Origin: an uncultured Methanosarcinales archaeon
Lineage (GTDB): Archaea > Nanobdellota > Nanobdellia > Woesearchaeales > ARS49
Direction of reading: 5' to 3'
DNA: 64,000 bases
Assembly (NCBI GenBank): GCA_964637115.1
Contig: CAZWVL010000008.1
Location: 6,932 to 70,931 of the forward strand
Part shown: piece by piece, positions 1 through 64,000 of the stretch
Layout: each line of letters begins with the position of its first letter
Position numbering within the stretch: position 1 is the first letter of the stretch
The notes under the pieces: model-generated
Seen by the model: only the letters and a program-made list of their open reading frames with translations
What the model was told of the DNA's origin: nothing
The model's database searches: none
Made by a program: the position numbers and the translations under genes

Positions 1-2
1 TG

Positions 3-1466
3 GGAAGCATCAACTTGAGCAAGTTTGTAGTCATGGGCAAAATAGACTATGCACGCCTTGGAGAAGTCGTAAAGCTGGCAACACGCTTCCTAGACGACGT
101 CATTGACGTAAACAATTATCCAATCCCAGAAATAGAGAAGATTGCGAAAGGCAACCGCCGAATAGGCCTTGGCGTCATGGGCTGGGCAGAAATGCTATCG
201 CTATTGAACATCCCATACGACAGCTCAGAAGCAATAGCAAAAGGCGAAGAAATAATGAAGTTCATCAACGGCAAGTCCTTGGAAGCAAGCGAAGAAATGG
301 CGATTGAAAGAGGAGTTTTCTCAAATTTCAAAGACAGCATCTATGATGCGAATGGACCATTCTTCCGCGATTATGCAAAAGGAAGACCTAGAAACTGCGC
401 AAGAACAACAATAGCGCCGACAGGAACTATTGCGATTTGCGCCGGGTTACAAGGAGGAGGAATCGAGCCATTCTTTGGCATTGCGTACACAAGATACAAC
501 GCCAAAGCACTCGATGCGTTAAAACTGGGCAAGGAACCGAATGATGGAGACGTGTTCCACGAAGTAAACCCAATATTCATGACTGTGGCAAAGAACAACA
601 ACTATTTTGGATTAAGACCAGAAGAACTCTGGAAGAAAATAGAAGCAAGCCATAACTCAGTCAGAGGCATTAAAGAAATTCCTGAACAAATACAAAAAGC
701 CTTTGGAAGCGCACACGACGTTGCAGTTGAGTATCACGTAAAACACCAATCTGCATTCCAAAAACACACTGACAACGGGGTCAGCAAGACGATTAACCTG
801 CCAAACAGCGCAACAGTGGAAGATATCAAGAAAACATACATGATGGCATGGGAAATGGATTGCAAAGGAATTACAGTTTACAGAGACGGCTGCAAAAGCC
901 AACAAGTGCTGAACATTTCAAAGAAAGAACAGCCGAAAGAAATGCCAAAAGTAGACCCGACAGAAGGAATCGGCTCAGTATACTACCAATTTGAAACCGG
1001 CTATGGACCAATACACGTGCACATCGACCACCACAACGGAAAAATACTGAAAGTGTTTACGAACATCGCACCCATTGGAACGGAGATTGCAGGATTAACA
1101 TCAATAATGGGTATTTTGATTAGCAAATACCTTGAAATGGGCGGAGATGTAAACTCGCTCAGACGGCATTTGAACAGCATCAAAAGCGACAAGCCGTTCG
1201 GCTTTGGACCAAAAAGAGTTGAAAGCATTCCACACGCAGTTTCCACAGCGCTGAGCAAGTTTTTATCGCAAATAGGCAACCTGCCAGGACAACAATTGCT
1301 AACGCCGCACGTTGGTGCAACTCCTGAAATTAAAGTCCAGAAAGCAGACCAGCCGCAAGAACACAAGCCAGGACACTGTCCAAAGTGCTATTCGCCAAAT
1401 ATTGCTTACTTAAGCGGCTGCTCAGGACCAACCTGCTATGAATGCGGGTTTAGTGAATGCAGCTAA
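3..1466 (+). CDS. nrdJ: Class II (adenosylcobalamin-dependent) ribonucleotide reductase, C-terminal part; 5' end lies outside the window
   Basis: Frame is open from base 3 (GSINLSKF); RRIGLGVMG, TIAPTGT, SKTINLP and KGITVYRDG motifs; C-terminal TSCPD-like domain and Zn ribbon CPKC..CYECGFSEC; next to a PduO gene. Confidence 0.93.
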   Translation, partial: GSINLSKFVVMGKIDYARLGEVVKLATRFLDDVIDVNNYPIPEIEKIAKGNRRIGLGVMGWAEMLSLLNIPYDSSEAIAKGEEIMKFINGKSLEASEEMAIERGVFSNFKDSIYDANGPFFRDYAKGRPRNCARTTIAPTGTIAICAGLQGGGIEPFFGIAYTRYNAKALDALKLGKEPNDGDVFHEVNPIFMTVAKNNNYFGLRPEELWKKIEASHNSVRGIKEIPEQIQKAFGSAHDVAVEYHVKHQSAFQKHTDNGVSKTINLPNSATVEDIKKTYMMAWEMDCKGITVYRDGCKSQQVLNISKKEQPKEMPKVDPTEGIGSVYYQFETGYGPIHVHIDHHNGKILKVFTNIAPIGTEIAGLTSIMGILISKYLEMGGDVNSLRRHLNSIKSDKPFGFGPKRVESIPHAVSTALSKFLSQIGNLPGQQLLTPHVGATPEIKVQKADQPQEHKPGHCPKCYSPNIAYLSGCSGPTCYECGFSECS

Positions 1467-1480
1467 ATTTTATTTTTTTA

Positions 1481-1543
1481 TTAGAATGCGTCGTCTCCAT
1501 CGCCTGAGTCATCATCGCCCACATCGTCATCAAACTCATCCAT
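1481..1543 (-). CDS. Putative 20-aa acidic micropeptide MDEFDDDVGDDDSGDGDDAF
   Basis: ATG..TAA ORF with GGAGGTG RBS 6-7 nt upstream and a TTTATATA box further upstream; below the ORF-track cutoff. Confidence 0.5.
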   Translation of the reverse strand: MDEFDDDVGDDDSGDGDDAF

Positions 1544-1704
1544 CTGAAGCACCTCCTTTTCAGACAGTTAATGCTTTTTTAATATATAAAACTTCGCAGC
1601 AATAAAGGCTTCGCCAAAGACACTCCTCACGATGCCCTCCTTACTCCGTAATGTCGGGCTCGTTCGTCGGAAACTATAAAAAGAACATTACACAACCCAA
1701 CAGC

Positions 1705-2226
1705 ATGTCCATCGTCACAAAAGGAGGAGATAAAGGGGAAACTTCATTACTTGGCGGGCAAAGAGTTTCGAAAACAGACCCGCGCATAGAAGCGTATGGG
1801 GATGTGGATGAATTGAATGCCTCGATTGGAGTTGCGTTAACGTATGTAAAGGACGGCAATGCGAAAGACATTCTTCATCAGGTGCTCAACGACTTATTCA
1901 GAATCGGCGCAGAACTTGCAGCAATGGGAACAAAATTCACAAATTTCCCGAAAATTTCTTCATCGCATACAAATGTTATCGAAGAAGAAGTTTACAGAAT
2001 TGAAAGCGAACTGCCCAAGCAGACATCATTCATTCTCCCGGCAGGAAACGAAAGCGCAACCCATTTGCATTTAGCACGTGCAGTTTGCAGAAGAGCAGAG
2101 AGACGAGTTCTCGCACTTAAAGAAGTCAATCCGGAAATTGTAAAATATTTGAACAGACTCAGCGACTTGCTGTTCATCTACGCACGGCTTGAGAATAAGA
2201 AAGATGAACCGGTAAAATATGACTAA
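1705..2226 (+). CDS. pduO: ATP:cob(I)alamin adenosyltransferase, PduO type
   Basis: IVTKGGDKGETSL, RIEAYGDVDELN, RAVCRRAER and YLNRLSDLLF motifs; start moved to MSIVTKGG. Confidence 0.93.
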   Translation: MSIVTKGGDKGETSLLGGQRVSKTDPRIEAYGDVDELNASIGVALTYVKDGNAKDILHQVLNDLFRIGAELAAMGTKFTNFPKISSSHTNVIEEEVYRIESELPKQTSFILPAGNESATHLHLARAVCRRAERRVLALKEVNPEIVKYLNRLSDLLFIYARLENKKDEPVKYD

Positions 2227-2365
2227 TTTTGATAAAGAATACGCGCGAAAACTAATAACTTCAGATTACGACCCGTGTAATATTTGCGGAATGCCAATGA
2301 TTGCGAATAAGTGCAAAATTACTTGCTTAAACTGCGGGTTTAAGAGAGACTGCAGTGATTCTTAA
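2219..2365 (+). CDS. Small CxxCG zinc-finger protein (48 aa, HVO_2523-like)
   Basis: MTNFDKEY...PCNICGMPM...KCKITCLNCGFKRDCSDS; overlaps the pduO stop; not in the ORF track. Confidence 0.7.
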   Translation: MTNFDKEYARKLITSDYDPCNICGMPMIANKCKITCLNCGFKRDCSDS

Positions 2366-2372
2366 TTATTTT

Positions 2373-3188
2373 CTAAGATTTGATGAGTTTTTCAGCTCTG
2401 GCTGCCGGACCGGCATTTGCACCAACGTTAAAAGTATTATATCCGGCCATTGTTGGAATTGTGTACGCAGAAGGGCAATTGAAATCCCAATCGTTCGGCA
2501 GGCCCAAACCCACGCACACTGCGCCCAACTCTTTTAGCCGCTGGGAAGCGTTGTATTTCAAAAGTGTTTCCTCAAATGCCTCCCGTAGCTTGGCGGCATT
2601 TGGCGGTGAAACAACCCGCGCCTGAATCTTCACCTCTTTCACGGATGAAAACCCTTCCGGAACTGCAACCTCAACTGAAATCCTCTCGTTTCCATGCCGC
2701 GCGTACGCACTGCGCAGTTCTCCAGCTATCTCCTGTAAGTGCGGGTGATTGATATAAACAAAGCGATCTTTTTCCTTCCTCATGTTCAGCTCGATATAAT
2801 CTCTTAACTCCTTTGGCGAATTCTTGACAGCCGTTTCAGAAATCTCATTATGAGGGAAGGGCACTTTGTCTGTAAGCGCAAGCAGTGACTGCGCCTCAAA
2901 CACATCATACTCTTCAATCTTATCGGCCACATACTGCTTCCGCGTCTTATTCACCAGCCTGACCAACAACGAGCTCTCCAACGATTTATCCGCTTTCGCG
3001 CCATCGTGAACAACCAGGTATGCAATTGCACGATAGCTTGGATCATATAAAATTTCAAAAAAAGGAGGATGCGAATGCTTCATAAGCGGAAAAACCTGCA
3101 TCATGATGTATTTCGCAAAGCCAACCATTCCCGGCTGCCTGCTCTTATGAACAGAAATCCCCAGCGCATCTTCCAATGTCTTCGCCAT
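2373..3188 (-). CDS. Hypothetical protein
   Basis: Long ORF; probable start MAKTLEDAL; no recognised motif. Confidence 0.65.
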   Translation of the reverse strand: MAKTLEDALGISVHKSRQPGMVGFAKYIMMQVFPLMKHSHPPFFEILYDPSYRAIAYLVVHDGAKADKSLESSLLVRLVNKTRKQYVADKIEEYDVFEAQSLLALTDKVPFPHNEISETAVKNSPKELRDYIELNMRKEKDRFVYINHPHLQEIAGELRSAYARHGNERISVEVAVPEGFSSVKEVKIQARVVSPPNAAKLREAFEETLLKYNASQRLKELGAVCVGLGLPNDWDFNCPSAYTIPTMAGYNTFNVGANAGPAARAEKLIKS

Positions 3189-3313
3189 CTCTTGCAGACT
3201 TACACGGCGATTAATAAATTTTATTGCTGTACACAATCGAAATTTTTCGTGCAAAACAAGTGATAAAAAAATCACGACAAATTATTTAAACAACGCAACA
3301 AGCACAGCACGAC

Positions 3314-4597
3314 ATGGGCACGCGAGGACATTACAAGGGACAAGGCGGACTTGAAGCTAGAATAGATCGCCTTCAAAAACAACTCTTTGGTGATCAAGTT
3401 AAAGGAATGCCATTGACCGGCAGGGAAGATATCACAGAAGTAATGCTCGGAGGACACCCTGCATTCGGAGGCAAGCACCTGCGAATTGCATACGGACTCA
3501 TCCGCAAGGCAATAGCTGATGGCCACACAATATTTACATCATTCGCAGGCCCTCTAACTGCCTCCGATTATCACAGAGTGTGGGCAATTCCTTTCATGAA
3601 AGCAGGATACATCAGCGCATTTGTGGCATCAGATGCAATATCATATCACGATGCGCATGACGCAGTAGAAGGAAAACGCAAAGTCTATGACGTAAATATG
3701 TACGGCGATGATGCACTGCACTACGACGCAAAAATAATTAGAATAACAGATATTGGGTTCCCTGAAGAGGTGCTGTTCAATACAGACAGATTCTTTACAT
3801 GGGTACTAAGAAAACCTGAATTCCAGCGAGCATTGACAACGACAGAATACAGATGGCACTTGGGAGAATACTTATACGCTCTTGAAGATGAAAGAAAGAT
3901 TCCACACGGACTTCTTGCAACTGCATATGCGTATGACATACCGGGCTTTTGCGCCTCACCAGGAGACGGATCTGCAGCCCTCAACGGAGTGAAATTGAAA
4001 AAAATGCAACAATTGCTCGGCAACAAAATGAAACCAAAATTCAAGATGGAAATCGATGTATTGACAGATGTCTATGAAGCCTGCTCGATGCATATGTGGT
4101 CGCAGAAAAAAGAAGGAAACAGACAGCTCGCATACACGGTGTTTGGAGGCGGCGCATCAAAGAACTACATGCTGCAACCAGAGCCTGCGATTGAACAAAT
4201 ACTGATGGTGAACACGGCGAAATACAACATAGGAGTGCAATTCACCACAGCGCCCGTCACTGATGGGAGCTTGACTTCCTGCTGGCCATCAGAAGCAATC
4301 AGCTGGGGCAAACTGCAGAAAGAGGCCCAGACGGTATCCGTTCCAGTCGATTACACAATGGTGATGAGCACAATTGCACACGCAATCCTGCACGAACGCG
4401 CAATCTACTTGGACACGCTGAACGGTCCATTATACAGAGGAGACAAAGAAAGATTCTTTGAAGATCATCCAGGAGCACGCGGATTCCTAAGAGAGCCAGC
4501 CAGGCTTTACAAAAAAAGAGAACAAGCAATAGCGTTCTTTGACGAGATGGTAAAGAGAAAACTTCCAAAACTCTTGAAAACAATGAATTTTCCATAA
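3314..4597 (+). CDS. Deoxyhypusine synthase / homospermidine synthase-like protein
   Basis: GGGASKNY, TTAPVTDGSLTS and SEAISWGK (active-site Lys) motifs of the DHS fold. Confidence 0.8.
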   Translation: MGTRGHYKGQGGLEARIDRLQKQLFGDQVKGMPLTGREDITEVMLGGHPAFGGKHLRIAYGLIRKAIADGHTIFTSFAGPLTASDYHRVWAIPFMKAGYISAFVASDAISYHDAHDAVEGKRKVYDVNMYGDDALHYDAKIIRITDIGFPEEVLFNTDRFFTWVLRKPEFQRALTTTEYRWHLGEYLYALEDERKIPHGLLATAYAYDIPGFCASPGDGSAALNGVKLKKMQQLLGNKMKPKFKMEIDVLTDVYEACSMHMWSQKKEGNRQLAYTVFGGGASKNYMLQPEPAIEQILMVNTAKYNIGVQFTTAPVTDGSLTSCWPSEAISWGKLQKEAQTVSVPVDYTMVMSTIAHAILHERAIYLDTLNGPLYRGDKERFFEDHPGARGFLREPARLYKKREQAIAFFDEMVKRKLPKLLKTMNFP

Positions 4598-4636
4598 ATC
4601 TTTAAATAGAACAAGATAATTGCATTCTGGGGGCAT

Positions 4637-5290
4637 ATGGAACAAACAGCAAAAGAGGTTATACTAACGTACGAAACACTGTACGAATTTTTACGCAGAG
4701 AAAAATCACGCGAAGAACTGCAAAAATTAGATGAACGCTTCCTGAAAGACACGTTGAACTATCTGCGCGAAAAACAGCAAGCATACGATGACAATTTAAC
4801 GAAAAATGACATTTTTTCCCAGAGCGAACGCGATAAACTGCACATCCAGATAACAAACATCAGGAAAATACTTCGAGACTTGTACGACATCCGCGAAAGA
4901 AAAATCATCAACATGGCAATTAATCGCAGCAGGACAAACACGCAAGTTGTTGACACGGCAAATCTTTTATCACAAGAACAGGCAATGTTTGAAAGCCTGC
5001 ATTCAGTTTTGTCACAGTACAGAACAGGCATTTTACATCGGCTGCTTGAATTAAGGGAGCCGGATGTTTTGCCAATCGTTCTTCCACTGCCAATAGAAGA
5101 GCCACAAGAAGAAATTCCTACTCCTTTACCGCACGGCATAAAGAAAATAAAGTGCCTGGATTCAATAGAGCAGTTCTACGGCGAAGAATTAGAACAGTAC
5201 GGGCCTTATGATGCAGAACAGGAAATAGAGCTGCCTGGAAAACTGGCAGACGTTCTTATTAACCAGGGGAAGGCAGTAGAACTACAGTAA
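4637..5290 (+). CDS. DNA replication GINS complex subunit (Gins15/Gins51-like)
   Basis: LRREK..ELQKLD..F, LYDIRERKIINMA, C-terminal YGPY...LP..LA.VLI..GKA B-domain; conserved position before L44e. Confidence 0.85.
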   Translation: MEQTAKEVILTYETLYEFLRREKSREELQKLDERFLKDTLNYLREKQQAYDDNLTKNDIFSQSERDKLHIQITNIRKILRDLYDIRERKIINMAINRSRTNTQVVDTANLLSQEQAMFESLHSVLSQYRTGILHRLLELREPDVLPIVLPLPIEEPQEEIPTPLPHGIKKIKCLDSIEQFYGEELEQYGPYDAEQEIELPGKLADVLINQGKAVELQ

Positions 5291-5324
5291 GCTTTTTAAA
5301 CCCCCTCTATCCCCAACGAATACT

Positions 5325-5642
5325 ATGAAGCTTCCAAAGACGAGAAATACGTATTGCCCGACGTGCAAAAAGCACACGGAACACAAGATAATTGAAGGCA
5401 AGAAAAAAACCAGAGGAAGCGCTCACCCATTGAGCTTTGGTAGCAGGAAAAGAATCAAATCAAGAGGCCACCTGGGTGTTGGAAACCACGGCAAATATTC
5501 AAAGCCAGCCATTACAAAATGGAGAATGGCAGGCAGAAAGACCAGCAAGAAAGTTGATTTAAGATTTGAATGCTCAGTGTGCAAGAAAATGCACGGAATG
5601 TCAAAAGGAGGCTTCCGAACAAGGAAGGTAGAATTCAAATGA
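5325..5642 (+). CDS. rpl44e: 50S ribosomal protein L44e
   Basis: MKLPK...TYCPTCKKHTEH, KTSKKVDLRFECSVC. Confidence 0.95.
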   Translation: MKLPKTRNTYCPTCKKHTEHKIIEGKKKTRGSAHPLSFGSRKRIKSRGHLGVGNHGKYSKPAITKWRMAGRKTSKKVDLRFECSVCKKMHGMSKGGFRTRKVEFK

Positions 5643-5827
5643 GAAACAGAATGCGCGAATCAGACAGCAAGTTTGTCAAGATCAGATGCCCTAAGTGCAA
5701 GAACGAACAAATCACTTACGGCAAAGCAAGCACACTCGTACTCTGCCTTGTCTGCGGCAAGGAACTCGTGGAGCCAACCGGCGGCAGAAGCAGGATAAAG
5801 GCAAGAGTGTTGGAAGTTCTGGAATAA
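5639..5827 (+). CDS. rps27e: 30S ribosomal protein S27e
   Basis: SKFVKIRCPKCKNEQ..CLVCG..LVEPTGG; ATGA overlap with L44e. Confidence 0.95.
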   Translation: MRNRMRESDSKFVKIRCPKCKNEQITYGKASTLVLCLVCGKELVEPTGGRSRIKARVLEVLE

Positions 5828-5832
5828 AATTT

Positions 5833-6144
5833 ATGGCGCCACAAACTAAAGGCCCTCTCTTTCAATTCGTAGGCAAATTGGATAACGGCGTTGAACTCCT
5901 TATTGACCTACCAGGAGACAGAGAGGCGCTCGAACAACCGCGCATTCCGCAATCTGCATTAGACCACGTGAAGGCTGTTCCAAGAAAACTCAAAAACATA
6001 ACATCACTAGATGGACTGGCCGCGGCAGTCAGGCGCGTTGAAATGACCGGAATTAATCACGTTGAAAAAGTCAATGTAATCTATTACCAAAACGGACAGG
6101 AAATAACGCGAGCATACGCCGTTGACCAGTTTTACAAATTATAG
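5833..6144 (+). CDS. Hypothetical protein
   Basis: ORF starting MAPQTKG just after the S27e stop. Confidence 0.55.
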   Translation: MAPQTKGPLFQFVGKLDNGVELLIDLPGDREALEQPRIPQSALDHVKAVPRKLKNITSLDGLAAAVRRVEMTGINHVEKVNVIYYQNGQEITRAYAVDQFYKL

Positions 6145-6199
6145 CAATATTCTTAAGTCGCGAAATCCTTATAAAGTTTGATTCTATAATTAGTACAGG

Positions 6200-6568
6200 G
6201 TGGTTGATATGGACTCAGATCTTGACATAATTGTTGTAAAAAGCGAAATAAAAAATGACGGAACACACATAAAATTAGAGCCCATACCTACCAGGATGTC
6301 TGGCAGTGCAATCACTTCATTCTATTTACCGTTAGACCTGCGCCTCAAACCAGGAGACACAATAGCCCTATTTGGCGACCACGTTTATAGCCGAGCAGGC
6401 CCAAGCCCCGACAGCTATGAACACGGCATCGTCTATCGTGGACACGGAACACGCCGTGATGAAGTTTTGCGCTTCACTAAGGAGGATATGGAGTTATTAG
6501 AAACTGTGAAAAATCGTGAAAAGGCCGCTTACGAAGCCGGCAAACAAGGACAACGGCGCACGGGTTAA
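6200..6568 (+). CDS. Hypothetical protein
   Basis: 122-aa ORF preceded by a CTTATAAA TATA-like box. Confidence 0.55.
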   Translation: MVDMDSDLDIIVVKSEIKNDGTHIKLEPIPTRMSGSAITSFYLPLDLRLKPGDTIALFGDHVYSRAGPSPDSYEHGIVYRGHGTRRDEVLRFTKEDMELLETVKNREKAAYEAGKQGQRRTG

Positions 6569-6577
6569 TAATTACCT

Positions 6578-6630
6578 AAAGCACGCTGAGGCGAAGCTTC
6601 AGCTGGGCTTTGAAACGCAAGCGTTTCAAA
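6578..6630. repeat. Double hairpin (imperfect stem plus perfect TTTGAAACGC/GCGTTTCAAA)
   Basis: 10-bp perfect inverted repeat 6609-6618/6621-6630, preceded by an AAAGC..GCTGAG/TTCAGC..GCTTT stem. Confidence 0.6.
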
Positions 6631-6663
6631 ACCTTTTTAAACACTCTTAGTTCTCGACGTAGA

Positions 6664-7437
6664 ATGCTCTTAAAGAAGACAGGATTCCCGCAGGACGAAG
6701 AATTAGTTCTTTGCACAGTAACAGGTGTTAATCCGCACTCGGTATTCTGCACTTTAGATGAGTATGGCGGCAGAACTGGAATGATACACATTTCTGAAGT
6801 CGCGCCCGGAAGAATCAGGAATATCCGCGAGTTTGTCCAAGAAGGCAAGAAAGTAGTCTGCAAAGTTCTTCAAGTTAACAAAGAAAAAGGACATATCGAC
6901 TTAAGCTTGAGAAGGGTAAACGAAGGACAGAAGAGGACTAAATTAAATCAGATAAAACAAGAACAGCTGGCAGAAAAAATCATTGAATATGCCGCCAAGC
7001 AGCTTGGAGAAAGCACGCTGACATTATATAACAAACTTGCCGAGAAGCTTGCGCCTCAATTCGGCTCAATATTTGCAGCGTTTGAACAAGCATCACAAGA
7101 CCAGGTGAATCTGGAAACCGTTGTTGACAAGAAAATTGCTAAATTACTCACTGATGCAATCAAACAAAGAATAAAACCGCCAGAAGTCACAATAGGCGGA
7201 GACTTGAAATTAACAAGTTATTCACCAAACGGACTTCAAGAAGTCAAGGACGCATTGGCACTTGCCGTAAAAGCAGGCGTCAAAGTACGCTATTTAGGAG
7301 CAGGAACGTACCATTTCCAAGTCATTGCAGAAGACTACAAAGAAGCAGAACGAACGCTGAAAGCAGGCGTGGATCCTGTGATGGACTATGCAAAAAAGAA
7401 CGACATAACAGCAGAATGGACGAGAAAAGAAGACTGA
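6664..7437 (+). CDS. eif2a: Translation initiation factor 2 subunit alpha (aIF2-alpha)
   Basis: S1 domain LDEYG...GMIHISEV, KGHIDLSLRRV, DYKEAE. Confidence 0.95.
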   Translation: MLLKKTGFPQDEELVLCTVTGVNPHSVFCTLDEYGGRTGMIHISEVAPGRIRNIREFVQEGKKVVCKVLQVNKEKGHIDLSLRRVNEGQKRTKLNQIKQEQLAEKIIEYAAKQLGESTLTLYNKLAEKLAPQFGSIFAAFEQASQDQVNLETVVDKKIAKLLTDAIKQRIKPPEVTIGGDLKLTSYSPNGLQEVKDALALAVKAGVKVRYLGAGTYHFQVIAEDYKEAERTLKAGVDPVMDYAKKNDITAEWTRKED

Positions 7438-7441
7438 AATC

Positions 7442-7612
7442 ATGGAACACATTCTCAAATGCCAGCAGTGCGGCAAGTACACTATCAAAGAAGCGTGCAC
7501 TTGCGGAGGGCAGGCAATAACGACAAAGCCTCCAAGATATTCTCCGGACAAGTACGGCAAGTACAGAAGAGAAGCAAGAAAAGAAGAACTTGTGAAGAAA
7601 GGGCTGCTGTAA
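7442..7612 (+). CDS. nop10: H/ACA RNP protein Nop10
   Basis: KCQQCGKYTIKEACTCGG..PPRYSPDKYGKYRR; conserved position after aIF2-alpha; not in the ORF track. Confidence 0.92.
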   Translation: MEHILKCQQCGKYTIKEACTCGGQAITTKPPRYSPDKYGKYRREARKEELVKKGLL

Positions 7613-7659
7613 AGCTTTAAATACACTGGAGACACATTCTAACTTAAAAAAAGAGGACA

Positions 7660-8928
7660 ATGGCTAAAATACTCGCAGTAAAAGCACGCAGCATTCTAGA
7701 CAGCAGAGGAAACCCCACAGTAGAATGCGAAATAAAGACTTCTGACGGCATATTCAGAGCAAGCGTGCCAGCAGGAGCAAGCACTGGAACGCATGAAGCG
7801 CACGAACTTCGCGATGGCGGAGAGGCGTATCTTGGGCTGGGTGTTCAAAAGGCAGTTAACAACATTAACATAATTCTTGCGAAGAAACTGAAAGGAAGAA
7901 CAATCAATCAGCAGGAAATAGACGAGCTAATGATAAAATTAGATGGAACTCCAAATAAAAGCAAACTAGGAGCAAATGCAATACTTGCAGTAAGCATGGC
8001 AATTGCAAGGGCCGGAGCTGCAGCAAAAAGAATGCCATTGTATGAATACATCGGCAGTTTATTCGGAACAAAGAAATTCATAATGCCAGTGCCTGCATTT
8101 AATATCATCAACGGAGGCAAGCACGCAGGAAACAAATTGGACTTTCAGGAATATATGATTCTACCAGTTGGAGCCAAGAGTTTTGCAGAAGCATTGCGCA
8201 TGGGGAGTGAAATATATCACACATTAAAGAAAAATTTAGAGAACCATTTTGGCAAGAGCGCCATAAATGTCGGAGATGAAGGAGGATTTGCACCGCCATT
8301 AGAATGTATTGAAGAGCCATTTGACTATATTACTGATGCAATCATCAAATTAGGTTATTGGAAGAAAGTAAAATTGGGAATCGACTGTGCAGCAACAACA
8401 TTCTGGAAACACGGAAGATATTATCTGGAAGGAAAAGATGTCACATCAGAACAACTTGTAAAAAAATACCAAGACCTTGTCGACGGATATCCATTAGTCA
8501 GCATAGAAGACCCATTCTACGAAGAAGACTTCAGCAATTTCGCAAACTTAAGAAGAAAAGTAAGTGCACAAATCGTTGGAGATGATTTGCTGTGCACAAA
8601 TCCTGAAAGAGTCAAGAAAGCAATTGCGAGAAACAGCTGCAATTGTTTGCTGTTAAAGATAAATCAAATAGGAACGATAACAGAAGCGCTTAGAGCAGCG
8701 CAAATGGCAAAAAAAGCAGGATGGAATGTAATGGTATCGCACAGAAGCGGAGAAACAACAGACTGTTTTATTGCAGATTTAGCTGTCGGCATTGCAGCAG
8801 GCCAGATAAAAGCAGGAGCGCCCTGCAGAGGGGAAAGATTAGCGAAATATAATCAACTTTTAAGAATTGAAGAAGAGACAAAAGCGCCGTATGCAGGAAA
8901 GACGCTAAAATTCAATGATACTTCCTGA
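7660..8928 (+). CDS. eno: Enolase
   Basis: ILDSRGNPTVE, GDEGGFAP, IVGDDL, LLKINQIG, SHRSGET, ERLAKYNQLLRIEE. Confidence 0.98.
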   Translation: MAKILAVKARSILDSRGNPTVECEIKTSDGIFRASVPAGASTGTHEAHELRDGGEAYLGLGVQKAVNNINIILAKKLKGRTINQQEIDELMIKLDGTPNKSKLGANAILAVSMAIARAGAAAKRMPLYEYIGSLFGTKKFIMPVPAFNIINGGKHAGNKLDFQEYMILPVGAKSFAEALRMGSEIYHTLKKNLENHFGKSAINVGDEGGFAPPLECIEEPFDYITDAIIKLGYWKKVKLGIDCAATTFWKHGRYYLEGKDVTSEQLVKKYQDLVDGYPLVSIEDPFYEEDFSNFANLRRKVSAQIVGDDLLCTNPERVKKAIARNSCNCLLLKINQIGTITEALRAAQMAKKAGWNVMVSHRSGETTDCFIADLAVGIAAGQIKAGAPCRGERLAKYNQLLRIEEETKAPYAGKTLKFNDTS

Positions 8929-9595
8929 ACGGATTTTTCTTATCTGATGCCAATTTAACATGCGACGGCAGCAGGACGCTCTTCCACGACTTCCTTGACG
9001 GTCTCGGGGCTTTTCCAGACGGAACATCTATCACGTATTCAAAATAAGTATCGTACGGCATCTCCCACTTCAGCATTTTGCCAATAGAAACTTTTTCGAA
9101 ATATCGACGGAAAGGACGCATAGAATTGCCGTGCGCAGAGATTGCAACATTAACCTTGTATTTCTTTATGAAGGCAAGCAGGTCTTTGACAAATGAAAGA
9201 ACGCGCTTCTCAACCATCCTGACACTTTCGCCCTTAGGTGGAGGAAAGTTGTAGGAACGATGATACTTGTCAAACAATGTTTTTCCGTATTCTTGTATGA
9301 ACGCAGCATGAGAACGGCCCTGCAATTGTCCATAACAACGCTCAATCATTCTATCATCCTTCAATTTCAAGAAGCATTCAGGATGATATTTCAAAACTTC
9401 TTTCAAAGTATGAATTGAACGCTTCAAATGAGTCTCAAAAGCAACATCAATGCGCTTGTTCTTCAGCTTTTTAGCCGTTACGCGAGCATTCCTCATGCCT
9501 TTCGATGTCCAATCAGCATCAAGCCAGCCGGTAAAGCGCTTTCTTTTGTTAAAATGAGTCTGGCCGTGACGGAAGAGATAAATATAGCGTTTCAT
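8912..9595 (-). CDS. gpmA: 2,3-bisphosphoglycerate-dependent phosphoglycerate mutase
   Basis: RHGQ..N..FTGW.D, ERCYG.LQG, PP.GES, SAHGNSMR. Confidence 0.9.
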   Translation of the reverse strand: MKRYIYLFRHGQTHFNKRKRFTGWLDADWTSKGMRNARVTAKKLKNKRIDVAFETHLKRSIHTLKEVLKYHPECFLKLKDDRMIERCYGQLQGRSHAAFIQEYGKTLFDKYHRSYNFPPPKGESVRMVEKRVLSFVKDLLAFIKKYKVNVAISAHGNSMRPFRRYFEKVSIGKMLKWEMPYDTYFEYVIDVPSGKAPRPSRKSWKSVLLPSHVKLASDKKNPFRKYH

Positions 9596-11388
9596 CTTGT
9601 CAATGCCAGATTATGCGCCTCTATATACCTTTCTATGAAAATTTTCCAGTCAGCAGTAGCTGCAATTTTCTGCGCCATGATTTTGTTCTCAATGCGTTCT
9701 TTTGTCGTAAAGTGAGCAAAACGAGACATCATTTCTGTCAATGCATTAACGATCTCCTCTGTCGACTTCTTTAAACGAGGCAGGACAAAAATTCCAGGAT
9801 ACTTGCCCTGAGTGCACTCCTTGCAAATATACTGGCCAAAGCCAGACAAATCAGTTGTCAGACTGCTGACGCCCAGAGCGGCTGCTTCCAAAGGCGTATA
9901 GCCCCAAGGCTCATAATAACTCGGAAAAACTCCAAGGTGCGAGCCCTGCATGCTTTCATAATAACTAGTGTCAAGCAACCCATCAGCGCCTGACAAATAG
10001 ATCGGGTAAAAGACAATTTTGACAACATCATCAGGCGAATTATCAAGACCAACTGCCTTTAACGCATTCATGATAAGGTCTTTATCCTCATCATACAAGA
10101 AATGCGTGCTTAAAGGAGGAAGACCGCTTCTTGACAATCTTTTCAGCTTTGGCTTCAATTCCTGCAAAAACTCATCACCAAGCAACGATTTATTCGAAAT
10201 CTCCTTGCCGGAAATGAGCAGCTGCAAAAGTTTGCTATGAATATCCTCGTGCACTGCATCAACACTGTTTCTGACATCATTAAAGAACGTCTTGCTCTCC
10301 AAAAGCTCAGGACGAATTGCCTTGACATTGCCAGGAATCCAGAAAAACGCAACAACAGTCTTCTCGCATTTCTCTGCTTTCAGCAAGTCATTTAATTTGC
10401 CCAACGCCTTGATGAAAACATCAACACCTTTGTCGTGAAATTCATACCTGCCTGCAATGAAATAAATCAACGTGTTATCAATATCAAAATTAGAGTATGG
10501 GAAATAATAATACATCAAGAACTGCTTTATACGATTCTTGAACAATTTGTGCTTCAATGATGCTTCCTCGAATGAAGGGAATTTGGACATGTCAAGACCA
10601 TTTAAGGTGAGAACATCCGGCTTTCTGCCCAAGAAATGAGCTGCCTCAATGCCGGTAATCTCACTAACAGTTGTAAAAACAGAAGCATTCTGCGCACTCT
10701 GCTTCTCCAACAAATGCTTTGCCCAGACAGAAGGGCCAAGCTTTTGAGCTTCACCATCAGAATCAATCTTTTCCAGATCATCATAGATGTCGCGCTCCTG
10801 CATTGCCAATGAACGGCCCAAAGTAGTTGCGTGAGTGGTAAATACAGTGCCGATTTTGATATTCTGGTGCTTCAAATAGAGCAATCCAGCACCAGCCAAC
10901 CATTCGTGGAACTGGGCGACTATCTTTTTGTCATTGAATACCTTGCTGAGCTCTTCCAGCAGCCTGCCAACAGCGTAAGACCAAACAACAGGCTCATCAA
11001 AATCAAACCATTCTGTCTTTAAACTATCAATCTTGAACCAATCCCACAATTTGCGCTTAATATCATCCTTCTGGACGGAGAAATTGGTAAAATCGACAAG
11101 AAGAACATTAGGATTACCTTTAGTAATCCACGTTCCACAATGAACTTCAATACCTTCCTGCCTGAGCTTTTCAAAAGCGCCCCTGCAATGCTCTGGCGCC
11201 AAATGCTCTTCAAAAACACCCCAAGACTTCTTTGGAAAATAAGGGCCGATAAGAAAGTAATTATCGCCATAATGCTCCTTAATAGGCAGAATCTTGCTCT
11301 GGATGACAGTAAAAATGCCGCCAACCTTATTACACACTTCCCACGACACTTCGAAAATAATATCTGCTTTAGCATCCATAGTCAACAC
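9592..11388 (-). CDS. Glycogen synthase, GT3 family
   Basis: FEVSWEVCNKVGGIFTV, FHEWLAG, FTTHAT.LGR, GRYEF..KG.D, GVFPSYYEPWGYTPLE. Confidence 0.93.
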   Translation of the reverse strand: MLTMDAKADIIFEVSWEVCNKVGGIFTVIQSKILPIKEHYGDNYFLIGPYFPKKSWGVFEEHLAPEHCRGAFEKLRQEGIEVHCGTWITKGNPNVLLVDFTNFSVQKDDIKRKLWDWFKIDSLKTEWFDFDEPVVWSYAVGRLLEELSKVFNDKKIVAQFHEWLAGAGLLYLKHQNIKIGTVFTTHATTLGRSLAMQERDIYDDLEKIDSDGEAQKLGPSVWAKHLLEKQSAQNASVFTTVSEITGIEAAHFLGRKPDVLTLNGLDMSKFPSFEEASLKHKLFKNRIKQFLMYYYFPYSNFDIDNTLIYFIAGRYEFHDKGVDVFIKALGKLNDLLKAEKCEKTVVAFFWIPGNVKAIRPELLESKTFFNDVRNSVDAVHEDIHSKLLQLLISGKEISNKSLLGDEFLQELKPKLKRLSRSGLPPLSTHFLYDEDKDLIMNALKAVGLDNSPDDVVKIVFYPIYLSGADGLLDTSYYESMQGSHLGVFPSYYEPWGYTPLEAAALGVSSLTTDLSGFGQYICKECTQGKYPGIFVLPRLKKSTEEIVNALTEMMSRFAHFTTKERIENKIMAQKIAATADWKIFIERYIEAHNLALTR

Positions 11389-11433
11389 TTCCTTCTACGC
11401 CTTGAAAAAGCTTTCACACTACTCAGAAGTAAT

Positions 11434-11520
11434 CTAAATGTGCGCAATCATCAAAAGAACAGAGAAACCAAGAGTAAGAGTGATGACGACGTAAATTGTG
11501 TATAATTCGTAAGCTTCCAT
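11434..11520 (-). CDS. Possible 28-aa single-TM micropeptide
   Basis: MEAYELYTIYVVITLTLGFSVLLMIAHI; hydrophobic ORF upstream of glycogen synthase. Confidence 0.3.
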   Translation of the reverse strand: MEAYELYTIYVVITLTLGFSVLLMIAHI

Positions 11521-11617
11521 GGTCAAGAAAAATTTAAATGTCGCTGACCTTCGGTCCACCGAACACTTTTTTCTCGTTGCACTCAAAAAAAGAAAAATAA
11601 AAAATAAAAATTGCTTC

Positions 11618-12289
11618 TTAGACAGTTCCGCCCAGGGCTGGTGATGGGCAGCACATTGCTACTCCACTACCGTCAAAGGCTTCAAGGATGTCGTTCAAAG
11701 CGTAGTCTGGCACTACATACAAGCTCTGCAAGATTTGCGGAATTGTTCTGCAATTGCTTGACCATGCGCCGCCATACGTTGAAGCAGCTCTGTTATAGCT
11801 TGTTGGCTGCGTGTATGTGTCGTCACTTGGGTCTTCGTTTGCTCTTACAATTCCCTCACAGCTCACTTGGATGCTTGGGATCTGTGCTCGGTTTCTGTTG
11901 TATGAAATCTTCTGGCCAACTGTCTTGACAGTTCCACAGACACCGTTGAAGCATTCGCCAGTCACTACATCTGCGACCTTCTGAAGGCCTTCTCCGCCTG
12001 GAGTTTGTCCATAGCTTGAGAATGTTCCGGTCTGATCATACGAACTTGCACTTGAGTAAGGATCTGCTTCACCTGATGGGAATTCCTTAGCTCTGCCCGA
12101 GAACGATCTTGAGATCGGGTCAAACACACCTCTGATTGCACCACCATATTCTTTGGCGGCTGGCACTGCGAATTCTCCAACTGCTGCCTTGCGCGCACCT
12201 GTGAATAGGAGCACCAAGCCAACGATGGCTATAATCGCTACAATGCCGAGAATAACCAATGCGATTCCTTTTCCACTTTCTTCTGCCAC
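11618..12289 (-). CDS. Membrane-anchored Cys-containing protein with conserved N-terminal helix (pilin-like leader)
   Basis: KGIALVILGIVAIIAIVGLVLLFT; GAGGTGATCA RBS; paralogue of the next gene. Confidence 0.75.
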   Translation of the reverse strand: MAEESGKGIALVILGIVAIIAIVGLVLLFTGARKAAVGEFAVPAAKEYGGAIRGVFDPISRSFSGRAKEFPSGEADPYSSASSYDQTGTFSSYGQTPGGEGLQKVADVVTGECFNGVCGTVKTVGQKISYNRNRAQIPSIQVSCEGIVRANEDPSDDTYTQPTSYNRAASTYGGAWSSNCRTIPQILQSLYVVPDYALNDILEAFDGSGVAMCCPSPALGGTV

Positions 12290-12411
12290 AACTGATCACC
12301 TCGTTTAGTTGTACTTAAGCGTTTTTTGTGTGTTGTTACACACGCGCTCTTTATATATTTTTCGTTTTGTCAGAACGTACAATCGTTCTGTTTTATTTAA
12401 ACTAAAAAAAA

Positions 12412-12915
12412 TTAACTGTAACTTCCGCCGTATGTGCCTCCATAATATCCCTGAGTTCGTCCGGCAATGCCTCCGACCATTGGCTCACCAGGGCAGACAC
12501 ATACGCCTGCCTTTGGACCGAGCGTGTTAATGACATTGTATCCAATTGATGCATAATAACCTGCTTCTGTTGGGTTGATTGAAGACAGGAAGCAGCCCTG
12601 GCCGCACTTGATCATTGGCGATGGAACATCACCAATCGGGTTTCTCTTAGGGTCGCCCTGCCAGTTCCATTGAGTGTGCATGACATTACTTTGCGTTGCA
12701 CCTGGATTGTACGTTGAACTTGCATCAGATATTCCGCCACGCGGAACACCTCTGCCAGTCCAGTAAGGATATTCAATTCCTTTAATTGCACCGCCGTAAA
12801 TACCCTGACCGGTTGCTGATTTGTTTTGCGTGAAAAGCAAGACCAAACCGACAATGGCAAGAATCGCTACGATGCCAAGAATCACCAATGCTATTCCTTT
12901 ATGTTCGTCAGCCAT
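12412..12915 (-). CDS. Membrane-anchored Cys-containing protein, paralogue of 11618-12289
   Basis: KGIALVILGIVAILAIVGLVLLFT..ATG..YGGAIKG; GAGGTGATCA RBS. Confidence 0.78.
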   Translation of the reverse strand: MADEHKGIALVILGIVAILAIVGLVLLFTQNKSATGQGIYGGAIKGIEYPYWTGRGVPRGGISDASSTYNPGATQSNVMHTQWNWQGDPKRNPIGDVPSPMIKCGQGCFLSSINPTEAGYYASIGYNVINTLGPKAGVCVCPGEPMVGGIAGRTQGYYGGTYGGSYS

Positions 12916-13027
12916 TTGATCACCTCAAATTTTTACTTGGAGACAAACCGAGCTTGCTCGGCGTACCTCTTTTGATGAAAGTCATGTCAATTTTACACTA
13001 CTATAGGTTTATGTATACTGGATATAT

Positions 13028-13471
13028 TTAAATGTTTTGTTTCTTAGGTATGTATTCCCGTACCAAGATGAGTACGACTGCTATTGAAACAGCAGTATCA
13101 GCGACGTTAAACGCAGGCCAGAAATGAAAGTCAATGAAGTCAAGAACAGCACCGTACAATATACGGTCCAGCAGATTGCCTAAAGCGCCACCGAGAATAA
13201 GGCCGAGAATTGGCTGCAGTTCTTTCCCAAAAGTTTTGTGCTTCAGTATAATATAGACACTGACCGCAGAAGCAAATATGATGAAAAACCACGACGCGCT
13301 TTTGAACAAGCCAAAAGCAGTGCCAGTGTTCAATACGTGAGATATTGAGATGATTGGAAAATCAATTGAAGAGTTCAAAGGAACATATTTTGCAACAAGA
13401 AATTTTGTTATTCTGTCGAGAATAAATATCGCGACTGCAATACTCCAGAAACCTAAATACTTGCGCGCCAT
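13028..13471 (-). CDS. lspA: Lipoprotein signal peptidase II
   Basis: LDRITK, NTGTAFG, GGALGNLLDR, VLDFID and FNVAD motifs with both catalytic Asp. Confidence 0.93.
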   Translation of the reverse strand: MARKYLGFWSIAVAIFILDRITKFLVAKYVPLNSSIDFPIISISHVLNTGTAFGLFKSASWFFIIFASAVSVYIILKHKTFGKELQPILGLILGGALGNLLDRILYGAVLDFIDFHFWPAFNVADTAVSIAVVLILVREYIPKKQNI

Positions 13472-13833
13472 CTCTGCTGATACGGACGTTCTTCGCCGCG
13501 CTCCAATCTTTCAAGTCGCTGCAGTACTGTTTCCAACTGAGCCTTAATCGTGTCAAGCTTTGAAGAAATCAACTGCAACTGCTGCTCTGTAGACATTGTC
13601 GCCTGAAATTGCTGCTGCTGGCCGAATGACTGCGGCATGAACGGCTGCTGTTGATCTACAGGAGGCTCGGTAAGTCCTGCCATAGGTCTTGGCATTCCCA
13701 TCTGCTCCATCCCTGCAGGCATTTGCGACTCTGACTGTGAAATTTCAGGAGCTCTCGGATACTCAGGCACTTCTTCCTCTTTCTTCCAGAACTTCAATTT
13801 ATCCATGAAAGCCATACGATAAAAGAATTCCAA
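13453..13833 (-). CDS. Hypothetical protein, low-complexity Q/M/P region with C-terminal coiled coil
   Basis: QLISSKLDTIKAQLETVLQRLERLE heptads; overlaps the lspA start. Confidence 0.7.
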   Translation of the reverse strand: MEFFYRMAFMDKLKFWKKEEEVPEYPRAPEISQSESQMPAGMEQMGMPRPMAGLTEPPVDQQQPFMPQSFGQQQQFQATMSTEQQLQLISSKLDTIKAQLETVLQRLERLERGEERPYQQRWRASI

Positions 13834-13860
13834 AGATGTTATAAATGTTGTGCTGAAGAA

Positions 13861-14523
13861 TTAAAGAGGCAGAGGAAGCCCAGGTCCCAAATTAATATCA
13901 TCCAGCTCGGCAGCACGCTGAATTTTCCTTTCTGCAAGATAACCTTCATACTTTGCTTTCAACACATCAAAAATTTGTCTTACACAAATTTTAACCGTGT
14001 TTCTTGTGGCACGAATTTGCCCGCAAGGATCATGAATATGATCAAATTCTTTCAGAAACACTGCTGAACGACTAGCAAGTTCATCCCTAATTCTATCCGG
14101 CAGTGATACGCCATTAAGTCTTTCACTCAATGGGCTTATGTATTGCCGCACGTTACGTACGTGAGAAATATTGTCGATATGCTCTACTTCGCGCTCATAA
14201 AGAACTTCGCCGTGATAAGGATTCATTGGATTAATTATACGACGGCCTTCAGTCATCATTTCTGAATACAGCGCAGCTGGAGACATTTTTCCATCAAACA
14301 TTGCTGTCTGCTTATTGCTTGCAGAACAGGTGAAACCCGCAGCAACACCAAGAATCTCAGCAGGATTCATAACTGCCATAAGACTACCGTTCACAGGCCC
14401 AAGTCCGCGATAGACTGCACTTAAAAAACTGTGACTGGGATTACGGTATAGTTGCGTTTCCTCTGCCAATACCTGCTGACTGATGCCTTTTGCAGTAAAG
14501 CCGAATAATCTTAATGGTGCCAT
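13861..14523 (-). CDS. Hypothetical protein
   Basis: 220-aa ORF with upstream TTTATATA box. Confidence 0.6.
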   Translation of the reverse strand: MAPLRLFGFTAKGISQQVLAEETQLYRNPSHSFLSAVYRGLGPVNGSLMAVMNPAEILGVAAGFTCSASNKQTAMFDGKMSPAALYSEMMTEGRRIINPMNPYHGEVLYEREVEHIDNISHVRNVRQYISPLSERLNGVSLPDRIRDELASRSAVFLKEFDHIHDPCGQIRATRNTVKICVRQIFDVLKAKYEGYLAERKIQRAAELDDINLGPGLPLPL

Positions 14524-14613
14524 AGTACTATTAGGTGAAGCAACACTATATAAATTTAACTACTTCTTGGTGACTATATTATATATTTAAGCAAGCAGGT
14601 ATCTGCCATATGC

Positions 14614-15399
14614 ATGCGGGTGGATAACTTTAGCTTACAGCACACATTAGACTCAGGACAGTTCTTCAGATATAATAAAGACGGAGATTGGTATGTCTGC
14701 CAGGAAAGAAACAAGCTGTTCAAGATACGGCAGAAAGGAAATGAATTGGAGTTCACAGGAACAGATGCAGGGCACATCAAAAGATTATTTGGACTAAACC
14801 AGCACTACGACACAATAATAGAATTATTATCAAGCGACAAAACACTACTGCCCGCAATCAAAAAATACCACGGTTTGCGGGTAATGCAGCGAGACCCTTG
14901 GGAAACGCTTGTCAGCTTCCAGTGCAGCATATTCAGCAACATCAAAAAAATAAAACTGAACATGAACTGTCTGGCTAAAGAATTTGGAGTGAATAAAGGG
15001 CATTACACCTTCCCAGGGCCTGGAAAACTAAATAATTTAGACAAAATCAAGAAATGCGCAACGGGATTCAGGGCGAAGTACATTTTTGCAGCAAATACAA
15101 TGGTAAATGATGCTTATTTTGAGAAGTTGAAAAAGAAAAAATACGAAGACGCAAAAATAGAATTAATGGAGCTTCCAGGAGTTGCAGAAAAAGTCGCAGA
15201 TTGTATTTGTCTGTTTGCTTTAGACAAAACGGAAGCGTTCCCAGTTGACGTATGGATAGAAAGAATCATGACAAAACTTTATTTTGACGGCAAAAAGACA
15301 AAACATAAAGACATACGCACTTTTGCAAAAGACAGATGGGGCAAGTTAGCAGGATACGCACAGCAGTTTTTGTACCATTGGGGACGGATGAATGATTAA
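14614..15399 (+). CDS. ogg: 8-oxoguanine DNA glycosylase (OGG1-like HhH-GPD)
   Basis: TLDSGQFFR, GLRVMQRDPWETLVSF, LPGVAEKVADCICLF, AFPVDVW, AGYAQQFLY. Confidence 0.9.
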   Translation: MRVDNFSLQHTLDSGQFFRYNKDGDWYVCQERNKLFKIRQKGNELEFTGTDAGHIKRLFGLNQHYDTIIELLSSDKTLLPAIKKYHGLRVMQRDPWETLVSFQCSIFSNIKKIKLNMNCLAKEFGVNKGHYTFPGPGKLNNLDKIKKCATGFRAKYIFAANTMVNDAYFEKLKKKKYEDAKIELMELPGVAEKVADCICLFALDKTEAFPVDVWIERIMTKLYFDGKKTKHKDIRTFAKDRWGKLAGYAQQFLYHWGRMND

Positions 15400-16042
15400 A
15401 CACTCGGAAATCGACAAAGTACTGAACATTCTTGTAAAAGAACAAGGAACGAGCACAATGCTCGGCAGAATGGGAAAAAAATACGAACCTTTCAAAGTGC
15501 TGATTTCTACAATCCTGAGCGCGCGTGCGAAAGACGAAGTAACTGAAATAATTTCTGAGAAACTTTTTGAGAAATATCCGACTGCAGAGAAATTGGCACG
15601 GGCAGATAAGAAAGATATCATCAATATAATTAGACGGATTGGATTTTATAATGCCAAGTCGAAAAATATTATTAATACAGCGAAAATGCTGCTGGAAAAG
15701 TTTGACGGAAAAGTGCCGGATACGCTTGAACAGTTGATTGAGCTACCGGGTGTAGGAAGGAAAGTGGCGAATTGTGTTTTAGTGTATTCGTTCAAGAAAG
15801 ACGCCATACCAGTGGACACTCACTGCCACAGAATTCCAAACAGACTTGGATGGATTAAAACTAAAACTCCTGAAGAAACCGAACAGAAGCTTATGAAAAT
15901 TGTGCCAAGAAAGCACTGGACCGCTTTTAATGATACTTTTGTATCACACGGCAAAACAATCTGCGTACCGATATCACCATTCTGCTCAAGATGCCCTATC
16001 TATAAGTACTGCAAGCGGGTTGGAGTGAAACGCCATCGCTGA
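15392..16042 (+). CDS. nth: Endonuclease III
   Basis: LISTILSA, LPGVGRKVANCVL, VDTHCHR, C-x6-C-x2-C-x5-C Fe-S motif. Confidence 0.95.
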   Translation: MIKHSEIDKVLNILVKEQGTSTMLGRMGKKYEPFKVLISTILSARAKDEVTEIISEKLFEKYPTAEKLARADKKDIINIIRRIGFYNAKSKNIINTAKMLLEKFDGKVPDTLEQLIELPGVGRKVANCVLVYSFKKDAIPVDTHCHRIPNRLGWIKTKTPEETEQKLMKIVPRKHWTAFNDTFVSHGKTICVPISPFCSRCPIYKYCKRVGVKRHR

Positions 16043-16436
16043 CATAAACAAAGTAGCGGCATTGTGCATCAGAGACAAGAAACTGCTCATCGTGCACAAG
16101 AAAAACGTCGGCTACATATCATTAGGTGGCAAAATAAATCCAGGAGAAAGTGATGAACAGTGCCTTGAACGCGAAATAAAAGAGGAAATCGGCTGCACAA
16201 TGAAAAATCCGCGACACTTCGCCACATTTGAAGGACCAACACACGATTTCAAGCAAACGCTAAGAATGGTCTGCTACTTCTGCGACATCGAAGGAGAAAT
16301 ACAACTAAATCCAAACGACAATGTTGACGGTTACCGCTGGATTAGCAAAGAAGACTACAAACAAATAGAAAACGAACTCGCACACATGCTAAAAGCAAAT
16401 ATCATACCGGCACTCATAACAAAGGGACTCCTCTAA
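16035..16436 (+). CDS. Nudix hydrolase (MutT-like); start codon uncertain
   Basis: GGKINPGESDEQCLEREIKEEIG Nudix box; frame open back to ATC at 16035. Confidence 0.85.
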   Translation: MADINKVAALCIRDKKLLIVHKKNVGYISLGGKINPGESDEQCLEREIKEEIGCTMKNPRHFATFEGPTHDFKQTLRMVCYFCDIEGEIQLNPNDNVDGYRWISKEDYKQIENELAHMLKANIIPALITKGLL

Positions 16437-16475
16437 TCACAAATAATTTAAACAACACATTGCAAACTAAAACCA

Positions 16476-17045
16476 ATGGTAAACATGATTAAAGTGCTTA
16501 TTGCTGTTACCATACTCATACTCATAATTAGCATCGGCATGCTTGGCAAAAAACTGATAAGAGCGCTCATCTTCAAGACGGCAAAAACAGAAAGCAACGA
16601 AAGCATCGTGCTTGAATGGGTAACGGGCATTCTTGTTGTCGGATTATCATTCGCATACTATCTCAACCAACAACCAGAATCCGACATCACAATGTGGATA
16701 GGAGTTGTTGTCTACTTTTTAGGCTGGATGCTGCAATTATTCGCACGCAGACAATTATACGACGACAAAAGCTTTGAAGAACGCCTGAAATCAGGATTTG
16801 AAGCAGCACAAATGGGATTATACGCAAAAATAAGGCACCCAAGCAAGGCAGCATTATTGCTAATCATGATAGGATTGTGCTTTGCACTAGGCAGCATCTG
16901 GGCATTAGCAGTCCTATTGTTCCTATTCTTCCCAAGTATATTATATAGGATCAGCCAGGAAGAAAGAGCATTAATGGACCAATTCGGAGACAGATGGATG
17001 TCATACAAAGAAGACACTAAACGAATCATACCCGGAGTATTCTGA
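16476..17045 (+). CDS. Isoprenylcysteine carboxyl methyltransferase (ICMT) family membrane protein
   Basis: GLYAKIRHP, RISQEERAL..FG..W..Y...T.RIIP. Confidence 0.8.
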   Translation: MVNMIKVLIAVTILILIISIGMLGKKLIRALIFKTAKTESNESIVLEWVTGILVVGLSFAYYLNQQPESDITMWIGVVVYFLGWMLQLFARRQLYDDKSFEERLKSGFEAAQMGLYAKIRHPSKAALLLIMIGLCFALGSIWALAVLLFLFFPSILYRISQEERALMDQFGDRWMSYKEDTKRIIPGVF

Positions 17046-17983
17046 TGAAACAGAAAAAAGAGGAATGGACGGGCAACAGAATTTTGCGCACGACCTGGAA
17101 AATAGTCAGCATGGGAATCAGCATAATATTGCTATTCTTTTTCGGCACAATATTTTTCAGCTTCTTCAGCTCATTAATACCAGAGACACTTTCAATCGGT
17201 AATGTAGCAGTGATACCAATTGAAGGACTGATAAGCACTGATGGAGACAATTGGATGCCATCAATCAAAAGTGCAAACATTGTCGAACAAATAGAAAAAG
17301 CGGACAAAAATACTGAGATAAAAGCGATATTACTAGAAATAAACAGCCCCGGCGGAACACCAGTTGCAACAGACGAAATTGCCAATGCAGTAAAGTCTGC
17401 CAATAAGACAACAATAGCAGTCATCAGGGAAACAGGAGCGTCAGGAGCATACTGGATTGCAACAGCGGCAGACAAGATTTTCGCGAACAGGATGAGCATA
17501 ACAGGAAGCATAGGAGTACAGGCCAGCAAACTCGAATATTATGGACTGCTGGCAGATTATAACGTCACGTACCGCAAACTAACCGCAGGACGACTGAAAG
17601 ATGCAGGAACACCGTTCAGAGAAATGACGCCAGAAGAACAAACACTGTTCCAACAACTGCTTGACGGCCTGCACAATGAATTCATCAAAACAGTAGCAGA
17701 AAACAGACACTTGCCTGAAGCAAAAGTTAGGGAGCTTGCAACAGGATTTGTTTATTTGGGAAGCGAAGCAAAAGAACTAGGACTTGTAGATGAACTCGGC
17801 GGGAAAAAAGACGCTCTCAAGTATCTTGAGAAGACGCTGAACATAACTGCAGAGCCAGTCGAGTACAAAGAGAGAAAAACATTCTTTGAAGAACTATCCG
17901 GATTAACATCAAACAACTTCTACCAGATAGGAAGAGGAATTGGAAGCGTGTTTACTTCAGAAACAAAAGTCTCATTCACGTAA
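17045..17983 (+). CDS. sppA: Signal peptide peptidase SppA (S49)
   Basis: INSPGG, GASGAYWIA, TGSIGV, A.ELGLVDELG. Confidence 0.93.
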   Translation: MKQKKEEWTGNRILRTTWKIVSMGISIILLFFFGTIFFSFFSSLIPETLSIGNVAVIPIEGLISTDGDNWMPSIKSANIVEQIEKADKNTEIKAILLEINSPGGTPVATDEIANAVKSANKTTIAVIRETGASGAYWIATAADKIFANRMSITGSIGVQASKLEYYGLLADYNVTYRKLTAGRLKDAGTPFREMTPEEQTLFQQLLDGLHNEFIKTVAENRHLPEAKVRELATGFVYLGSEAKELGLVDELGGKKDALKYLEKTLNITAEPVEYKERKTFFEELSGLTSNNFYQIGRGIGSVFTSETKVSFT

Positions 17984-18400
17984 ATCTGCTTTCATTCCAA
18001 CCCGAATATTTTTCTTCTCAGCAGCGCCTGCATTCAATTCAAGAACATACTTTGCAGGCTTTTCAGACGGATAAGTAGGACACGGATCAGCCTTGCACGG
18101 CAAGACATTGGCTTTAACTTCAACAACCATCATATTGCCGTCAAGAAAAATCATGTCCAGCGGAATTAATGTATTCTTCATCCAGAATGTTTTTGAAGAT
18201 TCTTCATTAAAGATGAACAACATGCCGTGATTTTCAGGCATTGACTCACGAAACATCAAACCTTTACTCTGTTCTGCAGGAGTACGGGCAATCTCAATTT
18301 CAAAAGAAACGCCATTGTCGAATGTAACCATTGGTATTGATGCGCACGCGGCTAACAACAACAAAAAAATTATTTCTTTAATCCCATGCTGCTTTTCCAA
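17972..18400 (-). CDS. DUF192 family lipoprotein
   Basis: GLMFRESM..GMLF, FWMKNTLIPLDMIF, YVLELNAG; lipobox LLAAC; TTG start with GAGGTG RBS. Confidence 0.88.
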   Translation of the reverse strand: MEKQHGIKEIIFLLLLAACASIPMVTFDNGVSFEIEIARTPAEQSKGLMFRESMPENHGMLFIFNEESSKTFWMKNTLIPLDMIFLDGNMMVVEVKANVLPCKADPCPTYPSEKPAKYVLELNAGAAEKKNIRVGMKADLRE

Positions 18401-19068
18401 ATCGGCACCTCATACGACATAGGCTCTTTTTCAAGTTTCAAGATACCAGCATCAATCAAGTCATCAATGTTCACCATATCCTTTGCAGAATCAGGAATTC
18501 TAGGACAGGCAGTGTTAACCCAATAGTCAATGAAAGTAAAGTTCTCAAACTCAGACATGTCAAGCTCATCGCAGGCAAAAATAAAGTATTCCTTGTCAGC
18601 TTTCTTCTGCAACTCCAATGCACGCATCAAGTTTTTCTGGCCAATCTTTGTCGTAACAATAATGCCAACCCTCTTTGCGTGCAAAAAATTGTTCAACTGG
18701 CCAAGCTTAAGCTTACGCCAATCATCAACACGCTTCTTGTCCAACAAGCCAAACTCTTTAGCCACAGGATTCCACAAATAAACCGGCTGTGAAGTCATCA
18801 TTGCAACCTGAACAGGATGAAACTCGCCAGAACCAACAAACAGCCATTGGTCAACATCTTTCTTGATTTTTTCAGCAGCAGAAGCATTGCAGCCAAGAAC
18901 CTGGCCGGCAAGCATAGCGTGCTCCAACTGCTGGATAATATCTGCCATCTTATGCTGATGCTGGATTGTAGTCACAACACCCCACCTGCCCTTCGGCAGC
19001 TTCTTCAGAACACTTTCCGGCATCCTAACGTCAAGATTGCTCTTGGCATGAACGTGCATCAGTTTCAT
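18370..19068 (-). CDS. dph2: Diphthamide synthesis protein Dph2, short form
   Basis: TTIQH, GQVLGC, GSGEFHP, K.GQ, NTACPRI. Confidence 0.85.
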   Translation of the reverse strand: MKLMHVHAKSNLDVRMPESVLKKLPKGRWGVVTTIQHQHKMADIIQQLEHAMLAGQVLGCNASAAEKIKKDVDQWLFVGSGEFHPVQVAMMTSQPVYLWNPVAKEFGLLDKKRVDDWRKLKLGQLNNFLHAKRVGIIVTTKIGQKNLMRALELQKKADKEYFIFACDELDMSEFENFTFIDYWVNTACPRIPDSAKDMVNIDDLIDAGILKLEKEPMSYEVPIWKSSMGLKK

Positions 19069-19185
19069 AACAAAGAAATCGACGAGAGTCTTTTAAAAAG
19101 GTTTCGACAGTAAGTTCAAACTATCCTGAAAGGCACGACTTTAGGACTGGATAAAAAGGTAGGACTTCTTGATGGTGTTCAAGTC

Positions 19186-20457
19186 TTAGTCAGGACTAAA
19201 TCCCGCTTTCACGGCGCTCGCATTCTGGTCCTGTTTGTAATATGACGTCATCTGTTTTTTCCATCTATCAAATTCTGCCCAGGTCATGGCGCGATTTTCT
19301 GGCGCTATGCCAAGCTTGGCGCATGCCCATTCGTAGAGCCTGATAAAAACACGATAGTTACGACTCTCTGTTTGCTTATCTACCCAATATTTAGTGCTCA
19401 TTATGTGTTCGGAAGGATAACTTTCCACACGAACGATATCCTGCTTGCTACTCATTAGATTGTTTAATTCATTGATTGGAAATCTTTGTGTTCCTATGAT
19501 TATATCGGGCATTTTTTTGCCCTCGTTTTTGAGAAGTCCAAGTCCGATTGTGAAAAACATAAGCCTACCGATGTAATAGGTCGTGTGTGGATTGGCGACA
19601 CCAAGGTGATCATAGTAGTATTGTTCTGCCTTTTTTGTTTTGGTTATATGCGAGAGTGCTTCCATGTGCGCTTTGAATTCATTTATCCATACTTTATTGA
19701 AGTCAACGAGACGAACATATTGTTTGTCCAAAAATTCACCCCCTCCTTCGCTGAGAAGTTCGAACATGCTTGCGTAAAGCGTAATGATTGCTGGATTGGC
19801 CAGTTTTTCCCCTAATGCTTTGAGCTTGTTTCTGAATTTTTCTTCAAATGCAAATGCACCTTTTACATTCTCATAATGGTGCTGACCAATTTCGTGGAAG
19901 AAATACTTGTAAACCGTTGGGTAGTCAAATTTGCCGAGATAATAGAATGGTCCGACGATACGTTCAACGACCCATAAACCATTGAAGTAGACGTAAACCT
20001 CTTTTATGTTTGAAAGGTCTTGCTTGTAGTCTCCGTACCAGTCGCGATATTCGGCTTTCGGTGGTCGTATTATGTGTATGTGCATGTGAAAATCATCGTC
20101 TGTTACAGCGTGGGACGCGTCTCGAAGGGCTGCTTGAATGGAAATAAAAAGCATTCTTGAAGAGATGTCGATAAAGTCTTTCCATGTTGGTGCAGGTTTT
20201 TGCCCAAGAAGTTGAGTAATTTTGCTGTAGATTTTGTACTCCTTTTCATATGTCCCAGTTTTCATGTCAAGATAGGTTTCTTCTCTTTCTGGTTCTTTTA
20301 GGTGGTGTGAAACAAATAGTTGCCAATCTGATGCGAAATCCTGCGGGCGATAGCTGCGCACGTCTTCAGCCTCATATCCTGTTTGACCATACGTGATTGT
20401 AACAGTGACTTTTTTATCGTGCACGGGAAAAGTTGTAGTTCTGGTCTCAACTGGCAT
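19186..20457 (-). CDS. Hypothetical protein, possible gluzincin-like metallopeptidase
   Basis: FFHEIGQHH followed downstream by SEGGGEF; otherwise unrecognised. Confidence 0.55.
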   Translation of the reverse strand: MPVETRTTTFPVHDKKVTVTITYGQTGYEAEDVRSYRPQDFASDWQLFVSHHLKEPEREETYLDMKTGTYEKEYKIYSKITQLLGQKPAPTWKDFIDISSRMLFISIQAALRDASHAVTDDDFHMHIHIIRPPKAEYRDWYGDYKQDLSNIKEVYVYFNGLWVVERIVGPFYYLGKFDYPTVYKYFFHEIGQHHYENVKGAFAFEEKFRNKLKALGEKLANPAIITLYASMFELLSEGGGEFLDKQYVRLVDFNKVWINEFKAHMEALSHITKTKKAEQYYYDHLGVANPHTTYYIGRLMFFTIGLGLLKNEGKKMPDIIIGTQRFPINELNNLMSSKQDIVRVESYPSEHIMSTKYWVDKQTESRNYRVFIRLYEWACAKLGIAPENRAMTWAEFDRWKKQMTSYYKQDQNASAVKAGFSPD

Positions 20458-20603
20458 ATATGATTTAAGTCTCCACCTTTCTTTTTAAATATTCTCAAGA
20501 TACAGAAGAATCCTTCACCTTCTTGAACAGTTCGAAAAGGTCGACTATAAAAAGAGTTTTTAGGACTGTAGGAAAAGGCGAGAGATTTATTTGTTTAATA
20601 GTT

Positions 20604-21766
20604 GTTAGTTTCAATCGGAAGAAAGGGCTAATCTAATTGGGCAAGTTTACAAACTTTTTTATACATAGTTCATATAACCTAAAACATGAACGAAAATAGA
20701 AAATCTGGATACGTTGCAGGGGGAATATTTTTATTAGTTGGTATTCTTATTACTGTTGTAGGATTTGATTCAGGTTGGAATTCTGGAAAAATTACAATTA
20801 TCGTTGGTGTCTTTTTCACTCTGCTTGGTATTGGGGGAATTTGGAAACCAGACATTATAGGTCAACCACTTGCTCACTATCTTAAACAAGTTGCTGAGAA
20901 CCAGAAATCTGAATCAATTTCGCAGAATCAGAAAAAAACTAAAAATAGCACTCAGGCAATAGCAAAAGATCATTCTAATGTAACTGTACAAAATAACTAT
21001 TATAAATCTGATCTTCCAGAAGAAAAAACATCAGATGAAAAAAAAGAATTAATAAAAGAGATTGGTCAAGAGTTAACAAAAGAAAAATTATCTAACACAC
21101 TAATAAAGTGTATACGATTGGCTAATTTAATTAATTCTAAAAAAGATGTTTTTTGGCTTGAGAATGAAGCTCAAGGATTTGATGAGAGGACTCGTGGGAA
21201 AATTAAAGATGAAGAAATACCAGATTATAGAATTATAAATACAGAGATTAGATTAGCAAGTACCGCAGATATTGGTTATACCCCTCTTAATTATAAATTA
21301 ACTTTAGGTAGCCCAATATTTCAAATAGAAGAATGGATAGAATCTTATAATAAAACAACTTCTCCTGGTGAAATGATATTGACAGCTCCAATGACCGAAG
21401 CATTTAAAAAAATATATAGAGAATCTTTTCAGAAAAACCCTCCATCTGAGAAAATACCGTATATCATTTCAATAAGTGAATTAAAAAAGATTTTAAATGG
21501 AGTAAAATTAAGAATAAATACGTTTATTTCTTCAATAAAGTAAACTTGCCCTTAATTCTTGTTCTTTATGTATCGCATTCGCTTATTGAATAGAATGCTC
21601 TTTCTCTCGACTCTGCGGACGCAGGTTTTCGGAACTTCGTAACCGAAAACTAAACTAACAGGAATTTAACGGTTCGGAACGACCGCTTCGCTATTTTGCC
21701 AAGCAAAATTTGTCCCTCGCCCAAATTTGCTCCGCTACGCTCCGCAAACTTCGTTAAATTCCGGCG
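20604..21766 (+). mobile_element. Putative integron gene cassette 1
   Basis: Starts at G|TTAGTT (20604-20610) and ends in an attC-like site whose R'' AACTAAC is its exact complement; one AT-rich ORF inside. Confidence 0.65.
20686..21543 (+). CDS. Two-TM protein with AbiTii-like C-terminal domain
   Basis: LSNTLIKCIRLANL...WLENEAQGF...IPDYRII resembles the AbiTii pattern; AT-rich. Confidence 0.6.
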   Translation: MNENRKSGYVAGGIFLLVGILITVVGFDSGWNSGKITIIVGVFFTLLGIGGIWKPDIIGQPLAHYLKQVAENQKSESISQNQKKTKNSTQAIAKDHSNVTVQNNYYKSDLPEEKTSDEKKELIKEIGQELTKEKLSNTLIKCIRLANLINSKKDVFWLENEAQGFDERTRGKIKDEEIPDYRIINTEIRLASTADIGYTPLNYKLTLGSPIFQIEEWIESYNKTTSPGEMILTAPMTEAFKKIYRESFQKNPPSEKIPYIISISELKKILNGVKLRINTFISSIK

Positions 21767-21772
21767 TTATAT
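21653..21772 (+). other. attC-like recombination site
   Basis: AACTAAC-a-GGAATTTAACG ... CGTTAAATTCC-ggc-GTTATAT, with an 11-bp perfect inner inverted repeat and internal hairpins. Confidence 0.7.
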
Positions 21773-21782
21773 TTCAATTCGC

Positions 21783-22487
21783 CTACGCCTGCTTTAATAG
21801 AATTTTTGCTACTTTTTCTAATTCTTGAGAAGAGAATTTAATCTTTGATTCTTTATTTTGTATGTAATTACCTAATTGATCGACTTTTAAAACAGGAACA
21901 GTTGGATTATCACAATGCAAAATTACATTATCGTGTGTAAAAACCACTATTCCATCTACCCATATTCTTAATGACTTACTAAATATGTTTTTTGACTCAA
22001 CATATTGCTTTAATTTCAAAGCATTGCCTTTAACTTGTTTACTTGGACTTTTTATTTCGTGTTCTTCAGGGATTTTCCAGGTGTCTTTATATTGATACCA
22101 ATTATCTCCCTCACATCTAAGTTCTCCTTCAAAATTTTTTGTTTCTATAACAAAGATTCCATTACTGCCTAAAACTATATGGTCAATGTTACCATAACCA
22201 TCTGGTAAATTGACATCATTAATGAGGTAATAAGAATCTGGCAAATTTTGAAGGGATTCTATGGTTATCTGTTCGCCTTGTAGACCTCTACTATAATTCA
22301 TATAAAATTTAAAGAAAAATCCCCCAACCAATAACGAAATAACAAAAATATAAATTAGCGTAAAGTTCGTAATCAAAAATGAAATTAAAATCCCTACTCC
22401 CCCAATAGAAAAAAACATACTTGAAATATTTCTATATAATTTTGCTTTGTCTTCTAAATACGTTCCTGTTTCTTGTAAATTTTTCAT
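21783..22487 (-). CDS. NERD (nuclease-related) domain membrane protein
   Basis: Two N-terminal TM helices; G..GE, IDHIVLGSNGIFVIETKN, SPSKQ. Confidence 0.88.
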   Translation of the reverse strand: MKNLQETGTYLEDKAKLYRNISSMFFSIGGVGILISFLITNFTLIYIFVISLLVGGFFFKFYMNYSRGLQGEQITIESLQNLPDSYYLINDVNLPDGYGNIDHIVLGSNGIFVIETKNFEGELRCEGDNWYQYKDTWKIPEEHEIKSPSKQVKGNALKLKQYVESKNIFSKSLRIWVDGIVVFTHDNVILHCDNPTVPVLKVDQLGNYIQNKESKIKFSSQELEKVAKILLKQA

Positions 22488-22489
22488 TT

Positions 22490-22960
22490 TCAGTTATTGC
22501 TATCCTTGGGTGAAGCCATATGAACCACATCATCATCGTCGTCATCTATCACCATATGAGCCGCAACATCATCACTATCATCGTATATCTTTGAGTGAAG
22601 CCATATGAACCACCACAATAACATTATAGAAAAGAAGTCAATAGGATTGAAGAAGACGGAGCGAATATAAGTTCTCTCAGGACTTGAATAATGTTGAAAG
22701 ATGAAAAACGAGTAAAGATTGAGAAGGAGTGATATTGAAATAAGAACTATCATCAATTCTAAGAATAATTTATATATGATTGTTGAAACAGATAGTCTAG
22801 TTGTAACTTTTGTAACTTCTATAATCTTGCCTGACTCGTCGTATGTTGTTATCGTTTGTTCTCTTATCCAACCCAATAATTTTCTCAAAAATTCTCCAAA
22901 TCTGTTCTTTCCCATACCTTTCTCTTTCAAGTATGTTTTTGTTTTCTGAAGATTCTTCAT
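22490..22960 (-). CDS. Hypothetical membrane protein
   Basis: Two TM helices, acidic repeated tail, N-terminus resembles that of the NERD gene. Confidence 0.6.
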   Translation of the reverse strand: MKNLQKTKTYLKEKGMGKNRFGEFLRKLLGWIREQTITTYDESGKIIEVTKVTTRLSVSTIIYKLFLELMIVLISISLLLNLYSFFIFQHYSSPERTYIRSVFFNPIDFFSIMLLWWFIWLHSKIYDDSDDVAAHMVIDDDDDDVVHMASPKDSNN

Positions 22961-23125
22961 ATTATTAATAGTAAATTCTCTTCTCTTTAATACTTTCTGA
23001 ACGGCAGGCTACGGCGGACTTTGATTTTTTGCCTTCGGCATCGTAGTACTTCCTCTGCTTTTCACTACAGTTCGAAAAACTGCCTTTTTAAAGCCCTTCT
23101 TGAATAGTCCCTGAAGGTAGAGGAT

Positions 23126-23398
23126 CTAGGATGATTTTTTTCTTTGAAATAAAGACCAAATAACATAAACTAAGATCGCGGGAATAAGAATAATTACATC
23201 ACGCAAAAGGGTTTGCCCTAAAGACCAGCATGTACAAGGATCGATTGTAAAGAGCGCCATCATTCTATATATGTTTTGATAGTCTGGACATTGGGCAGGT
23301 AAACACGTTGCTTGAGAAAATAGACGGACAACATACCACCAAGGGACTGATGCAATAATCGATACAAACAATTTAGCTCTTGTAAAACGAAAGTTCAT
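23126..23398 (-). CDS. Small two-TM hypothetical protein with Cys-rich loop
   Basis: Hydrophobic ends; CLPAQCP..PCTC; Y.IWSL C-terminus. Confidence 0.65.
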   Translation of the reverse strand: MNFRFTRAKLFVSIIASVPWWYVVRLFSQATCLPAQCPDYQNIYRMMALFTIDPCTCWSLGQTLLRDVIILIPAILVYVIWSLFQRKKSS

Positions 23399-23542
23399 TG
23401 TTATAAATCACCAACTATTTTATTTAAATCTTTGGTAATCCTAGGGCAAAATTCTCACTTTTTCGGATAGTCTTTTAGCATATTAGAATAAAGCTTTGAA
23501 TAAACACCAACAATTAAATACGCAGTAATTAATTTCAAGAAA

Positions 23543-23734
23543 ATGGCGCTTTCAATCATCATCTTCATCGGCTTAATCATTCTGGCAGTGATTGCCCTAA
23601 AATTCCTTGGAGGAATGCTGCGCACGATTATTTCCACTGCACTCTTCATCATTGCAGCAGCATTCTTGCTGAAATGGTTCACGGGAACGGACTTGTTTGG
23701 AATAGCGGGATTTGTCACAGGCCTCTTACCTTAA
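23543..23734 (+). CDS. Small membrane protein
   Basis: 63 aa with two hydrophobic helices. Confidence 0.6.
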   Translation: MALSIIIFIGLIILAVIALKFLGGMLRTIISTALFIIAAAFLLKWFTGTDLFGIAGFVTGLLP

Positions 23735-24461
23735 GCCAAAGTTCAGGAATCATTTTCTCGGCAAGAGGACGCAAATTCAGAATGTCTTCTTCATTGTACA
23801 TCACAAGCTTGTTAAGATAATCTCTGTCGCCAGTGCTTTTCCACATCTCCCACAAATAAACAGCATCCTCTCCTGAAATTCCCTCAACTTCAGCACGGCG
23901 TTTAATGCCTAACTGCTTTTCAATTGACTTCAAGCCGCCAGTGTAGCCGACTTTCTGGCAGACAAAACGCAAATCAACGTGAGGAATGTTTGGTTTAATG
24001 TTGAAGTAACGCTCGATAACAGGAAGGTCAAATGATGCACCGTTAAAAGTAACAATCATCTTGTATTTTTCCAATTCCTTCAAAATTAATGAACGATCAA
24101 GATTAAAGCCGCGCACAAAAGTCTTTGCATCAACTCCATCAGACATTCCGATGACAGTAATGCCGCTGTAATAACCATTTGTTTCGATGTCAAGATACAC
24201 AGCTTCGTCCTTAAACTCATTGTAAAGACGCCATTGGTCAGAAAAAGGAATCTTTTGAGAAAAGAAAACAGCATCCTCATCGCGCAAACGCTGCTTTGCT
24301 TCCTGCAACTTCCAGTCAAAAGTCTCCTTTCGCGCATTACTAAGACCGGTTACCTTTTGCACGGCAAGAAAATCATCCCAAGAATGAATTTTCTGGCTCC
24401 AGATTTTTGACTCAGTACGATGCTTGACATTCGGCAGCAGGACAAATGATTGGGATAACAT
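23715..24461 (-). CDS. RNase H-like (YprB / RNase_H_2) exonuclease
   Basis: YLDIET, VTFNGASFDLP, GGLKSIEK.LGI.R, YNEEDILNL. Confidence 0.88.
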   Translation of the reverse strand: MLSQSFVLLPNVKHRTESKIWSQKIHSWDDFLAVQKVTGLSNARKETFDWKLQEAKQRLRDEDAVFFSQKIPFSDQWRLYNEFKDEAVYLDIETNGYYSGITVIGMSDGVDAKTFVRGFNLDRSLILKELEKYKMIVTFNGASFDLPVIERYFNIKPNIPHVDLRFVCQKVGYTGGLKSIEKQLGIKRRAEVEGISGEDAVYLWEMWKSTGDRDYLNKLVMYNEEDILNLRPLAEKMIPELWLKVRGL

Positions 24462-24522
24462 AGTTTACCTCTTTACAGATGAGTTTCCGCACAACGTTTA
24501 TAAACGCTGCGCACATATGTCC

Positions 24523-24604
24523 AGTGGTAAGTGGGTTGATTTAGGCTACGCAATTATATTCAGGGGGGCTCAACCGCCGTCCCCCTTCAACCCCCGCGGT
24601 CACT
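24523..24604 (+). other. GC-rich structured intergenic segment (possible ncRNA or leader)
   Basis: GGGTTGA/TCAACCC and GGGGG/CCCCC nested stems downstream of TTTATAAA. Confidence 0.35.
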
Positions 24605-25423
24605 ATGCCAGCATTTGCATTACATGTGGACAGTTGCAAGAAGTTGTTTGAACATTTCAAACTGCGCAAGAAAAGCTTCAATTTCGCGCTAGTTTCTTTA
24701 GGAAGCGTCCTGCCAGACCTGCAAGAATTCGGAATAATCAAATCAGTGCACGGCAGAGCAGAACAATTCCTTCAATATTTGCTGAAAACAGACCCGAAAT
24801 ACGCGCCATTAGCGATAGGAATGATAATGCACGAGGAACTTGACAGAGTAATAGACACGCAGTTTGTCAATCCACACCTGCCTGCAGCAAGAGAATTACT
24901 TGAACAATACGAGTTTAGTTCAGAAAAAGTATCGCTGGCAGCACACTACCTGATAGACCACTCAGTCAACTGTTCAATTCTTGAGAAAGAGCCGCATTTG
25001 TTAAAGATAACAGAAGGCATGAAGAAAAAACTATCCCACAGATATGCGCACAAGATAGCGTATCATCTGACCAAATTCTTTGGAGGAGACGAGGAACAAA
25101 TACTCAAAGCAATGCACACATTCAGAGATTTTGACTTATCACAATACTTATCACCAGATGATGCTGCAGCACTATATGCAAAATTTTTCTTCCTGCAAAA
25201 AGAACTGAAAGAAAAACAGCCGGTAAGCTTAATCAGCAAAGTGAAACTTGGACTGAGCTACGGAAAGTTCCTTCTAAGCCACCATAAAAACACTGCAAAA
25301 GAAGTCTGCGCTCAAGCAAAACAGAAATTCACCAACCACGGCAAAGCTTATCTTGAAGCTCGCAAAGCAATGATCAAAAGAATGGCAAAACTTTCTGCAA
25401 CATACGCATTGACGCTGAAATAA
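24605..25423 (+). CDS. Zinc-dependent phospholipase C-like / metal-dependent hydrolase
   Basis: MP...H, LGSVLPD, SVH, GMIMHEELD pattern. Confidence 0.6.
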   Translation: MPAFALHVDSCKKLFEHFKLRKKSFNFALVSLGSVLPDLQEFGIIKSVHGRAEQFLQYLLKTDPKYAPLAIGMIMHEELDRVIDTQFVNPHLPAARELLEQYEFSSEKVSLAAHYLIDHSVNCSILEKEPHLLKITEGMKKKLSHRYAHKIAYHLTKFFGGDEEQILKAMHTFRDFDLSQYLSPDDAAALYAKFFFLQKELKEKQPVSLISKVKLGLSYGKFLLSHHKNTAKEVCAQAKQKFTNHGKAYLEARKAMIKRMAKLSATYALTLK

Positions 25424-25430
25424 ACCTAAC

Positions 25431-28400
25431 TTATTTATTTCTACGAGAATACCAAATGCCTATAATTGCCAGAGCGATAAGGATAAGCAACAAAATCCAC
25501 CACAACCAGTTCACAGAACTGGGTTCAACTGCCACAGCGCCAGTAATTTCTCCTCCAGCAAATGAAGAGACCTGCTCAGGAATAAACGCCGGAATAGGCT
25601 TTTTTGATTCATCTGAAGCAAGCGTTGCGCCACCACCAAAACTGCCAGGTCCTGGCTGCGCAGCAGGAGCTGCTGCAGGTTCGCCTCCAGTAGGAGGACC
25701 GTGACCTGTTGAAAGAGGACGGTGACTCGAACCGCCACCTCCGCCGCCTCCACTACCGCCAACAGATGCAGGAGCAGGAGCTGCAACGACACTAACATTG
25801 CGTACGGCCTGTGCAGAATTTCCTGAAGAGTCAGTAACGTCGTAAGTAACATTATATGTGCCGACAACAGAAAAGTTAACGCCATTGGTTACAACAATAG
25901 ATCCTGTAACGTTTCCGTCAAAATTGTCTGAAGCTGTCGCGCTGGCGTCAACATAAGAAGAACCAACTGTGATTGTGGCCGGATTAGAGCCTAAGATAGT
26001 GATAACAGGAGGCGTTGTGTCAACAACATTAACAGTTCTCGTAACTTGAATTGCGACGTTACCTGAACTGTCAGAAACATCATACGTGACGATGTAAGCT
26101 CCTAAAATACTCGTGTCCACTGGGTTAACGGTCACAATTGAACCAGTAATATTGCCATCATAATTGTCATCGGCAGTTGCACCATCATCAACATAAACAC
26201 TGCCTGCTTCCACAGTCACAGGGTCAGAGCCAACCAAAGAAATAACTGGCAAAGTCGTATCAACAACGTTCACAGTTCTTGTGACTTGAACAGCAGAATT
26301 GCCTGAACTGTCAGAAACATCGTAAGTCACAGTGTAAACTCCAAGAGCACTCGTGTTAACAGGATTAACAACAACAATAGAACCAGTTAGATCACCATCA
26401 TAATTATCCAAAGCAGTAGCACCATCATCAACATAAACACTACCAACCTCAACAGTCACAGGATCACTACCAACCAAAGAAATAACTGGTAAAGTCGTAT
26501 CAACAACATTAACAGTACGAGTAACTTGAACAGCCGCATTGCCTGAACTGTCAGAGACATCATACGTCACGATGTAAGCGCCTAAAACGCTTGTATTAAC
26601 AGGATTAACTGTTACAATAGACCCCGATAAGTCACCGTCGTAATTATCCAAAGCAGTAGCACCATCATCAACATACACAGAACCAACCTCAACATTTACT
26701 GGAGTCGAACCAACTAAAGAGATAACTGGATCAGTAGTATCAACAACATTAACAGTACGCGTAACCTGAACTGCAGCATTGCTGGAAGAATCGGAAACAT
26801 CATAAGTCACGACGTAAGCACCAAGAGCACTAGTATTAACCGGATTCACAACAACAATAGAACCGGTAAGGTCGCCATCTCCAGCATCCAAGGCAGTCGC
26901 GCCATCATCAACATAAACACCGCCAACTTCCACAACAACAGGAGTTGAACCAGCTAACGTAATGACAGGAATACCAGTATCAACAACATTAACAGTACGC
27001 GTAACTTGAGTAGCCGCGTTACCAGAACTATCAGACACGTCATACGTCACGATATAAGCGCCAAGAACACTGGTATTCACAGGATTAACAACAACAATAA
27101 AGCTTGTTAGGTCGCCATCATAATTATCAAAAGCAGTCGCACCATCATCAACATAAACACTACCAACTTCAACATTCACAGGAGTTACGCCAACCAAAGA
27201 AATAACCGGATCAGTAGTATCAACAACATTAACAGTTCTCGTAACCTGAACAGCAGCATTACCAGAACTGTCAGACACGTCGTAAGTCACAATGTAAGCA
27301 CCAAGAGCACTGGTATTCACAGGATTAACAGTAACTATAGAGCCGGTAAGGTCACCATCTCCCGCATCAAAAGCAGTCGCACCATCATCAACATACACAG
27401 AACCAACCTCAACATTTACTGGAGTTGAACCTGTTAACGTGATAACCGGCACACTGGTGTCAACAACATTCACTGTACGCGTAACCTGAACTGCAGAATT
27501 ACCAGAACTATCAGAAACATCATAAGTTACGGTGTAAGCGCCAAGAGCACTGGTATTAACAGGATTAAAAGTAACAATAGCGCCAGTCAGATCACCATCG
27601 TAATTATCAAGAGCAGTTGCGCCATCATCAACATAAACGCTACCTACTTCTATATTTACTGGAGTTGAGCCAGCCAAAGAAATAACCGGATCAGTAGTAT
27701 CAACAACATTAACGGTACGAGTAACCTGAACAGCAGAATTACCAGAACTATCAGAAACATCATACGTAACAACATACGCGCCAACAACGCTCGTATTAAC
27801 AGGATCAACTGTTACGATAGAACCTGATAAGTCACCATCGTAATTATCCAAAGCAGTGGCACCGTCATCAACATAAGCGCCGCCTACCTCTATATTTACT
27901 GGAGTTGAACCAACCAAAGAAATCACAGGATCAGTAGTATCAACAACATTAACAGTACGCGTAACTTGAGCTGCGTCATTTCCAGCAACATCAGAAACAT
28001 CATAAGTAACTATGTACGCACCAACAACACTCGTGTTGACCGGATTGACAGTAACAATAGAACCAGTCAAATCACCGTCGTAATTATCAAGAGCAGTCGC
28101 ACCGTCATCAGAATAAACAGAACCAACTTCAACATTCACTGGAGTTGAACCAACCAAAGAAATAACCGGATCGGTAGTATCAACAACATTAACAGTACGC
28201 GTAACTTGAACCGCGTCATTTCCAGCAGCATCAGAAACATCGTAAGTCACGATGTAAGCGCCAAGAGCACTAGTATTAACAGGATTCACAACAACAATAG
28301 AACCGGTAAGGTCTCCGTCAACATTATCCAAAGCAGTGGCACCATCATCAACATAAGCGCTGCCTGCTTCTATGGTTACAGGAGTAGAACCAACAAGCGT

Positions 28401-28982
28401 GATAACAGGAGGTGTTGTATCTGGTGCACCTGCAACCTCAGTCAGGGTTCCGAGATTTGTTCCATTGGAAACTGAGGCAATTACTGACGTGCCCATCTTC
28501 GTGATGTTTCCGCTCGCCAAAGGCGATACCGCTGTCGGCCGCACACGGACATTCTGCCAGGTCAAACGATTCCTGACACCGCCGTTCGAAACATTCAAAA
28601 CCGTGAAAACAATCACTGTTGTGTTCACCGATGTAATATTAAGCGATGTGCCATTGGCTGCACTATTGATATTCTTTGTGTCAGGACCAGAACCGGCAGT
28701 CCTTTCCAACAACACCGTAACAGCCGGCGAGCCCGTGTCAAACTCAAAACCAGAAGGAATTTGAAGAATGATTGTTCCAGCTTTAATATCAGAAGCAGCA
28801 GTCTCGGCAAGAGCAGGCCCTGTAAGCGTTGTGTACGCGCCACCAACATCATCCGCTGAAATTGCCCCGCCACCAGTTGCTAGAGTTACTGTTGCAGCCG
28901 ATACAGCAACAGAGCTCAAAATAAACAAAAATGATAAAACAAGCAATCTAAGACAATCACGCGCCGGCTTCCAAGTGTACAT
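25431..28982 (-). CDS. Large surface protein with 11 Ig-like (DUF5011-type) repeats and a C-terminal TM anchor
   Basis: Signal peptide; DTTxPVISLVG...DGATALDNYDGDL...Y.VTYDVSDSSGN...RTVNVV repeats; Gly/Pro/Ala linker; ITG motif; TM followed by RRNK. Confidence 0.9.
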   Translation of the reverse strand: MYTWKPARDCLRLLVLSFLFILSSVAVSAATVTLATGGGAISADDVGGAYTTLTGPALAETAASDIKAGTIILQIPSGFEFDTGSPAVTVLLERTAGSGPDTKNINSAANGTSLNITSVNTTVIVFTVLNVSNGGVRNRLTWQNVRVRPTAVSPLASGNITKMGTSVIASVSNGTNLGTLTEVAGAPDTTPPVITLVGSTPVTIEAGSAYVDDGATALDNVDGDLTGSIVVVNPVNTSALGAYIVTYDVSDAAGNDAVQVTRTVNVVDTTDPVISLVGSTPVNVEVGSVYSDDGATALDNYDGDLTGSIVTVNPVNTSVVGAYIVTYDVSDVAGNDAAQVTRTVNVVDTTDPVISLVGSTPVNIEVGGAYVDDGATALDNYDGDLSGSIVTVDPVNTSVVGAYVVTYDVSDSSGNSAVQVTRTVNVVDTTDPVISLAGSTPVNIEVGSVYVDDGATALDNYDGDLTGAIVTFNPVNTSALGAYTVTYDVSDSSGNSAVQVTRTVNVVDTSVPVITLTGSTPVNVEVGSVYVDDGATAFDAGDGDLTGSIVTVNPVNTSALGAYIVTYDVSDSSGNAAVQVTRTVNVVDTTDPVISLVGVTPVNVEVGSVYVDDGATAFDNYDGDLTSFIVVVNPVNTSVLGAYIVTYDVSDSSGNAATQVTRTVNVVDTGIPVITLAGSTPVVVEVGGVYVDDGATALDAGDGDLTGSIVVVNPVNTSALGAYVVTYDVSDSSSNAAVQVTRTVNVVDTTDPVISLVGSTPVNVEVGSVYVDDGATALDNYDGDLSGSIVTVNPVNTSVLGAYIVTYDVSDSSGNAAVQVTRTVNVVDTTLPVISLVGSDPVTVEVGSVYVDDGATALDNYDGDLTGSIVVVNPVNTSALGVYTVTYDVSDSSGNSAVQVTRTVNVVDTTLPVISLVGSDPVTVEAGSVYVDDGATADDNYDGNITGSIVTVNPVDTSILGAYIVTYDVSDSSGNVAIQVTRTVNVVDTTPPVITILGSNPATITVGSSYVDASATASDNFDGNVTGSIVVTNGVNFSVVGTYNVTYDVTDSSGNSAQAVRNVSVVAAPAPASVGGSGGGGGGGSSHRPLSTGHGPPTGGEPAAAPAAQPGPGSFGGGATLASDESKKPIPAFIPEQVSSFAGGEITGAVAVEPSSVNWLWWILLLILIALAIIGIWYSRRNK
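25785..28421 (-). repeat. Intragenic tandem repeat, 11 x 240 bp
   Basis: 80-aa units, visible as a 240-bp period in the nucleotide sequence. Confidence 0.9.
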
Positions 28983-29087
28983 GTGTTCTCCGAGGATAAC
29001 TTAGGCAATAGCGTTATAAGTCAGTGTGTCCCCCCGGTAGGTAACACAAGGAAAGCATTTATAAACGCACACGCCACCCTATGAGCA

Positions 29088-29840
29088 ATGGAAGGACGTT
29101 TGCGGGAGATAGGGTTTACCCCTGGAGAGGAAAAAGTCTACCTTGCCTTGCTGACACTGGGCAACTCAACTTCAGGCACAATCGCAAAGCACGCAGGAGT
29201 TTCAAGATCAAAACTATACGAAATTCTTGAAAGACTATCAAAAAAAGGATTGGTGAGCCATATTAAGCGAAATAATATTCTTTGTTTCAGCGCGGCCCAT
29301 CCTAGAAGAATTCTAGACCATATCAGAAAAAAAGAAGAATTGTTAAGATACCAGAGATCATCGTTTGAGAAAACTCTTCCTTTTTTTAAAAATTTCATGA
29401 AAGAAAAAAAATCCCATGGAGAAATCGAGTTCTTTGAAGGAAACGAAGGCATAAAAAACGTCTGTGAAACATTCCTAAGAAAATCCAAACCCGGCGATTC
29501 ATTCTACGAGTTCGGAAACTCATCATCAGGCTATACAGACATGCTCGGATATTGGGATGACTTCAGCAAAAGGCGCGCTCAAAAAAAAGTTCGGGCTCTG
29601 CAAATATTCAATCAGGATGCAAAACGCTTCGGAGAACGCCGCAAAAACTTAGCTTATACACAAGTCAAATATCTGCCCAAAGCAGGACCAACGCATTCAC
29701 GAGTCGTGATATACGGAAATGACAGCGTATCCATTACGACGCGACACAAAACTCCAATGACCATCATTATAAGCAACAGACTTGTTGCAGAAAGCTTCAA
29801 GACATATTTTGATGTTCTGTGGGATGCGTCCGCGGAATAA
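29088..29840 (+). CDS. TrmB-family transcriptional regulator
   Basis: GFTPGEEKVYLALL..G..SRSKLYEILERL..KGLV; C-terminal FKTYFDVLW. Confidence 0.88.
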   Translation: MEGRLREIGFTPGEEKVYLALLTLGNSTSGTIAKHAGVSRSKLYEILERLSKKGLVSHIKRNNILCFSAAHPRRILDHIRKKEELLRYQRSSFEKTLPFFKNFMKEKKSHGEIEFFEGNEGIKNVCETFLRKSKPGDSFYEFGNSSSGYTDMLGYWDDFSKRRAQKKVRALQIFNQDAKRFGERRKNLAYTQVKYLPKAGPTHSRVVIYGNDSVSITTRHKTPMTIIISNRLVAESFKTYFDVLWDASAE

Positions 29841-29933
29841 ACCATGAAAGTGTGAACGAAAAAGAATCGCGACACTTAGCTATTGATGCTGTTCAGAAAG
29901 CCTTATAAACCCACCTTCTCGAAATATCCTCAC

Positions 29934-30275
29934 ATGAGCAAGAAAGAAGAACAACAACAGCAACAACAACAGCAAGAGGAAGAAATAAGAAGAACGCCCA
30001 TTCCTCGAGGCAGACAAGTTCTAGGCGTTTGCGAACAAAGAGTAGGCGGCAGCAGAATGAAAGTGCGCTGCATGGACGGAAAGATGCGCATCTGCAGGAT
30101 TCCCGGCAGATTAAAACGAAAATTATGGGTGAGAGAAGGCGACATTTTATTAATAGAACCATGGGAATTAGGCGGAGACGAGAAAGGAGATGTTGTCTTC
30201 AAATACAGACCAATACAGGTTGAGCTCCTGAAGAGAAAAGGAATGCTCAAAGAAATAATGCAGGAAGAGTTCTAG
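29934..30275 (+). CDS. eif1a: Translation initiation factor 1A
   Basis: GGSRMKVRCMDGKMRICRIPGRLKRKLWVREGD..EPW; N-terminal poly-Q. Confidence 0.95.
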   Translation: MSKKEEQQQQQQQQEEEIRRTPIPRGRQVLGVCEQRVGGSRMKVRCMDGKMRICRIPGRLKRKLWVREGDILLIEPWELGGDEKGDVVFKYRPIQVELLKRKGMLKEIMQEEF

Positions 30276-30324
30276 AAGCACATGCAAATGGCAGGGTTGA
30301 TGATTGCAGTCAAAATATGATTTC

Positions 30325-31485
30325 TTACTCCTCGTGCGTGTATGGAACAATCCTCTTCAAAATAACGTCGCAAACTTTTTTTGTTGCATAAACGCCTCCT
30401 ATGAATAGGCCACAGTCTATCAGTGTTGGAGAATTAGCCGCGGCAAATAAACTATATGCGCCAGCGCCCCCATAATAAGCAACATTAAGTGTGACAAAGT
30501 GCCTTAAAGTCTCCAAGGGATCCACATCTGGGCGGTCTTCTGGTTCAATTTTATCGAGGTCATCTTTCTTACCCTCAGCCTTCAGTTTTGCTCGCTGTAA
30601 CATTTTTTTGCTTAAGTACAAACCTGCAAGAATGTAAGTTGTGAAGGCTGGGATTAGGTAACGATAAAATTGATTGCGGTCCTCTTCATGAAGGCTGCCA
30701 TGTCCATGCTTACTTGCGTTCCATTCTTGGTGAAGCATCAATGGTGGAAACACCCTTCCCAAGAGATATTCCCAGTCAGAGTCGAAGCGTTGGCTATCTT
30801 GGTGATGCCCGATTTCATGTGCAATAATAGATTCAACGTTGCTATACACAACAACAGTTTTGGTCATTGGATTGTAATAATCTCCGCGGGCAAATTCAGC
30901 CCAAATCTCATCTTTGAAAGCTATCAGGCTGCCGAGCGTTAGTCGTGCAAATAAATTGTTTCTTTTAGAAAGATTGTCTTCTGCAAACATGCGGTACCAA
31001 TCGTAAAAAGCTTCATTGTGGTTCAATCTTACTGTGATATCTTTTATGCTTGTATCATTTTCCAATAATGCAAGTGCCGTTTTTGCTCTCTTTGCATCAA
31101 GACCCCAACCAACACCCAAATCTCCAAAGTACACTTTTCCTGGAATGCACATAACATGACCGATGAGGCGTGAAGGCAACCAGTCGGCGTCATTAACAAT
31201 GGTATATCGATCAGTCTCGATAGTAAATGGCTTTGAAAAATCAATTTCAGAAGTGCTCACTATGTTCTCAAGAGTTTGCGGATTTTTCTGCTCTGGCTCT
31301 TCTTCAGGTTTTGTTTTGCTTTTTTGAAAGAATGTCGCCTTCTTTATGTGCATTTCAGAAGGAAGCGTATATTTTTGTTCAGTTGGTGTTGATCCAGAAC
31401 CTCCTGTAAAGAGATACCAAGTGTACAATCCGCCAAAAAAGGCGATTTTTCGCCAATTCCTTTTCAGGAAGTCACCGAAACCCAT
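30325..31485 (-). CDS. Membrane protein with HExxH zinc-peptidase motif
   Basis: IIAHEIGHHQD...QEWNAS; several TM segments. Confidence 0.65.
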   Translation of the reverse strand: MGFGDFLKRNWRKIAFFGGLYTWYLFTGGSGSTPTEQKYTLPSEMHIKKATFFQKSKTKPEEEPEQKNPQTLENIVSTSEIDFSKPFTIETDRYTIVNDADWLPSRLIGHVMCIPGKVYFGDLGVGWGLDAKRAKTALALLENDTSIKDITVRLNHNEAFYDWYRMFAEDNLSKRNNLFARLTLGSLIAFKDEIWAEFARGDYYNPMTKTVVVYSNVESIIAHEIGHHQDSQRFDSDWEYLLGRVFPPLMLHQEWNASKHGHGSLHEEDRNQFYRYLIPAFTTYILAGLYLSKKMLQRAKLKAEGKKDDLDKIEPEDRPDVDPLETLRHFVTLNVAYYGGAGAYSLFAAANSPTLIDCGLFIGGVYATKKVCDVILKRIVPYTHEE

Positions 31486-31583
31486 ATAGAATAAACTATA
31501 CAGAGTTATTTATTAAGTTTTCTATTTTTAGTCATTTATTAGTAGTTACTATTTGAACAAACGCTCTTATCAAGCATCAAAAT

Positions 31584-31844
31584 CTAGTAACCCAACTCTC
31601 TCCAAACATCTCGCGGCTTCTCGTTGGGATACTGGCACTTGGGCTCCCGCATCCAATCACTGTAAGCATAACAACTGCCCGTGCACTGCCTGTAACGGAA
31701 GCCGATATGATGCTCGTCATACTCGCAACTGCCAACAAAGTAACACTGACAGGACTGGCTCATGCTGCCTTCAACAGCAACAAAAAGAAACAAGACTAAA
31801 GCAACAACAACAGTAATGCCAAACAGCGAGCGCATCACGTTCAT
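31584..31844 (-). CDS. Small secreted Cys-rich protein
   Basis: Signal peptide followed by 6 Cys. Confidence 0.55.
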   Translation of the reverse strand: MNVMRSLFGITVVVALVLFLFVAVEGSMSQSCQCYFVGSCEYDEHHIGFRYRQCTGSCYAYSDWMREPKCQYPNEKPRDVWRELGY

Positions 31845-31875
31845 ACTATAGTATAGAGAATAAGGCTATTTAAGA

Positions 31876-32805
31876 TTATTTGACGTACTCGCCAGTAGGA
31901 GTACCGCCAGTAACGTAACGATACGCTTCCAAAACAGCAACAGCGCCCATCCCTGCGCTGATAACAGTCTGCTTGTGAGGAACAACAGTAACATCACCAC
32001 ACGCATACAATCCAGGAGTTTTTGTCTTGCACAAAATATCAACAACAATCTCACCAATAGCATTAACGTCTACCAATCCATCAACCATTTTGGTGTGAGC
32101 ATCCCAGCCAATCTCTGAAAAAATGCCCTGCACTAAAAGTTCACGACGCTTTTTCGTGTTCACATCCTCAATGATAAGAGATTTCACAAATTTGTCACCA
32201 GTAATTTCAACAGGAATATGATTTGTAATGATTTCAATCTTCAGATCTTTTTTTGCGTGCTCGACTGTGACTTCATCCGCTCTAAATTTATCGCGCCTAT
32301 GCACAAGATAAACCTTTTTTGCAATACGAGAAAGCTCTAAAGCTCCCTCCAGCGCACTGTTGCCGCCGCCAATAACTACCGTGTCTTTATTTGGAAATAA
32401 AGGCGCGTCACAAGTGGTGCAGGTGCTTAATCCTCTTCCGAAGAACTTGTCCTCACCAGGAATGTTCAGCTTTCTTCTTTCACGGCCATAACACAGAATG
32501 ATGGTTTTTGATTCTAGCTTGCTGCCATCATTCAACTCAATTGAGAAATTCTTTGTTTTTGTAATCTTCGCAACCATTGCTTCATTAATCTCGCAGCCCC
32601 ACTTCTTTGCAGAAGACCAGAACTTTTTCATCAATTCAGGGCCAGGACCTTCATAGCCAGGATAATTCTGAATATCATTAGTAGTATTTGTCTCGCCGCC
32701 GATGTTTGGACCAGTAATTAAAATGCATTTCAGCTTCTTCCTGCCGGCATAAATTGCAGCTGTCAAACCAGCAGCGCCAGCCCCAACAATAACTACGTCG
32801 TACAT
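31876..32805 (-). CDS. trxB: Thioredoxin reductase
   Basis: GAGAAG, CTTCD redox motif, GGGNSA, HRRDKFRA, GLYACGD. Confidence 0.93.
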   Translation of the reverse strand: MYDVVIVGAGAAGLTAAIYAGRKKLKCILITGPNIGGETNTTNDIQNYPGYEGPGPELMKKFWSSAKKWGCEINEAMVAKITKTKNFSIELNDGSKLESKTIILCYGRERRKLNIPGEDKFFGRGLSTCTTCDAPLFPNKDTVVIGGGNSALEGALELSRIAKKVYLVHRRDKFRADEVTVEHAKKDLKIEIITNHIPVEITGDKFVKSLIIEDVNTKKRRELLVQGIFSEIGWDAHTKMVDGLVDVNAIGEIVVDILCKTKTPGLYACGDVTVVPHKQTVISAGMGAVAVLEAYRYVTGGTPTGEYVK

Positions 32806-32850
32806 ACTAAACCTTCACAAGCACCAGTATTTAAGTATTTTTACGAATGC

Positions 32851-32930
32851 CGCGCCGGTCATGACTAAATTTTTCTCCCCTGTGCATGCAAGGGGAGAAA
32901 AATTTACCTTGGTTACGCCAAGGCGGCGCG
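32851..32930. repeat. Branched hairpin element with 16-bp perfect inverted repeat
   Basis: TAAATTTTTCTCCCCT (32866-32881) / AGGGGAGAAAAATTTA (32891-32906), then CCTTGG/CCAAGG, enclosed by CGCGCCG/CGGCGCG. Confidence 0.75.
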
Positions 32931-33041
32931 CCAGTTTACAAAGAAGAAGTCAGAAATTCATCACTTACCTGTTACTCCTCAATGATAGAAAAATATATTA
33001 AGAAGGGCAACAGTGAAATTTCAGCAAGGAGGAAAAGTTAC

Positions 33042-33431
33042 ATGAAAGCTTCTGACATGGGCGCATTTATGGCAATCATTTTACTGGGGTTAAACCTGTT
33101 TGCAGCACTGCTGCTGGAAACAAAAATGCCAAAATATTACGGCTGGGAAATATTGTTCATATGCATCATCGGACTTGTAACATTTGCAGTATTATTCGGA
33201 CTATGGATAGATGAACCATGGGCATACCCATTAAGCTCAATCTTGTTCGCACTGTCCATCGCCAACGTGGTCTGGCTGTTCCACATCACAGACACTTTTA
33301 CCACATCTGCATTTGCACTGCTGATAAACATTGCAGGACTTGTAATCTGCCTGGCAAACATAAGACAACAAGCACCAGTGACTGGATCACTTGAGACGTA
33401 CGAAGTTTCAGAAAGGCGCAGAAAAAAGTAA
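33042..33431 (+). CDS. Four-TM hypothetical membrane protein
   Basis: GGAGG RBS before MKASDMG; hydrophobic helices. Confidence 0.7.
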   Translation: MKASDMGAFMAIILLGLNLFAALLLETKMPKYYGWEILFICIIGLVTFAVLFGLWIDEPWAYPLSSILFALSIANVVWLFHITDTFTTSAFALLINIAGLVICLANIRQQAPVTGSLETYEVSERRRKK

Positions 33432-33517
33432 TTTCTTTTATTTTCTTGTCGAAAACTTGCTAAAATCATATTATGATACTCCAAGTTTTCGAGCACAGTC
33501 GGAATCCGCAAAGCGGA

Positions 33518-36124
33518 TTACCGATGTGCTAAGAACTTGTGAATTTCTAAATAGATAAATCCGGTAAGGGCAACACCAGTTATCATAAGCCATTCCTTCA
33601 AAGACAATGCAACCAGATGAAACACGCCCTGCAGGAAAGGCACGTACATTATCAACAACTGCAGTGCAAACGAAGACGCAACAGCAACCCAGAGCCATTT
33701 ATTAGCAAATAAGCCAACAGCAAACACAGGCTTGTGAACACTTCTGCAGCCGATGGCCTGGAAAAGCTCAAACATAACAATAGACGTGAAAGCAACAGTC
33801 TGCGCTTTTGCCAACCCATGAGACTGGAACACGTCAAACAGCCAAATCGTGGCAATTGTCAACAAGACAGGATAAATGTAAATGTAAGGAGCAAGACCTG
33901 TGAAAATACTCGCATTTGCCCTTCTTGGAGGACGCTGCATCACGCCAGGCTCAACAGGGTCAACACCCAAAGCCAAAGCAGGCAAGCCATCGGTCACAAG
34001 GTTAATCCACAAAATCTGGATTGCGATCAAAGGAAGAGGCAAGCCAAGCAGGATGCTCGACAGAATTACAAGCACCTCACCAATATTTCCAGACAAAAGA
34101 TACGCCAAATACTTCTGAATATTGTCAAAAATCCTCCTGCCTTCCTCGATAGCCCTGACGATAGTTGCAAAATTGTCATCGGCCAAAATCATTCCAGAAG
34201 CTTCCTTCGCAACATCAGTGCCGGTTATGCCCATAGCAATGCCCAAGTCCGCCTTCTTCAACGCAGGAGCGTCATTAACACCGTCACCCGTCATGGCAAC
34301 AATATGGCCTCTTGCCTTCAACGCACCGATAATCTTCAGCTTATGAGCAGGATTCACGCGAGCATAAATGGCAATATTCTCAACTTCTTCTGACAAGTCG
34401 CTAATCTGGTCGAGCTCAAGACCAGTAATAGCACGACCTCTAATTCCAAGCTCCTTGGCAACAGCCTGAGCAGTAGATATATGGTCGCCAGTAATCATAA
34501 CAACCTTGATTCCAGCAGTCTCGCACCTTTCAATAGCCTCTTTCGCTTCTCTGCGTGGAGGATCGATCATCGCCTGCAAGCCAACAAAAACCATTTCTTT
34601 TTCAGGATCGCTCTTTGCATCCAATTTCTTGTAAGCAAAACCCAAAACTCTCAAAGCCTGATTTGCAAACTTCTCATTCTGAGAAATAATAGCCTGCTTT
34701 TCCTCTCTTGTCAGCCGTTGCTCATGACCATTAACCAGAATCTTGGAGCACAGTGACAATACAATCTCAGGAGCACCTTTTGCATAAGCAACCTTAGTCT
34801 TGCCAACAGAATGCAGAGTTGTCATCCGCTTGCGCTCACTCGTGAATTCTATCTCGCCGACACGAGGGCATTCATCGTGCAATGTTTCCACATCAAATTT
34901 CGCTTTCTTGGCAGCCACTATCAAAGCAGCCTCGGTCGGATCACCAATAACCTGCCAAGAATCATTCTCAAGCTTCAGCTTCGCATTATTATTCAAAGCG
35001 CCAATACGCAATAAAAGCTCAAATGCTTTCGAATCTTTTGAAAAATAGCCCTCAGGAGAATAACCAGAGCCTGCAACCTCAACTTCCTGACGATTAACAT
35101 ACAACTTGCGCACGGTCATCTCGTTATGAGTCAAGGTGCCAGTCTTGTCGCTGCAAATGACCGAACAAGCGCCAAGCGTTTCAACACTTGGCAGGTTGCG
35201 CACGAGCGCATTCTTCCTCGCCATACGCTGAACACCAATAGAAAGGCCAACAGTAACTACTGCAGGCAAACCTTCAGGAATAGCTGCAACAGCCAACGCA
35301 ATTGCTGTGAGCAGGACAGCCGTAACCGGCTGGTCAATCTTCAAAACGCCCACAATAAACACAATAACTGCAACAATTACAACCATCACACCGATATAAG
35401 CGCCCAATTTCTTCAGCGTCTTCTGCAAAGGAGTTGCTTCTGGCTTGGCTTCCTGAATCATACGCGCAATATTACCAATCTCAGTATGCATGCCGGTTCC
35501 AGTAACAACGGCACGCGCGTGGCCGTTAGTAATAATGGTACTTGAAAAAAGCATATTATGCCTATCGGCAACAGCCAGCTCTTTCTTGAACGTTTCCAAT
35601 TCTTTCTTCACAGGCAGGCTTTCTCCAGTCAAGGCTGCCTCCTGAGTCTGCAAATTTACAGACTCCAGCAGACGCGCATCTGCAGGAATTTTGTCTCCAG
35701 TATCAAGCAAAATAATATCTCCAGGAACAACTTCTGACGCATCAATTTCCGATTCCTGCCCGTCACGCAGTACCGTTGCCTTCAAGGAAATCATTTTCTT
35801 GAGCGCTTCGATCGCCCTTTCAGCCCGATATTCCTGAACAAAACCAAGAATTGCGTTCAAGACGACAATGGCACCAATAACGTAAAAATCAACATACTCC
35901 TTAACCACCAAAGAAATAATCATTGCTGCCAGCAAAATCCACACAATAGGACTCTTGAACTGGCCCAAAAAAATGAAGAACGGATGAAGTTCTTCTGCCT
36001 CACGAATCTGATTGTGACCGTATATTTTGAGACGCTCAGCTGCTTCTGCGCTAGACAAACCCTTATCAGACACGTTCAGCTCTGCAAGGACCTCTTTTTC
36101 TGTGAGAAGATAATGTTCGACCAC
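33518..36124 (-). CDS. P-type IIA cation (Ca2+) transporting ATPase
   Basis: TGES, PEGL, DKTGTLT, KGAPE, TGDGVNDAPALKKA, INLVTDG. Confidence 0.95.
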   Translation of the reverse strand: MVEHYLLTEKEVLAELNVSDKGLSSAEAAERLKIYGHNQIREAEELHPFFIFLGQFKSPIVWILLAAMIISLVVKEYVDFYVIGAIVVLNAILGFVQEYRAERAIEALKKMISLKATVLRDGQESEIDASEVVPGDIILLDTGDKIPADARLLESVNLQTQEAALTGESLPVKKELETFKKELAVADRHNMLFSSTIITNGHARAVVTGTGMHTEIGNIARMIQEAKPEATPLQKTLKKLGAYIGVMVVIVAVIVFIVGVLKIDQPVTAVLLTAIALAVAAIPEGLPAVVTVGLSIGVQRMARKNALVRNLPSVETLGACSVICSDKTGTLTHNEMTVRKLYVNRQEVEVAGSGYSPEGYFSKDSKAFELLLRIGALNNNAKLKLENDSWQVIGDPTEAALIVAAKKAKFDVETLHDECPRVGEIEFTSERKRMTTLHSVGKTKVAYAKGAPEIVLSLCSKILVNGHEQRLTREEKQAIISQNEKFANQALRVLGFAYKKLDAKSDPEKEMVFVGLQAMIDPPRREAKEAIERCETAGIKVVMITGDHISTAQAVAKELGIRGRAITGLELDQISDLSEEVENIAIYARVNPAHKLKIIGALKARGHIVAMTGDGVNDAPALKKADLGIAMGITGTDVAKEASGMILADDNFATIVRAIEEGRRIFDNIQKYLAYLLSGNIGEVLVILSSILLGLPLPLIAIQILWINLVTDGLPALALGVDPVEPGVMQRPPRRANASIFTGLAPYIYIYPVLLTIATIWLFDVFQSHGLAKAQTVAFTSIVMFELFQAIGCRSVHKPVFAVGLFANKWLWVAVASSFALQLLIMYVPFLQGVFHLVALSLKEWLMITGVALTGFIYLEIHKFLAHR

Positions 36125-36211
36125 AAAAAACAGCTGGAATTACGAATATATATAGTTAACGAAGAAAGATTTAAAATAAACTGCACGTATAACAACAAAA
36201 AAGGTGATTAA

Positions 36212-37057
36212 ATGGTAACAGCACAAGACTTAATGCGAAAAGACTACATTTCTGTCGATATCAGCGATACTGTTTCTGTGCTTCTGGGAGCTCTAAAAAA
36301 AGCAAAAGAACACTATGCACTCGTATTCGACGGCAAGAAGTATTTAGGCATGGTTGCCAAAAGATTCCTGCTTTCCAGCAGAATAGACCCTACAACGATG
36401 AAAGTGGGAAATATAACAAAAAAACGATCAAAATCAAAAACAGCATTCTTCGTGCCGGAACTTTCACTTGACACGGATATAAAAGAAATATGCAAGCTAA
36501 TGTCAAGCTCTGACAGCCACGTGCTTCCTGTTTTAGAGAAGGACAAGGTCATCGGCATCGTGCAGGCAAGCGACGTCGTGCATGAGATAGCCCGTGAATA
36601 CGCAAAGGTATCCTGCCAGGAATTCTCGCCAGTACTCATAACTGCCAGCGCTGACGACGGAATTGATGCTGCAATCAGGATTCTCAGCAGAGAAAGCATA
36701 GACCACCTGCCAATAGTCGACAAGGAAAACGCAGTAATAGGCATGGTAGCAATGTCAGACTTATTGGACAACCCGAACTTTTGGGGAATGCAGGCACAAA
36801 AAATATCGCAAGCAGCCAGCCACCAGAGAGGCAAACGAACAGGATACGGACACGGCGAGAAGACAAAAATGTCAAACCTGCCGATAAGAAACTTATTGAG
36901 CAGAAAACAATTATGCTGCACTTCTCCGGAAACAAAAGTGCCTGATGCTGTCGCATTAATGGAAGAAGAAGGAGTATGCAGCATTGTGCTTGTAAAGAAC
37001 AAGAAAGCATTCGGCATTTTCACCATGAAATCCCTGCTGATGGATTATGCGAAATGA
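36212..37057 (+). CDS. CBS domain protein
   Basis: Four CBS-like repeats (LPVLE..KVIGIV, HLPIVD...VIGMV). Confidence 0.85.
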   Translation: MVTAQDLMRKDYISVDISDTVSVLLGALKKAKEHYALVFDGKKYLGMVAKRFLLSSRIDPTTMKVGNITKKRSKSKTAFFVPELSLDTDIKEICKLMSSSDSHVLPVLEKDKVIGIVQASDVVHEIAREYAKVSCQEFSPVLITASADDGIDAAIRILSRESIDHLPIVDKENAVIGMVAMSDLLDNPNFWGMQAQKISQAASHQRGKRTGYGHGEKTKMSNLPIRNLLSRKQLCCTSPETKVPDAVALMEEEGVCSIVLVKNKKAFGIFTMKSLLMDYAK

Positions 37058-37673
37058 ATGGATAATATTGCTATTGTTAGTTGCATGCATGGTGCCACGG
37101 CAGCCGCCGGCACATTCAGTACCAGCGCAGGAAGTTATGACTTCTGTTGCGCCTAAAGTTCCAACAATTGAAATTATTCCTCAAAAAACACTTACTCCTG
37201 AGGTGAAAAGTATGAAACTATCCAGCCCTGCATTCCAGCACGAAGGAAAAATTCCTTCTAAATATACCTGCGACGGAGAGAATGTTAATCCAGCATTAGT
37301 TTTTTCTGATGTTCCTGCGAATGCGAAAAGTTTAGTGCTAATAATGGACGATCCTGACATTCCCGACTTTGCAAAACAGCGAATCGGCAAGGACGTATTT
37401 GATCACTGGGTAATTTTCAACATAAAGCCAGATGTTACAAAAATATCAGAAGGCGAAGCGCCTGGAACCCAAGGAAACAACAGCAGAGGAGAAGCAAAAT
37501 ACACCGGGCCATGCCCGCCAGACAGAGAACACAGATATTTCTTCAAGCTGTTTGCACTTGACACAATGCTGAGTTTGCCTGAAGGCTCGACTAAAGAACA
37601 AGTTCTAGAAGCAATCAAAGGACATGTTCTGGCGGAAACAGAGTTGATGGGAAAGTATCAACGTAAGATTTAA
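37047..37673 (+). CDS. YbhB/YbcL (PEBP) family lipoprotein
   Basis: Lipobox LLVAC; IPSKYTCDG, MDDPD, FDHWV, YTGPCPP..HRYFFKLFALD. Confidence 0.92.
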   Translation: MRNEWIILLLLVACMVPRQPPAHSVPAQEVMTSVAPKVPTIEIIPQKTLTPEVKSMKLSSPAFQHEGKIPSKYTCDGENVNPALVFSDVPANAKSLVLIMDDPDIPDFAKQRIGKDVFDHWVIFNIKPDVTKISEGEAPGTQGNNSRGEAKYTGPCPPDREHRYFFKLFALDTMLSLPEGSTKEQVLEAIKGHVLAETELMGKYQRKI

Positions 37674-37808
37674 TGTTCTTCTCCGTATTAATCTAATGCC
37701 TCGATTAAATCGGCCGAAAAGGTGAGACATTTTGTACGGCTACGACAACTTTGCATACTCTTCATGATTTTCAATCACGAGAACGACTAAAAAAGAAAGA
37801 AGAGGAAC

Positions 37809-38297
37809 TTACTTATTTTTAATATATACTTTATATTGGGCGAGATCAGGAATTAATTCAACAACAACGTCCTTTCTCTGAATAGCTGGGAAAAATTTAT
37901 CCATACTAACTCTTTGTGAATTATCCATCCAGCGCCTTCCCGCACTATATTCTTCAGCTGCTACATGTGCCATATACTGAATATCGCCTTCTGTAACCCC
38001 TTCCCAAATTTGTTCACAAATCCCTCGTTGTTCATCTGCACCTTTTGTAAATCTATAAATCTTTGGTGTTACGGGTTGACGATGTTTTTTATGTTGAATC
38101 ATTATTTGAATCCACATCATATATTGATGAGTACTTTTATTTAATTGAAATTCATTCCAGAACTCTACACCAGCATATTCTAAAGTATCACCAGCATGCC
38201 CACTTTTTGCTACAATCTTAGGGAGTAATCCACTCTGATTTAAGTTAGCCCAAACTCTTTCTTCTAATTGCCGATATCTCTCAGGTTTATCTTTCAT
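37809..38297 (-). CDS. Hypothetical protein (AT-rich)
   Basis: 162-aa ORF with upstream TTTATAAA box. Confidence 0.6.
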   Translation of the reverse strand: MKDKPERYRQLEERVWANLNQSGLLPKIVAKSGHAGDTLEYAGVEFWNEFQLNKSTHQYMMWIQIMIQHKKHRQPVTPKIYRFTKGADEQRGICEQIWEGVTEGDIQYMAHVAAEEYSAGRRWMDNSQRVSMDKFFPAIQRKDVVVELIPDLAQYKVYIKNK

Positions 38298-38362
38298 GCA
38301 TTATTGATAATTCATTCGTTTATAAACTTTTCCTTTTTTGTCACTCTGAAGTTACTAAATTT

Positions 38363-38423
38363 TAAGCATAAGAATAATCTAAAATAAGCATAAGATAATC
38401 TTTTTATAGACATAAAGATTAAT
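38363..38423 (+). promoter_or_regulatory. Three direct repeats with 22-bp period, putative operator
   Basis: TAAGCATAAGAATAATC (38363), TAAGCATAAGATAATC (38385), TAGACATAAAGATTAAT (38407). Confidence 0.5.
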
Positions 38424-38448
38424 ATAGCAGTATACGAAATAGGTATAC

Positions 38449-38673
38449 GTGTTGAGTGAAAGACAACCCAGAAGGCACTTCAAGGAAATCAGGCAGATAA
38501 TTCTACGCGACCTGCTAATGGGGCAGAGGACAGTCAATCAAATAGCTGAAAATACGGGATTAACCTGGCGCACGGTTGACAATCACCTCATCTATCTTTC
38601 TGGAAAAGGACTGGTTGAACCAGTATTTGTAAGCGAATACGTCAAGATTTACCGGCTGAAGGTGGCCAGATGA
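38449..38673 (+). CDS. Small winged-helix (ArsR-like) regulator
   Basis: TVNQIAENTGLTWRTVDNHLIYL..KGLV. Confidence 0.8.
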   Translation: MLSERQPRRHFKEIRQIILRDLLMGQRTVNQIAENTGLTWRTVDNHLIYLSGKGLVEPVFVSEYVKIYRLKVAR

Positions 38674-38898
38674 GCAAACTAAAAGTTCTCATGTTCGGAT
38701 GCTCATCAAACCTTTGCAAAAGGTTTGATCTAAAGCACTCAAGCGGGATTTCCGCTGCGCTACAATCCCGCGACATGTCGGAAATGCTTTGCATTTCCGA
38801 GCATGCTCGGAAATCTTTGATTTCCGACATACCAAAAGCCGTCCCGGCCGCATGGGAGGCAAGAACATGAGCAAACTAAAAGTTCTCATGTTCGGATG
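38670..38898 (+). mobile_element. Hairpin-rich insertion (38702-38866) flanked by 32-bp direct repeats of the glycosyltransferase start
   Basis: ATGAGCAAACTAAAAGTTCTCATGTTCGGATG at 38670-38701 and 38867-38898; stacked inverted repeats between them. Confidence 0.75.
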
Positions 38899-40084
38899 GG
38901 AATTCCCACCATTCAAATCAGGAGGACTAGGAACAGCATGCTATGGACTGACAAAAGGACTGGCGCGAAACGGGTGTGAAGTAACATTTGTCATGCCAGT
39001 AACGCCAGAAGGAGCAAAAGCCAAGTTTGTGAAATTGGTTGGCTCTTCCAACATTGCAAGGAACGTCAAAATAAGAAAAGTCGAAAGTCCGCTGATGGCG
39101 TATATGACTTCATCATCTTATGAAGAACACATAACAATCAGCGGCAACAAGAAAAAACACGTCTACGGAAGAGACTTGTTTGAAGAAGTGCAGCGTTATG
39201 CAGCATTGGCAAAATACATTGCAAAAGAAGAAGAGCATGATATCATCCACGCACACGACTGGATGACCTATCAGGCAGGCATAAATGCGAAAAAAGCCAG
39301 TAAGAAGCCGTTGGTTGTGCATCTGCACGCAACAGAATTCGACAGAACAGGAGAAAATCCAGACGACAGAATCAGCCACATAGAATGGCTTGGACTAAAA
39401 GAAGCAGACAGAATAATCACGAACAGCAACTACACAAAACAAAACATCATCAAGCATTACAAGATACCGGCAGAGAAGATAGACGTCGTGCACTGGGGAA
39501 TTGATGATGTTGACGTTCCATCATTTGACACGCCTCTCAAAAAAGATAAGATAGTGCTCTTCCTGGGAAGAATAACACTCCAGAAAGGACCGGACTATTT
39601 CATAGAAGTAGCCAAGAAAGTTCTTACATACGAGCCGGATACGAAATTCGTCATTGTGGGAGACGGAGACATGCTGCCACGCATAATTAATCGCGCGGCA
39701 GAACTTGGAATAACAAACAAAATCATCTTCACAGGTGCGTTGTCAGGAGACGATGTTCATAGAGCATTCAAGACAGCAGACATCTATGTAATGCCAAGCG
39801 TCTCAGAACCATTCGGACTTGTTGCACTTGAAAGCCTGAAAAACGGCACTCCAGTCATTATAAGTAAGCAGAGCGGCGTGGCAGAAGTGCTCAAGCACGC
39901 GCTTAAAGTAGACTTCTGGGATATTGATGAAATGACCAACAAGATTGTGGCAGTGCTCAGGCATCAAGCACTCAAAGAGGAACTGAAAGAACACGGCATG
40001 CACGAAGTGCAAAAGTTCAACCTTGACGAGCCAGCACGAAAAGTAAGAGACACGTATCATCACGTCCGAGGTGAGCACGCATGA
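38867..40084 (+). CDS. GT4 family glycosyltransferase (glycogen-related)
   Basis: MFGWEFPP..SGGLGTAC, HAHDW, LGRIT.QKGP, MPSVSEPFG..ALE. Confidence 0.92.
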   Translation: MSKLKVLMFGWEFPPFKSGGLGTACYGLTKGLARNGCEVTFVMPVTPEGAKAKFVKLVGSSNIARNVKIRKVESPLMAYMTSSSYEEHITISGNKKKHVYGRDLFEEVQRYAALAKYIAKEEEHDIIHAHDWMTYQAGINAKKASKKPLVVHLHATEFDRTGENPDDRISHIEWLGLKEADRIITNSNYTKQNIIKHYKIPAEKIDVVHWGIDDVDVPSFDTPLKKDKIVLFLGRITLQKGPDYFIEVAKKVLTYEPDTKFVIVGDGDMLPRIINRAAELGITNKIIFTGALSGDDVHRAFKTADIYVMPSVSEPFGLVALESLKNGTPVIISKQSGVAEVLKHALKVDFWDIDEMTNKIVAVLRHQALKEELKEHGMHEVQKFNLDEPARKVRDTYHHVRGEHA

Positions 40085-41298
40085 CTGACGTCTGCCTCTA
40101 CTTCCAAGTACACCAGCCATTCAGACTGGCACGATACACGCTCTTTGATATTGGAAAACACTCAAGATACTTTGACGAAGCAAAAAACAAAGAAATAATG
40201 CTCAAAGTAGCGCGAAAATGCTACCTGCCAACGAACAGCATAATCAGACAGCTTATTGCGAAACACGACGACTTCAAAGTAACGTACAGCATAACTGGAA
40301 GCGCGCTTGAACAATTTGAAAAATACGCACCCAACGTATTGAGAAGTTTCAAAGAACTTGCAGAAACAGGAGCAGTTGAATTCCTAACAGAAACAAGCAA
40401 CCATTCACTCTCCGCGCTTGCGGATAAAGATGAATTTACTTCACAAATAAAAGAACACCAGAAATTAATCAAGAATTACTTTGGACAAAAGCCCAAGATA
40501 TTCAGAAATACAGAATTAGTTTACAATAATGAGATTGCCAAAACTGCAGAACAACTTGGTTTCAAAGGCATACTCGCAGAAGGATGGGACTCAATACTAG
40601 GATGGCGAAGCCCCAACTACGTCTACAAGGCAGCAGAAACGCGCAAAATGAGATTGCTGCTCAAGAACTACCGGCTTTCAGATGATGTGGCATTCAGATT
40701 CTCCAATAAACACTGGAACAGCTGGCCATTAACAGCAGAAAAGTACGCAGGATGGATAGCGCCCATACTCGGAGACAGCATCAACCTGTTCATGGACTAT
40801 GAAACATTCGGAGAGCACCAATGGGAAGACACAGGAATATTCAACTTCCTCAAACACTTGCCGGCTGCACTGAAGAAACACAACATAAGCTTCAAACATC
40901 CCAGCGAACTGCTGAAAATACGGCCAAAAGAAGAACTCGACATCCAGCAGACAATCAGTTGGGCAGATGTAGAAAGAGATACGAGCGCATGGCTCGGCAA
41001 CAAAATGCAGCAAAGCGCGCACGCACAGATTTACTCAATTCGAAAAGACGTGCTTGCAAGCGGAGACAGAGAATTACTTGCTTCGTGGAAAAAACTTACG
41101 ACAAGCGACCATTTCTACTATATGTGCACCAAATGGTTCAACGATGGAGACGTGCACAAATATTTCAGCCCATACGATACCCCATATGACTGCTTCATCA
41201 ATTACATGAACATATTGCAAGATATGACGCTCAGACTCAAAAATAAACAAGGACTGTTTGAGTCCATTAAAAGATTTGTCAAAGAGGTGAAGTTATGA
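40081..41298 (+). CDS. GH57 alpha-amylase
   Basis: YFQVHQP.RL, FRNTEL, LFMDYETFGEHQW, SWAD.ERD.SAW, SDHFYYMCTK. Confidence 0.93.
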   Translation: MTDVCLYFQVHQPFRLARYTLFDIGKHSRYFDEAKNKEIMLKVARKCYLPTNSIIRQLIAKHDDFKVTYSITGSALEQFEKYAPNVLRSFKELAETGAVEFLTETSNHSLSALADKDEFTSQIKEHQKLIKNYFGQKPKIFRNTELVYNNEIAKTAEQLGFKGILAEGWDSILGWRSPNYVYKAAETRKMRLLLKNYRLSDDVAFRFSNKHWNSWPLTAEKYAGWIAPILGDSINLFMDYETFGEHQWEDTGIFNFLKHLPAALKKHNISFKHPSELLKIRPKEELDIQQTISWADVERDTSAWLGNKMQQSAHAQIYSIRKDVLASGDRELLASWKKLTTSDHFYYMCTKWFNDGDVHKYFSPYDTPYDCFINYMNILQDMTLRLKNKQGLFESIKRFVKEVKL

Positions 41299-41672
41299 AA
41301 CGAACAAAACAAAGACGCGTCAAATCAAAAATCAGGAAAACAAGACCTTCCCACAAGCCAAAAACAACCGTACACGTGACCATAACACGAAAAGTTTTAG
41401 GCAAAACACCGGAAAAATACAGTTTCAACCTGCCAGACGGCAGAAAACTGAGAAGCGTGTATGAACTGATAGACGAATTAGAGACTATGAGTGAGGAAAA
41501 CTTCAGGCATTACGTGACTGAAACAGAAAACCACTTTGCCAACTGGATAGAACACGTGTTCAGCGAAAAACACCTGGCAAATGAACTGAGGCACGTAAAA
41601 AACAGGATAGACACGCAAAGAGCGATTTTGAAACATCTTGTAAGAGAACTCATGAAAAAGGCACACGCATGA
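41295..41672 (+). CDS. DUF5752-like domain protein with basic N-terminus
   Basis: PEKYSF.LPDG..L....EL...L..MS...F.HYV....NHFANWI..VF...LA. Confidence 0.75.
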   Translation: MKRTKQRRVKSKIRKTRPSHKPKTTVHVTITRKVLGKTPEKYSFNLPDGRKLRSVYELIDELETMSEENFRHYVTETENHFANWIEHVFSEKHLANELRHVKNRIDTQRAILKHLVRELMKKAHA

Positions 41673-42238
41673 ACTTACGCGACGTTCCGCCAGAAAATGA
41701 ATTTGTACTAATCGGCGGAAGAAAAATCAAGAATATCGCTGAATTAGGCAGAGAACTCAGGCAGATGAGCGATGACATGTTCGCGCATCACGTCACGGAA
41801 CAGAAAAACGACTTTGCCAACTGGATAGAAAAGTGCGTAAAGGATGAAACATTGGGAATATTAGCACGAACGACAAAAGACAAGGAACGCATGGCAGCAA
41901 TTGTTGAAAGAAGAATCAAAGAACTAACACAGCCAAAAATCATCAGAACCGCACAGCAGACAATGCAGCAGCCAAGCATTGTCAGAACAAAAAATGTGAC
42001 CATGCTTAAGTTTGCGCACGAACAAATGCCTGCCATAACAAAACCTCAAAAGCAAATAATACACACACCGCACAAAACGGTGCTCAAACTGCAGCACGAA
42101 CAGCCATTAAAAACTGAAATTTACGTTCACGAGGTTAACAAACACCACCACGGGGCAGCATTGCTAATAGCGCATTTAGTGCTCGGGATTGTCGTAGGAG
42201 TAGCAATCGCTGCCCTGGTGCTGGCGTTTAATACATAA
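41669..42238 (+). CDS. DUF5752-like domain protein with C-terminal TM helix
   Basis: PPENEF.L.GG...MSDDMFAHHV...KNDFANWI; hydrophobic C-terminus. Confidence 0.75.
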   Translation: MNLRDVPPENEFVLIGGRKIKNIAELGRELRQMSDDMFAHHVTEQKNDFANWIEKCVKDETLGILARTTKDKERMAAIVERRIKELTQPKIIRTAQQTMQQPSIVRTKNVTMLKFAHEQMPAITKPQKQIIHTPHKTVLKLQHEQPLKTEIYVHEVNKHHHGAALLIAHLVLGIVVGVAIAALVLAFNT

Positions 42239-42274
42239 CCTTTAAATGAATAAAAACAAAGAGGAAACAAAAAG

Positions 42275-43234
42275 ATGGTGTACGACGTTATCAGCGTAGG
42301 CGGAGCAAACATAGACGTATTCATCACTACAAAAAGCAAAGATGTAGAAATAGAAAAGATACACGCACACGAAGACGTGTGCATGCCCATCGGCGCCAAA
42401 ATACTGATTGATACGCTTGTTACAGATACGGGAGGCTCAGGAGTCAACACCGCAACAGCATTCGCACGGCTCGGCTTGAAAGCAGCAGTTGTCAGCAAAC
42501 TTGGACAAGATATGAATGCGGACGTAGTTCTGAACAAATTAAAAAAAGAAAAAATAGATTTCCTTGGAGTGAAAGCAGCGGGACACACAGGATACTCTGT
42601 AATTCTGTCAGGACTGCACAAGAATAGAACGATTCTCACGTTCAAAGGCAACAATAACTTGATGACAACAAAAGACATTCAATGGAAAAAACTCAAGACA
42701 AAATGGTTCTATTTTGGAACGCTGCTTGGACAGAGCTGGAAGACACAATGCGCGATTGCGCAATATGCAAAAAAGAACGGCATTAAACTTTTGTTTAACC
42801 CGTCACTCTACTTGGCAGAGAAAGGAATGAAATTCCTGAAGCCAATACTTGACGCGTGCACAGTACTCATCCTGAACAAAGAAGAAGCACAGGCGCTTAC
42901 CGGCATGAAGGGATATACCAAGCAAATCCTGGAAAGACTGCAGAAACACGTCCCTATCGTAGTCATTACAGACGGACCAAGAGGAGCGCTCGCGTACAAC
43001 GGAATCCAACACTATTCAATCGTTCCAAAAGACGTGCCAATTGCCGACACAACAGGAGCAGGAGACTCATTTGCAAGCGCTTTCCTGGCAGCACTGATTG
43101 ATGGACAAGACATTCCGACTGCTTTAAAATGGGGAGCTGCAGAAGCAAACAGCGTTATACAGCACTACGGCGCGACTAATATTCTGCTCAACAAAAAAGA
43201 AATTGTAAAACAATCAAATAACGCGGAGGCATAA
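42275..43234 (+). CDS. PfkB-family carbohydrate kinase (possible phosphofructokinase)
   Basis: GGSGVNTA..ARLG, ILNKEEA, VITDG..G, DTTGAGDSFA. Confidence 0.92.
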   Translation: MVYDVISVGGANIDVFITTKSKDVEIEKIHAHEDVCMPIGAKILIDTLVTDTGGSGVNTATAFARLGLKAAVVSKLGQDMNADVVLNKLKKEKIDFLGVKAAGHTGYSVILSGLHKNRTILTFKGNNNLMTTKDIQWKKLKTKWFYFGTLLGQSWKTQCAIAQYAKKNGIKLLFNPSLYLAEKGMKFLKPILDACTVLILNKEEAQALTGMKGYTKQILERLQKHVPIVVITDGPRGALAYNGIQHYSIVPKDVPIADTTGAGDSFASAFLAALIDGQDIPTALKWGAAEANSVIQHYGATNILLNKKEIVKQSNNAEA

Positions 43235-43235
43235 A

Positions 43236-44150
43236 ATGTTGGTAACACTCAAAAAAATCCTGAAAGAAGCAAACAAAGGCACGTACGCAGTCGGAGCATT
43301 CAACATAAACAACATGGAAATCGCGCAGGCAGCAATTAATGCAGCTGTTGCGCAGAAATCACCAGTCATTCTGCAAACATCTGAAGGAGCAATTGCGTAT
43401 GCAGGAACGGAATACCTGAAAGCACTCGCATATGCTGCAGCAAAACAAAAAGTTCCTGTTGCATTGCACTTAGACCACGGACGAGACATGGATATTATCA
43501 AGAAATGCATCAAAGCGGGCTGGACCGGGATAATGTACGACGGCAGCCACCTGCCATTCGAAGAAAATATCAAGAATACCAAAAAAGTGGTGCAATGGGC
43601 GCACAAGGCAGGCATCGGAGTAGAAGGAGAACTCGGCACAATCGGCGGAGCAGAAGAGAAAATCATTGCACGCGAAATAGTCTACACTGATCCAGTTGCT
43701 GCTGTAGAATTTGTAAAGAAAACTGGAGTTGATGCTCTTGCTGTCGCAATCGGAACGTCTCACGGTGCATACAAGTTTGAAGGAACAGCACGTTTGGACA
43801 TACATTTATTGAAAGTCATCAAGGAAAAATTGCAGATGCCTTTAGTGCTGCATGGTGCATCCGGAGTACCGGCATGGCTGGTAACGCAAGCAGTCAGATA
43901 TGGAGCAGAACTAGGCAAGCCAGAAGGAGTGCCAGATGATCAGATACGCATTGCAGTGCAATCAGGAATCAACAAAGTCAACACTGATACTGATTTAAGA
44001 TTAGCTTTTGACGCCGCAGTCAGGCAGTTCCTGAAGGAAAAACCGTCAGACTTTGATCCAAGACACATTTTAGCGCCTGCGCGCACTTTAATGCAGCAGA
44101 TTATCGAACACAGAATACAATTGTTCGGGAGCAATGGAAAAGCGTTATGA
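43236..44150 (+). CDS. fba: Class II fructose-1,6-bisphosphate aldolase
   Basis: AVGAFN, LHLDHG, VEGELG, AIGTSHGAYK, LVLHGASG, KVNTDTD. Confidence 0.96.
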   Translation: MLVTLKKILKEANKGTYAVGAFNINNMEIAQAAINAAVAQKSPVILQTSEGAIAYAGTEYLKALAYAAAKQKVPVALHLDHGRDMDIIKKCIKAGWTGIMYDGSHLPFEENIKNTKKVVQWAHKAGIGVEGELGTIGGAEEKIIAREIVYTDPVAAVEFVKKTGVDALAVAIGTSHGAYKFEGTARLDIHLLKVIKEKLQMPLVLHGASGVPAWLVTQAVRYGAELGKPEGVPDDQIRIAVQSGINKVNTDTDLRLAFDAAVRQFLKEKPSDFDPRHILAPARTLMQQIIEHRIQLFGSNGKAL

Positions 44151-44263
44151 AATGCGTAGAAAACCAATACAAAATGCACGCATTTCATAACGTGCTCGGA
44201 AATCGCTTTCAACAATCATCAAACCAAGAGGTGAATGGTTTCGCACATGCGATTTCCGACACG
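44143..44263. repeat. Double-hairpin element related to 38774-38830
   Basis: CGTTATGAAATGCGT/ACGCATTTCATAACG, then CGTGCTCGGAAATCGC/GCGATTTCCGACACG with one bulged base. Confidence 0.75.
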
Positions 44264-44577
44264 TGAAGCCGATTTTAGTATATATTACTGTGCCAGATGA
44301 AAAGGACGCGGAAATGATAGGCGCAGCATTGGTAAAGAAAAAACTAGCTAGCTGCGTGAACATTATTTCTAACATTCACTGCCAGTATATCTGGAAAGGA
44401 AAATTCCAGCACGATAAGGAAGCAGTAATGATGGTGAAGACTTTTGACACGAAATACAAAGCATTGGAGAAAGTCGTTAAGAAAATTCATTGTTATGAAA
44501 ATCCGTGCATTGTTGCAATGCCGATAACAAAAGGAAGCAAAGAATATCTATCTTGGAGTAGGAGGGCAGTAAAATGA
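44263..44577 (+). CDS. cutA: Divalent-cation tolerance protein CutA
   Basis: VYITVP..LV.KKLASCVNI..Y.W.G..E..MM.KT..H.YE.P.I. Confidence 0.9.
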   Translation: MKPILVYITVPDEKDAEMIGAALVKKKLASCVNIISNIHCQYIWKGKFQHDKEAVMMVKTFDTKYKALEKVVKKIHCYENPCIVAMPITKGSKEYLSWSRRAVK

Positions 44578-45089
44578 CTTTTTGGAGAACTTTAGAATAT
44601 ACACTAATCTGTATGCTTTTGTTTAGCGTAATACTCTCATTATCATTCATGGAAATACGCACATTTTTTATCATAGTGAGTTTGCTTGCAGGACTGGTCT
44701 TCTACTATCTTTTCAAAGAAATGCCAACAGATGAAGCAATGCAAGAAATCAGCATTGTCTACATTCCAGCATCCATCGTGGTTATCATTGAAGGCATGTT
44801 TACAAATCTGATGAAATATACTATTGAAACGGCAGCATCATTACGACCCGATCCTCAAATTGGATCGCTTGCGACGATATTTGCACAAAGAAACATAATA
44901 TTCGAGCTAATAGTACTTCTAGTCGGACTTTTCGGCCCATTCATAGCATTCAAGCTGTTAAAAGCCCAACAAATAGAATACAAAAGACTTATTTGGAATA
45001 TTGCAGCCGTATTCATCGCATACTTAATCGCCCTTCTTATTGTTACCTTTGTCATCATGCCCAGATTGATAGGAGGAGCGCCATTATGA
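44574..45089 (+). CDS. Hypothetical multi-TM membrane protein
   Basis: Hydrophobic; ATGA-coupled on both sides. Confidence 0.7.
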   Translation: MTFWRTLEYTLICMLLFSVILSLSFMEIRTFFIIVSLLAGLVFYYLFKEMPTDEAMQEISIVYIPASIVVIIEGMFTNLMKYTIETAASLRPDPQIGSLATIFAQRNIIFELIVLLVGLFGPFIAFKLLKAQQIEYKRLIWNIAAVFIAYLIALLIVTFVIMPRLIGGAPL

Positions 45090-45529
45090 AACAAACAGTG
45101 CACATAGGAGCAGACCACGCAGGATTTGTATTAAAAGAACACCTGAAGAAGTTCTTGCAGAAGAAAGGCTACACTGTGAAAGATTTGGGAGCACACAAAC
45201 TCATCAAAGGAGACGATTATCCAGATTATGCAGAAAAAGTTGCGAAAGCCATCCAGAGAGGAGGAAAAGGAATACTTCTTTGCGGTTCAGCAGAAGGAAT
45301 ATGCATAGCAGCAAACAAATTCAGAAAAATCAGGGCAGTACCAGTCTGGACGCTGCAAAATGCGAAATTAAGCAGACAGGACAATGACGCGAACATATTG
45401 TGCCTGAGCGGATGGGAGCTTTCAAAGAAAAAAGCAGAACAGATTTCATTAACTTGGCTGAAAACGCCATTTTCAGGAGAAAAAAGGCACGTTCGAAGAA
45501 TCAAGAAGATAGCGAGATTGGAAAGATGA
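45086..45529 (+). CDS. rpiB: Ribose-5-phosphate isomerase B
   Basis: GADHAG, DYPDYA, CGSAEG..IAANK, NDANILCL, RH.RRI. Confidence 0.94.
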   Translation: MKQTVHIGADHAGFVLKEHLKKFLQKKGYTVKDLGAHKLIKGDDYPDYAEKVAKAIQRGGKGILLCGSAEGICIAANKFRKIRAVPVWTLQNAKLSRQDNDANILCLSGWELSKKKAEQISLTWLKTPFSGEKRHVRRIKKIARLER

Positions 45530-46140
45530 CAGAGATAATTCCAGGAATACTGGTGCACACACTGAAAGAACTCAAGCAAAAACTGCACTTATTGAGCTGG
45601 GCAAAAAAAGTGCATATTGACATAATGGACGGTAAGTTCGTTCCAAACAGGACAATATCGGCATTAACACTGAAGAAGGCAATACCTAAGATGGACATGC
45701 AAATACATTTGATGGCGTACAAACCACACAAATACGTGAACATTTTTTCAAGAATGGGAGCAAAAGAATTGATCATTCATGCAGAAGCGTCAAAAGAGAC
45801 GCCAAAAGTGCTTGAATACATCCGCGAAAAAGGAATGAAAGCAGGAATTGCATTCAACCCAGAAACAAAAATAGGACAGCACGCGCTTATTCATGCAGAT
45901 TTGGCGCTCGTGATGACGGTGCATCCAGGATTCAGCGGGCAGACGTTTTTGAAAACGCCTGTACGAAAGATTGCAGAGATAAAAAATCACAATCCACTGC
46001 TTCAAGTGGGTGTTGACGGAGGAATTAATTCGCAAACGTGCAGATTTGTCAAAGAAGCAGATTTTGCTATTGCAACACACGCTGTTATAGAAGCAGAAGA
46101 ACCAAGAAAAGCGTGGCTTGAACTCAAAAAAAGATGTTAA
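45526..46140 (+). CDS. rpe: Ribulose-phosphate 3-epimerase
   Basis: HIDIMDGKFVPN, HLM, MTVHPGFSGQ, VDGGIN. Confidence 0.93.
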   Translation: MTEIIPGILVHTLKELKQKLHLLSWAKKVHIDIMDGKFVPNRTISALTLKKAIPKMDMQIHLMAYKPHKYVNIFSRMGAKELIIHAEASKETPKVLEYIREKGMKAGIAFNPETKIGQHALIHADLALVMTVHPGFSGQTFLKTPVRKIAEIKNHNPLLQVGVDGGINSQTCRFVKEADFAIATHAVIEAEEPRKAWLELKKRC

Positions 46141-46141
46141 A

Positions 46142-46879
46142 ATGGACTTACAGAAAAAAGCAAACATAATCCGGCAAGACATTATCAGAATGATAAGCCG
46201 GGCAGGCAAAGGAAACACGGCGCCAAACTTGGGCATGGCAGACATATTTGCCACACTATATTTCGGAGCGTTAAAACACAATCCAAGACAACCAAAATGG
46301 GAAGAGCGCGACAGACTATTTGCAGCAGGCCAATATTCACCAGCCTGGAGAACAACATTAGCGCATTCTGGATATTTCGCAAAAAAAGACTTGTTTCAAG
46401 GGAGCCAGCACACCATGCCAGGAAGCCTTGGCTTGGCTGTCGGCAGCGCGCTCGCAGCCCAAATAGACGGCAAAGAACACCAAACTTACTGCATCTTAAG
46501 CGACCACGACCTGCACAAAGGAGAAGCGTGGGAAGCACTATTATTAGCGGGAAAACATAAACTTGCAAATCTAACTCTCATAATCGACAGAAGCAATATG
46601 CAATCAGACGGATATATTGAGAACATAATGCCTCTTGAGCCATTGCGCAGCAAACTTGAATCATTCAACTGGAACGCCATTGAAGTAGACGGCCACAACC
46701 ACCAGCATATCAAAGAGGCAATAACAGAAGCCAAAAATTCGCATAAACCAACAGTAATTCTTGCCCACATCATACCCGGAAAAGGAGTTAATTTCATTGA
46801 GAACAAAACTGAATGGTACGAAAAACCTCCAACAAAAGAAGAAGAAAGCGCAGCATTAACAGAGTTACAAAAACAATGA
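46142..46879 (+). CDS. Transketolase N-terminal subunit homologue with degenerate active site
   Basis: P.WEERDR, GSLG, EAWEAL, K.ESFNW....VDGH, GKGV.F.E; catalytic motifs altered. Confidence 0.85.
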   Translation: MDLQKKANIIRQDIIRMISRAGKGNTAPNLGMADIFATLYFGALKHNPRQPKWEERDRLFAAGQYSPAWRTTLAHSGYFAKKDLFQGSQHTMPGSLGLAVGSALAAQIDGKEHQTYCILSDHDLHKGEAWEALLLAGKHKLANLTLIIDRSNMQSDGYIENIMPLEPLRSKLESFNWNAIEVDGHNHQHIKEAITEAKNSHKPTVILAHIIPGKGVNFIENKTEWYEKPPTKEEESAALTELQKQ

Positions 46880-47982
46880 AAACAAGCAAAGACGGATACG
46901 CAGAAGCACTTACAGAGCTCGCCAAACAAAAAGAAGACATGGTTGTGCTAAGCGCAGATACTGCTCTGAAAACAGGCATCAAGCATTTTGCCGACAAGCA
47001 CCCAAACAGATTCATCCAGTGCGGCAAGGCATCACAAAATATGATGAGCGTAGCAGCAGGAATGGCAATGGAAGGCAAAATAGCGTTTGCAACAGGCTGC
47101 ATAACAATGGGAAAAAACTGGGACCAGATACGAATGATAGCACACGAAAGATTAAACGTCAAAATTGTAGATGCAGACGAAACACTCGAGGATACTGCAT
47201 TAGCACGCGCACTGCCAGCCATGACCATAATTATTCCAGCAGACTACAATGAAGCAAGGAAAGCAACCCTGGCAGCAGGAACAATGAAAGGTCCTGTGTA
47301 TCTAAAGCTGACAAATAATTCATCCGTAACCACTGAAAAAACGCCATTCACAATAGGCAGAGTAGAAATACTGCGCGCAGGAAAAGACTGCACCATACTG
47401 GCGTGCGGTTCAGCAGTAAAGGAAGCACTGCTCGCTGCTGAAAGACTTGCACAACAAGAAATAGAATGCACCGTGCTTAACTGCCACACAATACAGCCGA
47501 TAGACAAACACGCAATAATCAGCAGTGCACGCATAACTGGATGCATTGTTGCAGCAGCAGAAAGCAATGCACTTGGAAGCATAACAGCAGAAATAATAAG
47601 CCAGAACTCGCCAGTGCCCTTTCGCACAGCACCAGCAGAGCAATCAAACATTGCCAGAGCAGCCAAAGAAGCAGTACTGCTAAAATGCGAAGGTGTTTGC
47701 CCAGAAATCCCTGAAGAACACGGCAAACTACTCGTTTCCCAAATTCATCCAGAATCATACTTCAAACTGCACGGCGGCGGAACAATCAAAAGCATACCAG
47801 GATTAAAGAAAGCACTATTGGAAATGAACAACGAAACATTCTCGCACCACTGCAACGAACACAAAAACGACTTCAGCATATGGGTAGAAGACGTTTTCAA
47901 AGAACCAACACTCGCACACCAGATTGAAAAAACAAAAACACGCGTTGGAATGGCACTAACCATCACAAGGTGGCTGATGTGA
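46876..47982 (+). CDS. Transketolase C-terminal subunit homologue (degenerate) fused to a DUF5752-like domain
   Basis: VVLSAD, P.RF..CG...QNMM..AAG.A..G, GPVY, F.IG...R.G.D; tail PESYFKL.GG...F.HH....NDFS.W..DVF. Confidence 0.85.
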   Translation: MKTSKDGYAEALTELAKQKEDMVVLSADTALKTGIKHFADKHPNRFIQCGKASQNMMSVAAGMAMEGKIAFATGCITMGKNWDQIRMIAHERLNVKIVDADETLEDTALARALPAMTIIIPADYNEARKATLAAGTMKGPVYLKLTNNSSVTTEKTPFTIGRVEILRAGKDCTILACGSAVKEALLAAERLAQQEIECTVLNCHTIQPIDKHAIISSARITGCIVAAAESNALGSITAEIISQNSPVPFRTAPAEQSNIARAAKEAVLLKCEGVCPEIPEEHGKLLVSQIHPESYFKLHGGGTIKSIPGLKKALLEMNNETFSHHCNEHKNDFSIWVEDVFKEPTLAHQIEKTKTRVGMALTITRWLM

Positions 47983-48662
47983 AAATAGCCGTCTATGGAA
48001 AAACACCGGAAAGCAAAATAGAACTGCTAAAAGCAGCCAAGAAAGCAGGATTTACTTATGATGAGAAAAAGCCAGACTTAGTCATTTCTTACGGCGGAGA
48101 CGGAACTTTCCTCTGGGCGGAAAGAAAATACCCAGGAATTGCAAAAGCGCTTTTCAGATACAGCAAAGTCTGCAAAAAATGCCACAACCTGCCAATCGAT
48201 CATGCACTTTCGCTCATCAAAAAGAAAAAATACAAGATAATAACTCACAACAAACTCGAAGCAAGAGTTGACAAGACAACATTGCTGGCGACAAACGACA
48301 TTGTTGTCAGAAATGCCATGCCAACCCACGCAATACGATTCAAACTTGAAATAAACGGCAAAAAAATCAATGAAGAGTTTATCGGCGACGGCATTGTAGC
48401 AGCCACGCCATTCGGCTCAACAGCCTATTTCCACAGCATTACCAAAAAAACGTTTGAAAAAGGCATTGGAATTGCTTTCAACAATACCACAGTGCTGCAA
48501 AAACCGCTTTTATTACCGGAAAAAGCACGCGTACTGCTGACATTAACACGCGGAGAAGCATTCGTAGTAGGAGACAATGAGCCAAGAATGATCGTATTAA
48601 CACCTGGAAAAAGCGTTACGATAAAAACAAGCCAACAAAAAGCAAAACTGTTATCTTTCTAA
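47970..48662 (+). CDS. NAD kinase
   Basis: GGDGTFL, ND, GDGIVAATPFGSTAY. Confidence 0.88.
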   Translation: MADVKIAVYGKTPESKIELLKAAKKAGFTYDEKKPDLVISYGGDGTFLWAERKYPGIAKALFRYSKVCKKCHNLPIDHALSLIKKKKYKIITHNKLEARVDKTTLLATNDIVVRNAMPTHAIRFKLEINGKKINEEFIGDGIVAATPFGSTAYFHSITKKTFEKGIGIAFNNTTVLQKPLLLPEKARVLLTLTRGEAFVVGDNEPRMIVLTPGKSVTIKTSQQKAKLLSF

Positions 48663-49279
48663 ATAGACTTAATTGCAGGCGGCGCGACCATCTTGGCGCC
48701 CTTAGCAGGCGGATTAAAGTAGTTCGCCTCAGGAATCTGGCCAACAAGCACGACAGGGCCAGGAGAGACGTCCCAGTCGTCAGCCGGCTCCAAAGTCACT
48801 TCAACAAAATCATACGGGTCAAGATAATTGTCAACATGATAATCAAGCTGGCCAACACCGCCAAAGCCCGTCACGAACGTGCCAAGCGACAAACGATAGC
48901 CAGAATCAACGTCAACAAGCCACACTTCAAATTGCGAATCAGTCTGGTCTGAAGCAGGAATGTCTTTTGTTTTTACCTGCACTTGGGCGCGCGGGTAACC
49001 ATACCAAGTAACACTCTTGATTTTTGCAGAACCACGGGCATACATAGGAGCATAACCTCCTCTGCCCACACCCTTGTAGTCTTCAACACCAGGCGGGCCA
49101 AGATAGGCAACAGTATCAATCGTTTGGAAATTCACTCTCGGATCATAATGAGTAACGCGCTGCACACCACCAGTACCATACTTGCGAGGACTGGTAAGAG
49201 GAGATTTATACGTATGCAATGCCACGACCGACAAGCTCAAAATTGCAAGCAATGCCAGGACAATCAGTATTTTCCTCAT
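48659..49279 (-). CDS. Secreted protein with RskA-C-like (anti-sigma-K) beta domain
   Basis: Signal peptide; FEVWLVD...SLGTF...VEVTLEP.....PGPVVL.G. Confidence 0.65.
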   Translation of the reverse strand: MRKILIVLALLAILSLSVVALHTYKSPLTSPRKYGTGGVQRVTHYDPRVNFQTIDTVAYLGPPGVEDYKGVGRGGYAPMYARGSAKIKSVTWYGYPRAQVQVKTKDIPASDQTDSQFEVWLVDVDSGYRLSLGTFVTGFGGVGQLDYHVDNYLDPYDFVEVTLEPADDWDVSPGPVVLVGQIPEANYFNPPAKGAKMVAPPAIKSI

Positions 49280-50073
49280 CTTAACCTCGGATAATAATCA
49301 GGCGGTGTTCTTATCTCAGTGCGCGCCGGGTTGATAACTCCTGACAATACAATCGTATGAGGACTTGGATCCATACTTGGGAACGGCTCCCTTGTAATCC
49401 AAACCTCATCAAACATATGCGCCAAGCGGGGAATTTGAGTAACCATCTGCAATGTGGGAGGCAGGGTGCTTTTCAAAACGCCAAGGTTCAATGCGTATTC
49501 AGTTTCATAATCAAACAACCAAGCCATGTAGATTTCGTTTTCATCCAATGGCTCAAGATAAAGAGCCTGAATGAAAATCTGGGTTCGCGGATGCGGCTTA
49601 TTCAGACCAGCACCATACTCATTTCCAGTGCTGAACACTCTTGCCGTGCCTTTACCCATAGTTGGCTCAGTCCCGATAATCTGCTCCACAGGACTGTAAG
49701 GAAGCAATTCAACGCTTCTATCCAAGCGCGGATAGCCACGCACTTTAGGATCCCAGTTGCTGATGTGAGCAGGGTCACGACCCTGGTTTGAAAGCGAGTT
49801 GGAATCAAAGTTGAAAACTGATGAGAATGCGCTCTTGCTGCCTGTCTGCGTCAGACGATCAGTCGGACCCTTGGAACCGAAGTTTTGAAATGGTTTAACG
49901 TAGCCAGTGCCAAAGTAACGGTCACGCGTATAAGGATCATAAATTCTTCTGTCTCTGGCAATCTGGCCAGTGTAACTGTCAATATTGTTATCGTAGACTT
50001 GATAGTTGTGAATAGCGAGAACTGAGCCGACCAATAAGAGCGCTACAAGAATAGCACTGGCAAATCTGTTCAC
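49276..50073 (-). CDS. Secreted protein, paralogue of 48659-49279
   Basis: GTG start after GAGGTG; Y.AWL.D....LNLG.L...V.ITREP....P...VL.G. Confidence 0.65.
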   Translation of the reverse strand: MNRFASAILVALLLVGSVLAIHNYQVYDNNIDSYTGQIARDRRIYDPYTRDRYFGTGYVKPFQNFGSKGPTDRLTQTGSKSAFSSVFNFDSNSLSNQGRDPAHISNWDPKVRGYPRLDRSVELLPYSPVEQIIGTEPTMGKGTARVFSTGNEYGAGLNKPHPRTQIFIQALYLEPLDENEIYMAWLFDYETEYALNLGVLKSTLPPTLQMVTQIPRLAHMFDEVWITREPFPSMDPSPHTIVLSGVINPARTEIRTPPDYYPRLR

Positions 50074-50171
50074 AATATACACCTCTTTCAGCTCAATCAT
50101 AGAAAGCGAGCTTTATAAATGTTGTGTATGCCCCGTATAGCCTAATTGTTAGTCACTTCATAGTAGTAAAA

Positions 50172-50471
50172 ATGGAAAGGTTTATATATGGCAATGCTCT
50201 AAAACAGAGCATGGACCGACTAGAATACAGCCACCAGCTTGCACACCAAGATATGCAAGAACGCATCAGAAGCAATGAACTAAAAGAGTCTAAAAGGAAA
50301 GTTGCGGGAGCTGGCAGACTATTCAAAGACTTGTATGAACTACACAAATTGCACGAGCTCGGAATTGCACCGCAAATACCACCACTGCATCCGGAAAACA
50401 AGAACAGCCCTCCAACATCTTACGAACTGCTCAATCGGCGCTGGATGGAGCTCATGAAACACTTCATGTAG
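50172..50471 (+). CDS. Hypothetical protein
   Basis: ORF MERFIYG..., first gene of a + strand run. Confidence 0.5.
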   Translation: MERFIYGNALKQSMDRLEYSHQLAHQDMQERIRSNELKESKRKVAGAGRLFKDLYELHKLHELGIAPQIPPLHPENKNSPPTSYELLNRRWMELMKHFM

Positions 50472-50480
50472 GAGGCCAAA

Positions 50481-51128
50481 ATGAACACCCCACGACAGCC
50501 TTGGGAACAAGACCCAGACAAATGGAAAGGAAAGCCAGAACACCACTCATTTTCCACGATGCGCTCTAAAGATGTCGGCAGACTGACTGAAAGAAACAGG
50601 AAGTCAGTTCTTGACTTGCTCACGATAAATGACGTTGAACTGCCGCAATTAATTGCTGAAGGAAAAGTAAAACCTAAAACAGTCGTCACGTACTCACGCG
50701 TTGAATGGGGTGTTGAAGGAAACAAAGTAGTTCCCGTAAGTGAAACAATACTTGCACGCGCAAACCTGTATGACTTATCGCAATGGGGCAAAACACACTG
50801 CATTGGCGTCGGCAGATATCAGGAGAATTTGTTCAAGCCGTGCACAAACGAAAATGGTGTAGATAGACTCATCTCACGAGAACACGGATTAGTATTGCTT
50901 ATCAAAGATGGAAAAAGAAAACCTGGCATGCATTACCACGACATCGGCACACAACATAAAGGAAGCACAAATGGCAGCTACCTCAATGACAATTTCGGCG
51001 TTCATAACCTAGTCATGCCCTGGGAAGAAGGGGATTACATAAGCATGGGCAATTACCGCATACTTGAAAATAAAAACGTCAGAAACTTCAGACTGCGCTA
51101 CAAGACACTGGGTGAAAAGGATGTATAA
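50481..51128 (+). CDS. FHA domain protein
   Basis: GR...ISREHG...D.G....STNGSYLN...GD.I.MG. Confidence 0.75.
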   Translation: MNTPRQPWEQDPDKWKGKPEHHSFSTMRSKDVGRLTERNRKSVLDLLTINDVELPQLIAEGKVKPKTVVTYSRVEWGVEGNKVVPVSETILARANLYDLSQWGKTHCIGVGRYQENLFKPCTNENGVDRLISREHGLVLLIKDGKRKPGMHYHDIGTQHKGSTNGSYLNDNFGVHNLVMPWEEGDYISMGNYRILENKNVRNFRLRYKTLGEKDV

Positions 51129-52089
51129 CGTTCTAGCTAAATATCCCATGCACTTGTTCTCAGCAGCGCCAAACGCGAAAACAGGATATCACCGCGTTTG
51201 GATTAGAGACAACATTTACACGCTTTTTGGCCTGGAAGCAAAAGGCGATTATACAGCTTCTGTAAAAACAGTACACGCACTGATAGACATTCTGAAAAAA
51301 CATTCTTACAAAATAGACTGGATGATAAAACAGCCGCATCCTAAAGATGGCCACAGATACATCCACCCAAGATACGATGAAAACGGAAACGAGCTTTCTG
51401 AACCATGGGGATGGAAACAGAATGATGCAATTGGAGCGCTTTTATGGAAGATTGGAACATTAGACAAAAAAGGAAAATTTGAATGGAGAGAAGGCGACAA
51501 GGAAATCGTGCAGAAACTTGTTAATTATTTACAAGCAATCGAATACTGGCACGACAAAGACAACGGAATGTGGGAAGAAGCAGAAGAAGTGCACGCAAGT
51601 TCAGTAGGAGCGTGCCTGGCAGGATTATTGGCAGTTGACCATATCGTTCACGTGCCATTGCACCTGATAGCACACGGAGAGCACACTTTGAAAACATTAT
51701 TGCCAAGAGAAAGCGTTACAAAAGAAACGGACATGGCACTTTTATCATTAATCTGGCCGTACAACATTGTAACAGCACAAGAAAGAGAATTAATTTTGAA
51801 AAACGTAGAAGAATTAGTCAGAGAAAAAGGACTTATCAGATATTCTGGAGACTTGTATTACAGCAAAGGCAAGGAAGCAGAATGGACAATGGGATTCCCA
51901 TGGCTGGCAATCATTTACAAAGAACTCGGCTCAATGAACAAATATTATTTTTACCTTAACAAGACAAAAAGTGCTTTGAATCAAAAAGGAGAACTGCCAG
52001 AACTTTATTTCGGCGGAACATCAACACATAATGAAAACACGCCGTTGGCGTGGGCGATGAGCCTGATGGCGGTAGCTGAAAAATGCTGA
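51121..52089 (+). CDS. GH15 glucoamylase-like glycoside hydrolase
   Basis: WIRD, QNDAIG, D.GMWEE, RY.GD.YY, W.MGFPW, PELY, PLAWA. Confidence 0.85.
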   Translation: MYNVLAKYPMHLFSAAPNAKTGYHRVWIRDNIYTLFGLEAKGDYTASVKTVHALIDILKKHSYKIDWMIKQPHPKDGHRYIHPRYDENGNELSEPWGWKQNDAIGALLWKIGTLDKKGKFEWREGDKEIVQKLVNYLQAIEYWHDKDNGMWEEAEEVHASSVGACLAGLLAVDHIVHVPLHLIAHGEHTLKTLLPRESVTKETDMALLSLIWPYNIVTAQERELILKNVEELVREKGLIRYSGDLYYSKGKEAEWTMGFPWLAIIYKELGSMNKYYFYLNKTKSALNQKGELPELYFGGTSTHNENTPLAWAMSLMAVAEKC

Positions 52090-53210
52090 CGAGAAAAGAC
52101 CAGGCGACAGTTAAGAAATTTATGTCAACATACAAACAGTTACAGCCGCCAGTCATGCGAACCATAGAGCTGCCAAAAATTGGCAGAGCCGTGCTTCTCG
52201 ATGAAAGCGTTAACCCAACCGGCACGCATAAAGACAGAATGGCTGAAAGCGTCCTTGAGTTTTACTTGAGAATATTGGCGGCCAGAGAAGCAGGAAACTG
52301 GAATAAACCGCTTCCATCACTCTCAATAATCAGTTCAGGCTCAGCAGCATTAGCAGTACAGACTCAATTGCGCAAATACGGATTCCCAAATCTGAAAGTC
52401 CTCTATGACAGACGGCATCTTGACCCAAACATTGAAGACCAGCTTACCAAAATCGGCTGCCGGATGCACTCAACCGATTTAAGCAAAAAATTTATCGACT
52501 CACAAACGCTTCTCAATCTAACCGATAACAAAGAGGGGTTTGTTGCAACATCAAAAAAGCTAACCAGCGGATGCTATAATCGAATAACGCAACGAATTCT
52601 GCACGAAATAGCCGGCGGCGGATTTTACGAGAAAGATGAGCATGGCGCTGACAGAGAGGTCACCCGCATGCCTTGGTGGCCAGCCAGCGCATTCAAACCT
52701 GCTGTTATCGTGACGCCATTCGGCACAGGCAGATTGCTTGAAGACATTATTGAACCATGCAAAGCGGTTGTTGAAGCGGCCAACGCTGATTTGGACCACT
52801 CCCAGCAAAAAGCAGGATGGCACTACGTTGGCGGCCGTTACAACACCGCTGTTCTGCGCCAGTGCAGTTTCATTGGTGCAACAACAATCAATCCAAAGTC
52901 GCGCGCAACAAAGCTGTACGCTCCATTCAGACAAGAAGACCCTGACTCCAGCAGCCTCATGGCAGACATTGATGATTGGAATAAATGGATTCACCTGTAC
53001 AAGTCAAGCGAACTTATAGGCAAGTATTCTGGCGTCTTTATATTCAAAGAAAAATACCTCAGGCAGGCGGAAGAAATCGCCGCAAAGCAAGACATCACCG
53101 CAGAACCATCTGCACTAGCAGGTATCGCGTATTTGCTGGAAAATGGCGCTCCGAAAAAACACAGAATAATCATCGTGAGCACTGGAAAGACGAAATTGGC
53201 AGGAACATGA
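52083..53210 (+). CDS. PLP-dependent enzyme, fold type II (cysteine synthase / threonine synthase-like)
   Basis: ESVNPTGTHKDRMA, SSGS, P.GTG.L, AEPSALAG, STG. Confidence 0.8.
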   Translation: MLTRKDQATVKKFMSTYKQLQPPVMRTIELPKIGRAVLLDESVNPTGTHKDRMAESVLEFYLRILAAREAGNWNKPLPSLSIISSGSAALAVQTQLRKYGFPNLKVLYDRRHLDPNIEDQLTKIGCRMHSTDLSKKFIDSQTLLNLTDNKEGFVATSKKLTSGCYNRITQRILHEIAGGGFYEKDEHGADREVTRMPWWPASAFKPAVIVTPFGTGRLLEDIIEPCKAVVEAANADLDHSQQKAGWHYVGGRYNTAVLRQCSFIGATTINPKSRATKLYAPFRQEDPDSSSLMADIDDWNKWIHLYKSSELIGKYSGVFIFKEKYLRQAEEIAAKQDITAEPSALAGIAYLLENGAPKKHRIIIVSTGKTKLAGT

Positions 53211-53689
53211 CGCTCTTCTATTACGGCACAACTGTACCTGTAGCAATCACGATTGCAGAACAAGGAGCAATATTCTCGCCTGTAATGAAACAACGCCACT
53301 ACCTGAACGAATTACGAATAGCTCAGCCTGCACTTTTTCAAAAAAAATTTGGAAACAGACCTTTGGAAGAAACTGCAGATAAAATAGTGAGAGAAACAAT
53401 TGCTCCGGAACAAGAAGCATACATAAACCAAGTAACTCTTGTCAATACCATTCAACTTGCACTAATACAGCCGGGAAAAACAGAAGATGCAAAATTAGTT
53501 CTGGGGTTTAATGTTCATCAGCCTCCTGCAAGATTCGCACGCATACCAGTCCAGCTTGACCTTCAATACATTGTCAGCATGCACTTAACTGAAGAAGCAA
53601 TACAGGACCAGCACGAACTGAAAGAAGCATACGCACCATATTTTGCAAACAGTCAACCCTGCATTATGCGCATCGAGAGGGAACAATGA
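53207..53689 (+). CDS. Hypothetical protein
   Basis: ATGA-coupled ORF starting MTLFYYGTT. Confidence 0.6.
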   Translation: MTLFYYGTTVPVAITIAEQGAIFSPVMKQRHYLNELRIAQPALFQKKFGNRPLEETADKIVRETIAPEQEAYINQVTLVNTIQLALIQPGKTEDAKLVLGFNVHQPPARFARIPVQLDLQYIVSMHLTEEAIQDQHELKEAYAPYFANSQPCIMRIEREQ

Positions 53690-54225
53690 AACTTCCATTT
53701 GTCTGGGAACTGAAAAATGAATTATTAACCTCGCACCTGATTGGCTCACCGCACGGTTTCTCAATCAACCACGCACTGTATACTGTGGACTTAGTTAAGT
53801 ACCTGAACGACAAAGGCTTGGTACTTGTAGAAGAGATAAATGGATTTGGCAATTTAGATGCAACTGTAGAATTAATTGCACGCGAAACTAAAGTGGATAT
53901 AAAACCGATTGCAACGTCTGAAGAAAGCAACATATTTTACCACAGATACGGCTTCAATCTCAGAGACCAACCAGAGCCAGTCGCAGCATACAGACAAGCA
54001 GATGCTGACAAGCTAAAAAAGATATATGAAGGAGTCAAGAACGATTTGACTCCTGACCAACTCCGCATTCTTGAACAATGCAATCCAAACATGGTTGCCC
54101 TCTCTTTACCAGAACTTGAAAAATTGCCAGCACTAATCATAGTTGACTTAGCGCATTTGCTCATCGAGCCAACTATGCTGCAATTTTACCAGAAAAAAGG
54201 AATAAATATAGAAAAAATTCAATAA
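53686..54225 (+). CDS. Hypothetical protein
   Basis: ATGA-coupled 179-aa ORF. Confidence 0.6.
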   Translation: MKLPFVWELKNELLTSHLIGSPHGFSINHALYTVDLVKYLNDKGLVLVEEINGFGNLDATVELIARETKVDIKPIATSEESNIFYHRYGFNLRDQPEPVAAYRQADADKLKKIYEGVKNDLTPDQLRILEQCNPNMVALSLPELEKLPALIIVDLAHLLIEPTMLQFYQKKGINIEKIQ

Positions 54226-55157
54226 AGTTTCTCTTCATAACGCACAATACACTGCGTGTCAACACAGTCAAAGCCGGTAATTCTCGGCTGCTGCTCTGGA
54301 GGAATGCAGAATGCCTGCATCACTGAACATTGTGGAGCGCCGCACCTGTCCAGATAAAACACTGGAGGTTTGTGCAAAGTCTTTGTAGGACCTGCAATCT
54401 TATACGGACCGCAAATTCCTGTGACGCCCATCAACTGGCAGTCGCCCTTGACCGTGCAATAATTATTAAAACACGCTTCAGGAGTTTCTTTCCAACTGCC
54501 ATCCTCGCACAACCAGTGCGTATTAGAAAATTCACCCTGTTCCGGAATTTCCGGCTCGCCCTGCAATCTTGCAACACACTCATTGTTCTGGCATTCACAA
54601 CCGCCACCGCAATCCATTGTGCCAGGAGCACAATTCATCGTACACGCCACACCTTCGCACGCGGGAGCCTGGCTGACTGGAACACAACTCGTTGCATGGC
54701 AACACTGTGCTGGCAAACAGTCAGAATTTGATGAACATCCTGCACTAGGGCAAGGGGCAAATTCGCAATTAGGACCTGTTCTGCCGACAGCAGAACCATC
54801 AGGACATACTTTAGCTTCCTCAGTGCACGCTTTTGGCTCATTCCAACCTTCGCGAGGAACGTTCTTGCACTCTTTATTCACGCACTTTGTCTCCAAATGA
54901 CCTGCAATTCCCGAACAAAAGTCTGGACAGTCCCTGGACATATCAACATTTTTTGAAGCGTACAACTTGTTGCCAACAAAACAATTATCAGTCTTCTTAT
55001 CAATGCCGCCACACGTGCAGTCAGCATCAACATTGCAAAAAGATGGATTTTCTAAGAACTGATTTTCTGAAGGCTTTGGCTCTGCAGGTTTTGGGGGAAT
55101 AACTGTGCACGCTGCTAAGAAAACTAAAAATAAAAATAAAAAACTAACCGATTTCAT
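54219..55157 (-). CDS. Cys-rich lipoprotein with several disulfide modules
   Basis: Lipobox FLAAC; C...ADC, ACTEEAKVCPDGSAVGR.GPNCEFAPCP, C....DC.PAQCCHA..C modules. Confidence 0.8.
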   Translation of the reverse strand: MKSVSFLFLFLVFLAACTVIPPKPAEPKPSENQFLENPSFCNVDADCTCGGIDKKTDNCFVGNKLYASKNVDMSRDCPDFCSGIAGHLETKCVNKECKNVPREGWNEPKACTEEAKVCPDGSAVGRTGPNCEFAPCPSAGCSSNSDCLPAQCCHATSCVPVSQAPACEGVACTMNCAPGTMDCGGGCECQNNECVARLQGEPEIPEQGEFSNTHWLCEDGSWKETPEACFNNYCTVKGDCQLMGVTGICGPYKIAGPTKTLHKPPVFYLDRCGAPQCSVMQAFCIPPEQQPRITGFDCVDTQCIVRYEEKLY

Positions 55158-55890
55158 AGGTCACGCTCACCTGCGCACTAATATGCACGTCCTGCGGCGA
55201 GATTTCCGTTGCAGGAGCTTCGGGACCCATCTCGGCTTTGGCCATCATGACACCGCCTCTGTAGAACGGCTGGACATAATAGCTGGTCTCAGACAAGCTC
55301 AACACTTTGCCCAGTTTAACGCCTGCGCCGTCTGACAATGCTTCTGCCTTTTCTCGAGCGTTCATCGTTGCCTTTCTCAAGGCTTCAGTCTTGACTTCCT
55401 TCTGCTTTGCATCAGAAAGCTCGAAGTTGATGCTTTCAACATTGTTTGCGCCAGCCTGAATGCCTGCGTCAAGCAACACGCCAACTTTTCCAAGATCTTT
55501 TGTTGAAACAATGAATGAGTTGCTCACGCGATAACCCTTGTCAACCATCTTCTGGCCGGTCGGATCCCATTCCTGAATCTTTTCAACACGATAATTCGTA
55601 GTCTGGATTTCATTCTGCCTTACACCCGCCTGAGACAATGCTGCCATAACACTGCTGCCGACTTCGCGGTTGCGAAGCTGCGCATCCTGTGCAGTTACGC
55701 TCTGCGTTTGGATGCTGAACGTTATTTTTGCCAGATCAGGAGCAACATCAAACTCTGTGCTGCCCTGCACTGAAATAGCGTTTTGGGCCTGCTGGCCAGG
55801 CTGTTCCATAATCACACGCGTAGTACACGCGGTCAATGCGATCATCAAGACCGCCACCAATAAGATTGTTTTGTTCATGTTTATCACCAT
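55144..55890 (-). CDS. SIMPL domain (DUF541) lipoprotein
   Basis: Lipobox ALTAC; ISVQG....V.PD.A, GY.V.N, AGAN....I.F, A...AR.KA..L. Confidence 0.9.
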   Translation of the reverse strand: MVINMNKTILLVAVLMIALTACTTRVIMEQPGQQAQNAISVQGSTEFDVAPDLAKITFSIQTQSVTAQDAQLRNREVGSSVMAALSQAGVRQNEIQTTNYRVEKIQEWDPTGQKMVDKGYRVSNSFIVSTKDLGKVGVLLDAGIQAGANNVESINFELSDAKQKEVKTEALRKATMNAREKAEALSDGAGVKLGKVLSLSETSYYVQPFYRGGVMMAKAEMGPEAPATEISPQDVHISAQVSVTYEIG

Positions 55891-55920
55891 CTTTCTGAAA
55901 GTTGAGCGTTAATAAATATC

Positions 55921-56517
55921 CTATTTTTTACTAAGGGAAATGCCTAACTGCTTTTTATATTGTGCGGATTTATAGATCAAATATATGAGGGCGACCGCCA
56001 GAATGATTGCCGCGATGCCAAATACGTACGGCCAATAGTTGACTGCTTCTGCGACCGGCACCGGTTCGGGCGCAGTGGCCGCAAGACTCTGCACGGCACC
56101 AACGCTTTCTTCAACAGCCGCTTTCATCGCCATAGGAGCAGCGTCTGCAGTTGCTTCCAATGACATCGCCATCTCTCCACCAGGAACGAGATTCCTGAAC
56201 CAAGTCCAAATGCCGCCAACAACGCTGAATACTAGCATTGCAAGCACAATCCAAATCTTCAATTCTTCAGGATTAAGAATGCCTTTGCCTTTCTTTGTTA
56301 ATGAGTAATATTTCCACTTTCTGCCCTCTTCATGCCTCTCTACAAGACCAGCTTTTTCCAAAGCATCCAAATGCTCCTTGACTGTTGGGACTGAAAGTCC
56401 TAAAGAAGCAGCAATCTCGCTCTGCATATGCCTGCGCTGGTTCAAAAGTTTGAGAACATCAACTCTCGTTCCACTCGCTAATGCTTTGAAAGTTTCCTTG
56501 TCAAGACGAATGTCCAT
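55921..56517 (-). CDS. ArsR-like wHTH regulator with two C-terminal TM helices
   Basis: FKALAS.TR..L...SEIA..L.LS..TV.EHL..L..AGLV...RKWKYY.LT.KG. Confidence 0.85.
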   Translation of the reverse strand: MDIRLDKETFKALASGTRVDVLKLLNQRRHMQSEIAASLGLSVPTVKEHLDALEKAGLVERHEEGRKWKYYSLTKKGKGILNPEELKIWIVLAMLVFSVVGGIWTWFRNLVPGGEMAMSLEATADAAPMAMKAAVEESVGAVQSLAATAPEPVPVAEAVNYWPYVFGIAAIILAVALIYLIYKSAQYKKQLGISLSKK

Positions 56518-56638
56518 GGCAATTTTATCGTCCCGTTATTTAATAAGATTTGGATTTGGTAAGGCGTTACCCAAACATCGGAATTACACAAAACAATCAT
56601 ATTACTTGTGTGTAATTCCGAGTGTTGTCAAAAATATC

Positions 56639-58300
56639 CTATTTTTGAAACAATTCCTCAACCAATTCAACATACATCGCAGCGCTCCAAGCCTGTGCAA
56701 GACAACCTTGCGACTTGAATTCAGCAGCGCTGCTAAGTTCTGCATGATGGCCTGTAGTGCCCTCATACAAAATTTCTTTCGTGCTTGTTTTCAAAATGTG
56801 CTGAATATAATCTTTATACTTCTTCTTGTCAAATGCAAACAGGACAATGGCAGCCAGATTGTTTATCCAGAACCAGCTGTCGCCGGAATGATAGCTCTTT
56901 GGGTTTTCGCCGGTATGCTGGCTTACAAAGGAAGGATTGCCTGTTTCTATTGTTGCCAATCCGCCCCAGTCAAGCCACAATTTAGGCAAGACATAATCAA
57001 AACAATGAATCCATTCTCTCTTTGACAAAAGTTCAGGATAAGCATATGCGGCAATGAAAATGTTCGGCCTTATCGTGTCGTCATTTGCGCCGTCAGACAA
57101 ATGGTCGTTTTTCCAGAAAGATTCCTTCACGCGATGCTTAAGCTTCTGCTCCAATGGATGCTCAGACTTAAGAACTCGATATAATCTGCAAGCGGCCAAT
57201 GTCAAAGCCTGAATTTCAATCCTTGCACCTGGACGGTCAATACTGTCCATCCAAGTTTCACGAGCGCCATTCACCACAAGACCGTCTTTCAGATTTAATT
57301 CGTGCAGATAAGACTCGAGCTTTCTTTTCAGCCATTCTTTTTCCTGCTTTTTCAGTTCAGGCAGATAATCCTCAAAACGCAGGAAAAGCCAGCCGGCATC
57401 TGCAATAGTTGATGTTAACGTGCCTGGCAGTTTTCCTCCAGGCAACAATTTTTCCAACCATGAAAAGAGGATTACTTTTGCAAGGCTTTTTTGCTTTGAA
57501 TGCAATAATGCCTTTACAGAAACCAATTCGTCACGTGCCCAGCGCTGGTGAAACCAAGGCAGGCCGGCACAAAGGCCGTGATTCTCCCGCAAACAAGCAA
57601 GAGAATAACGCGCGCATTCTGCAGCAGTGCGCATCTCACCATTCTTGATATCACCGCCTACAATGCTGTCAGATGCGAACTCCTCTGCTTCCTTGGCAAG
57701 ACTCTTTTTTCTCGTCCACGAACTCTTTGCGAGCTGCAAAGCTTCCCTCTTTGTCTGAGAAAATGCAAGAACAAAACTGCCATGCGCCCTGCAGCCGCGC
57801 AACACCCACCGCGAAAAAGGGCGAGAATTGCGCGACTCGTCATAAGTGTAATGCTGCTCCTCCCATTTTTCCAGTTTTTCAAACTCGCAGCCATAGAAAG
57901 CAAGCCAGAAAGAATACTCGCTTCCAAAAGACTCACGAGCATCATTCTTCTTCTGAAAATGAACAAGCAACGCTTTATCTTCCATCAAAAATTCATAATT
58001 TCTGCCCCACTCACGATTATCATAGTTTAATTTGCAGTCGAACAAAATATCGGCCTTTTCTCCAAGTTCATAAAAGAAAACAGGCAGGTTCTTCGCGAAC
58101 CAAAAAGATTCCTGCAGCCCTTCACGATCACGAGCTACTTTCCACAGCTCGTTCAGAATCGCGCCAGGAGCGCCTTTCACGTCAATATGCGCGATTGTTT
58201 TGAACACGTCATTCTGGTGCCTGAAAAAAACTCCCTGATATCTGGATTTAATCCCGAACAATGCAAAACTGCCAGCGCAATTAGAGACGAGAAAACTCAT
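56639..58300 (-). CDS. Glycogen debranching enzyme (amylo-alpha-1,6-glucosidase, GDE_C)
   Basis: AGLPWF...WARD, TWMD...R.G..IEIQAL, IRPN, YH.G..W.W, GC.AQAWS. Confidence 0.88.
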   Translation of the reverse strand: MSFLVSNCAGSFALFGIKSRYQGVFFRHQNDVFKTIAHIDVKGAPGAILNELWKVARDREGLQESFWFAKNLPVFFYELGEKADILFDCKLNYDNREWGRNYEFLMEDKALLVHFQKKNDARESFGSEYSFWLAFYGCEFEKLEKWEEQHYTYDESRNSRPFSRWVLRGCRAHGSFVLAFSQTKREALQLAKSSWTRKKSLAKEAEEFASDSIVGGDIKNGEMRTAAECARYSLACLRENHGLCAGLPWFHQRWARDELVSVKALLHSKQKSLAKVILFSWLEKLLPGGKLPGTLTSTIADAGWLFLRFEDYLPELKKQEKEWLKRKLESYLHELNLKDGLVVNGARETWMDSIDRPGARIEIQALTLAACRLYRVLKSEHPLEQKLKHRVKESFWKNDHLSDGANDDTIRPNIFIAAYAYPELLSKREWIHCFDYVLPKLWLDWGGLATIETGNPSFVSQHTGENPKSYHSGDSWFWINNLAAIVLFAFDKKKYKDYIQHILKTSTKEILYEGTTGHHAELSSAAEFKSQGCLAQAWSAAMYVELVEELFQK

Positions 58301-59232
58301 ACTTCATCGCGGTAATACTTAGCCGCGTCCTCGGGAGAAACAGAATTAATTACAATGCCGGAAGCAAACTCAAAACCAGCCCAGATGGCAGAACGAGGAC
58401 AGATTTCAATATGGAAATGGAAATCCTCGCCCTTCGGGCCATATTGAACAAGCAAATTATAATCAAAATTGGACTCGTGCACTTTCAGAAGAGCTTTCCT
58501 AAGAATTTCTGCAAACGCTGAAAAATTCACATCTTCCATACGCGCTATGTGCTGCTTTGGAAAAATCCAGATTTCATAATTGAAACGGGAAGCATAAGGA
58601 GTAAAGGCAATGAAGTCGGCATTCTCAAAACATTTCCTGCCGCTGTTGCTTTCCGACCTGATTACAGAACAGTACGGACAGGAAAGGAACTTGCGCATTG
58701 CAGTTATTTTTGCTGCAATCTCGGGAGGCATGATTGCCGTAGCCATAATCTGGGAATGAGAATGAACTATGGATGTACCGCCAAGATAACCGTGATTCTT
58801 GAACACGCTAACGTACTTAATATTGGGTTTTTGTTCCAGCTCAACTATCCTTCGCGCATAGACATACAAGACCTCTTCAATCTCTTCAGCACTCAGCTGC
58901 GCCAGCTGTTTGTCATGTCTTGGAGATTCAACCAGAACTTCGTGATAGCCATACCCGCTTGCAGACGTGTAGAAACGATTGTCAGTCTTGGGAACAGAAC
59001 TTCCTTCAGCTTTCAAAGCAGGAAACTTGTTCTCAAACCATCTCAACTGCCAAGAACCGTTTTTAACTATTCTTCCAATCTCAGGAGGAGTGGAACTTTC
59101 GCTGCCAGGACAAAAATAGCAAACACCCTTCTGTTTTGTAACCGATTTCTGCAGTTCGTGAGGGCGCTGGGCTCTTGAAGAAGAAATAATCACCCAACGG
59201 TCCAATATGTAGTCCCTTCTCAATTCCCCCAT
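58297..59232 (-). CDS. galT: GalT-family hexose-1-phosphate nucleotidyltransferase
   Basis: ELR.D....WVI...RA.RP, C.FCPG.E, NKFPAL, GYHEV.VE, FKN.G..GGTS..HSHSQ. Confidence 0.88.
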   Translation of the reverse strand: MGELRRDYILDRWVIISSSRAQRPHELQKSVTKQKGVCYFCPGSESSTPPEIGRIVKNGSWQLRWFENKFPALKAEGSSVPKTDNRFYTSASGYGYHEVLVESPRHDKQLAQLSAEEIEEVLYVYARRIVELEQKPNIKYVSVFKNHGYLGGTSIVHSHSQIMATAIMPPEIAAKITAMRKFLSCPYCSVIRSESNSGRKCFENADFIAFTPYASRFNYEIWIFPKQHIARMEDVNFSAFAEILRKALLKVHESNFDYNLLVQYGPKGEDFHFHIEICPRSAIWAGFEFASGIVINSVSPEDAAKYYRDEV

Positions 59233-59353
59233 TAATACACCTCTTTCTGATTTTGTACAGCTAATCGCTATTTATAAAGATTTGCCTGACCTCCAAGAAG
59301 CCAGTATACGGATTACACAACCAAAAGATTTAAATACGAAACAAGCCAGAACT

Positions 59354-59656
59354 ATGGAAATGGAAAGAGGTGCAGTAAGTGGCGCCGTATTGGTGCTGGC
59401 ATTAGTAGGCATCGTTGGCGTGCTCGCTACTGTGGCCTTGATTGCTCGGCAACCTACAGGACTTGTCGCGCAAAATGAAGCAATATACGTAACCGAGGAT
59501 GCAAGAACGCTGGGAATAGCGTGCAGAAACTGGCAGCACCAAGTGTTCTTCCTCGGATACACGGGCAGTTACGCTGTGTTTTGCTGCACGGAAGATATGA
59601 CAGACCAGAACGAGTGCAGATATCCGCACAAAGTACTAATCACAAGAACATATTAG
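59354..59656 (+). CDS. Small membrane-anchored Cys protein (TM+TG family)
   Basis: TM helix then QPTGLVA; 4 Cys. Confidence 0.65.
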   Translation: MEMERGAVSGAVLVLALVGIVGVLATVALIARQPTGLVAQNEAIYVTEDARTLGIACRNWQHQVFFLGYTGSYAVFCCTEDMTDQNECRYPHKVLITRTY

Positions 59657-59679
59657 CGCAAAAGCGCAGGAGGTCAACA

Positions 59680-60090
59680 ATGGCAGATAAAAAAGAAGTG
59701 AGCATCTTACTTTTAGGCATCGTTGCAATACTCGCAATCGTCGGCCTAGTGTTATTATTTACCAGCCCGGCAGCAACCGGCAAGGCATTCGTGCCACCAC
59801 AATTGCCGCCAGGCATAGAAAGCCCGGCACCAGTCGGCTACCAAGCACAAGTCGGCGGGCAAGCAGGCCAAGCACGCGGCACACAGATTGGAAACGCAAT
59901 CATAATTGCACGCTTAGAGGGTTCAAACCTCCCAGTATGTCCAAACGGCAAAATCAGAACTCGTGAAATGGGCAACATACCATATGAAGCAATCCCAGGA
60001 CACGAATGCGACTGGTTCTACTGCCCGGCAATGTGGGAAACAACAGACCCATCCGCAACACCAGTCCTTGCCTGCGCCAAGAAAGTATGA
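59680..60090 (+). CDS. Membrane-anchored Cys protein (TM+TG family)
   Basis: GGAGG RBS; LGIVAILAIVGLVLLFT..AATG, with the helix identical to that of 12412-12915. Confidence 0.75.
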   Translation: MADKKEVSILLLGIVAILAIVGLVLLFTSPAATGKAFVPPQLPPGIESPAPVGYQAQVGGQAGQARGTQIGNAIIIARLEGSNLPVCPNGKIRTREMGNIPYEAIPGHECDWFYCPAMWETTDPSATPVLACAKKV

Positions 60091-60395
60091 ATGAGCAGAG
60101 CGTAGGGCTTATTATTTTCGCACTCACCGCACTCGGTGCGGTGTTTGCTTTTATTCTTGTATTTGGCGGACCTCCAGATACTACAGGAAATTTAGCAGGA
60201 TCGCAAAAAATAGGGACAAGCTGGTTCAAGTATAGAGATGCTTTCCAGGCCTGCATGGCGGGAACAAACTGCGAAGATGGACTGCCAGGAATACCAACAG
60301 GCGGATATGATCCTAGCTTGGAACTCTACCAGTGCAGATGCCAGACAAGCGACCCAACATTCGTCTTTTACAGAAGCGCATACGCACCGGGATGA
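60087..60395 (+). CDS. Small membrane-anchored Cys protein (TM+TG family)
   Basis: ATGA overlap; TM then DTTGNLA; C..C..CRC. Confidence 0.7.
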   Translation: MNEQSVGLIIFALTALGAVFAFILVFGGPPDTTGNLAGSQKIGTSWFKYRDAFQACMAGTNCEDGLPGIPTGGYDPSLELYQCRCQTSDPTFVFYRSAYAPG

Positions 60396-60649
60396 AACAT
60401 ATACTGCCTTACCTTATTATTTTAATTCTTTCAATGCTGGCAATAGTAATGGCAGATAAGCTGACAGGCAACATTGTCGTGAACGAAAAAGACCCGTGCA
60501 GAATGATACGCTGCAACGTGCAATTGTTCGGATTCATACAGCAGCCGGCAGAATGGATAGGCACAACACCGGACGGAATGGCAGTTTGTCATTGTCCTCA
60601 GGAATCAATGGATTACTTGTTTTACGTCAGTTTGCAGAGAAAATATTAG
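60392..60649 (+). CDS. Small membrane-anchored Cys protein (TM+TG family)
   Basis: ATGA overlap; TM then KLTGNIV; C..C..CHCP. Confidence 0.7.
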   Translation: MKHILPYLIILILSMLAIVMADKLTGNIVVNEKDPCRMIRCNVQLFGFIQQPAEWIGTTPDGMAVCHCPQESMDYLFYVSLQRKY

Positions 60650-60697
60650 TTTGACGCTTTGAAAGAACAATAATCTGAACCGTACGAAAAACTGATG

Positions 60698-61471
60698 TCA
60701 TTTGAAGGATTTGCTTCTTTTCCAGAAGTCTTCAAAATAAGCATTGAACGTATCTGTAACATCTTGATTTGTGATGAGCATTACCAACGGTTTCTTTGTT
60801 TGGATTCGTTCTTGTGTTTGGAGAAAGATGCCAGTTACATCTTTATAGCAGACAAACCCTGCAGGTGTTTTAATGTCTATTGGCATGTATCTCGCATCAC
60901 ATCCTTTGTAGCTATTCCTGTTTTTCAGAATTTCAGGGTCTGTGCCTTGATTGAATAATATCTTGCTTTTGATGCCTTTTTTAACTCTTTTAAGATGGTC
61001 TCTCTGCCAGTATAGGTGGAATCGTTCTTCTTGGACTGGATAGACGCCCCATGAATGATATTCGTCTCCTGCTTTTAGTTTGGTGTATTGGTATTCCCAT
61101 GCAGTTATGAAGCCTTTGAAACCTTCGAATAATTCCACACGACTCTCGACAGGTTTAGCTAATGGCTTGAGTTGTGGGAGCAATTTCTTGATTTTTTCTT
61201 TGTTCTCGTCAAGCTTGTTCTTTTTTTCTTCGATATAATCCAATAGTCTGTCTGGTTCGGCGGCTTGAAAATACTTTGTTTTTTCCTTGATAATGTATGC
61301 TGCCAGGCCTTTCTCGATAAGACCGTCCAGGATCCGGTAAATAATTGAATTCGCAACACCTGATTCTTTCACTATTGGTCCTGCTGTCGAAGATCCAAGC
61401 TTCAGGAGAGCCAGATATACTTTAGCTTCTCCTTCGGTCAACCCCGCTTCTGTGATTAGCATTGCATCCAT
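60698..61471 (-). CDS. TrmB-family transcriptional regulator
   Basis: GLTEGEAKVYLALL.LG...SIIY.IL..LIEKGL; F.AYFE.FW. Confidence 0.88.
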   Translation of the reverse strand: MDAMLITEAGLTEGEAKVYLALLKLGSSTAGPIVKESGVANSIIYRILDGLIEKGLAAYIIKEKTKYFQAAEPDRLLDYIEEKKNKLDENKEKIKKLLPQLKPLAKPVESRVELFEGFKGFITAWEYQYTKLKAGDEYHSWGVYPVQEERFHLYWQRDHLKRVKKGIKSKILFNQGTDPEILKNRNSYKGCDARYMPIDIKTPAGFVCYKDVTGIFLQTQERIQTKKPLVMLITNQDVTDTFNAYFEDFWKRSKSFK

Positions 61472-61512
61472 GTGTGCAAGTAATCTGCGTTGCTATATAA
61501 AGTTTTACATTA

Positions 61513-61529
61513 CACCACCAGTAGTGGTG
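61513..61529. promoter_or_regulatory. Palindrome between divergent TrmB and binding-protein genes (candidate operator)
   Basis: CACCAC-cagta-GTGGTG next to a TATATAAA box. Confidence 0.4.
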
Positions 61530-61569
61530 GGATAATATTGAAATAGTTTGATAGAATTGTTATAACTGT

Positions 61570-62730
61570 ATGAGAGTGAAAACAACGCATAATACTGGAA
61601 CAATACTTTTGGCAGCCATCTTGGTTTTCCTGCTTCAAGCCTGCGCAGTCCAAGACAAAACGATAGGGATTGGCGCAGTGCTTCCCCTGGTTGGTTTAGA
61701 AACTGAAGTCAAAGATGAAATGATAAGGGTCGGCGCAGTGCTTCCCTTGATTGGTTACGGAGCTGAGAATGGAGAAAATGCCCTAAAGGGGTATCAGCTA
61801 GCCGTCGAGGAGATCAACCAGAAAGGAGGATTGCTTGACAAAACGTTGGAATTGGTCGTGGCGGACCACGCAGGAGATAATACTGCTGAGGCATTAAGCG
61901 CGTATCGTTCATTAAAGGTTCATGATATTAACCTAATGCTGGGTCCAAATTATTCACCTTTGGGACAAGCGATGGCGCCTATTGCATGCGAAGAGAACAC
62001 CTTACTTATCTCGGCCGCGATAGGAATAAGGGGCTTTGTCGAAGAATGCGACTTGATATTCAACTTACGGCCTGTAGATTACCAAAACAGCGTGCTCTTG
62101 GGCGAAACCGTTGTGAAAAGCGGAGGCAAACGCATAGCAATACTTGGATCAGAGCAATCTTGGGAACGAGAACAAGCCGAAGGTGTAAAACAAGGAGTGG
62201 AACAGTCAAAAGGAAACATCGTAGCGTATATTATAGCTCAAAATGAACCAACTGATTTCCGCACAGAAGCAACAAAAATCATCCATGCCGAAGCAGATTC
62301 GGTAATATTTACCAATCATGGCTATATGCACTTGGCGGCAAAGAGGCTACGAGAACTAGGATCTACTGCAAAATTTTATGTTGTTATTCTTGATGAAACA
62401 AAAAAAGACGGAGCTCAGGGAGCATTTGAAAACACAGTAATAATAACAAGTCTCACGCCAACTCAGGAATTCATAGAAAAGTTTGAGTCGAAATACAATA
62501 AGAAACCCGACTTTCCCGCAGATAGCTCGTATGACGCATTAATGCTACTCGCTCAGGCCATTAGTAATACAAATAGTACTGATCCCCAAGTTTTGGCGAC
62601 ATACTTGACGAGTCTGAAACAGTATAAAGGAGCTTCCGGAAACTTAACTCTAACTGAGAATAGGGGCGTAACAAAAGACGCAACATTTCAGATAGTAAAA
62701 AACAATACCATAATCAGGTATGAACCATAA
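61570..62730 (+). CDS. Branched-chain amino acid ABC transporter substrate-binding lipoprotein (LivJ/K-like)
   Basis: Lipobox LLQAC; GAVLPL.G, G.QLAVEEIN..GG, DFRT..TKI, SYDA..LLA.A, GASG. Confidence 0.88.
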   Translation: MRVKTTHNTGTILLAAILVFLLQACAVQDKTIGIGAVLPLVGLETEVKDEMIRVGAVLPLIGYGAENGENALKGYQLAVEEINQKGGLLDKTLELVVADHAGDNTAEALSAYRSLKVHDINLMLGPNYSPLGQAMAPIACEENTLLISAAIGIRGFVEECDLIFNLRPVDYQNSVLLGETVVKSGGKRIAILGSEQSWEREQAEGVKQGVEQSKGNIVAYIIAQNEPTDFRTEATKIIHAEADSVIFTNHGYMHLAAKRLRELGSTAKFYVVILDETKKDGAQGAFENTVIITSLTPTQEFIEKFESKYNKKPDFPADSSYDALMLLAQAISNTNSTDPQVLATYLTSLKQYKGASGNLTLTENRGVTKDATFQIVKNNTIIRYEP

Positions 62731-62871
62731 TTGAATATGATTTGAATTATCACTAGGAAATACTTCAGTGTAAGATTATGACAGAAATCCCCCACCTTCT
62801 TGAACGATTTTCGGGAACACTTGACTGAACGTTACAAAATCTTTTTATTCTCCATGCAGTCTGACCGTCAT

Positions 62872-63525
62872 ATGCATCCATTACTACCTGAAAAATTAAA
62901 GGACATAATTGCCAAAGAAGGCATAACTACATTCAGGCCTGCGCAGGAGAAGGCGTTAAAGGCAGGACTTCTTGAGCACAAAAGTTTGCTGATTTGCACG
63001 CCAACAGCTTCAGGCAAGACATTAATTGCGGAAATGGCGGCGATGAAGAACATTTTGGAAGGAAGGGGCAAGGCAATCTATATTGTGCCATTGATTGCGC
63101 TTGCAAATGAAAAGTACAAGGAGTTTAAGAGAAAGTACGGACATTTATGCAAAATTGCGTTAAGCATCGGAGATTTGGATGGTTCAGACCCGTATCTTGT
63201 GGAATATGACTTCATCATCTGCACTGCAGAAAAACTAGATTCATTAATCAGACATCATTCGCCCTGGCTAAGCTTTGTTTCTCTCGTTGTCATTGACGAA
63301 ATCCACCTGATTAATGACGTTGAAAGAGGGCCGACATTGGAAATTTTAATTACGGTCATGAAACAAATTCTCAAGAACGTGCAAATTGTTGGACTAAGTG
63401 CAACAATTGGAAACCCGGATGAACTGGCAGACTGGCTTGGAGCAACCCTTGTAGAAGATAATTGGCGCCCAGTGCCGCTAAAAAAAGGAACGTTCTTCGG
63501 CGGAGAAATAGAGTTCATTGAATAA
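62872..63525 (+). CDS. Ski2-like helicase Hel308, N-terminal RecA domain only
   Basis: PAQ, PTASGKT, PL.ALA.EKY, TAEKLDSL, DEIH, GLSATIGN, WRPVPL; ends before motifs IV-VI. Confidence 0.85.
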   Translation: MHPLLPEKLKDIIAKEGITTFRPAQEKALKAGLLEHKSLLICTPTASGKTLIAEMAAMKNILEGRGKAIYIVPLIALANEKYKEFKRKYGHLCKIALSIGDLDGSDPYLVEYDFIICTAEKLDSLIRHHSPWLSFVSLVVIDEIHLINDVERGPTLEILITVMKQILKNVQIVGLSATIGNPDELADWLGATLVEDNWRPVPLKKGTFFGGEIEFIE

Positions 63526-64000
63526 AATTAAATATTGGAAAATTAAAAATTGAATACGCAAGACCCAACGTAAGAGCGGTAATCAAAAATCCAATCAAAA
63601 CACCTGCATAATCAAGCTCAAACAATTCTTTTCCTGCACGGAAAAACGTTGCAAAACCAAGAATGTAACCATAAGCTAACAACACTGCAGAAGCTCCACC
63701 ACCATACGGAACAAAAGTCAATGCGCCGGCAAAGAAAGTAGTAACAGCGGGAGCAACCATTGCCAACACCAACGCAGCAAGACCCTCATAATAACCGCCA
63801 TTACCATCAAGAACGTGCATCGCAACAGTGAAGAAAAACGCAGCGACAAGATGAACAACTATAAATCCCAGCACCCCAATGACAATGCCATACGAAAGCA
63901 TATTTGGAGGCATCCAAGTGCTCAAAAACTGCCAGGTGAAAAAAAGCAGCCCAGCAGTCTCAAACAAGGCAGCTGCAAACAAGTACACCAGAATTCTAGC
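63515..64000 (-). CDS. Multi-TM membrane protein (Yip1-like); 5' end probably outside the window
   Basis: Several hydrophobic helices; frame runs to the window edge. Confidence 0.55.
   Translation of the reverse strand, partial: ARILVYLFAAALFETAGLLFFTWQFLSTWMPPNMLSYGIVIGVLGFIVVHLVAAFFFTVAMHVLDGNGGYYEGLAALVLAMVAPAVTTFFAGALTFVPYGGGASAVLLAYGYILGFATFFRAGKELFELDYAGVLIGFLITALTLGLAYSIFNFPIFNFIQ

Follow-up and report, generated by a model that had tools for sequence, protein, structure and literature searches.

A probable stranded fragment of an integron-like gene-cassette system in a Woesearchaeota-type archaeon

The locus analyzed here is probably a stranded piece of a gene-cassette system, integron-like in its logic, in circulation among Woesearchaeota-type archaea. 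It lies in a 64,000-nucleotide stretch of archaeal DNA (the window), in which a first-pass annotation, made from the letters alone, had seen an integron-like cassette array without an integrase. We call it stranded because the genome contains no tyrosine recombinase and only one, slightly decayed, full site; for the same reason, the mechanism proposed below is borrowed from other genomes. Matches to the site also occur upstream of related recombinases in candidate-phyla bacteria, which suggests that the system extends to these organisms. The locus comprises the following features (window coordinates).

19108..23500, no strand: whole inserted island, between a Dph2-like gene (18370-19068, minus) and a small membrane-protein gene (23543-23734, plus)
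19186..20457, minus: 423-aa ORF (p423) of no known family, GC 41.6%
20509..20582, plus: conserved element resembling a promoter, with the imperfect palindrome CTTCTTGAACAGTTCGAAAAG and, after it, a TATA-like box CTATAAAAAG, facing cassette 1
20585..20603, plus: attI-like left half-site TTTGTTTAATAGTT, immediately 5' of the first GTTA
20604..20651, plus: cassette 1 leader, with outer clasp GTTAGTTTC (20604-20612), conserved CAATCGGAAGAAAGGGCTAA and inner clasp arm GGGCAAGTTTAC (20640-20651)
20686..21543, plus: cassette 1 cargo, a 285-aa protein with a hydrophobic N terminus and an AbiTii domain, GC 29.6%
21541..21659, plus: cassette 1 trailer, with inner clasp arm GTAAACTTGCCC (21541-21552, overlapping the stop codon), module M0 (21545-21598), hairpins P1 (21613-21617/21620-21624) and P2 (21625-21632/21643-21650) and left box AAACTAAC (21652-21659)
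21660..21772, plus: site proper (M2), with outer stem GGAATTTAACG (21661-21671) / CGTTAAATTCC (21752-21762) and right box GTTATAT (21766-21772)
21766..23100, plus: cassette 2, with its cargo on the minus strand, namely a NERD protein (21783-22487, minus) and a 156-aa membrane protein (22490-22960, minus)
23126..23398, minus: 90-aa ORF of unknown function, within the island and past the recognisable cassette end

The island of about 4.4 kb has a GC content of 35.2%, compared with 42.8% for the whole window; cassettes 1 and 2, at 32.5% and 31.5%, are indeed AT-rich, as the first-pass annotation had it. That annotation placed the island at 20604-23040; the insertion is real, but its true extent is larger on both sides. 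Likewise, two cassettes are present, but with only two in the window the word "array" is generous. An empty site, which had been proposed as a check, was found in relatives: in eight genomes of the same genus the flanking genes lie only 50-440 bp apart and there is no insertion, while in one further same-genus genome a different insert lies there and the distance is 1 kb. The empty-site joint (position 19107 joined to 23501) was also present in contigs of runs X7 and X8, and contigs from runs X9 and X10, which belong to other studies, matched pieces of 22371-23058 with 0-1 differences; they leave some parts of the island uncovered, which we do not take as absence. All joints in the compared contigs were either whole-island empty sites or module swaps from other organisms; no circular junction or excised form of a single cassette was seen in them. 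A tRNA scan of the window returned nothing.

The motifs that had drawn attention to the locus (GTTAGTT at 20604-20610, AACTAAC at 21653-21659, GTTATAT at 21766-21772 and the outer stem) are all at the places given for them, and both GTT boxes run on into T(T)TCAAT. The outer stem is prolonged by GTT/AAC across a conserved TT bulge (AAC-TT-CG), and an asymmetric A / GAT internal loop separates the box from the stem. Inside, M2 holds the inner stems P4 and P5, a conserved single-stranded CCCAAATT and a variable hairpin. The 120-nt palindrome of the first-pass annotation is thus real and resembles a recombination site, but the whole site is larger and also takes in a leader, a trailer and two hairpins upstream; the full element spans 21541-21772. 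With the nhmmer profiles M1 (matched in the trailer) and M2 (the site proper), the window gave matches at E 1.1e-11 and, for 21653-21777, E 7.2e-31, respectively. The window site departs from the family consensus by two changes in P4, by GGC instead of GAT before GTTA and by an extra T before CAAT. When the bottom strand was folded, as had been suggested, a free energy of -25.3 kcal/mol was obtained (z -2.7; equalled by 2 of 200 shuffles); for the top strand it was -21.5 kcal/mol (z -3.1; 0 of 200).

The inverted 7-mer pair GTTAGTT/AACTAAC on which the original observation was built is present, but taken alone it occurs at chance frequency (6 in the window on both strands, 7.8 expected), and GTTANNNNCAAT occurs 5 times in the window against 2.7 expected. 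The match between the boxes reaches 8 of 9 bases (GTTAGTTT at 20604-20611 with AAACTAAC). The significance of this match comes from comparison with other genomes and not from the window alone.

A BLAST search with the 256-nt element against 401 genomes sampled from the same order gave matches in 143 of them (G000 included), but in none of the seven genomes of its own family. Hence the element is not a core gene, and similar sites do exist in relatives. The element keeps a GC content of about 40-45% in hosts of 30% and of 60% GC, and in many other families it is 70-95% identical at the nucleotide level, whereas the neighbouring RNase H-like core protein is only 44-56% identical. At 15 of the 16 loci with at least two M2 hits the hits are on the same strand, spaced 0.1-6 kb apart; this recurrence in same-direction arrays bears out the view that the element is recombination-site-like and not a local accident. 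Many copies sit at contig ends. Site lengths range from 82 to 208 nt (median 111), and minimal sites exist (TAACA GGGCCCGA TGTTA, with an 8-bp spacer), which are equally compatible with a folded site and with an ordinary double-stranded core site. A cassette can carry as many as four genes in an operon, of either orientation, and the cargo varies (of 20 ORFs sampled, 13 have matches to unrelated Pfam families). CALINs have been delimited by at least two attC sites less than 4 kb apart (PMC9668308); contig G101:C2 holds seven sites at such spacing, while a single M2 site was found in our window and, indeed, in its whole genome. The suggested search for further palindromes in this genome was negative: neither blastn-short nor nhmmer found a second copy of the site.

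The structure of the site is upheld by covariation. Paired cells made up 89.2% in the alignment versus 72.1% in shuffles (0 of 500 as high), and double changes were seen in 30 of 41 pairs (slid controls, 34-53%). Six helices covary; for the upstream hairpins, this is the case for three of the five pairs of P1 and seven of the eight of P2. Among 1092 cells there were 24 G:T and 35 A:C wobbles, and such similar counts give no sign of an RNA-strand bias.

A second regularity, the clasp rule, ties each site to the first bases of its own cassette. The outer clasp consists of the GTTA and five following bases after one site and the box of five bases and TAAC of the next site (9 nt). Of 28 neighbouring site pairs, 19 were reverse-complementary here over at least 8 of the 9 nt, including 17 over exactly 9. 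In 2000 random draws the control count was 1.7 on average and never above 7. A left box matched its own adjacent right box at only 3 of 47 sites. The claim that the left box pairs with the first bases of its own cassette and not with the adjacent R' is therefore confirmed, both elsewhere and at 8 of 9 positions in the window. The rule fails in nine of the 28 pairs, some of which may hide missed sites between them. Further inside, each cassette has a private inverted repeat of 12-16 nt (the inner clasp). The score of leader and trailer of the same cassette averaged 13.7, compared with 8.3 for foreign combinations; the own partner was the best in 13 of 20 cases, and an exact repeat of at least 12 nt was present in 17 of 20 (12 nt in the window). 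Because such a repeat is private to each cassette, we consider the cassette ends to be two halves of one long hairpin. Consistently, the window trailer and site folded at -47.8 kcal/mol with their own leader but at -35.3 kcal/mol with the leader of the neighbour; with 47 foreign leaders the average was -35.7 kcal/mol, and one was as low as the own leader.

The absence of an integrase from this genome was confirmed: PF00589 had no match in the assembly (98% complete), and tblastn with three array-linked recombinases gave nothing below E 0.5. PF00589 was also unmatched in three of five congeners. Elsewhere, complete arrays begin beside a divergent Xer-like tyrosine recombinase of 264-283 aa. Its gene was present in 7 of 30 contigs fetched for the element alone, and also at locus L058, always on the 5' side and divergent; conversely, all 13 M2 hits within 80 recombinase loci were upstream and divergent. 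A contig end lay within 1 kb upstream of the recombinase at 38 of the 80 loci versus 12 of 80 downstream. In the one array-linked recombinase that we aligned to VchIntIA (2A3V), about 45 residues are missing at the IntI-specific domain, with query residues 173-198 standing opposite IntI residues 174-244. Against TIGR02249, the array-linked enzymes scored 169-183 bits in two stretches, below the cut-off of 265; their best match was the archaeal XerA model NF040815, at 197-199 bits, again below its cut-off (220). They form a clade of moderate support in a quick tree (SH-aLRT 82). In two genomes (G203 and G387) a second paralogue with no array nearby falls into a different clade. Many of the closest relatives of the array-linked enzyme, at about 40% identity, are from candidate-phyla bacteria. 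The integron reading of the first-pass annotation therefore holds for the cassette logic, but the linked enzyme is a short Xer-like recombinase and not IntI. Integrases of 426-431 aa in two congeners (G003 and G006) were also considered; there were no sites in their neighbourhoods.

At the head of the locus, the element at 20509-20582, which is promoter-like and may serve as such, is 91% identical to a sequence in G003:C2 and 84% identical to one in G013:C50, both of the same genus. The half-site TTTGTTTAATAGTT is similar to junctions near the genes of array-linked recombinases, at 50-190 nt from the start codon (CTTAATACAT/GTTA at L108, CTTAATACCT/GTTA at L050, TGTAATACAT/GTTA at L092 and CCTAATATAT/GTTA at L058), as well as CTCAATAGTT/GTTA in the same-genus genome G013. 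The 423-aa ORF has the place and direction of the recombinase gene in complete platforms. Its product was considered as a possible recombinase substitute: it had no match in Pfam, NCBIfam or PADLOC, and its best PHROGs value was 0.14. With this query it was not found in any of 14 same-genus genomes, and its one relative (23-25% identity) is in another family; in a protein atlas it fell into unnamed clusters, and a single weak lead pointed to a collagenase-like family (0.87; carried by 17% of members).

Cassette 1 is complete and AbiTii-like, as had been supposed, with leader, cargo, trailer and site. Its leader also follows sites in G039, G026 and G295, but with different cargo after it. The AbiTii domain (PF18864) was matched by residues 121-283 of the cargo protein at E 1.5e-16 (61.6 bits; gathering score, 27.6), and PADLOC called AbiTii at 4.6e-16. 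The second ORF call was upheld as well, with a NERD domain (PF08378) at E 2.5e-23 (83.1 bits; gathering score, 22.1); this protein has only partial likeness to the N-terminal domains of the MADS6 and PglW kinases. Cassette 2, in which the NERD and membrane genes are antisense, does lack its site: no left box or closing site could be recognised, and there was nothing convincing near 23080-23100. It has kept its private inner inverted repeat (21827-21840/22972-22985, exact over 14 nt, and 17/19 nt in another comparison) and a trailer remnant (23017-23075); the piece 23017-23108 matches trailers of at least ten other genomes. When the five island proteins were compared by tblastn with loci fetched from other genomes, no AbiTii, only a weak NERD match and one relative of p423 were found; no cassette was seen at two places. 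The 90-aa ORF had no family match and no tblastn match in the loci of ten relatives. The AbiTii, NERD and membrane genes together look like a small defence islet, a role predicted from their domains. Outside the island, a chain of three clasp links was noticed at 26355-31984, in and around a 1183-aa ORF (estimated chance in the genome, about 0.02).

These results can be accommodated in a model in which a cassette is made of leader, cargo, trailer and folded site. In the free form, which is probably circular, the leader would pair with the trailer around the site to give one long hairpin, whose innermost variable pairing would be the 9-bp box (five private bases and TAAC against GTTA and five private bases). 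Strand exchange by the tyrosine recombinase encoded at the array head would then take place in the conserved TAACA/TGTTA core or close to it, on single- or double-stranded DNA. After insertion, the GTTA half with its five bases and the leader would open the cassette, and the trailer, left box and site would close it. Under this model our locus would be an array head (the attI-like half-site and the promoter-like element), a complete AbiTii-like cassette and a NERD cassette lacking its closing site, set between two core genes. Because no recombinase gene was found and the site departs from the family consensus, the cassettes of this genome are probably immobile now and act only as a defence islet.

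An alternative is a canonical integron remnant (CALIN), with ordinary attC sites and a true IntI, equipped with the IntI-specific domain, acting in trans. Boxes that end in TAAC (52 of 55 left boxes) and begin with GTTA (48 of 48 right boxes, by construction of the search), together with the site lengths given above, speak for it; so does the right box half, which travels with the next cassette as the integron rule demands, and archaeal integrons and CALINs, some of them in Nanoarchaeota, have been published (PMC9668308). We nevertheless consider it unlikely. RYYYAAC fits only 19 of 55 left boxes and GTTRRRY only 17 of 48 right boxes (the window boxes AACTAAC and GTTATAT each fit the attC consensus at 6/7). 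The two upstream hairpins, CCCAAATT and the private inner inverted repeat are conserved parts unknown in attC, and every array-adjacent recombinase is short, the aligned one lacking the residues of the IntI-specific domain. In addition, the archaeal integron survey reported 539 attC sites (Ghaly et al., 2022, PMC9668308), with 75 of 6718 archaeal genomes positive, whereas in a single order 143 of 401 genomes have our element. The first-pass annotation had noted that the spacers deviate from canonical attC and had proposed a site type of its own; we call the system integron-like for its logic and do not assign it to the integron family.

Other explanations dispense with cassettes altogether. 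A conserved, structured non-coding RNA gene, or a 3' UTR or terminator element between convergent genes, would account for the strong covariation of six helices, for the conservation of some unpaired motifs and for the position of the element in the window, between the ends of two convergent genes. However, no Rfam family exceeded its gathering score in the window, and locally, at E up to 10, only four sub-threshold matches at chance level were obtained; G:T and A:C wobbles are about equally frequent, unlike in a structure of the transcribed strand; and an RNA would explain neither a clasp rule that ties the site to a cassette start 0.1-6 kb away nor sites standing head-to-tail upstream of a recombinase gene. 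We regard this explanation as very improbable. The chances are slimmer still for a miniature transposable element or transposon end that uses hairpins in the manner of IS200/IS605, with TAAC and TCAA as cleavage sites. Subterminal hairpins, the short tetranucleotides conserved at either end of the site and the many copies at contig ends would suit it, but the window's island holds no transposase gene, the element is single-copy in this genome, copies elsewhere are not scattered but stand in arrays of one orientation with a linked tyrosine recombinase, and the private complementary ends bracket the cargo and not the element. Finally, the 7-mer pair at chance frequency in the window and the lack of a second copy in the genome would be expected of a chance palindrome in horizontally acquired AT-rich DNA with coincidental motif matches. 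This is scarcely credible: it is refuted by the covariation and clasp statistics and by the spread through 143 of 401 genomes, and the identity of the element across families far exceeds that of the neighbouring core protein.

We are thus left with an integron-like cassette system, and in the literature we found no description of a folded-site cassette system with a short Xer-like recombinase. On balance we lean, with some reserve, towards an undescribed system common to DPANN archaea and candidate-phyla bacteria, and perhaps to some Paenibacillus and Flavobacterium, which would have its own short Xer/IntI-like recombinase clade without the extra domain and, for each free cassette, a split hairpin of about 275 nt whose halves lie at opposite ends once the cassette is integrated. 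Here, integron cassette logic goes together with a recombinase lacking the extra domain (one example aligned) and a much larger folded site, and the element is frequent, in about one-third of the sampled genomes of one archaeal order. If the mechanism is true, the capture of cassettes at folded sites would be recognised outside IntI systems, the exchange of defence and accessory genes among ultra-small symbiotic cells over large distances would have a testable model, and a common cause of contig breaks and of "GC-rich ORF-free islands" in such genomes would be explained. If the system is indeed a new one, it would be a sister to integrons that may show the ancestral Xer-to-IntI transition, and ultra-small cells would have in it a major route for gene flow, also of defence genes. 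For this genome, it accounts for the origin of the small AbiTii/NERD defence islet.

Among known systems, the "Cand" subgroup comprises simple Xer-related tyrosine recombinases of candidate phyla that have been treated as probable Xer substitutes (Smyshlyaev et al., 2021, PMC8138268). The array-linked enzymes resemble it in being short and Xer-like, and many of their closest relatives are from candidate-phyla bacteria; they differ in their cassette arrays, no link to which was found in the published account of the subgroup (PMC8138268). From archaeal XerA, which resolves chromosome dimers, they differ in missing the NF040815 cut-off and, in G203 and G387, in not being a single housekeeping copy.

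The array-linked enzymes share with Xer-dependent mobile elements a recombinase of the Xer family on mobile DNA. Such elements include CTX phage, whose folded single-stranded attP mimics a recombination site, and the pdif modules of Acinetobacter plasmids; they use the housekeeping XerCD of the host at dif or dif-like sites. The right box, of the ATGTTAAAT type, resembles the XerD arm of E. coli dif. In contrast to our system, these elements are not known to build co-oriented cassette arrays headed by a recombinase gene, and the array-linked paralogue here is in a clade separate from the other paralogue (two genomes).

Integrons are the textbook gene-capture device, and what defines their integrase is an additional domain for reading folded attC sites. 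The system described here is like them in its co-oriented arrays, whose cassettes are promoter-poor, vary in cargo and mostly hold one to a few genes, and in the hairpin-forming site that closes each cassette, with boxes that end in AAC or begin with GTT and a right half that belongs to the next cassette. It is also like them in the divergent tyrosine recombinase and insertion point at the array head, in the many arrays with no recombinase nearby, and in the imperfect hairpin fold of the site, with its unpaired bases (the TT bulge and the A/GAT loop). It differs in its aligned recombinase, which is without the IntI-specific insert; in a 9-bp box with invariant TAAC/GTTA; in the two extra upstream hairpins and the conserved single-stranded motifs of the site; in private leader-trailer stems that would give a hairpin of about 275 nt on the free cassette; and in its multigene cassettes, whose operons may have as many as four genes and run either way.

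The island separates genes that are neighbours in close relatives. When the window's ORFs were searched by tblastn against this neighbourhood in ten relatives, synteny was conserved on both sides of the island, and the five island ORFs gave no match there. In eight same-genus genomes, 50-440 bp separate the Dph2-like from the small membrane-protein gene, which provides the empty site that the first-pass annotation had proposed to look for; in a ninth, this position holds a different insert of 1 kb. Contigs of two sequencing runs join 19107 to 23501, and the island therefore occupies 19108-23500; these contigs probably come from relatives, given a likeness threshold of 85% and flanking sides of just 22-30 nt. 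The insert is thus real, but larger than the 20604-23040 given at first. At the same intergenic spot, compared genome G012 (locus L029, contig G012:C78) carries an unrelated 1-kb insert, and G011 (L024, G011:C15) has 150 nt of hairpin-rich filler with GACGTTTCAATTCGC, similar to the leader (cassette start) of cassette 2; insertions may recur here.

Open reading frames of the island (ORF calls and family searches)
19186-20457, minus strand: 423-aa ORF, no known family
20686-21543, plus strand: AbiTii-domain protein (cassette 1)
21783-22487, minus strand: NERD protein (cassette 2)
22490-22960, minus strand: membrane protein, 156 aa (cassette 2)
23126-23398, minus strand: ORF, 90 aa

All motifs listed in the first-pass annotation are present at their coordinates. 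From left to right, the island consists of the 423-aa ORF, a promoter-like element, an attI-like half-site, cassette 1, a palindromic site, cassette 2 and about 400 bp with the 90-aa ORF, which are unexplained. GC content of 20604-23100 is 31-33%, versus 42.8% for the whole window. The promoter-like element, an imperfect palindrome plus a TATA-like box (window 20509-20582), is 84-91% identical in two congeners, at unrelated loci (L055 4977-5050; L056 6848-6915), and its 3' part recurs in diverged form at 19140-19170. Three to four imperfect tandem repeats of 27-31 nt at 22501-22627 lie in the stretch coding for the acidic C-terminal part of the membrane protein. Outside the island, three chained GTTA+5 / 5+TAAC links occur in and around a 1183-aa ORF (26355-31984; estimated chance in the genome ~0.02), a region without site hits.

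BLAST of the island against 60 relatives gave matches in its non-coding parts only. They are 70-95% identical and come from other families of the order; over the same distance, identity of a neighbouring core protein is just 44-56%. Among 401 genomes sampled from the order, 143 had a match to a 256-nt query (21535-21790), a count that takes in the source genome and two unpublished genomes; in the window's own family none of seven genomes had one. Many of these matches are located at contig ends.

Modules of the site, from alignments
Trailer (M0)
Two hairpins, P1 and P2
Left box, ending in TAAC
Long outer stem with a conserved TT bulge
Two inner stems
Conserved motif CCCAAATT
Variable hairpin
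Conserved end, GAT-GTTA-N5-AAT

Of 48 sites, 41 have GTTA-N5-AAT and 37 have GAT; the window's site is off the consensus at stem P4, in the triplet before GTTA and by one extra T. The inverted 7-mer alone occurs at chance frequency (6 copies, 7.8 expected). On either strand, including the bottom one singled out at first, the window palindrome folds more stably than shuffles. Across 27 sequences, 89.2% of cells pair versus 72.1% in shuffles (none of 500 as high), slid partners gave 34-53%, and 30 of 41 pairs have changes on both sides. Non-Watson-Crick cells comprise 24 G:T and 35 A:C among 1092; the signature of a transcribed strand is thus absent. A DNA hairpin accounts for this better than an RNA does. 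Two loci (L108 7270-7300; L051, about 7400) have minimal sites, TAACA GGGCCCGA TGTTA, whose spacer is 8 bp long and which lack a hairpin; they look like an ordinary duplex core site. Hybrid sites in L087 (G240:C2) and L088 (3069-3163) have left and right outer-stem arms from different subfamilies, implying recombination inside sites.

With nhmmer profiles of two modules, co-oriented series of sites spaced 0.1-6 kb apart were detected in other contigs, for example seven in G101:C2 and seven along G387:C18. The G101 array is a block of 31-36% GC, and the adjacent genes of that genome have about 60%. The left box had been proposed to pair with the first bases of its cassette rather than with the adjacent right box. 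For every neighbouring site pair in the long loci (n=28), we compared the nine bases GTTA+5 that follow one site with the reverse-complemented left box of the next. At least eight bases matched in 19 pairs, 17 of them exactly nine (random left boxes: mean 1.7, maximum 7 in 2000 draws), and a site's own left box matched its own GTTA+5 in just 3 of 47 cases. Hence the proposed pairing, which we call the clasp, holds for most pairs; in the window 8 of 9 bases match.

A second, cassette-specific inverted repeat brackets the cargo. Leader and trailer of the same cassette score 13.7 on average versus 8.3 for foreign pairs, the own pair being best in 13 of 20 cassettes, and an exact inner repeat of at least 12 nt is present in 17 of 20. 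In cassette 1 the repeat is GGGCAAGTTTAC (20640-20651) with GTAAACTTGCCC (21541-21552), and in cassette 2 it is 21827-21840 with 22972-22985. Trailer plus site folds at -47.8 kcal/mol with the cassette's own leader, at -35.3 with the neighbour's, and at -35.7 +/- 2.6 with 47 foreign leaders, one of which is as low as the own.

As first described, cassette 1 is complete and cassette 2 has lost its site; cassette 2 retains leader, inner repeat and a trailer remnant, and its left box is also absent. Pieces of cassette 2 are also covered, with 0-1 differences, by contigs that two other studies produced; a recent spread of this cassette would be compatible with that. Elsewhere the cargo is diverse: five arrays were sampled for 20 cassette ORFs, of which 13 have matches in Pfam families unrelated to one another (polyprenyl synthetase, C39 peptidase, HAD, DUF5680, TPR, TrmB twice, acyltransferase, S51 peptidase, HAD-like phosphatase, MFS, HIT, NYN, GmrSD) and 7 match none. 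Some cassettes hold an operon, with four genes at most and in either orientation.

The earlier description of the locus as lacking an integrase also held. The source genome (1.27 Mb, 98% complete) has no match to PF00589, and tblastn with three array-linked recombinases, the short Xer-like tyrosine recombinases heading complete arrays elsewhere, gave nothing below E 0.5. PF00589 is also missing in three of five congeners (G013, G007, G011), and therefore the lineage seems to lack XerA. Because the assembly is without the enzyme, the window's cassettes are probably now fixed. The 423-aa ORF has the same place and orientation as the recombinase gene in complete platforms. It contains a HEIGQH motif and has one relative, 23-25% identical, in another family (G036:C46).

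A tyrosine recombinase gene is present in 7 of 30 contigs fetched solely for containing the element, and in locus L058; in every case it sits 5' of the array, in divergent orientation. Conversely, 80 loci fetched by recombinase query yielded 13 site hits in nine loci, all upstream and divergent, five of the nine being titled candidate-phyla or unclassified bacteria; 38 of the 80 end within 1 kb upstream versus 12 downstream. Junctions of the form TTAATAnnT/GTTA lie 50-190 nt from the recombinase start, and the window's counterpart is TTTAATAGTT/GTTA. For two array-linked enzymes the archaeal XerA model was the best match, under its cut-off. One, aligned to VchIntIA, is without about 45 residues at the IntI-specific domain and shares the C-terminal SPLD-type tail. 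In a quick tree that left out IntI and Xer outgroups, the Woesearchaeal array-linked enzymes cluster together with moderate support (SH-aLRT 82): nine have arrays, seven have flanks too short to judge and none is without an array. Second paralogues of G203 and G387 fall elsewhere, with no sites near them. Where two paralogues are present, the array-linked enzyme looks like a dedicated paralogue, not the housekeeping XerA.

Sites upstream of the recombinase in two loci of candidate-phyla bacteria (L125, L147) have the box architecture of the archaeal sites, and those of L147 also CCCAAATT and AACTTC motifs; this likeness suggests common origin or cross-domain exchange. Related recombinase genes of Paenibacillus solani, P. 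barcinonensis, Flavobacterium silvisoli and F. enshiense are also adjoined, on their downstream side, by two to nine cassettes chained through clasps (L181 10930-19233; L167 10346-20446; L183 13905-18438; L179 4476-5800). In L181, sites are ~120-165 nt with common ends TAACA...CGTTA.

Full-text literature searches yielded no report of cassette arrays headed by Xer-like recombinases, either in DPANN or in candidate-phyla organisms, and excerpts of Néron et al., 2022 and Smyshlyaev et al., 2021 (PMC8138268) do not mention arrays of this type. Among 6718 archaeal genomes, Ghaly et al., 2022 (PMC9668308) report 75 with IntI-type integrons and CALINs, which possibly overlap with the window's family. 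The original observation is confirmed, and its interpretation is supported, with corrections. Compared with integrons, the IntI-specific domain is absent, as judged from the one aligned enzyme, and the window has fewer than the two or more sites that the CALIN criterion asks for, but the cassette logic is the same. We conclude that the locus belongs to an integron-like system and is a stranded member of it.

What the first reader, a model, noticed from the sequence alone, without database searches (positions are those of the whole stretch)
46142..47982. Intact but apparently catalytically dead transketolase pair
Seen: both ORFs are uninterrupted and ATGA-coupled in an rpiB-rpe-tkt-NAD kinase operon, yet key motifs are replaced. 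Known canonical versus observed: GH (His26) to GN; SKGH to AAGQ; ThDP motif GDGE to SDHD; WH to WY; GIAEQ (cofactor-activating Glu) to GKASQ; the DG.THQ loop is deleted. Systematic loss of catalytic residues without frameshifts points to a maintained pseudoenzyme (scaffold, regulator or partner of an active paralogue) rather than decay. RpiB and Rpe motifs are intact.
Basis: partly seen in the sequence, partly recalled or inferred. Interest (0 to 1): 0.75.

Follow-up and report, generated by a model that had tools for sequence, protein, structure and literature searches.

The report
Dead split transketolase kept by selection
A two-gene transketolase in a small sediment archaeon has lost nearly every residue needed for its chemistry, yet selection has kept it intact across a whole clade that also carries a normal transketolase, so it is a conserved dead enzyme whose present job is unknown.

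Summary
Window 46142-46879 and 46876-47982 are intact, ATGA-overlapping alpha and beta chains of a split transketolase (TK), set between rpiB-rpe and an NAD kinase gene.

- The same genome (a Woesearchaeota MAG) has an intact fused TKT on another contig.
- Degenerate pairs occur in 18 same-family genomes. In a quick tree, 26 degenerate or intermediate beta chains form one clade nested among canonical split TKs.
- Former catalytic positions vary or are deleted among orthologues, while canonical sisters keep all of them.
- dN/dS is 0.08-0.3, and dN equals that of the fused TKT in three close genome pairs.
- A fused TKT was found in 16 of 18 genomes with a degenerate pair and in 0 of 11 with a canonical pair.

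New here: the beta chain ends in one OrfY/DUF5752-like repeat, a fusion older than the decay. Constraint has moved from the Pyr domain to the TK_C domain. The gene abuts nadK only in the degenerate clade.

The function is unknown. My best guess is a non-catalytic scaffold or regulator. This is a new variant of a known kind (pseudoenzyme).

The parts
45086..45529 (+). rpiB (ribose-5-phosphate isomerase B), first gene of the translationally coupled run. Residue 99 of the HND motif is Asp in this genome only.
   Evidence: Pfam LacAB_rpiB 153.3 bits over the full length. PDB alignment to 3HE8. Relatives read HNDAN.
45526..46140 (+). rpe (ribulose-phosphate 3-epimerase). Its start overlaps the rpiB stop (ATGA).
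   Evidence: Pfam Ribul_P_3_epim 139.5 bits. The motifs hiDiMDGkFVPN, ihlM, hPGFsGQ and vDGG align to human RPE 3QC3.
46142..46879 (+). Degenerate split-transketolase alpha chain (PP domain, 245 aa). Changes: GH to GN, KGH to AGQ, about 21 columns around GHP..TGSLGQG deleted, GDGE to SDHD, EWH to EWY. The Asp of the GDG motif is kept.
   Evidence: Pfam Transketolase_N 95 bits. 6YAK alpha E 9.5e-47 with alignment. Orthologue alignment and site table.
46876..47325 (+). Beta chain residues 1-150: degenerate Pyr domain. GIAEQN is GKASQN, the aromatic pocket is replaced, and the DG.(S/T)HQ loop is deleted. It keeps the helix that packs on the alpha chain.
   Evidence: Pfam Transket_pyr 61.6 bits. 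6YAJ alignment. Site table. Predicted interface residues 44-68.
47338..47679 (+). Beta chain residues 155-268: the TK_C domain, the best-conserved part within the degenerate clade.
   Evidence: Pfam Transketolase_C 70 bits. AF2 pLDDT 94-98. Mean pairwise identity is 0.59 against 0.47 for the Pyr domain in 38 crown sequences, the reverse of the canonical set at 0.54 against 0.62.
47722..47982 (+). Beta chain residues 283-368 plus the stop: one OrfY/DUF5752-like repeat (beta-hairpin and five helices, HHxN..KNDFxxW motif).
   Evidence: Pfam DUF5752 below threshold at 16.3 bits, cut-off 23. Homologues pass the cut-off. AF2 of the domain alone gives pLDDT 93.8. 4CSO OrfY scores Z 9.9, rmsd 2.1 A over 83 residues. 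The profile hits 4CSO at E 3e-5.
47970..48662 (+). NAD kinase gene, whose start overlaps the 3' end of the beta chain gene. This adjacency was seen only in the degenerate clade.
   Evidence: Pfam NAD_kinase_C 33.3 bits. GGDGT is seen in the translation. nadK lies downstream in 13 of 17 degenerate loci and 0 of 13 canonical loci.

Best explanation
The two genes encode the alpha chain (PP domain) and beta chain (Pyr domain, TK_C domain and one OrfY/DUF5752-like repeat) of a split transketolase that can no longer bind thiamine diphosphate or catalyse ketol transfer. The genome's transketolase activity comes from a separate, intact, fused human-type TKT on another contig (G000:C3:142215-144170, minus strand).

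The dead pair is not decaying. It has been kept under purifying selection through a whole Woesearchaeota clade (genus level and beyond). It very probably still assembles through the conserved PP:Pyr helix interface. Its constraint has moved from the old active site to the TK_C domain and the OrfY-like tail.

I infer that it now works as a non-catalytic subunit, either a scaffold or a regulator, tied to pentose-phosphate/NADP metabolism, because it is co-transcribed and translationally coupled with rpiB, rpe and nadK.

Shown: loss of catalytic residues, purifying selection, the presence of an active paralogue, and the domain architecture.
Inferred: no ThDP binding, assembly of the two chains, and a non-catalytic role.
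Unknown: the partner or the ligand.
For: 1. Loss of the catalytic apparatus. Searches give residue-level alignments to 6YAK/6YAJ. One search shows canonical sisters (12 N halves, 13 C halves) invariant at the His, Glu, Asp, GDG-motif Gly and loop positions. The 14 degenerate N halves and 17 degenerate C halves read, for example:
- first His: H6 N3 Q2 L1 P1 D1
- second His: K7 Q4 H1 N1 E1
- cofactor-activating Glu: E5, gap4, A3 S2 T1 I1 H1
- Asp, Gly and His of the DG.THQ loop: deleted in 15-16 of 17
Experimental precedent: deleting residues 76-113 of human TKT, which include His77 and His110, abolishes ThDP binding and activity (PMC3485151, passages read). The deletion here overlaps that segment, and the His77 equivalent is Gln.

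2. Maintenance. Orthologues were found in 14 of 14 other same-genus genomes with no internal stops in the 30 best matches. At least 38 protein clusters at 90% identity show the crown pattern. NG86 dN/dS for the C half is 0.08 (G005-G014, dS 0.50), 0.11 (G003-G011) and 0.215 (G002-G008). For the N half it is 0.15-0.29 in close pairs. dN matches that of the fused TKT in the same genome pairs: 0.040 vs 0.043, 0.087 vs 0.085 and 0.058 vs 0.056.

3. Active paralogue. A 651-aa ORF carries GSGH, SKGH, GHP, TGSLGQG, GDGE, GWHGKP, IAEQN and GEDGPSQMGLED.

4. Complementary distribution in the family. A fused TKT was found in 16 of 18 genomes with a degenerate pair and in 0 of 11 with a canonical split pair.

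5. Single origin with progressive erosion. The 26 degenerate or intermediate beta chains form one clade (SH-aLRT 97) nested among canonical split TKs. Early branches (P0021, P0030, P0033, L020) still keep the Glu and part of the loop (quick tree; sequences).

6. The fold is retained. AF2 of the beta chain gives pLDDT 90.6 and pTM 0.89. The best Foldseek match is 6YAJ, with TM 0.85 on the target and rmsd 1.9 A.

7. Assembly of alpha and beta. The complex model scores 0.85 against a best of 3 controls of 0.00. That mark was reached by 116 of 157 solved complexes and 2 of 215 mismatched pairs. The runs agree in at least 98% of contacts, and the partner's pLDDT is at least 88. My own alignments were used, so the counts hold only roughly. 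A like complex (6YAK) is solved, so the pass may reflect likeness only.

8. Shift of constraint. In 38 crown sequences, Pyr identity is 0.47 and TK_C identity 0.59. In 25 canonical sequences they are 0.62 and 0.54.
Against: - No activity, cofactor-binding or expression data exist. No RNA data could be obtained.
- Two genus genomes with the degenerate pair (G001, 95% complete; G010, 97% complete, unpublished) show no other TK, either with the fused-TKT protein or with PF00456. So either the fused gene lies in assembly gaps or these cells have no active TK at all. The second case would weaken the 'backed up by a paralogue' story.
- The Asp of GDG is kept in 14 of 14 degenerate N halves, and the Mg-binding Asn in 10 of 14. 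Three substrate-phosphate Arg positions are consistently Lys rather than random. Some ligand binding at the old site therefore cannot be excluded.
- dS is 0.3-1.1 in the pairs used, so NG86 ratios are rough. No codon-model test (RELAX or branch-site) was run.
- The clade is monophyletic, so the co-occurrence counts reflect few independent events.
- The tree is the quick one. The careful search never finished.
- The pair in G009 is more eroded (N half truncated, many deletions in the C half) and may be on its way out there.
Confidence: 0.8

Rival explanations
1. Prozyme-like partner. The dead chains pair with the active fused TKT, as human TKTL1 forms heterodimers with TKT, and tune its activity or the ribose-5-phosphate pool. 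This is a special case of the best explanation.
For: The degenerate pair co-occurs with a fused TKT in 16 of 18 genomes. Genomes with a canonical split pair have no fused TKT (0 of 11). The TKTL1-TKT heterodimer that accumulates ribose-5-phosphate is reported in PMC6555833 (only the start of the abstract was seen). TK active sites lie at the PP:Pyr interface, and the helices of that interface are kept.
Against: G001 and G010 carry the pair but no fused TKT was found. The fused TKT sits on another contig and is not co-transcribed. The dead chains are only 30-35% identical to the fused TKT, and the active-site loops that line the dimer interface are deleted. No model of the three-chain complex was possible, because 1264 residues exceed the 1000 limit.
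Confidence: 0.15
2. Neofunctionalised enzyme or ligand sensor. The old pocket now binds another phosphorylated ligand (a sugar phosphate, or a nucleotide such as NAD(P)) and either catalyses ThDP-independent chemistry or reports ligand level to the neighbouring NAD kinase.
For: The Asp of GDG is kept in 14 of 14 N halves. Three phosphate-binding Arg positions are replaced by Lys in 10-14 of 17 C halves instead of varying freely. nadK lies immediately downstream, overlapping, in 13 of 17 degenerate loci and 0 of 13 canonical loci.
Against: Most former pocket positions vary or are deleted independently in different lineages, which is the signature of relaxed rather than redirected selection. The positions newly conserved in the crown lie in the TK_C domain and linker, not in the pocket. 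The Arg-to-Lys changes could reflect AT-biased codon drift. The synteny counts come from one monophyletic clade.
Confidence: 0.1
3. Still an active transketolase with an unusual active site.
For: The overall fold, the PP:Pyr interface and the Mg-binding Asp are kept. The pair sits in a pentose-phosphate operon.
Against: The cofactor-activating Glu is Ser. Both N-terminal His residues, the WH His and the whole DG.THQ loop are gone. The Gly-Pro-Leu segment that contacts the aminopyrimidine is deleted. Human TKT lacking the overlapping 38-residue segment binds no ThDP and is inactive (PMC3485151). Orthologues differ from one another at these sites, which no working active site would tolerate.
Confidence: 0.03
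4. Young pseudogenes that have not yet acquired a stop or a frameshift.
For: Many deletions and substitutions have accumulated, and the G009 copy is further truncated.
Against: ORFs are intact in 18 genomes whose beta chains have diverged to 38-79% identity. dN/dS is 0.08-0.3 and dN equals that of the active TKT. The ATGA coupling and the synteny are kept. AF2 confidence is 90.6.
Confidence: 0.02

Closest known systems
Split-gene transketolase of Carboxydothermus hydrogenoformans (PDB 6YAK alpha+beta, 6YAJ beta4; PMC7661550, start of abstract seen)
   Same: Two adjacent genes encode a PP-domain chain and a Pyr+TK_C chain. It is the best sequence match (E 9.5e-47 and 1.1e-40) and the best fold match (TM 0.85 on the target, rmsd 1.9 A). 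The predicted alpha-beta contact uses the same helices.
   Different: That enzyme is an active alpha2beta2 tetramer with all ThDP and catalytic motifs. The window's pair lacks them, has two loop deletions, and carries an extra C-terminal domain of about 86 aa.
Human TKTL1 and its model TKT-delta38 (PMC3485151, passages read; TKTL1-TKT heterodimer PMC6555833, start of abstract seen)
   Same: A transketolase paralogue kept alongside an active TKT, which lacks invariant residues. It has a deletion in the same PP-domain loop-helix segment that carries the His77 and His110 equivalents. The deletion model folds, but it binds no ThDP and is inactive.
   Different: TKTL1 is a single eukaryotic chain 61% identical to TKT and lacks only 8 invariant residues, according to that paper. 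Here the loss is far wider: the Glu, the GDG Gly residues, the WH His, the DG.THQ loop and the aromatic pocket. The protein is also split in two, archaeal, and fused to an OrfY-like domain.
Canonical split TK with the same OrfY-like tail in sister Woesearchaeota genera (loci L022-L026, L029-L031, L033; P0038)
   Same: Same two-gene layout and the same C-terminal OrfY-like repeat. These are the nearest outgroups of the degenerate clade in the tree.
   Different: All catalytic motifs are intact. No fused TKT was found in those genomes. No nadK lies downstream.
OrfY of Thermoproteus tenax (PDB 4CSO) / Pfam DUF5752
   Same: The C-terminal domain has the same fold (Z 9.9, rmsd 2.1 A, 83 of 86 residues) and the NDFxxW motif (profile E 3e-5). 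Homologues pass the DUF5752 cut-off.
   Different: OrfY is a stand-alone protein with two repeats. Here a single repeat is fused to a TK beta chain. Its function is unknown in both cases. The depositors' label for 4CSO reads 'transcription factor', and I found no paper on it.
The genome's own fused TKT (G000:C3:142215-144170, minus strand)
   Same: Same enzyme superfamily and the same three domains.
   Different: It is a single chain of 651 aa with all motifs intact. It is 30-35% identical to the dead chains, lies on another contig, and has no OrfY-like tail.

Membership tests
Transketolase (active, EC 2.2.1.1) | Three-domain TK fold (PP, Pyr, TK_C) | tested here: met
   Pfam PF00456, PF02779 and PF02780 all score above their cut-offs. 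The Foldseek top hit is 6YAJ.
Transketolase (active, EC 2.2.1.1) | ThDP-Mg motif GDG-X(25-30)-N | tested here: not met
   The motif reads SDHD...DRSN. Only the Asp is kept, and the aligned Asn is Ser.
Transketolase (active, EC 2.2.1.1) | Cofactor-activating Glu of the (I/V)AEQN motif | tested here: not met
   The motif reads GKASQN, so the Glu is Ser. The Glu is kept in only 5 of 17 degenerate orthologues.
Transketolase (active, EC 2.2.1.1) | Catalytic and cofactor His residues (GH, KGH, GHP, WH, THQ) and the Asp of the DG loop | tested here: not met
   They read Asn, Gln, deleted, Tyr and deleted. The residue roles and the E. coli-style labels in my script are recalled. The human numbering comes from PMC3485151.
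Transketolase (active, EC 2.2.1.1) | Measured ketol-transfer activity and ThDP binding | not testable with these tools
   This needs expression and an assay.
Split-gene (alpha/beta) transketolase architecture | Adjacent genes for a PP chain and a Pyr+TK_C chain that assemble | tested here: met
   The genes overlap by ATGA. The complex model scores 0.85 against a best of 3 controls of 0.00. That mark was reached by 116 of 157 solved complexes and 2 of 215 mismatched pairs, counts that hold only roughly with my own alignments. The runs agree in at least 98% of contacts, and the partner's pLDDT is at least 88. The pass may reflect likeness to the solved complex 6YAK.
Pseudoenzyme (conserved catalytically dead homologue) | Clear homology to an active enzyme family, with loss of essential catalytic residues | tested here: met
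Pseudoenzyme (conserved catalytically dead homologue) | Retention under purifying selection across species | tested here: met
   dN/dS is 0.08-0.3. dN equals that of the active TKT. ORFs are intact in 18 genomes.
Pseudoenzyme (conserved catalytically dead homologue) | A demonstrated non-catalytic function | not testable with these tools
   No partner or ligand has been identified.
DUF5752 / OrfY family (C-terminal domain) | Match to PF19027 above the gathering score | tested here: inconclusive
   The domain itself scores 16.3 bits against a cut-off of 23. Its homologues P0121 and P0142 score 43.3 and 46.6 bits. In the Atlas, 25 of 30 hits fall in clusters where 22-50% of members carry PF19027, at score 0.93.
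DUF5752 / OrfY family (C-terminal domain) | OrfY fold and the NDFxxW motif | tested here: met
   4CSO scores Z 9.9, rmsd 2.1 A over 83 residues, and the next chain scores 6.2. The profile of A2 hits 4CSO at E 3e-5 in both repeats.

The most novel reading that the evidence does not exclude
The dead split transketolase is a dedicated regulatory scaffold of DPANN archaea. Its retained TK_C domain and its OrfY/DUF5752 repeat would recruit or control the neighbouring NAD kinase, the fused TKT, or both, coupling the pentose-phosphate pool to NADP supply. The repeat is a promiscuous module also fused to KaiC-like, HerA-like, NACHT, FlaC and CheC-like proteins. It may be anchored here by a clade-specific Cys/His site (C271, C275, H324/H325, C326). 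If so, this would be the first archaeal transketolase pseudoenzyme with a regulatory role, and it would give a first functional handle on the uncharacterised OrfY/DUF5752 domain.
Probability: 0.2. Interest if true: 0.75.

Novelty: new variant of a known kind. Interest (0 to 1): 0.6.

Why it matters
1. Metabolic reconstruction. Reconstructions of Woesearchaeota and other DPANN genomes count 'tktAB' as a working transketolase. The sources name these proteins 'transketolase', 'transketolase family protein', '1-deoxy-D-xylulose-5-phosphate synthase' or 'hypothetical protein'. In this clade that call is wrong. In two genomes (G001, G010) no other TK was found, so the non-oxidative pentose-phosphate pathway may be mis-scored.

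2. A natural series from enzyme to pseudoenzyme. The family contains canonical, intermediate and fully eroded forms, each present next to or without a replacement enzyme. Such series are rare for prokaryotic pseudoenzymes. This one parallels human TKTL1, including a deletion in the same PP-domain segment.

3. A route to function for two poorly understood modules. The strongly constrained TK_C domain and the OrfY/DUF5752 repeat are both of unknown function. The TK_C domain has no assigned role even in active TKs (recalled, not checked here).

Tried and rejected
- Rfam on the whole window gave 0 matches.
- The scan's earlier findings, searched by place, by sequence and by words, returned nothing.
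- Sequencing runs: no RNA holder is listed, and 12 DNA runs from sediment and other metagenomes hold the stretch or part of it. Nothing on expression could be learned.
- The careful IQ-TREE search did not finish in two 300-s calls on one CPU. Only the quick tree (SH-aLRT) is reported. No AU test was run.
- Foldseek of the OrfY-like domain against the PDB gave no match at E <= 0.001, although the top rows were 4CSO (E 0.15). The wide VIA-align search and a sequence profile then supported 4CSO.
- Literature: 'transketolase'+'pseudoenzyme' found 4 papers, judged irrelevant from titles and the starts of abstracts. 'Woesearchaeota'+'transketolase' found 7 papers, of which 6 were listed. The transketolase passages of two were read, and they only list or count TK presence. 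'DUF5752' found 0 papers. 'OrfY'+'Thermoproteus tenax' found 0. In the 'OrfY'/'trehalose'/'archaea' search, none of the 8 papers listed holds OrfY. So I found nothing in print on a dead archaeal TK or on OrfY function in the held library. Subscription journals are not covered.
- A three-chain model with the fused TKT was considered but not run. Its 1264 residues exceed the 1000 limit, and it would pass by homology anyway.
- The idea that a run of conserved Cys in the TK_C domain marks a metal cluster was dropped. Cys at positions 177, 198, 203 and 223 is also common in canonical TKs (0.36-0.52 of sequences). Only C75, C271, C275 and C326 are clade-specific.
- Transaldolase (PF00923) was not found in the own genome, which is 98% complete.
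- Searches failed on my wrong coordinates, and one search failed on a script bug. They were corrected.
Full report
WHAT IS THERE. Window 42275-48662 (+ strand) holds a tight run of genes:
- pfkB-family kinase (42275-43234)
- class II fructose-bisphosphate aldolase (43236-44150)
- CutA (44263-44577)
- a small membrane ORF
- rpiB (45086-45529)
- rpe (45526-46140)
- a Transketolase_N protein (46142-46879, 245 aa)
- a Transket_pyr + Transketolase_C protein (46876-47982, 368 aa)
- an NAD kinase gene (47970-48662)
The two TK genes overlap by ATGA (ATG 46876-46878, TGA 46877-46879). rpe stops one base before ATG 46142. The TK Pfam scores are low for the family: 95, 61.6 and 70 bits.

- GH to GN
- KGH to AGQ
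- GDGE to SDHD
- EWH to EWY
- GIAEQN to GKASQN
- loss of the HaG...DGaSHQ loop

- About 21 alignment columns around GHP...TGSLGQG are gone from the N half.
- The Mg-binding Asn position is Ser.
- The aromatic pocket segment of the Pyr domain is replaced.
- The Ser of the substrate-phosphate motif is lost.

The only cofactor contact clearly kept is the Asp of GDG. The roles of these residues are established TK knowledge that I recall. The human numbering (His77, His110, segment 76-113) is from PMC3485151 (passages read). That paper shows that human TKT lacking the overlapping 38-residue segment still folds but binds no ThDP and has no activity.

The Cys is present, but residue 99 of the HND motif is Asp in this genome, while the 4 of 4 relatives that cover the position have His.

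AN ACTIVE PARALOGUE EXISTS. The window lies in a 1.27-Mb, 98%-complete genome. Names on homologous proteins place it in Candidatus Woesearchaeota. A search of this genome with PF00456 and PF02779 finds one more transketolase, at G000:C3:142215-144170 (minus strand). It is a fused 651-aa ORF of the short, human-like type, carrying GSGH, SKGH, GHP, TGSLGQG, GDGE, GWHGKP, IAEQN and GEDGPSQMGLED. Its last 50 or so codons read X because the bases are withheld.

THE DEAD PAIR IS CONSERVED, NOT DECAYING. Searching 60 related genomes with the beta chain found full-length orthologues (51-79% identity) in 14 of 14 other same-genus genomes and in further genera, with no internal stop in the 30 best matches. 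In every locus that reaches far enough, an N half lies directly upstream.

Aligning them with canonical sisters and tabulating 31 cofactor or catalytic positions gives a clean split. The 12 canonical N halves and 13 canonical C halves are invariant at 25 of the 31 and nearly so at the rest. The 14 degenerate N halves and 17 degenerate C halves are variable or deleted. The first His reads H6 N3 Q2 L1 P1 D1. The activating Glu reads E5, four gaps, A3 S2 T1 I1 H1. The DG.THQ loop is deleted in 15-16 of 17. Different sublineages carry further deletions of their own: the whole AEQN region is missing in L016-L019, and a 29-residue stretch before it is missing in L013-L015. This is what relaxed selection on a dead site looks like. 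It is not what a redesigned site looks like.

The proteins as a whole are nevertheless constrained. Nei-Gojobori dN/dS is as follows:
- C half: 0.08 for G005-G014 (dS 0.50), 0.11 for G003-G011 and 0.215 for G002-G008
- N half: 0.15-0.29 in close pairs

As a control I computed the same for the fused TKT in the same genome pairs. Omega is 0.03-0.15, and dN is practically equal to that of the dead beta chain in three close pairs: 0.043 vs 0.040, 0.085 vs 0.087 and 0.056 vs 0.058. In the G000-G005 pair the dead chain is faster (0.149 vs 0.065).

Searches of the large protein collections add at least 38 clusters at 90% identity with the crown pattern for the beta chain. They also add about 30 short, deletion-bearing N halves.

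EVOLUTIONARY PICTURE. In a quick maximum-likelihood tree of 42 beta chains, the 26 degenerate or intermediate ones form one clade (SH-aLRT 97) nested among canonical split TKs of the same family. The outgroup was the C part of the fused TKT, and columns filled in fewer than 50% of rows were dropped. At the base of the clade sit forms that still keep the Glu and part of the loop (P0021, P0030, P0033, L020). A 20-row crown (SH-aLRT 99) has lost them. The careful search did not finish.

Within the GTDB family (the own genome plus 36 others), the states are complementary:

| State of the split pair | Genomes | Fused TKT found |
|---|---|---|
| Degenerate | 18 (G000-G014, G025, G026, G036) | 16 |
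| Canonical | 11 (G015, G017, G019, G020, G022, G023, G028-G031, G035) | 0 |
| No split pair found | 6 | 6 (fused type only) |
| No TK of either kind found | 2 | 0 |

The two exceptions in the first row are G001 (95% complete) and G010 (97% complete), where PF00456 finds only the dead N half. The clade is monophyletic, so the counts reflect few independent events.

G010 and G023 are unpublished genomes. G010 contributes row L012 to the alignments, tree, site table and dN/dS, and it is one of the two exceptions. G023 is one of the 11 canonical genomes. Without them the counts are 13 of 13 genus genomes with the pair, 16 of 17, and 0 of 10.

The simplest reading is this. Once a fused TKT covered the reaction, the split enzyme's active site was freed to erode, while something else about the protein stayed under selection.

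WHAT STAYED UNDER SELECTION.

(a) The fold. AF2 of the beta chain with 72 aligned sequences gives pLDDT 90.6 and pTM 0.89. The best PDB match is the 6YAJ beta chain (TM 0.85 on the target, rmsd 1.9 A).

(b) The alpha-beta contact. A complex model of the N half with beta residues 1-275 scores 0.85, against a best of 3 controls of 0.00. That mark was reached by 116 of 157 solved complexes and 2 of 215 mismatched pairs. The runs agree in at least 98% of contacts, and the partner's pLDDT is at least 88. The contact uses alpha residues 92-109 and 127-135 and beta residues 44-68. My own alignments were used, so the calibration counts hold only roughly. A like complex (6YAK) is solved, so the pass shows likeness, not proof that this pair binds.

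(c) The TK_C domain. In 38 crown sequences mean pairwise identity is 0.59 for TK_C against 0.47 for the Pyr domain. In 25 canonical sequences the order is reversed, 0.54 against 0.62.

(d) A C-terminal extension, residues 283-368.

THE EXTENSION IS AN OrfY/DUF5752-LIKE REPEAT. On its own it matches Pfam DUF5752 below threshold (16.3 bits, cut-off 23). A full scan of 1.84 billion representative proteins finds 2456 clusters at E <= 0.001. Of the 52 I scanned against Pfam, many carry two copies and pass the DUF5752 cut-off (for example 43.3 and 46.6 bits). Others are fused to KaiC-like and HerA-like ATPases, NACHT, FlaC, CheC-like domains, or to TK beta chains.

AF2 of the domain alone (38 sequences) gives pLDDT 93.8, with a beta-hairpin and five helices. 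An all-against-representatives structural search puts OrfY of Thermoproteus tenax (4CSO) first at Z 9.9, rmsd 2.1 A over 83 residues, and the next chain at 6.2. A sequence profile hits 4CSO at E 3e-5 through the NDFxxW motif in both of its repeats. The ESM Atlas gives a concordant lead: 25 of 30 hits fall in clusters where 22-50% of members carry PF19027.

I found no paper on OrfY or DUF5752. The depositors' molecule name reads 'transcription factor'.

The tail is also present on nine of the canonical split TK loci of sister genera (L022-L026, L029-L031, L033) and on P0038, so the fusion predates the loss of catalysis. Two stand-alone single-repeat proteins lie 4 kb upstream in the window (41295-41672 and 41669-42238), right after a GT4/GT5 glycosyltransferase and a GH57 hydrolase.

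CONTEXT. rpe lies directly upstream in 12 of the 14 degenerate loci that include the N half. nadK lies directly downstream, usually overlapping, in 13 of 17 degenerate loci and in 0 of 13 canonical loci. So the link to NAD kinase arose with, or after, the loss of catalysis. Again this is a single clade.

MECHANISM, AND HOW SURE I AM. I am confident (about 0.8) of three things: the pair is catalytically dead, it is maintained by selection, and an intact TKT supplies the reaction. What it does now is inference. The coupled expression with rpiB, rpe and nadK, the kept alpha-beta interface, and the shift of constraint to TK_C plus the OrfY-like tail together point to a non-catalytic subunit that binds something. 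That could be another protein (a scaffold, or a regulator of NadK or of the fused TKT) or a phosphorylated ligand.

Points that keep a ligand-sensor reading alive:
- The GDG Asp is invariant.
- Three substrate-phosphate Arg positions are consistently Lys (K11, K14 and K10 of 17).

Points against any redesigned pocket:
- Most pocket positions vary or are deleted independently.
- The positions newly fixed in the crown lie elsewhere. C271, C275 and C326 (the HHC motif) are present in 0.74-0.84 of crown sequences and in 0-0.04 of canonical ones. They could form a small metal site tying the linker to the tail. I could not test the geometry.

COMPARISON WITH WHAT IS KNOWN. By architecture and fold this is a split-gene TK, but it fails every chemical criterion for an active TK. 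The nearest functional analogue is human TKTL1. It is a TK paralogue kept next to an active TKT, it lacks invariant residues through a deletion in the same PP-domain segment, and its deletion model is inactive (PMC3485151). It is reported to form heterodimers with TKT (PMC6555833, only the start of the abstract seen).

The archaeal case differs in three ways. Its loss is far more extensive. It is split into two chains. It carries an OrfY-like tail. It also comes with natural intermediates and a clear presence/absence pattern of the replacement enzyme.

I found nothing in print on it. The two DPANN papers whose transketolase passages I read only list or count TK presence, and one of them states that DPANN TKs are bacteria-derived (PMC8407392).

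VERDICT. This is a new variant of a known kind (pseudoenzyme). Interest is about 0.6. It is surprising in its degree of erosion under strong constraint, it is useful as a warning for DPANN pathway calls, and it is a tractable system. Its function remains open.

Noticed in passing
window 45380-45382 (RpiB residue 99): The conserved His of the RpiB HND motif is Asp (QDNDANIL) in this genome only. Four of four relatives that cover the position read HNDAN. I recall this His as the ring-opening residue. The change may be a real variant or a consensus error in the MAG.
   Followed up: partly
window 42275-44150, and the whole own genome: No transaldolase (PF00923) was found in the 98%-complete genome. 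A pfkB-family kinase and a class II FBP aldolase sit just upstream of the rpiB-rpe cluster. This layout would fit a sedoheptulose-bisphosphate bypass of transaldolase (a recalled idea, not tested).
   Followed up: partly
window 38789-42238: A GT4/GT5 (starch-synthase-like) glycosyltransferase (38789-40084) and a GH57 hydrolase (40081-41298) are followed by two small overlapping ORFs (41295-41672 and 41669-42238). Each small ORF carries one OrfY/DUF5752-like repeat, matching below threshold at E 8e-4.
   Followed up: partly
proteins P0121-P0268 (representative library): The single OrfY/DUF5752-like repeat is a widespread, promiscuous module, with 2456 representative clusters at E <= 0.001. It occurs alone, in tandem, or fused to KaiC-like ATPase, HerA-like ATPase with CarboxypepD_reg repeats, NACHT, FlaC and CheC-like domains. 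The Pfam model of 208 positions appears to span two such repeats.
   Followed up: partly
window 47686-47700 and 47845-47853 (beta chain C271, C275, H324, H325, C326): The Cys/His positions CExxC...HHC are specific to the degenerate clade, found in 0.74-0.84 of crown sequences and 0-0.04 of canonical ones. They could form a small metal site between the linker and the OrfY-like domain. The linker has the lowest pLDDT in the model (60-69).
   Followed up: no
L073 (G026:C12) 826-1455 and 1448-2389: G026 carries a separately reduced degenerate pair of 209 and 313 aa. It keeps GDGE but lacks the N-terminal His motifs, AEQN and the loops. It still ends in the OrfY-like repeat. It is not flanked by rpe or nadK.
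   Followed up: partly
L028 / L070 (G009:C21): The pair in G009 is the most eroded of the genus. The N half ends early, and the C half (306 aa, P0039) lacks many segments. The Pfam match reads through several stops beyond the end of the ORF. The pair may be degrading in that lineage.
   Followed up: no
window 48659-50100 (- strand): Two adjacent paralogous predicted secreted or membrane-anchored proteins (206 and 274 aa) have no firm Pfam family. One has a weak RskA_C hit (23.6 bits, below the cut-off). A homologue also lies downstream of the degenerate pair in G026.
   Followed up: no
L001 / L037 (G000:C3), 3' end of the fused TKT ORF: The last 50 or so codons of the fused TKT ORF read X because the bases are withheld (a run of N). 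The true C-terminus and stop of that gene could not be checked.
   Followed up: no
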